DNA of 25,362 nt from a bacterium (GTDB lineage Bacteria > SZUA-182 > DTGQ01 > JAFGSM01). The position numbers and the translations under genes were made by a program. Numbering within the stretch: the stretch's first letter is position 1; every line of letters starts with the position of its first letter. Location of the stretch: positions 1-25,362 of the forward strand of contig JBLIRP010000041.1 in the NCBI GenBank assembly GCA_049472355.1. Reading direction: 5' to 3'. Under the pieces are notes generated by a model that saw nothing but the letters and a program-made list of their open reading frames with translations, was not told where the DNA came from and made no database searches. Below, one piece after another: positions 1 through 25,362 of the stretch.

Positions 1-26
1 TTGTTGTAAAGTCTGTTTTCAGGCAT
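1..26 (-). CDS. 5' end of the next operon gene (MPENRLYN...), truncated by the window edge; product unknown
   Basis: ATG at 26-24 overlaps the stop of the upstream gene (ATGCCTGA) and is preceded by GAGGAG at 36-31; only 8 codons are visible. Confidence 0.6.
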
Positions 27-1230
27 TTTTCTCCTCTGCTTCACCAAGGGAATATTTCAAAAGTTCTCTCAATTCGACATTGATCGATCCCTTATTCTTC
101 GAAAGAAACTTTTGTATGGTCATCACCTGCAAGGCCCCGGTGGGGCAATTGCTCACGCATGCCCTTGTACTGTACTCGGCACACCCATCACACTTTATGG
201 CGATGCGAGCCTTCCGTCTCTTCATAATATTGTTGTCGATGTACTCGAGGGTAATGGCATCGGTCGGACAGATCTTCGCACACTCACCGCACCCGGTGCA
301 GGTATCGGAGAGTTCCATGAAGGGTGTGCCGATCCTTCGCCGAACCCCGCGCTCTGAAAAACAGATCGCATTGGCGCCGATCACCTCTTCGCACACGCGA
401 ATACAAAGGCCGCAGAGTATGCATTTGTCAGGGTCATGCCGTGGACTGAAACGGCTTTTTTCGAGGCCCATCTCACGGGCCATGTCCCTGATCAATTCAG
501 ACTCCGGGCACCGGGCCATGAGCAGCTCCAGGATCATGCGCCGGTACTTCTCGATTTTTTCCGAGGTGGTTTTCACCGCGATGCCCTCCTGCACCGGATA
601 TACGCAGGAAGGGACACGCCGGGTGCGGTTTCCCCGCGTCACCTCCACGATGCACAATCGGCACACCCCAACCGTGCTCACCGACTGGTGGTAACACAGC
701 CGCGGGATCTTGATACCGTAGCGGTCCGCGACCTCGATGAGGGTCTCTCCCTTCTTACCGACCACCCGTTCCCCGTCGATGCTGAATTCGATCAGTTCCT
801 CCTGTGGCCGGTATTCAAGGACAACCCGTTCCTCCATACTCGGGTGCTTCTTGAGGTAGTCCTTGATCGCGACAAGAAGCCGGCTCGTGTAATCCTCCGT
901 CTTGATGATACAATCCGTGGCACCCATCCGCACCACATCCTCGGCAATACCCTCGTTTCTCAGGCTGACCAGCATGATCACCGGCTTTCTAAACCGGTAT
1001 GTCTGCCTGATCTGTCTCAATGCTTGTCTGCCCTCCATTTCAGGCAAATCGTTGTCGATGATGATCAGATCGTATCCTGCGGATTTACCCAGACGGTCAA
1101 AGCACTGCTCCGCCGTATTGATATGCTCGATCACAAAGGATTCGTCAAATGCATGGATCTCCTTCTTCATCAACTGGGCATGGATAGGGTCGTCCTCGAC
1201 CATTAGAATCGTTACCATCGGCTTTTCCAT
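19..1230 (-). CDS. Receiver (REC) domain fused to a NuoG/HydA/HoxU-type N-terminal Fe-S module ([2Fe-2S] + 2x[4Fe-4S]) plus one extra C-terminal ferredoxin Cys group; no catalytic domain
   Basis: REC: ILMVEDD, YDLIIID, GATDCIIK. [2Fe-2S]: IPRLCYH..GVCRLCIVEV..PSC. Two ferredoxin motifs: CILCGLCIRVC and CTGCGECAKICP. Extra motif KCDGCAEYSTRACVSNCPTGAL. RBS GAGGTGAGG upstream. Confidence 0.88.
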   Translation of the reverse strand: MEKPMVTILMVEDDPIHAQLMKKEIHAFDESFVIEHINTAEQCFDRLGKSAGYDLIIIDNDLPEMEGRQALRQIRQTYRFRKPVIMLVSLRNEGIAEDVVRMGATDCIIKTEDYTSRLLVAIKDYLKKHPSMEERVVLEYRPQEELIEFSIDGERVVGKKGETLIEVADRYGIKIPRLCYHQSVSTVGVCRLCIVEVTRGNRTRRVPSCVYPVQEGIAVKTTSEKIEKYRRMILELLMARCPESELIRDMAREMGLEKSRFSPRHDPDKCILCGLCIRVCEEVIGANAICFSERGVRRRIGTPFMELSDTCTGCGECAKICPTDAITLEYIDNNIMKRRKARIAIKCDGCAEYSTRACVSNCPTGALQVMTIQKFLSKNKGSINVELRELLKYSLGEAEEKNA

Positions 1231-1315
1231 GACCTCACCTCTTTATTCCTCCTTAATTCCGGAATGGCATGCTGTTAGAGGGCAAATACTCCCACATGAT
1301 AGACGAGTATCGGCG

Positions 1316-2173
1316 TTACGAAAATTTACTCAGGATCAGGTTGATCTTATCAGGGGTAACCTTCCCGAAATACTCTCCGTCAATAACGATAACCGGACCC
1401 AAGGCGCATGCCCCCAGGCAGTTGACCGTTTCCAGGGTGAATTTTAAATCCTGCGTGGTTCCGCCGGCCTTTATCTTGAGAGACCTCTCCAGCTCTTCCA
1501 GGATCTTCCCCGCACCCCTTACATGGCAAGCGGTTCCCAAACATACGTGAATGGTGTGCCTGCCCCGGGGGGTAAGACTGAAGGCGGCATAAAAGGTCAC
1601 CACATTATAGATCCGATTCAGGGGCACGCCGATGCTGCTCGAAAGGGCCAGCAGGGCCTCCCTGGGCAGGTAATTGAATACACCCTGGATGTCCTGCAGC
1701 ATGCCGATCAGAAAACTCGGGTTCCGCTGGTATTTGCCGACGATCTCCTCGATCTTTCCGGTGTCGATTGAGGCCGGTTTCTTTTCTTCCACCGGTTTTA
1801 CGGTTTTCAATCCCAAAATGGAAAGGAATTTCTCCTTGTAGGAGGCCTCGGTATCCTGCCCGGAGAACACGAGGATTGCATTGTAGGGGCAGCTCCTCAT
1901 ACATAAACCGCACCCCACGCAATTGGCGGTTACGACAATATGTCCTTCCTCGTCACGTTCGACCCCACCCCGGTTGCACGCCTCGATGCACCTCGGGTCC
2001 CGGCAGATCCTACACAGGTTGGGAACAAGGCTGATCCCGATAAGCGCGGAGCGTTCCCTTACGTGCCTCGACACATCCTTGTGCCTGCGCTTGCACGCAT
2101 CGATACAGTTCGCGCAATTGAGACAATGCTTGATGTTACAGACGACTATCGATGTTTTTTCCATTGTGCTCAT
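1316..2173 (-). CDS. DmsB/CooF-type ferredoxin fragment (three Cys groups) fused to a NuoE/HydC-type [2Fe-2S] subunit
   Basis: N-terminus: CLNCANCIDAC, CRICRDPRCIEAC, CVGCGLCMRSCP. C-terminus: LIGMLQDIQ..YLP, VVTFY, CLGTACHVRG, CLGACALGP, typical of NuoE. Confidence 0.9.
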   Translation of the reverse strand: MSTMEKTSIVVCNIKHCLNCANCIDACKRRHKDVSRHVRERSALIGISLVPNLCRICRDPRCIEACNRGGVERDEEGHIVVTANCVGCGLCMRSCPYNAILVFSGQDTEASYKEKFLSILGLKTVKPVEEKKPASIDTGKIEEIVGKYQRNPSFLIGMLQDIQGVFNYLPREALLALSSSIGVPLNRIYNVVTFYAAFSLTPRGRHTIHVCLGTACHVRGAGKILEELERSLKIKAGGTTQDLKFTLETVNCLGACALGPVIVIDGEYFGKVTPDKINLILSKFS

Positions 2174-2208
2174 TACTCCACAGAGGGTTCATCTGAAATC
2201 CCGATCCG

Positions 2209-4068
2209 TTACACAACCTTAATTGCCTCGAATTTGCAGTTCTCGCGACAGATGCCGCACTTGATGCACTTTTCCTGGTCTATGGTATGCGGTTTTTTCT
2301 TCTCGCCGCTTATAGCCCCCTGGGGGCAGAACTTTACGCAGCGGCCGCACCCGATGCATTTCTGCTCATTGATGGAAAAGGTGATAAGCTCCTTGCATAC
2401 CCCGGCAGGACAGCGTTTATCCTTGATGTGGGCATCGTACTCCTCGCGGAAATAGCGAATCGTTGAAAGGACGGGATTGGGAGCGGACCCACCGAGGGCA
2501 CAGAGGGAGTTCTCCTTGATAAACTCGCTCAACTCCTGGAGCAAATCAATATCCCCCTCATTTCCCCTTCCCTCGGTGATGTTGGTGAGTATCTCCAGCA
2601 TCCTGTTCAACCCCTCACGGCAGGGGACGCATTTGCCGCAGGACTCCTCGGTGAGAAAGGCAATGAAGTATTTCGCCACGTCCACCATGCAGGTGACCTC
2701 ATCCATGACGATCATGCCGCCCGACCCCATCATCGATCCCGCCTCGGTCAGCTTGTCAAAGTCAACAGGAATATCGATGATGGATTCCGGGATACACCCA
2801 CCGGACGGTCCCCCTGTCTGCACCGCCTTGAACTTCTTTCCTCCAGGGATACCCCCGCCGATATCAAAGATGATCTCCCTGAGGCTGATCCCCATGGGCA
2901 CCTCAACCAGTCCGGTGTTGTTTATCTTTCCGACCAGGGAGAAAATCTTCGTCCCCTTGCTCCCGTCGGTCCCGATCTGTGAATACCAGTCAGCGCCGCG
3001 GTCGATGATCAGGGGGACATTTGCCAAGGTCTCCACATTGTTGATGACCGTAGGTTTGTTATACAGCCCGCTCTCAACGGTGTGGATATATTTGGGCCGC
3101 GGTTCCCCCGGCTTTCCCTCCAGCGAGGCAATGAGCGCGGTGGATTCCCCGCATACGAAGGCCCCTCCCCCTTTTGAAATCACGATATCAAAGTCGAAAT
3201 CAAAACCGAGGATCCGCTCCCCGAGAAGCCCCGATTCCCGCGCCTGTTTCAAGGCGATGGTCAGGTTTTCAACGGCAAGGGGGTATTCGTTGCGCACGTA
3301 TACATATCCGTGGCGTGAGCCGATGGCATAGGCGCCGATGATCATCCCTTCCACCACGCTGTGGGGGTTCCCTTCAAGGAGGCTTCGATCCATGTATGCC
3401 CCTGGATCGCCCTCGTCGGCATTGCAGATGATGTAGCGGACCCCGTCGGGCGCATGGGCCTTGTGGGCTGATTCCCATTTCCTGCCGGTATGGAACCCGC
3501 CGCCGCCTCGTCCCCGAAGCCCCGATTTCTTTATCTCCTCGATCACCTGGACAGGGGTCATGGAGGAGAGGGCCTTGGCAAGGGCGGCATAGCCGCCGAT
3601 CATGACATAATCCTCTATGCTGGTGGGATCCAGAATGCCGTTATTGCCGAAAATGATCCGTTCCTGTCCTTTATAAAAGGGCACCTCCTCCTCGTACTGC
3701 GCACGGTTGCCGGTCACCGGGTCCACATAGAGAAGCTTTTCGATGATGTTCCCCTTGAGAATGGTCTCTTCAACGATCGCGGGAATATCCTCAATGCCTA
3801 CCCTCTGGTAGAGGATCTTTTTCGGGTGAATGACGATTAGTGGACCGCGTTCGCAAAAGCCGTGGCACCCGGTTAATTTCAAATCAACCTTATCGCTTAT
3901 TCCATGTTTCTCGATCTCCCTGCGAAAGGTATCGACCACATCCATGCATTTATAGGCCCTGCAGCCGGTTCCGGTGCAGATTGATATGATGCTCTTTTCG
4001 GTATCCCGCTGCTTATTAATTTCCTCTCGTAACTGTTTCAGGTCAGCTACCGAGAACAATCTCTTCAT
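2209..4068 (-). CDS. NuoF/HydB/HndC-type FMN- and NAD(H)-binding subunit with N-terminal thioredoxin-like [2Fe-2S] domain and C-terminal 2x[4Fe-4S] domain
   Basis: CTGTGC..GCHGFCERGP; SGLRGRGGGGF; CNADEGDPGAYMDR; GAFVCGE; GGPSGGC; ESCGKCVPCREG..SLCALG; HIKDKRCPAGVC; CIGCGRCVKFCP and CIKCGICRENC. Confidence 0.95.
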   Translation of the reverse strand: MKRLFSVADLKQLREEINKQRDTEKSIISICTGTGCRAYKCMDVVDTFRREIEKHGISDKVDLKLTGCHGFCERGPLIVIHPKKILYQRVGIEDIPAIVEETILKGNIIEKLLYVDPVTGNRAQYEEEVPFYKGQERIIFGNNGILDPTSIEDYVMIGGYAALAKALSSMTPVQVIEEIKKSGLRGRGGGGFHTGRKWESAHKAHAPDGVRYIICNADEGDPGAYMDRSLLEGNPHSVVEGMIIGAYAIGSRHGYVYVRNEYPLAVENLTIALKQARESGLLGERILGFDFDFDIVISKGGGAFVCGESTALIASLEGKPGEPRPKYIHTVESGLYNKPTVINNVETLANVPLIIDRGADWYSQIGTDGSKGTKIFSLVGKINNTGLVEVPMGISLREIIFDIGGGIPGGKKFKAVQTGGPSGGCIPESIIDIPVDFDKLTEAGSMMGSGGMIVMDEVTCMVDVAKYFIAFLTEESCGKCVPCREGLNRMLEILTNITEGRGNEGDIDLLQELSEFIKENSLCALGGSAPNPVLSTIRYFREEYDAHIKDKRCPAGVCKELITFSINEQKCIGCGRCVKFCPQGAISGEKKKPHTIDQEKCIKCGICRENCKFEAIKVV

Positions 4069-4260
4069 GTCTCCACATTCTCCTTCCTTCTTTCCCTATA
4101 CCGTATTAATGCATGGCCTGAAGGTAAAAAGCCGTTTTATCACAACATGCGCGTGGGCACGCTTTGTGTGAATCCTGTGATATTATTTCATATAAAATCA
4201 GTATGTTGGTAGAGACTTAAGGGTTTAGTTTCCCGGAATTTTTTTTGCAAAGGCTGCCTC

Positions 4261-4289
4261 AAAATATCACAACCTTTTTGTAAAATCAA
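4261..4289 (-). promoter_or_regulatory. Candidate sigma70 promoter for the redox operon
   Basis: Minus strand reads TTGATT-N17-TATTTT with an extended -10 TG, in an AT-rich intergenic region about 190 bp upstream of the start codon. Confidence 0.45.
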
Positions 4290-4450
4290 GTCTGATGAAT
4301 ATCTTTTGGGTAGGATTCAGAATAGGTTTCTGTGTATAAAATTGATTATTATTATTGTGATATCATATGATTAATCATAATTTGAAATAACTGTATAACA
4401 AAATATTTTAAAAAAGAAACGATGTTTTGAATTACGAGAATTGCTCGATA

Positions 4451-5152
4451 TCAGCGATGTCTCGGGCTCGATCGCCAGTTGATCTCGGCCTCGGAAGGCC
4501 GAATATAGACCGGAACGAGATCCTCGGGTCCCACGCCCTTCCCCTGGGAGAGCCGATCCATGCCCCTCATCGCCAGGACGGAGGCCCTCGGAAAATTGAA
4601 GGGGGGCGTAAGAAACACCGCCTTCTCCTTGAGGCCCTGTCGAAAAAACGCCCCATAGGGAATCAGGCCGTTTCCCACCAGGATGGTCGGCTCGGTGATC
4701 TTCTCCATAAGGATCTCCGGGGAAACAACCATCTCCGGGGTGCGACTCACCAACTCCGATCCGCGCCATTCGAAGATACAGGCGAAGACCTCCCCCTTCC
4801 GGGCGTCGATAACGGGACAGATGGGCATCCGGGCAAGGGGTATTCCGAGCGCCAGTGTTTCAAGACTGGACACTCCCGCCATCGGTTTCCCTGCCGCAAA
4901 GGCCAGGCCTTTTGCCGTGGCCAGGCCGATTCTCAAGCCGGTGAAGGAGCCGGGGCCTATAGATACGCATATCCCGTCACAGTCCTTGAGCATTGTGCCC
5001 GTTTCCCGAAATATCCGGTCAATGCCCGGGAGAAGACGTTCGGAGTGTGAGGAGGGGCTGTTGATGTTCACCTCGGCAACGATCCCTTTGTTGTCGTCCG
5101 CAAGGGCCACACCCCCCATCCACGTGGCGGTCTCTATACCGAGCACCAGCAC
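4451..5152 (-). CDS. tsaB: tRNA threonylcarbamoyladenosine biosynthesis protein TsaB
   Basis: VLGIETAT, HSERLLPGI, GPGSFTGLRIG, IDARKGEV, LVPVYIRPSEAE; GTG start 2 nt after the upstream stop. Confidence 0.95.
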   Translation of the reverse strand: MLVLGIETATWMGGVALADDNKGIVAEVNINSPSSHSERLLPGIDRIFRETGTMLKDCDGICVSIGPGSFTGLRIGLATAKGLAFAAGKPMAGVSSLETLALGIPLARMPICPVIDARKGEVFACIFEWRGSELVSRTPEMVVSPEILMEKITEPTILVGNGLIPYGAFFRQGLKEKAVFLTPPFNFPRASVLAMRGMDRLSQGKGVGPEDLVPVYIRPSEAEINWRSSPRHR

Positions 5153-5154
5153 CG

Positions 5155-5901
5155 CTATTCCCTCTTTCGATAGTCATCGCCGACGATCTCCAGCACCTGG
5201 CACATCTCGTACAGGCGAGAGCGAAGACGGTATCCGATACGTTCGGTCAGGGTATCCTCCTCGTCCTCGGCATCATCCATCCAGTTCGAGGTGATGATCG
5301 TGATCCGCTTCTCGCTATACCGCTGGTTGATGATATAGGTGAGGGTGTCGCGCATCCATTCGGTGACCTTTTGGGCCCCCAGTTCATCCAGCACGAGCAC
5401 CTCCTTCTCGAGAACCGGCCCCAGGACCGCACTTTCGGACAGGGAGGAATGCACATTGTAGGTGGATTTTATCTCGGTAAGGAGATCTCGGAAGTCATAG
5501 AAGATGCAGGGCACTCCCTTTCGGTTGATCAATTCGAGAATGATGGCCACCGCAAGGTGCGTCTTGCCCACACCGCAGCGCCCCATGAAAAGGAATCCCT
5601 CGTTGACCACCGGAAATTGGCGAACGAATTTCTCCGCCATCTCCTTTACCATCCCGAGGCTTACCTGATTCCTTCCGGAGTGTGGCTGAGGCGGCTGTTT
5701 TCCCTTCGGCATGATCTGAAAATTATCCAGGAGGCAGTGCCTGTACCTGAAGGGAATCCTCGCGGAGTCGAGCAACTGCTTGCGCCGTTTCACCAGGTAA
5801 CAGTCGCACCGGCGAACAGTCTCGATCCCGTCTTCCTCCTGCACGACCCATCCGGAATCATGACACACCGGACAGGGACCGGTTCTTTCCTCAAGTTGCA
5901 T
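5155..5901 (-). CDS. DnaC/DnaI/IstB-family AAA+ ATPase (helicase-loader-like) with N-terminal Zn-binding motif
   Basis: CPVC..CDC; Walker A GRCGVGKTHLA; Walker B VLVLDELG; ITSN; RLRSRL. ATG at 5901 has a GGAGG RBS and overlaps the upstream stop (the ORF track start at 5922 is less likely). Confidence 0.88.
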   Translation of the reverse strand: MQLEERTGPCPVCHDSGWVVQEEDGIETVRRCDCYLVKRRKQLLDSARIPFRYRHCLLDNFQIMPKGKQPPQPHSGRNQVSLGMVKEMAEKFVRQFPVVNEGFLFMGRCGVGKTHLAVAIILELINRKGVPCIFYDFRDLLTEIKSTYNVHSSLSESAVLGPVLEKEVLVLDELGAQKVTEWMRDTLTYIINQRYSEKRITIITSNWMDDAEDEEDTLTERIGYRLRSRLYEMCQVLEIVGDDYRKRE

Positions 5902-6598
5902 ACAGACTGATCCTCCGTGCATTCACCTTGTTGCGCACCAGGCTCTCCATACCAAGTTCGAGGGTTTCGCGGTAGGTGTCTCGATCCATTTGCTGTCTAT
6001 ACGGTGCCAATTCCGCCTCCACCTCCCGCAGCCACGATTCCTTCGCCTCAGAGGGGAGGAGGCTCAAGAGTGCCTGCATATACCCCTGATCGAGCATGGA
6101 GAGTCTCCCTTCGATCCCGTCGATGTTGATGTCCTCCGGGGCCTCGATCTCGTGCTCAATCCTGTCAAACTCGCCGGACCACCTTACTGTGTCGAGTGCA
6201 CGCGCCTTGAGATCCCCCCACTCTCCCTCTGCCCGGGCCTCATCGCACAGCCCCCGGCGTATGCAGGCCATCCTTGTGCGGAGCATTGCGGTTATTGGTT
6301 CCTCTCCGTGATGATCGCCTTTCCTGTCATCCTCGGGGGCGCCAAGGAGCGACCGTCGATGCTCCTTCCACAACCTCATTATCTCGGGCTCGCAGTAGGT
6401 CAACAGATCGATCCGTTCCTCCCCTTCCTGGTGGGTGGCGCGAAACCCACGGCATGTCTTCCGGATCCCCTTGCACACGATATGGACGGGGATGCCCATC
6501 TGCTCCCATCGTTCGGCAACGACCCAGTTCCGAGGGGAAAGGACTGTCCCCTGCCTCCGGTATTTGAAAAAATATTCCTCTATCTTTGCAAGATACAT
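5891..6598 (-). CDS. Hypothetical protein with a DnaD-domain-like N-terminus, overlapping the DnaC-like gene
   Basis: IEEYF..LSPRNWVVAERWEQMGIPVHIVCKGI resembles the LSP..W..P..V...I pattern of DnaD/DnaB_2 domains. ATG at 6598 is preceded by GAGG. The CDS is solid; the function is inferred. Confidence 0.65.
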   Translation of the reverse strand: MYLAKIEEYFFKYRRQGTVLSPRNWVVAERWEQMGIPVHIVCKGIRKTCRGFRATHQEGEERIDLLTYCEPEIMRLWKEHRRSLLGAPEDDRKGDHHGEEPITAMLRTRMACIRRGLCDEARAEGEWGDLKARALDTVRWSGEFDRIEHEIEAPEDINIDGIEGRLSMLDQGYMQALLSLLPSEAKESWLREVEAELAPYRQQMDRDTYRETLELGMESLVRNKVNARRISLYAT

Positions 6599-6640
6599 AT
6601 GCGCCTCGAGAAAACCAATACAATAAATGTCCAATATCCT

Positions 6641-6889
6641 GCGGGAAGGGGGTTGCGCCTGTGTGCCTGCGGATGAGCACTACAGCCTGTAGCGCGAAGA
6701 TGACGTTTAGCACGCCAACCGAACTTTGTTAGAGCTGAGCGAAGCGAAGCTACTATAACGCGGCTTCTTCTGAAAACCTGTAAAGCGTGTTTCATTTTCG
6801 AGCCCAAAGGGCGAGTTGAGGCGTGCCCGAAGCGAGCCTTACAGGCTGTGTGCAAGGGAGCCGAAACAAAAGGCGCACCCCCTTCCCGC
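6641..6889. repeat. About 250-bp palindromic intergenic element (MITE/REP-like or structured RNA)
   Basis: Terminal inverted repeat GCGGGAAGGGGGTTGCGCCT (6641-6660) / AGGCGCACCCCCTTCCCGC (6871-6889); inner arms 6677-6691 / 6840-6853 and 6777-6793 / 6829-6845. Confidence 0.75.
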
Positions 6890-6915
6890 CAATCCTTGAA
6901 GTATTGAGCAGCTTC

Positions 6916-7701
6916 CTAACGCCCCCCGCCCCTCCTTCTCTCATAGATAATCCTCAACCCCTGGAGGGTGAGATGAGGGTCCACCACATCGATGCATTCC
7001 GCCTCTTCCTGGATGGCCGAGGCCCATCCGCCGGTTGCCACCACCCGGCTGTTCACGCCCATTTCACTCCTCATGCGCTCCACGATGCCCTTCACCAGTG
7101 AGGCATATCCGAACAGGAGACCCGCCCTGATGGCATCATCGGTGTTTTTTGCAATCACGGAGGCGGGTCTCTGCCACGTGACCGGTGACAATCGCTCCGC
7201 GCGTCCAATGAGCGCTTCCAGAGAAACACCGATACCCGGGACGATACACCCCCCCAAAAATTCACCCTCCGGGGACAGTGCACAGAAGGTGGTGGCGGTG
7301 CCGAAATCGATGATGATGAGCGGGGCACCATACTGTTCATTGGCGGCAACCGCATTGACGATGCGGTCAGCGCCGATCTGTTTGGGATCGGGATAGGCAA
7401 CCGGGATGTATTCCTCCATTCCGGGATCGATCTCCAGAGGGGTGCAGCCGAGATAATTCCGGCACATCTCCTTTACCCTGTCGGTAAGGGAAGGCACCAC
7501 GCTGGACATCACGGCGCCGGCGATCCTCTCCGCCGAAATATCCGCCCCCCGGAAGGCATCCAGCACCAGACACCCGAACTCGTCCGCGGTCTGATCCTTT
7601 TTGGTGTGAAAACGCCATTCCTTCACCAGGCGTTTGCCGTCGAACACCCCGACCAGGATGGTGGTGTTGCCGATATCCACTGCTATGAGCAGACCTGACA
7701 T
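6916..7701 (-). CDS. coaX: Type III pantothenate kinase
   Basis: IAVDIGNT, SSVVP, IGADRIVN, IIDFGTATT, GGCIVPG, VATGG; ATG at 7701 with GGAGGG RBS. Confidence 0.95.
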   Translation of the reverse strand: MSGLLIAVDIGNTTILVGVFDGKRLVKEWRFHTKKDQTADEFGCLVLDAFRGADISAERIAGAVMSSVVPSLTDRVKEMCRNYLGCTPLEIDPGMEEYIPVAYPDPKQIGADRIVNAVAANEQYGAPLIIIDFGTATTFCALSPEGEFLGGCIVPGIGVSLEALIGRAERLSPVTWQRPASVIAKNTDDAIRAGLLFGYASLVKGIVERMRSEMGVNSRVVATGGWASAIQEEAECIDVVDPHLTLQGLRIIYERRRGGGR

Positions 7702-8330
7702 GCACCCTCCCCGACCAACAACTCCCATTGCCCTGCAATGTCCTTCCCGCCCCCGGACAAAAAAGACGCATACCATCGGTTCATTCGGGCAAGGAGGATC
7801 CTCAGGGTCTCCGCAGGTCTGACCGGACGACCCGCCTCTTCGGAGAGGGTGGTAATCCGCGATCTCAGATCGACGGGAAAGTGCTCAAGCCCCTCTGTGC
7901 AGTTGATGCCGATGCCGATCACCAGGTAATCGATGATATCCCTCCTGCCCCGTGCCTCTATGAGGATGCCGGCCACCTTCCGTCCCTCGATCAGGAGGTC
8001 ATTGGGGACCTTGATCAACGGCCTCTTTGGCACGAGTGCGGCTGCGGTCTCCCACACGGCTATTCCGGCCATCTTTTCGAATATCCCCGTGGCCTCCGGA
8101 GACAGCTTAGGTCTCAATATGATCGAGCAATAAAGGCCGCCCTTCGGTGAACACCATCGACTGCCCCGTCTCCCCCTCCCCTTCGTCTGACGGTCTGCCG
8201 TAATGACGGTTCCCTCCCTGAATCCCTGGCGGGCAAAGGCATGGGCCCGTTCATTGGTGGAATCAACCTCCTTGAAGTTGATCATGACTTCGCCTATATA
8301 ATTGTTAATATTATTATTTTTTTGTGTCAT
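7683..8330 (-). CDS. birA: Biotin-protein ligase, catalytic domain only
   Basis: VDSTN, QTKGRGRRG, WCSP, KVPND, KVAGILIE, GIGIN. No N-terminal HTH is visible. Start is uncertain; 8330 was chosen. Confidence 0.85.
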   Translation of the reverse strand: MTQKNNNINNYIGEVMINFKEVDSTNERAHAFARQGFREGTVITADRQTKGRGRRGSRWCSPKGGLYCSIILRPKLSPEATGIFEKMAGIAVWETAAALVPKRPLIKVPNDLLIEGRKVAGILIEARGRRDIIDYLVIGIGINCTEGLEHFPVDLRSRITTLSEEAGRPVRPAETLRILLARMNRWYASFLSGGGKDIAGQWELLVGEGACQVCS

Positions 8331-8503
8331 CTCAACCAAAACATGTACTAAGTCGAAATACAATCGCTGTCTGCTCGATTGTATCGAAACCACAAAACGG
8401 CTGCAAAAGATTCCCGGGCATTTACGCGAACCATGGGGGAATGGCATGCCGGTGTGGTGATGCCGTTATATAAATAAGGATGTGCCGGAAGGCAGCAGGG
8501 GTT

Positions 8504-9343
8504 TCAGCTCAGTTCCAGGCTGATATCCACCGATGGGGCTGAATGGGTCAAGGCGCCGACGGAGATCAGGTCTACCCCGGTCCTGGCAATCTCCGAGACG
8601 TTCTCCAGGGTTATGCCTCCCGATGCCTCAACCAGCATCCTCCCATCGATAAGCGCCACCGCCTTGCTCATCTCGGGGATCGACATGTTGTCAAGGAGAA
8701 CCGCTTCAACCCCGAGGTCCAGGCACTCCTCAACCTGGTTCAGGCTCTCGACCTCCACCTCAATCCGCCAGAGGTGAGGAATGCTTGCGCGGATTGCATT
8801 CACCGCCCGGGTGATTCCACCGGCCACCCGGATATGGTTATCCTTGATGAGGCACCCGTCATTGAGACCGAAGCGGTGGTTGAGTCCTCCGCCGCATCGA
8901 ACGGCATATTTTTCCAAAAACCTCACCCCGGGGGTTGTCTTGCGCGTATCCACGATCTTTGCCCCTGTCCCGCCAATCTTCTCCACGTATCTGTTGGTAA
9001 GGGTGGCGATGCCACACAGCCGCTGCAGAAAGTTGAGGGCGGTACGCTCACCCGCAAGGATCACCCACGTGTCAGCTTTAACACCTGCCAAGGAACCGCC
9101 CGCCTTTACCCGATTTCCATCCTCGGTGTCGGATTTCCATTCCACACCCCCTTCGCCAAGGATACGGAAGGTTTGCGCAGCCGCGGCCAATCCTGCAACG
9201 ACCAGATCCTCCTTGGCCACAATGACCGCCTGAACCCTTCCATGACAGTCAGGGAGCCCGAGGCTGGTCCGGTCCATCCAGGCGCTGTCTTCTGTAAGGG
9301 CACGGACGATCAGTTCATTCGGAAATGCGGGAGAGTCACGCAT
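8504..9343 (-). CDS. nadC: Nicotinate-nucleotide pyrophosphorylase (quinolinate phosphoribosyltransferase)
   Basis: [55 protein letters not shown] at 9343 overlaps the valS stop; alternative start at 9355. Confidence 0.95.
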
Positions 9344-12017
9344 TGGTGTGCGCATCGATGGAATTGGTCTCCTTGAGATATTCAACGACCGTCTTGTAGA
9401 TCTCTTCCAGTTTCACCTTCTTCTGATTGAGCTCCAGAGAGCGATCCTTTCCCTTTTTGACCACATCCGGCGGTGCCTTGTCAATGAAATCCTCGTTTGC
9501 CAGTTTCTTATGGAGCACCTCCAGTTCCTTATCAAGTTTCCTGATCTCCTTTTTGAGCCGCTCGGATTCCTCCTTGAAGTTGAGGACCTTTTCCAGGGGC
9601 ACGTATATCTCGATACCGGGGAGTATGGCAGTGGCAGAGGTCTTGGGTCTGTCGATGTCGGGGCTGCAGGAGAGGGCCTCCAGCTTCGAAAGGGATTCGA
9701 TATAGGATGCATGCTTGAAAATGATGGCCGCCTTTTCCTGATCGCCTGTCTTGAGCATTGCACTGATCTTTGTACCGGGCGGGATATTCATCTCGCCCCT
9801 GATGTTTCGAATCGCCTTGATGATCCCCATAGCGAGGGAGAGCTGGTCCTCCGCTTCAGGATCGTACCATCGCCCGTCATACACGGGCCACGGGGCAACC
9901 GTAATGCTCTCGCCATTATGCGGGATACTCTGCCAGATATGCTCGGTAAGAAACGGCATGATGGGATGAAGGAGCCTCAGACCGCACTCCAGCACGGTCA
10001 CCAGTGTCTCCTGGGCTGCCTGGCGGACGGGAGGGCTGGCGGATGGCGCCAGAGCCTCCTTTGCCATTTCGATATACCAGTCACAGAACTCGTGCCACCA
10101 GAATTGATAGAGGAGATTCGCCGCATCGTTGAATCGATATTCGCCGAGCATGGTGGTTACATCCTGTATGAGATTATTCAGCCGGTGCAGGATCCAGCGA
10201 TCCGCGATGCTCTCCGCCTTTGGCTTGCCGGGTGAATATCCTTCAAGGTTGAGAAGCACGAAGCGTGAGGCATTCCATATCTTGTTGGCAAAATGGCGAT
10301 ACCCCTCGATCCTCTTCTCCGAAAGGCAGATATCCCTTCCTTGGGCGGTCAAGGCGGTCAGGGTGAAACGGAAGGGATCGGTTCCGTACTTTTCCATCAT
10401 CACCAGCGGATCAATGACATTTCCCTTCGACTTGCTCATCTTCTGACCCGCCTCGTCACGCACCAGGGCGTGAAGGTACACGTCCGTAAAGGGGACCTTC
10501 CCCATGAATTTGAGCCCCATCATGATCATCCGGGCCACCCAGAAAAAGAGGATGTCGAATCCGGTGACCATCACGCTTGTGGGATAGAAGATCTCGAGTT
10601 CCTTTGTTGTGTGCGGCCATCCGAGCGTAGAAAATGGCCACAGGGCTGAACTGAACCAGGTATCCAGCACATCCGGATCCTGCACCAGTCTCGAGCCCTT
10701 GCAGTGGATGCATTGCTCAGGGGTGGTCCGCGATACGGTGATCTCCCCGCACTCCTCACAGTACCATGCAGGGATTCGATGCCCCCACCATATCTGGCGT
10801 GAAATACACCAGTCCCTAATGTTGAGCATCCATTCGAAATAGGTTGCCTCCCAGTGGGAAGGAATGATCCGAATGGAGCCGTTTCTGACCGCCTCAATGG
10901 CGGGTTCGGCAAGGGGGACCATCTTGACGAACCACTGTTTGGAGACCATGGGCTCAATCACGGTCTGACACCGATAGCAATGACCCACCGAGTGCTCATA
11001 CGGCTCCACCTTGACGAGGAGTTCCTGCTCTTCGAGGTCCTTCAGCACCCTCTTACGGCATTTATACCGGTCGAGCCCCTCGTAGATTCCGGCATCCTCG
11101 GTCATCTGCCCCTTTTCGTCGATGACCTTTACCCTCTCCAGGTTGTATCTCCTGCCGATCTCAAAATCATTCGGATCATGAGCAGGTGTTATCTTGAGGG
11201 CCCCGGTACCGAATTGAGGGTCCACATAGGCATCCGCGATAACGGGAATAAGACGTCCCACCAGGGGGAGTATCACCTGCTTGCCCTGCGCATCCAGATA
11301 GCGGTGGTCCTCAGGATTAACCGCCACCGCCGTATCCCCCAGCATTGTCTCGGGCCTCGTGGTGGCAACCACAATACCATTTTTCTTGTTGGGGAAGGGA
11401 TATTTTATATAATAGAGATACGCCTGCTCGTTCTCATAGGTTACCTCAAGGTCCGAAAGGGCGGTGTGACAACGGGGGCACCAGTTGATGATGTAATCGG
11501 CTCGATATACGAGGCCCTCCTCGTACAGGCAGACAAACACCTCCTTGACCGCCTCGGAGAGACCTTCGTCCATGGTGAAGCGCTCTCTGTCCCAGTCGCA
11601 TGAAGCACCAAGTCGCTTCAGTTGTTCTGTTATCGTGTTGCCTGATTCTTTCTTCCATGCCCATACCCTCTTGACAAAACGCTCCCGTCCGAGCGCATGC
11701 CGGTCAATTCCTTCGGCGGCGAGTTGGCGCTCGACCACATTCTGGGTGGCAATCCCCGCATGGTCGATGCCGAACTGCCACAAGGTATTGTGATCCGACA
11801 TCCTTTTCCATCGGATCAGAATGTCCTGAAGGGTATTGTTGAGCGCATGGCCCATGTGGAGGGAGCCGGTTATATTGGGCGGGGGTATGACGATTGAAAA
11901 AGCCGGCCTGCCGTCCTTGATAATCGTCCGAAAAAGGCCCTGTTCATACCAGAAGGTGAACCATCGTTGTTCGATGCTTCCAGGCTCATACGACTTGTCC
12001 AACTTCACCGAGTACAT
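9336..12017 (-). CDS. valS: Valine--tRNA ligase
   Basis: [55 protein letters not shown]-terminal coiled coil; GGAGG RBS. Confidence 0.98.
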
Positions 12018-12032
12018 TCAAAAACCTCCCTC

Positions 12033-14027
12033 TCACCCATACCCCTGCTTTATGTGCTCGATTTCCTCACGGATGATCTTCTCCGCCAGGTCGGGGACCC
12101 TTCTTTCAACATTCTGATTGATCTCATTGAGAACCATGTGGGCGATCTTCTTCTCATCGATAATATGGGCGAGCTTCTCCTGAATCATTTTTTTGGTCAT
12201 CTCAGGAAGGGCTTGTTCCGTGAGCCTGCCCATCTGTTCCTGAATGAGGTTCCTGGTAAGTTCCGGAATGGCCTGGGTGACCATCTGCTTCATGTGCTCC
12301 TGCACAAGCCGTTTGGTCAGTTCCGGAACCGCTTGCTGCGTCAGATTGCCCAGTTGTTCCCGAATGAGATTCTTGGCAAGCTCCGGCACCGATTGGCTGA
12401 TCGCCTGATTCATGTGCTCCTGTACAATCCGTTTGGTCATCTCCGGAATAGACTGCTCGGTCAATTTGGTAATCTGTTCCTGAATGAGATTCCTGGTGAG
12501 ATCCGGCACTGATTGGCTGATCACCTGATTCATATGCTCCTGCACAAGCCGTTTGGTCATCTCCGGAATGGACTGCTCCGCAAGGGTATGCATCTGTTCC
12601 TGCAGCATCTCCTTAAGACGCGTTTCCATCTCCTGCATATCCAGCAACGGCTTTGCAGGCGCAGCCTTCTCCAGGGGCACCCCTCCTGCTGTTTCCTCCC
12701 CCTCTTTCTCAACGGGAGGAGCCGGTGAAGCACCTTCAGCTTCGATCGGTTTATCGGCGGATTCACCCGGAGTGGAAGTAGCCTTGAAGAATTCATCCAA
12801 TACCGATTGCTGGACCTGTTCCTGGGAAAGGCCTTCTTCGCCGCCGGCATCTGCGGGAGATGCATGGGCATCGTGAGAGGAAGGGGCTGCCTGCTGCTGT
12901 TTATCTTCGGACTGGGCGTATGCCTGAGGGGATTCCACACCGGCCTTGTCCCCCTCGGCATCTCTTCCCCGTCGTATTGCCTCTTCAACCACCTTTATGG
13001 TCTCCTCCAGGGCCTCCTCAGCACTCAACGTCGGATGTTCGACTTCCCCTTCGCGCAGGATTGCATCGCCCTCCTTGGGGCCCACCTGGGGTGCTTCCGG
13101 CTGAGCCTCCGGCATCTCCGCTCCGGCCTGCGGCATCTCCTCCATCAGCAGATCCGAAGGCGCCTCTCCCGTGTCCGCACCCGCGGGCTCCGGCCCTGCT
13201 GCCCCCTCAGGCGGCTCCTCAACCGGGTTGATCTCGATCCCCTCCAGCACGTCCTCGAAACCCGCAAACGGCTCCTGCGCACCATCCCCCTGCCCCGCTT
13301 CCGGCTGTGCCTCCGATGTCTCCGCTCCGGCCTGCGGCATCTCCTCCATCAGCAGATCCGAAGGCGCCTCTCCCGTGTCCGCACCCGCGGGCTCCGGCCC
13401 TGCTGCCCCCTCAGGCGACGCCTCAACCGGGCTGATCTCGATCCCCTCCAGCACGTCCTCGAAACCGGCAAACGGCTCCTGCGCACCATCCCCCTGCCCC
13501 ACCTCCGGCTGTGCTTCAGGCATCTCCGCTCCGGCCTGCGGCATCTCCTCCATCAAGAGCTCCGAGGGTGCCTCGTGCGCTTCCACTTCTTTCGCCGGCC
13601 CTGCTTTGCCGGAGAGGTCCTTGGTGAGGGGATCTGAGGCAGCAGACTGTTTTGCCATGAAATATTGAACCGTGCTGAGCAGTTTTGCGGATTCAAGAGG
13701 AACGCCGAGTACCTTATCCGCCTTGCAATCCTTTCCCAGGGACTCCAATTGTTCATCGCCCCCGTCTTCGGCCTTTTTTACGAGTACGATCAGGGGCAGT
13801 TGCGCAAATGCCTGGTCCGATTTTATTTCGTTGCACAGGGAGACACCGCTGCCTTCCTGCATATCGCGGTCTATAATGAGAAGATCGGGACCCTGTGATT
13901 TCATCGATTGCCTGAAGTCATCGATATCATTGGCAGGGATGATCTCATAGTCCGTATCGGTCAGATTCCATTCGACTTCCTTTAGGATGGTGATACTGCT
14001 GCTCCCAAGGATTATTTTCTTGCTCAT
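12033..14027 (-). CDS. RomR-like protein: degenerate receiver domain, long acidic Pro/Ala-rich linker and repeated C-terminal helices
   Basis: N-terminal REC fold (PDLLIID, SGVSLCNEIK, LPLIVL). C-terminus VPDLAEKIIREEIEHIK resembles the conserved RomR C-terminus as I recall it. Lies directly upstream of valS. ATG at 14027 with AGGAGGGGAGG RBS. Confidence 0.75.
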   Translation of the reverse strand: MSKKIILGSSSITILKEVEWNLTDTDYEIIPANDIDDFRQSMKSQGPDLLIIDRDMQEGSGVSLCNEIKSDQAFAQLPLIVLVKKAEDGGDEQLESLGKDCKADKVLGVPLESAKLLSTVQYFMAKQSAASDPLTKDLSGKAGPAKEVEAHEAPSELLMEEMPQAGAEMPEAQPEVGQGDGAQEPFAGFEDVLEGIEISPVEASPEGAAGPEPAGADTGEAPSDLLMEEMPQAGAETSEAQPEAGQGDGAQEPFAGFEDVLEGIEINPVEEPPEGAAGPEPAGADTGEAPSDLLMEEMPQAGAEMPEAQPEAPQVGPKEGDAILREGEVEHPTLSAEEALEETIKVVEEAIRRGRDAEGDKAGVESPQAYAQSEDKQQQAAPSSHDAHASPADAGGEEGLSQEQVQQSVLDEFFKATSTPGESADKPIEAEGASPAPPVEKEGEETAGGVPLEKAAPAKPLLDMQEMETRLKEMLQEQMHTLAEQSIPEMTKRLVQEHMNQVISQSVPDLTRNLIQEQITKLTEQSIPEMTKRIVQEHMNQAISQSVPELAKNLIREQLGNLTQQAVPELTKRLVQEHMKQMVTQAIPELTRNLIQEQMGRLTEQALPEMTKKMIQEKLAHIIDEKKIAHMVLNEINQNVERRVPDLAEKIIREEIEHIKQGYG
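12174..12593 (-). repeat. Seven 60-bp (20-aa) coding repeats alternating as A/B 120-bp units
   Basis: MHTLAEQSIPEMTKRLVQEH / MNQVISQSVPDLTRNLIQEQ / ITKLTEQSIPEMTKRIVQEH / MNQAISQSVPELAKNLIREQ / LGNLTQQAVPELTKRLVQEH / MKQMVTQAIPELTRNLIQEQ / MGRLTEQALPEMTKKMIQEK. Confidence 0.92.
13092..13574 (-). repeat. 204-bp (68-aa) near-identical coding tandem repeat, two full copies plus a partial third
   Basis: GATCCGAAGGCGCCTCTCCCGTGTCCGCACC recurs at 13151 and 13355; APS(E/D)LLMEEMPQAGAE occurs three times. Confidence 0.95.
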
Positions 14028-14054
14028 ACCTCCCCCTCCTTTCAAATTGAGGTA

Positions 14055-14083
14055 ATGTTATCAATAGATCAGGCAAAAATCAA
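14055..14083 (-). promoter_or_regulatory. Candidate sigma70 promoter for the RomR-like/valS operon
   Basis: Minus strand TTGATT-N17-TAACAT with extended -10 TG, in the AT-rich divergent intergenic region. Confidence 0.5.
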
Positions 14084-14157
14084 GGTTTAATTATCTGTGT
14101 ATATGTGATATATTTGTTTTTTCGAATCATGTTATACCTCTTTAATAAAGGTCGACA

Positions 14158-14928
14158 ATGTTGAAGAAAAGGCTTAGAGATATCCTGGAAAGGGTGAACA
14201 ACGGTCACCTGTCCATTGACAAGGCCATGGAGGAACTCCGTTTTTTCCCCTACGAACGGTTATCCCATGCACGGGTTGACCACCATCGCTGCCTGAGGAC
14301 CGGCATCCCGGAAGCCATTCTCTGCACAGGCAAGAGCATTGACCAGGTGAAATCCATAGCCCGAAATATCCTGGAACGCGGCGGGAATCTTCTGGCCACC
14401 CGGGCTGAGGAGTCAATCTACCGGGCACTGAAGGATCTGGATGAGCGGGTGATCCACCATCCAGTCGCCCGCATGATCACCCTTATCCAGGAACCGTGTC
14501 CGGAGACGGAGGGATTGGTGGAGATCATTACCGCCGGGACAGGTGACATACCGGTTGCGGAAGAGGCGAAGGTCACCTGCAATGCCTTGGGCAGCCGCGT
14601 GGATACCCTCTACGATGTCGGGGTTGCGGGGATTCACCGTCTCCTGGATGAGGAGCAGAGGCTTTTCCAGGCCCGGGTGATCTGCGTGGTTGCAGGCATG
14701 GAGGGAGCACTGGCAAGTATCGTGGGCGGTATCACCGAATGCCCGGTTATAGCGGTTCCCACCAGCGTGGGCTACGGCGCCCAGTTTCAGGGGCTCGCCG
14801 CCCTCCTCACCATGATAAACTCCTGTGCCCCGGGCGTGGCGGTCGTCAACATCGACAACGGATTCGGCGCCGGATGTCTGGCTCACAAGATCAACCGAAT
14901 CGGCGAGACCAGGGGAACAACCCCGTGA
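14158..14928 (+). CDS. larB: Nickel-pincer nucleotide cofactor biosynthesis protein LarB (PurE-like)
   Basis: ARVDHHRCLRTGIPE, TAGTGDIPVAEEA, DVGVAGIHRL, AGMEGAL, PVIAVPTSVGYG, NSCAPG, VNIDNGFGA. Confidence 0.95.
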   Translation: MLKKRLRDILERVNNGHLSIDKAMEELRFFPYERLSHARVDHHRCLRTGIPEAILCTGKSIDQVKSIARNILERGGNLLATRAEESIYRALKDLDERVIHHPVARMITLIQEPCPETEGLVEIITAGTGDIPVAEEAKVTCNALGSRVDTLYDVGVAGIHRLLDEEQRLFQARVICVVAGMEGALASIVGGITECPVIAVPTSVGYGAQFQGLAALLTMINSCAPGVAVVNIDNGFGAGCLAHKINRIGETRGTTP

Positions 14929-16124
14929 ACATCCTCTTTGCCGATTGTTTCTCGGGAATAAGCGGGGACATGTTCCTTGGAGCGCTTATTGATCTTGGCG
15001 TGGAAAGGGACTGGCTGTGCGAATCGCTTTCATCCCTCGGACTTCCTCCCTTCTCCCTTGAGGTCGCAACGGTCAGAAAGGGGGCAATCCAGTGCACCCA
15101 GTGCAGGGTCATTGACAGGGGTGGACCGCCGGTCGAGAGGGGCCTCCGGGAAATCACCGGCATGATCGAAGCAAGCCCTCTTCGGCCATCCATCAAGGAA
15201 AAGGCCGTTCGCCTCTTCAGTGTCCTGGGCGAAGCGGAGGCAACAATACACGGCATCCCCGTCGAGAAGGTCCATTTCCACGAATTGGGCGCACTCGACG
15301 CGCTGGTGGAGATCATCGGGGTGCTCCTCGGCTACGATCGCCTGGGAATCGACGCCCTGTTCGTGTCGCCGCTCCCTCTCGGACGCGGCGTCATTTCCAC
15401 CCGGCACGGTCCCATTCCCGTTCCATCGCCCGCCACTGTGGCGCTCCTTAAGGACGTCCCCGTCATCCATACCGGCCTGGACGCAGAACTGGTAACCCCC
15501 ACCGGCGCACTCCTGGCAACCCAGCTTGCAAAGGGGTTCGGCATGCCTCCCCAGATGAAGATACAAAGGGTCGGCTACGGGGCAGGCGAACGGGACCTGC
15601 CTGAGCGGCCCAACTGTCTGAGGCTTATCCTGGGGGAAACGGATGGGGAGTATGAGGAGGAAACCATCGAGGTCCTCGAATGTGACATCGATGACATGAA
15701 CCCCGAGTTTTACCCGCACCTTACGGAACGTCTTTTCAACGCCGCCGCCCTGGATGTCACCCTGTGCCAGATCATCATGAAAAAGGGGAGGCCCGGCACC
15801 AGGGTGACCGTGCTGAGCCGGATTCACACCACCACCCAGCTCGTCGCCATACTCCTCGCTGAGTCGTCCACCCTCGGCGTACGTATCCATCGGGTGAGCA
15901 GGTCCAAGGCATCCAGGCGGATCGTGAAGATACAGACGGCATATGGACCGGTGAGGGTGAAGTGCGCATGGAGGGATACGACACTCCTCACCATTTCACC
16001 CGAATATGAAGATTATTCAGAAATTTCCCGAAAATATAATAGGCCGGTTAAATCTATCTACCAGGAGATCATGTCAGAGGCCCTGAAACAGGTCAAAAAT
16101 CTTGTAGACCAGCGGGAGATATGA
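14925..16124 (+). CDS. larC: Nickel-pincer cofactor nickel insertase LarC
   Basis: GTG start overlaps the larB stop (GTGA); DCFSGISGDMFLGAL, VHFHE, ELVTPTGA, GYGAG, IDDMNPE, MKKGRPG, STLGVR, PEYED. Confidence 0.93.
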   Translation: MNILFADCFSGISGDMFLGALIDLGVERDWLCESLSSLGLPPFSLEVATVRKGAIQCTQCRVIDRGGPPVERGLREITGMIEASPLRPSIKEKAVRLFSVLGEAEATIHGIPVEKVHFHELGALDALVEIIGVLLGYDRLGIDALFVSPLPLGRGVISTRHGPIPVPSPATVALLKDVPVIHTGLDAELVTPTGALLATQLAKGFGMPPQMKIQRVGYGAGERDLPERPNCLRLILGETDGEYEEETIEVLECDIDDMNPEFYPHLTERLFNAAALDVTLCQIIMKKGRPGTRVTVLSRIHTTTQLVAILLAESSTLGVRIHRVSRSKASRRIVKIQTAYGPVRVKCAWRDTTLLTISPEYEDYSEISRKYNRPVKSIYQEIMSEALKQVKNLVDQREI

Positions 16125-16130
16125 TAGTAT
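16102..16130 (+). promoter_or_regulatory. Possible sigma70 promoter for galT overlapping the larC stop
   Basis: TTGTAG-N17-TAGTAT with extended -10 TG. Confidence 0.3.
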
Positions 16131-16212
16131 AGGCTGCATTTGGGCGATAATACATTCTATTATTCAAAAGGTTATGCGAAGCGAGCTGACGCGAGGTTAG
16201 GAGAACGGATAT

Positions 16213-17211
16213 ATGCCTGAGCTGCGAAAAGATCCCATTATCGGACGCTGGGTCATCATTGCAACCGAACGGGCCAGAAGACCTTCAGACTTCAAATCCT
16301 CAGAGGAAATCAAAAAACCGGGGTTCTGCCCCTTCTGCAACGGCAACGAAGACAAAACGCCGCCCGAGGTCTATTCCTTGCGCAACCCCCATACCGCCCG
16401 GGATACCCCGGGATGGTCCATCCGGGTGGTTCCCAACAAATTCCCCGCCCTCGAAATCGAGGGGGAGCTCAACAAGCAGGGCGAGGGGGTGTATGATCGG
16501 ATGAACGGGGTCGGGGCCCATGAAGTGATCATCGAAACACCCAATCACGATTCCACCCTTGCGGACCTGTCGCTTCCTGAGATCGCAAATGTCATCAGGG
16601 CATTCCGGATACGGATCCTCGACCTGAAACAGGACAATCGATTCAAATATATGCTGATCTTCAAAAATCACGGAAGTGCCGCAGGTGCATCACTGGACCA
16701 TACGCACTCCCAGCTCATCGCGCTCCCCATCGTGCCCAAAAGGGTTTCAGAGGAGATTCAGGGCGCAAAGACCTACTATCTTTACAAGGAGCGGTGCGTA
16801 TTCTGTGACATCATCCAGCAGGAAAAAAAGGAAAATATCCGGGTGATCAACGAGAATGAGCACTTTATCTGCATTGCCCCCTTTACGTCGCGATTTCCCT
16901 TTGAATCCTGGGTGCTTCCCAAGACCCACGACATCTATTTTGAGGATATCAATGATAACGAGGTCGATTCCCTCGCATGGATCATGAAGGATATTCTGAA
17001 CAGGATGAAGGTTGTCCTGAATGATCCCCCGTACAACTTTCTCCTGCATTCCTCGCCCTTCTATGAACGGGACATCACCTTCTACCACTGGCACATCGAA
17101 ATCATTCCGAAGCTTACCAAGGTGGCGGGATTTGAGTGGGGCACAGGTTTCTACATCAATCCCACCCCCCCGGAAGATGCCTGTGTTTTTTTGAAGGAAG
17201 CCAAGGTCTGA
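16213..17211 (+). CDS. galT: Galactose-1-phosphate uridylyltransferase family protein
   Basis: ELRKDP..WVIIATERARRP, CPFC, RVVPNKFPAL, GAHEVIIE, FKNHG..AGASLDHTHSQ (HxHxQ), CVFC, HWHIEI, AGFEWGTG. The exact sugar substrate is not determinable from sequence. Confidence 0.9.
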   Translation: MPELRKDPIIGRWVIIATERARRPSDFKSSEEIKKPGFCPFCNGNEDKTPPEVYSLRNPHTARDTPGWSIRVVPNKFPALEIEGELNKQGEGVYDRMNGVGAHEVIIETPNHDSTLADLSLPEIANVIRAFRIRILDLKQDNRFKYMLIFKNHGSAAGASLDHTHSQLIALPIVPKRVSEEIQGAKTYYLYKERCVFCDIIQQEKKENIRVINENEHFICIAPFTSRFPFESWVLPKTHDIYFEDINDNEVDSLAWIMKDILNRMKVVLNDPPYNFLLHSSPFYERDITFYHWHIEIIPKLTKVAGFEWGTGFYINPTPPEDACVFLKEAKV

Positions 17212-17479
17212 TCTCCTTCACCCCCTTCCCTCCTCTACGGTTCATGTAAAAGGATTCGCGCCATCGTTCCCTTTCTGCCGCCCCCTTCCTCATCGTAACC
17301 ACCGTTCTTCCCTTTATGCACTGCGGTGAGAGCCATGTTGCATGGAATGTTTCAAAAAAAGGATACTCTGTTCCTGTATTGCGCAACACGAATAAAGGAC
17401 ATTTTAAAATATCATAAACTTTATGTTCTTTTGTTACCTATAACCACAATTATAACGATCGCCGTACTCTCCCCTACCC

Positions 17480-17495
17480 TGGTATTAATTATGCT
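17480..17495 (+). promoter_or_regulatory. Candidate sigma54 (-24/-12) promoter
   Basis: TGGTATTAATTATGCT has GG-N10-GC spacing; it is preceded by an AT-rich tract and short palindromes (CCATGTTGCATGG 17333-17345, TTGCGCAA 17379-17386). Confidence 0.5.
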
Positions 17496-17791
17496 TATAT
17501 AAGAAATTAAGCGAGTTCGAAGGCATTGATTTTCTGATAAAGCAAGGCAACTATTCTCATCTTTTAAGGATTCGAAGCTCGCTGCGTCAACCGGTTTTTA
17601 GATCTTTCTCATAACTCAATCACCTCGACGAGCACTTCCATTCGACCCGCGTATCAACGTGATTATCGAATCAAAATCGATTCCTCAAGGGTTCGTCTGA
17701 GAGGGGGGGGTGATACTATTAATCATCACTATAACGGCACAGCTACTGTACCATAACAATCCTATGTATCAATGGTTAGGAGGGGATAACA

Positions 17792-18418
17792 ATGTCAAGG
17801 AAATTAACGGCAGCAATAATCGCAATCATGTCTATCCTGATGTTTGCACTTTTTATGACTTCTTCACCGGTTCCGGCGCAAGAACCCGATCGTTCAGCTT
17901 CATGGCATGAAACCCAGTATGGGACCGACGCCTGGGGGGGAACCTGGATGATGGGGCAATTCGGACCGGATGTGGGCATTGGGGAGCAGGGAACGGTGTA
18001 TGAGTACACGGATCCCCGCACCGGCACCTATGTCAGCTACTCGAGCGTGGGCATGGGAGCGGGACTCGGTGGCGCGATGATGGGGTATGGCGGTATGTTC
18101 AGCCCTGTGGCGCAGGCGTCATACGGGCCCTATGCCGGCGGCAACAGGCCGCAGGTGGGGTCGACCCCCGGCTATGACACCCAGGGCTATCTTTCCGGCA
18201 GTCTCTGGGGTCCGAATGTCAGCATGTATCAATCAAGGTATAACCCCATGGCCGGCATGATGTTTGGGCTTATGGGTATGCTGGGCGGCGGCTATGGCGG
18301 CTACGGCGGCTATGGCGGCTATGGCGGCTATGGTGGATTCGGCGGCTACGGCGGCTTCGGCGGCTTCTCTCCTTTCAGTGGAGCCTCTGCCGGCAGCTAT
18401 CCGACGGTGATGTGGTAA
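17792..18418 (+). CDS. Secreted Gly/Tyr/Met-rich low-complexity protein of unknown function
   Basis: AGGAGGGG RBS; Sec-type signal peptide MSRKLTAAIIAIMSILMFALFMTSSPVPA|QE; GG[Y/F] repeats; followed by a terminator. Confidence 0.85.
   Translation: MSRKLTAAIIAIMSILMFALFMTSSPVPAQEPDRSASWHETQYGTDAWGGTWMMGQFGPDVGIGEQGTVYEYTDPRTGTYVSYSSVGMGAGLGGAMMGYGGMFSPVAQASYGPYAGGNRPQVGSTPGYDTQGYLSGSLWGPNVSMYQSRYNPMAGMMFGLMGMLGGGYGGYGGYGGYGGYGGFGGYGGFGGFSPFSGASAGSYPTVMW
18287..18367 (+). repeat. Nine 9-bp coding repeats encoding GG[Y/F]
   Basis: GGCGGCTAY / GGCGGCTTC units giving GGYGGYGGYGGYGGYGGFGGYGGFGGF. Confidence 0.95.
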
Positions 18419-18491
18419 TCGGTAATCAGGCACACTGATCTGACATGCAATTGTTACACAAATTGAGGTCTTGAACATTCCGTTCAACGTG

Positions 18492-18532
18492 AATGCCGGG
18501 CCCCCGGCACAAGGGGCCCGGCATTTTATTTT
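18492..18532 (+). terminator. Rho-independent terminator between convergent genes
   Basis: 13-bp perfect stem AATGCCGGGCCCC / GGGGCCCGGCATT with an 8-nt loop, followed by a T-rich tract. Confidence 0.88.
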
Positions 18533-18543
18533 CCTGCATTTCG

Positions 18544-19641
18544 CTATCGCGGGAATGCCCTGTATGCCTCCTCGAGAAACACCAGAAATCGATCGGACTC
18601 CACGTTGACATCCTCCCGTATGCGGAGCTGGATCTGATCGATGCCTCCCTCCTTTTTCTTCACGAAGACACAGCTTGGCAACGCTGCCTCGTCGATCAGC
18701 ATTTCCTCGCTGTCAATCCGCTCGATCTTCAGTGTTTTCGCAATGTCATCGGCGGTGAAGGTATCTTCCCTGACGGTAAAATCGAGCCTGAGAATGTCAG
18801 GTGTGGTTCCCAGATAAAGCCACTCGGCATTATTGATACGGTACATGATGTAGCTTTTCTGTTCCCATAGGGGGCCTTCCACATCGAAATGCTCCCTGAG
18901 CACCCGCTCCAGCTTCACACAGATCGCCTTTGTCTGAGGGCTGCACCGCTTTTCGAGGTGCCATTCCCTCCACTTGGCATCAGGCGTGTCCGCTGCCGGT
19001 TCCATTGCCTCCGGTTCTTGTGAATCCGCAGCCTCGGAAGTTTCACCACGTTCGGCCGGAACGAGGATATCGGGTTGAATCAGTATGGTCCCCTCATCTT
19101 TGAATGCCTGCAACTCCACAATCGTGACATCGATGGCGTGCTTTCGAAGCCAGAGGGCATAGGTGACGAGACTGTCGCTGATGAGGGAACCGGTCACAAT
19201 GATTCTCTGTTCCTGATTTATCGGGGGTATCTTCTTTATCCCCGCATCCTTGCAAAACTCCGTGAATACCCGATTGAAATCAAAGCCGGGATTCCTCCCC
19301 CTTGCCAAGAACCCCTTTGCCTGGGCCTCGAATTCCTTCAGCGTCCACTTGGCAAGGTGCGCGGCATATCTGAGCGACCTGATCTCAAGGGATTCCCGGT
19401 CAAGGGAGCGCTTGACCTCGACAAGCACGGCATTCCCCTTCACATCGAGCGCCAGAAAATCGAGCTTGTCCTCCGCGGTGTGCATACCCACCTGTCTTCC
19501 AATCAACATGAGCGGTTCACCAAGGAGCTGGGGAGTTTCGGCAATCTTATCGTCGATGAAGCCCTCGAGTATATTCCCTTCCCTGATCCGGTTCTCTTGT
19601 GATAATCTCTTTCCCCTCTGCGCAATCTTCAGGATCGCCAT
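18544..19641 (-). CDS. NucS/EndoMS-like PD-(D/E)XK nuclease-domain protein with an uncharacterised C-terminal domain
   Basis: E..LEGFI, LIGRQV, KLDFLALDVKGNAVLVEVKR, then LRYAA; acidic linker; second globular domain. Confidence 0.7.
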   Translation of the reverse strand: MAILKIAQRGKRLSQENRIREGNILEGFIDDKIAETPQLLGEPLMLIGRQVGMHTAEDKLDFLALDVKGNAVLVEVKRSLDRESLEIRSLRYAAHLAKWTLKEFEAQAKGFLARGRNPGFDFNRVFTEFCKDAGIKKIPPINQEQRIIVTGSLISDSLVTYALWLRKHAIDVTIVELQAFKDEGTILIQPDILVPAERGETSEAADSQEPEAMEPAADTPDAKWREWHLEKRCSPQTKAICVKLERVLREHFDVEGPLWEQKSYIMYRINNAEWLYLGTTPDILRLDFTVREDTFTADDIAKTLKIERIDSEEMLIDEAALPSCVFVKKKEGGIDQIQLRIREDVNVESDRFLVFLEEAYRAFPR

Positions 19642-19784
19642 GGTACGTATGCCCCCCTACTGATTTTGAATCACATCCTCACGATGCCTGCCGATGTGAA
19701 CGAGCGGTTCCATGAAGCCATACCATGCAACACGCGCCATGAATGGTCATTTACCGATTGTTGATGAATTATAAATTTTCCTAA

Positions 19785-19813
19785 AAATTACCAAGGCATG
19801 GCAATAATGTCAA
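19785..19813 (-). promoter_or_regulatory. Sigma70 promoter for the nuclease-like gene
   Basis: Minus strand TTGACA-N17-TAATTT with extended -10 TG. Confidence 0.65.
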
Positions 19814-19941
19814 GTGCGGGTGCAGGGGAGCAGCAATTGCGATCTCTGCGTTGCCTCGAAGCGGGCAGATATGTTTACGGAGTGATATGGGTTGCGTGGG
19901 GGGCTTGCCGAAGCGAGGCTTACAGGTAACTGGGATGGTAA

Positions 19942-20125
19942 CATAGTGCTTAGCTGCCCTTCGCCTGTCGAGCTTGGTTGGTCAGGTTCCAGGCCCTTTA
20001 TATTACCGGAAAGGGCTGCTTAGTGCTCCGCTGCGCTTCGCCCTGATAGAGGTTGGTTCGGGAGCTTTGGGTGACCGGAGGGGCATCATAGTGGCTTCGC
20101 TTCGCCCTGATAAAGGTTGTTCAGG
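19942..20125. repeat. Three degenerate tandem repeats upstream of uvrA
   Basis: Cores start at 19942, 20019 and 20087, with consensus C(A/T)TAGTG..GCT(G/T)C(G/C)CTTCGCC(C)TG..GTTG..TC(A/G)GG; periods 77 and 68 bp. Confidence 0.7.
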
Positions 20126-20203
20126 CGCTGGCGTTGTAGTATCCTGATTGAGTGAAATACCGTATCTGATAACGAATAAAGGTTTTTTTCAGAGGTCTCA
20201 ATC

Positions 20204-23200
20204 ATGACAACACGCAGTAACAACGCCATATACATTGAGGGCGCCCGGCAGCACAACCTGAAGGGGTTTGACTGCGCAATCCCCCTCAATCGGATCACCG
20301 TGATCACCGGGGTGAGCGGTTCGGGAAAATCGAGCCTTGCCTTCGATACCCTGTATGCAGAGGGACAGCGGCGCTACATCGAAACCTTCTCACCCTACGC
20401 CCGCCAGTTCATGGATCGCATGGATAAACCGCAGGTTGACCGAATCGAGGGGATTCCCCCGGCCATCGCCATCGAGCAGGGGAGTCCGGTGAGGACCTCC
20501 CGCTCCACGGTGGGCACCATCACCGAACTGACCGATTTCATCAAGATCCTGTTCGCGCGCACCGGCGAGCTCCATTGCCGGATCTGCTCCCGGAAGGTGG
20601 TCAGGGAAGCCCCCGATACCATAGGGGATGCCCTGTTCCGCGAACACCAGGGCTCGCCCGTAATCATAGCATTTCCCTGCGCCAAGGCGGATCTCGACCC
20701 TGCACTGGTCAGGCAGGAGCTCATGCGGGAGGGTTTCTCCCGTATACTCGAAGGGGACGATAGTGTGGATATCGAGGAGTCCGGGCTTGAGGTCCCTTCT
20801 CTGCAGGTGATGGTGGACCGCCTGACGCTCGCGCCGGAGGAAAGGGCACGGGTGATCGACTCCGTCGAACAGGGTCTTCGATACGGCCATGGTCATGTCC
20901 TGATCAAAATCATGGGGGGAGAGCTTCTCCGCTTCAGTAGCCATCTGCACTGCCCTTACTGCGACATCCATTACAAGGACCCCGTCCCCAACCTTTTCTC
21001 CTTCAACAGCCCCCTGGGGGCATGCAGCACCTGCCGCGGCTTCGGGAGGATCATCGATATCGACCTGGACAAGGTGATCCCCAATCCTCGCATCTCCCTC
21101 GAGTCCGGCGCGATCAAGCCATGGGACACCGATTCCCACGAGCTCCGCAAGCTGATGAGATTCTGCTCCCGGGAAGGCATACCGGCGGATATACCCTTTT
21201 CCGCCCTCAGCGAGGAGCATAAGGGGATGATCATTGATGGGGGGCGCCGTTTCTTCGGGGTTCGCGGCTTTTTCAAGTGGCTGGAGGGCAAATCCTACAA
21301 GATGCACGTGCGGGTGTTCCTCTCCCGGTACCGGGGATACTTCACCTGCCCTGATTGCGGGGGTACCCGGTTCAAACCGGAGGCCCTGCTCTACCGGATA
21401 CGGGGGCTCACCATCGCGGAGATCTATTCCCTCTCCATAGACCAGGCATTCCGGTTCTTCACGGAAATCCCGGAAGCCCCCCTCGATGATGCGTCCCGCA
21501 TGCTGCAGAGAGAGATCACCAGCCGCCTGCGCTATCTGAACGAGGTGGGGCTCTCCTACCTCACCCTGAACCGGCAGTCCAGGACACTCTCCGGGGGCGA
21601 GGTGGAGCGGGTGAGCCTCACCAAGGCCCTGGGCTCATCCCTGGTCAATACCCTCTACGTGCTCGATGAGCCCAGCATCGGCCTCCACCCCCGGGACAGC
21701 AACCGGCTGGTGATGCTGCTCAGGGAGATCTCCGCACAAAACACGGTCGTGGTGGTGGAGCACGATCCGGAGATCATTGCAGGGTGCGATCATCTCCTCG
21801 ACCTCGGCCCCGGGGCGGGGGCCTGTGGCGGAAATGTGGTCTATGCAGGCCCCCTGGCGGACATCCACGCATCCAGGGATTCGGTCACCATCGACTACCT
21901 CACCGGAAGGTCCATGATCCCGGTGCCGGCCAGCCGCACGAAGCCTGATCCACAAAACAGCATCCGCATCAAGGGGTGCAGGGAGAACAACCTGAAGAAC
22001 ATCGACATCACCATCCCCCTGGGGCTCATGGTCTGCATCACCGGGGTCTCGGGCTCGGGCAAGAGCACCCTTGCCGAGGAGATCATCTACAAGGGGATCA
22101 GGCAGGTGAAGGGGTATGCGGTTGAAAGGCCCGGGGAATTCGACGCCATGGAGGGCACGGAGCTCATCGACAATGTCCTCCTCATCGATCAAAGCCCCAT
22201 CGGGAAGACTCCCCGGGCAAATCCCCTTACCTACATCGGGGCCTTCGATCCGATCCGCAAGCTGCTCGCCAAGACCCCCCTTGCCCGGGAGCGGGGGTAC
22301 ACGCCGGGCGCCTTCTCCTTCAACGTGCCGGGTGGACGGTGTGAAACCTGCATGGGAAACGGATACGAGAAGGTGGAGATGCAGTTTCTGTCCGATGTAT
22401 ACATCACCTGTCCCGACTGCAACGGTTCCCGGTTCAGGAAGGAGGTCCTGGAGGTCACCTACAAGGGAAAAAACATCGGCGACATCCTGAACATGACCTT
22501 TGACGAGGCCGACACCTTTTTCGAGGATATCCCGTCCATCACCACCATGTTCCAGCCGATCATGGACGCGGGAATGGGATACCTCCGCCTGGGTCAGCCG
22601 GTCAACACCCTGTCCGGCGGAGAGGCTCAGCGGCTGAAGCTTGCCAAATACATGGGATTCAGCCCCGGACGCAACATCCTGTATATCTTCGATGAGCCCT
22701 CCACCGGTCTCCACTTCGCGGATATACGGAAACTGCTCGAGGCATTCCAGCGCCTCATCAACGAGGGAAAGACCCTGCTCGTCATCGAGCACAACATGGA
22801 TATTGCAAAATGCGCCGACCATATCATCGACCTTGGCCCGGAGGGGGGTGACGGGGGTGGATGGGTCGTTGCCAAGGGCACCCCCGAGGAGGTTGCCTGG
22901 GTAAAGGATTCCCATACCGGACGCTTCCTGCGGAAATATCTGGAACAACCGCACCCTGTCTGGGTCCGGCCGGATACGCCCCCGGCTCCCGTCCCGGTGC
23001 CCCATGCTGACGCCATCGCCATCAACGGGGCTCGGGAACACAACCTGAAAAACATCACGGTGAACATCCCCAGGGACAAGATGGTGGTGATCACCGGGAT
23101 AAGCGGCTCGGGGAAATCCACCCTCGCCTTTGACGTACTCTTTGCCGAAGGCCAGCGGCGCTATATCGAGAGCCTCCCCACCTACGTGCGGCAGTACCTC

Positions 23201-25362
23201 AAGATAATGGAGCGAAGCGACGTCGACCTGATCACCGGCATCCCCCCGACGGTCGCCATTGAACAGCGGATGAGCATGCTCCACCTTCGCTCCACGGTTG
23301 CCACCATCACCGAGATCTACCACTACCTGCGCCTCCTCTTCAGCAAGGTCGGGACCCAGCACTGCCTGTGCAGGATACCCATAGCTCCTCAGTCTGAGGA
23401 GGACATGCTGAATCGTTTCATAAATTACTTTAACAACCATGAGTTTCTTCTTTTATCACCGAAGGTTATAAAGCGAAAAGGAATCCACCGCGACGTCATG
23501 GAGCATGCCTTCAAAAAGGGATACCGGCAGGCACGGGTGGACGGTGCCATGGTGGACCTGGAGCATCCTCCCTCTATCGCACGGTACAAGGAGCACTCCC
23601 TGGACGTAGCCATCGACCGGATCCGGGTGGACCCCGAAGACAGGGAGCACCTCGTCTCGGCCATATCCCTCGCCCTCCAGGAAGGCAGGGGCCAGTTCTA
23701 TGCACTGGACATGGAGAACAACATAGAGGAGACCTTCAGCAGAAAGGGATACTGCCCGCACTGCGGCACCGCCTTCGAACCGGTGGATCCCAGGCTCTTT
23801 TCCTTCAACAGCCGTTTCGGCGGATGCCCGGCCTGCGACGGGCTGGGAATCTCCACGGAAACCGGGGAACGCTGCACCCGCTGTCAGGGCACCAGGCTGA
23901 ACGAGCGCGCCCTTTCCATCAAGATCGGAGAGTATACCATCGCGGACATGGCGAGCCTCGCCGTGGAGGATGCGATGCGGTTCTTCCCCTCCCTGCGTTT
24001 TCCCCCCCGGGACCGGATCATCGCCGATCTCCTCATCCCCGAGATCATGGTTCGGTTGGCCTTTCTCCAGAGGGTGGGCCTCTCCTATCTCACCCTCGAC
24101 CGGAGCGGAAACACCCTGTCAGGGGGGGAGACCCAGCGCATCCGTCTGGCAGCACAGTTGGGCTCAAACCTGCGGGGGGTATGCTACATACTGGATGAGC
24201 CCACCATCGGGCTCCACCCCCGCGATAATGCCACCCTTCTTGACACCCTCACAGAATTGAGGGACCGGGGAAACAGCGTCATCATCGTGGAGCACGACGA
24301 GGAGACCATACGGAGGGCTGATCACGTGCTGGATCTCGGTCCTGAGGCGGGCATGCACGGAGGCCGGGTGGTGGCCCAGGGCCCGCCGGAGGCGATCCAG
24401 GCAGAGCCGGGATCGATCACCGGAGCATGGCTCGGACATCCTGATCGTCACACCATCACCTCACACCGCCGCGCTGCTCCAGAGAACAGGTGGCTCACGG
24501 TCAAGGGTGCGTCGGTATACAACCTCAAGGAGATCGATGTGGGCATCCCCCTCGGCACCCTGGTGTGCATCACCGGTGTGTCAGGGTCCGGCAAGAGCAC
24601 CCTCCTCAGGGAGGTCATTCTCAAAGGGCTCCAGGCGCTCTTCGACCGAAAGGGCATCCCGGGGCACACCTGCAGGCAGATCGAAGGGTGGGAGCATCTG
24701 GAACGCGTGCTCGAGGTGGACCATTCCCCCATCGGCAAGACACCCCGTTCAACGCCCGGCACCTATATCGGTTTTCACGACGCCATCCGCAGGCTCTTTG
24801 CCATGCTCCCCGAATCGCGGATGCGCGGGTATCAGGGGGGGCGGTTCTCCTTCAACGTGAAGGGAGGCCGGTGCGAGGCGTGCCAGGGCCAGGGAAGGAT
24901 CAGGGTGGAGATGAGCTTCCTTCCCGATGTGTATGTGGAGTGCGAGGTATGCGGGGGAAAACGGTTCAACGAGGAGACCCTCGGCGTCACCTACCGGGGG
25001 AAAAACATCGCCGAGGTCCTCGACCTGACCATCGAGGAGGGCCTTGAATTCTTCTCCGCCGTACCGCAGATCGTACACCCCATCAAGATCCTGAACGACA
25101 TGGGACTCGGGTATCTCCACATCGGCCAGGCGAGCAATACCCTCTCCGGCGGGGAGGCCGAGCGCATCAAACTGGCCTCCGAACTGACCAAGAAGAGCCA
25201 TGGGAAGACCCTGTACATCCTCGACGAGCCCACGACCGGTCTCCACCTCGCGGACATCAAGAAACTCATGGGGGTGCTCCAACGACTGGTGGACCTGGGA
25301 AACACGACACTGATCATCGAACACAACCTGGAGGTCATCAAGGAGGCCGATTACATCATCGA
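20204..25362 (+). CDS. uvrA: Double-length (tandem-fused) excinuclease ABC subunit A, 3'-truncated by the window edge (at least 1719 codons)
   Basis: ATG at 20204 gives [20 protein letters not shown]. Four in-frame Walker A motifs (20309, 22043, 23096, 24575), four LSGGE signatures and two AEGQRRYIE motifs. It is absent from the ORF track because there is no stop in the window. Confidence 0.96.

Follow-up and report, generated by a model that had tools for sequence, protein, structure and literature searches.

A four-cluster ferredoxin encoded in two parts, at the ends of bfuC and bfuA, in a Type-2 Bfu locus with a putative link to a membrane haem protein and cytochrome c

Why should the gene for a NuoE-like protein begin with three of the four cysteine groups of a four-cluster ferredoxin, and a neighbouring gene end with the fourth? 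The question is raised by a locus at one end of the window, the whole stretch of 25,362 nucleotides that was analysed, in which the following features were recognised.

1..26, minus strand: start of the membrane-protein gene; its ATG, at 26-24, overlaps the bfuA stop
19..1230, minus strand: REC-bfuA-group IV fusion gene, 403 aa (Pfam domains; best PDB match WorA)
130..195, minus strand: Cys group IV (C347, C350, C358, C362), KCDGCAEYSTRACVSNCPTGAL, followed by C-terminal helices
268..795, minus strand: BfuA core, A1 [2Fe-2S] plus A2/A4 2x[4Fe-4S]
892..1209, minus strand: receiver domain, aa 8-113 (Pfam, alignment)
1316..2173, minus strand: bfuC fusion gene, 285 aa, in the order four-cluster ferredoxin N-half, linker, NuoE domain
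1322..1753, minus strand: NuoE/BfuC domain, aa 141-284 (PF01257, E 2e-48)
1808..1850, minus strand: predicted amphipathic helix past group III, ~aa 108-122 (alignment)
1889..2125, minus strand: Cys groups I-III (C17-C95); all 12 of these cysteines are invariant in each of the 25 alignment rows
2209..4068, minus strand: bfuB (NuoF/HydB-like), 619 aa (Pfam, PDB matches, motif positions)

The cysteine groups of BfuC (C17/20/23/27, C54/57/62/66 and C85/88/91/95; nt 2125-1889) and group IV of BfuA have the spacing of the HycB/CooF/NarH family of four-cluster proteins, with a match to PF13247. Group IV matches that of HycB and its four cysteines are invariant in 11 of 11 rows; across orthologues all 16 ferredoxin cysteines are invariant. 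The initial annotation, which had placed groups I-III at the NuoE-like start and group IV at the REC-NuoG-like end, is confirmed. In HycB, HydN, CooF and NarH (as in HycB3 of HDCR, PDB 7QV7) the four groups, identically spaced, are on one chain, whereas here groups I-III and IV are on separate genes: the frame of the first closes at 1316 and that of the second opens anew at 1230, an arrangement kept in relatives. That both ORFs are intact, as had been claimed, is borne out by their open frames and by ATG codons preceded by purine-rich sequence. BfuC residues 1-105 align to aa 5-117 of a HycB-like paralogue from the same genome (37/100 identical) and BfuA residues 338-403 to aa 118-178 (25/57 identical; score 96, reached by 0 of 500 shuffles), the joined pieces covering the paralogue end to end. 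Both halves also tile an intact relative, P0128. The [2Fe-2S] ligands of the NuoE/BfuC domain (C211, C216, C252, C256) are all invariant. The helix past group III, which may serve as an anchor to the membrane or to a partner, is kept in the split, free and intact ferredoxin forms. Of 8 proteins tested, 6 have a hydrophobic moment of 0.45-0.63 over this segment; in the BfuC described here and in P0129 the best hydrophobic-moment window is further downstream.

The split layout is conserved across one uncultured bacterial phylum. Of 20 genomes from this phylum, 18 have as many N-halves as group IV matches (11 have both, 7 have neither), and the mismatches in the other two are both at contig ends. 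The initial annotation had proposed a search for the same split in other genomes, and it does recur: of the 14 loci retrieved from relatives, 12 have the BfuC fusion, and among the 120 database matches listed it is found in 24 full-length proteins. Gene order varies, yet the halves stay together, and in one locus the group IV gene comes before the N-half gene. Misassembly or frameshift is ruled out by the homologous fusions in the database, by the relatives' loci and by contigs from other runs that cross from bfuC into bfuA and from bfuB into bfuC (X5 pieces 875-1408, 2058-2850), none of which spans the whole stretch. RNA-library contigs cover the operon, which is not proof of transcription. 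Scans for promoters and terminators gave numbers near chance (6 found versus 3.5 +/- 1.7 expected; 7 versus 4.1 +/- 1.9).

The two genes that share the ferredoxin belong, as bfuC and bfuA, to a HydABC-like Bfu module of Type 2, whose BfuB is complete. Pfam matches in the module are PF01512, PF10531, PF10589, PF00037 and PF01257. BfuB has an N-terminal [2Fe-2S] domain (B5; C31, C36, C68, C72), an FMN/NAD domain with A224-Y-M226, an SLBB domain, the B1 [4Fe-4S] cluster and a C-terminal 2x[4Fe-4S] domain, and its B2/Zn-site ligands (C460, H547, C553, C558) align to the same residues in two HydB chains. Its four best PDB matches are Bfu B subunits (E<=2e-233), the alignment to HydB being full-length. 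Of the residues taken as diagnostic of Bfu, which in A. mobile are F182, A202 and M204, the last two are present as A224 and M226; if F182 is the Phe after KW, a mapping that is uncertain, the equivalent is Ser here and Gly in T. kivui HydB. BfuB is accompanied, in one cluster, by BfuC with one [2Fe-2S] and by BfuA with a [2Fe-2S] domain (aa 146-223) and 4Fe-4S domains, the 2x[4Fe-4S] pair spanning C270-C321. The A3 motif of BfuA is absent, with C241 alone left there, as is the A5/C-terminal catalytic domain, and the module is therefore Type 2, defined by a BfuA without A3 and A5 and by a third substrate handled on extra subunits (PMC9304861). The initial annotation had described the downstream subunit as HydA-like: as it has no H-cluster domain, it is a Type-2 BfuA and no hydrogenase. 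The best PDB match to BfuA aa 141-403 is WorA (9mqx_A, E 6e-40). As in WorABCSL of Acetomicrobium mobile, also a Type-2 Bfu (PDB 9MQX, PMC12318220), the BfuBC core is complete, A3 and A5 are missing and a four-cluster ferredoxin, WorS in that system, would connect A4 to the third-substrate side. WorS is, however, a single intact chain, recruited non-covalently by the C-terminal helix that follows the zinc finger of WorA, whereas the wire here comes in two parts, one fused to BfuC and one to BfuA. A receiver domain is added to BfuA, and where the Wor system has a tungsten enzyme, the genes linked here are for a predicted membrane haem protein and a cytochrome c.

The membrane-protein gene that starts in the window runs on into contig C84, where genes for a cytochrome c with nine haems and for a REC-PAS protein come after it; the contig junction was completed by one base, by comparison with G001. 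The membrane protein and the cytochrome lay out of view of the initial annotation, past the contig end. Judged by its motifs, this downstream partner is a four-histidine membrane protein of the PCC3 type. The G001 orthologue has about five hydrophobic stretches, two WX3HX13H motifs (W97/H101/H115 and W263/H267/H281) and SGXXG (S137-G141), and so resembles the IMPs of PCC3/PCC4 and of MHC+IMP clusters, which the accessible part of He et al. (2017, PMC5566968) describes as ~300-aa proteins with five predicted helices, the same two motifs and adjoining multihaem cytochromes; according to that text, PCC4 subgroup II also has a pfam13247 Fe-S gene upstream. Among 102 membrane-protein homologues, all have H101/H115 and 88-89% have H267/H281, and the IMP family as a whole has 1,823 representatives at E<=0.001. 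An AF2 model of the protein has a pLDDT of 89; a Foldseek search with it returned nothing significant (E>0.4), and its similarity to the cytochrome b561-type structure 5oc0 (Z 8.2, rmsd 3.3, 133 aligned) is tied by unrelated helical bundles. The protein has no Cys groups and was therefore rejected as the partner of group IV, a pairing that the initial annotation had raised as a possibility.

In most loci a cytochrome gene overlaps or directly adjoins the 3' side of the membrane gene. None of the ORFs in the fetched loci was recognisable as a porin or as an extracellular/giant cytochrome. The genome encodes cytochromes carrying 24-60 CxxCH motifs. In 20 loci outside the split lineage, chosen from 34 genomes with a membrane-protein match beyond it, the membrane gene adjoins multihaem cytochromes in 19 and a ferredoxin-FAD/NAD(P)H oxidoreductase in 15. 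With such an oxidoreductase beside the same membrane gene elsewhere, the Bfu module would therefore replace an NAD(P)H-linked input, and in this the locus differs from PCC3/PCC4, in which the input is a ferredoxin-FAD oxidoreductase.

How, then, would clusters be built from two chains? In NarH the ligands of groups I and IV pair, as do those of groups II and III (PMC5338063, Table 3), in agreement with the pairing rule on which the initial annotation relied. The halves are fused to different subunits and therefore two clusters would be held jointly. Equal copy numbers, invariant cysteines and natural re-fusions all support this proposal, and we consider it very probable that two [4Fe-4S] clusters are each ligated by BfuC and BfuA together. 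If the NarH pattern applies, one shared cluster would be bound by BfuC C17/20/23 with BfuA C362 and the other by BfuA C347/350/358 with BfuC C27, and groups II and III would bind the remaining two clusters within BfuC. The two parts likely fold together, on assembly, into one four-cluster ferredoxin, and as the shared clusters would form only once the subunits meet, they could act as an assembly lock. An AF2 model of REC-BfuA alone (11-row alignment) has a pTM of 0.41, with low confidence over the 2x[4Fe-4S] domain and group IV, and so speaks neither for nor against use of group IV within its own chain.

Two other ways of completing the clusters have to be weighed. Half-ferredoxins might form homodimers, group I with I' and IV with IV', that join two Bfu protomers; designed half-ferredoxins do form two-cluster homodimers and the natural PD1 has been modelled as one, as stated in the accessible text of PMC12648291. 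This is highly improbable here, as the halves always co-occur in matching numbers and can be re-joined into a single chain nearly unchanged, and a free N-half gene of 124-132 aa recurs and, at C61, balances a group IV on another gene. It is also very unlikely that group IV is a metal site internal to BfuA, either a WorA-like zinc finger or a single cluster, with group I of BfuC separate or a relic. The WorA zinc finger does open with a CxxC at the position aligned to group IV (PMC12318220), and group IV is weakly similar to a BfuA zinc-finger tail, scoring 43 against a maximum of 42 in 500 shuffles; its score against HycB is 96. The C-x2-C-x7-C-x3-C-P spacing is, however, that of HycB group IV and unlike the CxxC...CxxC of the C68 BfuA tail, intact four-group proteins use the same sequence as their group IV, and group I is invariant.

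Joint ligation by BfuC and BfuA remains the preferred reading, and several relatives carry the ferredoxin as one chain. One of them, P0128, shares 92% identity over 133 aa with the BfuC start of a split locus and 89% over 75 aa with the BfuA end of that locus; it is known from one 1.5-kb contig, which may be an assembly chimera. Further one-chain forms are a 232-aa protein and membrane-fused proteins of 496-499 aa, and there are also partial re-fusions of 374-380 aa. The best PDB match to the intact relative is HycB3 (7QV7, E 4e-16), with both halves aligned. In a rooted tree of the membrane subunit, a proxy only for the history of the ferredoxin, one-chain versions are nested inside split loci (AU p=0.006), and because of this nesting they look like re-fusions and not ancestors. 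A tree of the ferredoxin itself, with one HycB outgroup, puts the root among the intact forms, contrary to this; the outgroup branch is 4.5 long and was flagged as unsure, and the membrane-protein tree was relied on instead. On that tree the intact genes of the phylum look derived. The initial annotation had suggested that a nuoE-REC-nuoG block was inserted into an intact ancestral ferredoxin gene. No such ancestor was found beside the related membrane genes in any of 20 loci, several of them ended by contig ends, and that part of the suggestion found no support. The insertion itself is upheld in modified form: in four genome loci and in L053 the halves enclose the genes in the order C-B-A, with NuoF elsewhere in the others, and the inserted block was probably nuoE-nuoF-(REC)nuoG, from which NuoF moved later.

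With its domains, motifs, conservation, gene linkage and re-fused relatives observed, the locus is likely best explained as a Bfu with a split wire that feeds a membrane haem protein and a cytochrome. The five proteins quite probably form one complex, in which the rebuilt wire would run from cluster A4 of BfuA to the inner haem in a predicted di-haem membrane protein. From there electrons would pass to a cytochrome c with 6 or 9 haems, anchored in the membrane. Bifurcation is reasonably likely, the complex most likely oxidising NADH, probably along with reduced ferredoxin (confurcation). An outward direction is somewhat favoured, electrons then being exported to the organism's many large periplasmic or outer cytochromes. 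Taken whole, as a membrane-bound Bfu stapled by a split ferredoxin that serves as an assembly lock, with quinone-free confurcation of NADH and ferredoxin to multihaem cytochromes for extracellular electron transfer and at least three re-fusions, the scheme is tentative and has somewhat less than an even chance.

The split wire might be real and the flow inward, with periplasmic cytochromes, supplied by H2/formate or an external donor, driving NAD+/ferredoxin reduction for the Wood-Ljungdahl pathway. The genome has acetyl-CoA synthase, NiFe hydrogenases and molybdopterin enzymes, and Bfu enzymes are reversible; such a flow would, on thermodynamic grounds, oppose the membrane potential and supply electrons too weak for ferredoxin reduction, and we regard it as unlikely. 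IMP clusters were, in its favour, first described in iron oxidisers, as the accessible part of He et al. has it (PMC5566968), and the same text proposes quinone-active IMPs, in line with a further alternative, in which the complex would be an NADH/ferredoxin:quinone oxidoreductase and the cytochrome accessory to it. Three UbiA-family genes are present, matches that are not specific to quinone synthesis, whereas a search of the genome, which is 87.5% complete, gave no MqnA (PF02621), and the cytochrome gene, as described above, lies against the membrane gene in most loci; quinone exchange by the membrane subunit is distinctly unlikely.

For clusters shared between subunits, precedents exist in part. 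Clusters ligated by two polypeptides include FX of photosystem I and that of the nitrogenase Fe protein. Others, from the accessible parts of the reports, are those of BchL (PMC7948495) and a mitoribosomal [2Fe-2S] (PMC11791143). These occur in symmetric or pseudo-symmetric dimers or in non-ferredoxin folds, whereas here a 2x[4Fe-4S] ferredoxin domain is cut between two unrelated subunits. Closer are the semidoxins and PD1 half-ferredoxins, in which a two-cluster ferredoxin domain is made from two chains; as far as the accessible text of PMC12648291 goes, those are short homodimeric peptides, mostly designed, whereas the present pair would be heterodimeric and within an enzyme complex. A search of the accessible literature, with the table of 1,558 BfuB clusters in PMC9304861 probably outside its scope, found no description of a split ferredoxin or of a cytochrome-linked Bfu; 'cytochrome' is absent from the main text of that paper, which defined the Bfu family. 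If the proposal is correct, nature has built a heterodimeric ferredoxin into an enzyme, and the insertion of Fe-S clusters across a subunit interface could readily be tested on it, with split, partly re-fused and fully re-fused versions as a natural series for experiments. The Bfu family would gain a membrane, cytochrome-linked member, and the IMP family a donor side of known chemistry as a handle.

The receiver domain of BfuA is probably degenerate across the family, judging from its alignment. D59 and K110 are present here; the phospho-acceptor Asp is found in only 2 of 10 REC-bearing orthologues, and all 10 have a hydrophobic residue at position 88, which from the usual spacing we take to be the expected Thr/Ser site, followed in 6 of them by Ser at 89. 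One copy of BfuA, in G013, is encoded without the REC domain.

A four-cluster ferredoxin is divided between two genes, bfuC and bfuA, at the left end of the window, which is contig C85 in full of the G000 assembly (3.49 Mb, 87.5% complete). By comparison with the related genome G001, the operon runs on, across a gap of one base, into contig C84.

2209-4068, minus strand: bfuB, 619-aa NuoF-like protein
1316-2173, minus strand: bfuC fusion, 285-aa NuoE-like protein
19-1230, minus strand: bfuA fusion, 403-aa REC-NuoG-like protein
contig C84, after bfuA: membrane gene, ~294 aa
contig C84: 9-haem cytochrome c whose N-terminal segment is hydrophobic

BfuC has Cys groups I to III (C17-27, C54-66 and C85-95) followed by the NuoE domain, and BfuA has a receiver domain, a [2Fe-2S] domain and a normal 2x[4Fe-4S] pair plus an extra group, C347/350/358/362, the group IV of the ferredoxin. 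Re-examination of both ORFs placed these groups where the initial annotation had them, and the two pieces of the single ferredoxin that it proposed tiled a HycB-like protein of G000 without overlap (37/100 and 25/57 identical). An intact, one-chain relative has HycB3 of HDCR as its best match among solved structures, and the alignment takes in both parts.

The split is real, conserved and lineage-restricted, not an artefact. Both gene junctions are bridged by contigs of other runs, which, with the recurrence of the fusion in relatives, disposes of the misassembly considered initially. Among the 120 BfuC matches listed, 24 are full-length homologues with 58-95% identity. The BfuC fusion is present in 12 of the 14 loci fetched from relatives, 11 of these 12 also having the BfuA-group IV gene and the remaining one ending at a contig end; two of the 14 have an intact ferredoxin. 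All 12 Cys of groups I to III are invariant in 25/25 alignment rows, as are all four of group IV in 11/11. The same split was sought, and found, in relatives within the phylum: N-halves (groups I to III) and group IVs are equal in number in 18 of 20 genomes, with both in 11 and neither in seven, and in the two others, G003 and G012, one half is missing where a contig ends. An all-species scan returned 12 strong matches, all in MAGs, and 3 weak ones, and close relatives were found in this phylum only.

BfuB aligns over its full length to structures of HydB/BfuB (the four best at E<=2e-233) and retains the N-terminal [2Fe-2S], B1, B2-site, B3/B4 and A-x-M features, as defined in passages of PMC9304861. 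The best PDB match to BfuA is WorA, and A3 and A5 are missing; as passages of the same source define Type 2 Bfu by a BfuA without A3 and A5, the module is assigned to Type 2. In WorABCSL, as described in passages of PMC12318220, the C-terminal helix of WorA recruits WorS, a four-cluster subunit in one intact chain, which contacts A4; in the window the corresponding wire is in two pieces, one fused to BfuC and the other to BfuA. Across the family, the receiver domain is probably degenerate, with its Asp kept in 2/10 orthologues and the domain wholly absent in G013; the window's copy retains the Asp. Three further NuoE/NuoF/NuoG-like (Bfu) sets are encoded in G000, on contigs C68 (567-7568) and C138; one adjoins a HycB-like gene and a PAS-bearing [FeFe]-hydrogenase-like gene, and one an acetyl-CoA synthase gene.

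In NarH, C16/19/22 with C263 ligate FS1, C26 with C244/247/259 ligate FS2, and groups II and III carry FS3 and FS4 (PMC5338063 Table 3). The initial pairing of group I with IV, and II with III, matches this ligand table, and with such ligand sets group I is partnerless without group IV, and vice versa. By analogy, we infer that two clusters would be ligated jointly by BfuC and BfuA. The main rival is that group IV forms a zinc finger, as in WorA, where the finger begins at a CxxC aligned with that of group IV, but both the spacing of group IV and its scores, 96 against HycB and 43 against a BfuA zinc-finger tail, point to the ferredoxin, and we consider a finger very improbable. An AF2 model of the lone BfuA chain had low confidence over its 2x[4Fe-4S] domain and over group IV (pTM 0.41). 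NarH-like geometry and the tether suggest that the jointly ligated clusters may face A4, although WorS docks by its other end.

Between the halves, the gene order C-B-A is found in G006, G009, G011, G013 and L053; B is upstream in G000-G005 and after the cytochrome in G007, G010, G012 and L055, and a second G006 locus has the order A-membrane-cytochrome-B-C. Insertion into the III-IV loop, as initially proposed, with B moved later, is the simplest account, but the inserted block was more likely C-B-A than nuoE-REC-nuoG. None of 20 loci around related membrane genes, several of which are cut by contig ends, yielded an intact ancestor. In a membrane-subunit tree (35 rows, rooted on 18 outside homologues), used as a proxy for the ferredoxin's history, the three intact loci are nested in the 14 split loci under starred branches, and the AU test rejects monophyly of the split loci (p=0.0064). 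In the ferredoxin tree, P0128, an intact ferredoxin known from a single short contig, with 92% identity to the start of a split BfuC and 89% to the BfuA end of the same locus, and fusions of 374-380 aa sit separately among split loci; the single HycB outgroup roots this tree among intact forms, but its long branch is unreliable. With moderate confidence, the intact genes are interpreted as re-fusions.

The apparently rejoined forms include intact ferredoxins of 217-232 aa, 496-499-aa proteins with the ferredoxin fused to the membrane protein, and the 374-380-aa proteins, in which groups III and IV are separated by a NuoE remnant without Cys and by the 2x[4Fe-4S] domain of BfuA. A paralogous locus on contig C61 of G000 encodes a free 132-aa N-half, a 380-aa fusion and a REC-BfuA-IV protein, so that N-halves and group IVs are again equal in number, at two each; the pair of free N-half and fusion is seen again in three metagenome contigs. 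The membrane protein and a cytochrome with 6 haems are also encoded in this operon (L035:2342-6970, C61:55342-59970). Its surroundings lack intact copies of BfuC and BfuB, which it may borrow from the window's operon.

In each of the 11 complete split loci the membrane gene comes after BfuA, and in 10 of them a cytochrome with 6 or 9 haems comes next. The product of the membrane gene had no significant match in a Pfam search and belongs to a family with 1,823 representatives (E<=0.001). In 102 homologues of 250-340 aa, from the top 150 of the family, H101 and H115 are invariant and H267 and H281 88-89% conserved, with WX3HX13H motifs and SGXXG. The same motif set, with a predicted di-haem b, is reported in passages of PMC5566968 for PCC3/PCC4 inner membrane proteins. 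An AF2 model of the membrane protein (pLDDT 89) had no significant Foldseek match (E>0.4), and the cytochrome b561-type structure 5oc0 (Z 8.2, rmsd 3.3, 133 aligned) scored level with helical bundles of no relation. At 20 membrane-gene loci outside the split lineage, a ferredoxin-FAD oxidoreductase is a neighbour in 15, multihaem cytochromes in 19 and NuoE/F/G in none, so that in this phylum the Bfu module stands where an NAD(P)H-linked flavoprotein is usual. Within the genus of the window, the cytochrome gene is followed by one for a REC-PAS protein (L021:8190-9068 and C84), with other two-component genes there in other loci, and in G006 the operon (L027:13774-19999) is directly 3′ of antiporter-like complex I membrane genes (PF00361) on the same strand.

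In the proposed scheme, NADH, with reduced ferredoxin, would give electrons to FMN in BfuBC, from which they would pass through A1-A2-A4 to the four-cluster wire, then through two haems b to the anchored cytochrome c. This outward flow is preferred from general thermodynamic knowledge and by analogy with flavoprotein-fed relatives; inward flow through the wire seems unlikely, and quinone use by the complex less likely still. G000 encodes acetyl-CoA synthase and NiFe hydrogenases and has 36 open frames with at least three CxxCH motifs, six of them with 24-60. These giant cytochrome frames, on contigs C92, C67, C136 and C80 (60, 49, 28, 26, 25 and 24 CxxCH), suggest extracellular electron transfer.

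Inter-subunit clusters and half-ferredoxin dimers are already known, and the Bfu core and IMP (PCC3/PCC4 inner membrane protein) motifs are published. No description of a split heterodimeric wire or a cytochrome-linked Bfu was found in the open-access papers searched. The split wire is easily testable.

Elsewhere in the window, 5155-6634 (minus strand) carries an IstB/DnaC-like ATPase gene and, before it, a conserved gene without a Pfam match, both syntenic in the genus. Proteins encoded at 17792-18418 (plus strand; Gly/Tyr repeats, hydrophobic N-terminus) and 18544-19641 (minus strand; 365 aa) have no Pfam match at 1e-5. A 670-aa protein (12033-14045, minus strand) has a receiver domain at the N-terminus, acidic repeats in its interior and helical repeats at the C-terminus, and AIRC-like and nickel-insertion genes, presumably larB/larC, occupy 14158-16124 (plus strand). 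At 20204-25360 (plus strand), a frame encoding 1,719 aa or more, with two tandem UvrA-like units and two UvrA interaction stretches, is truncated by the contig end.
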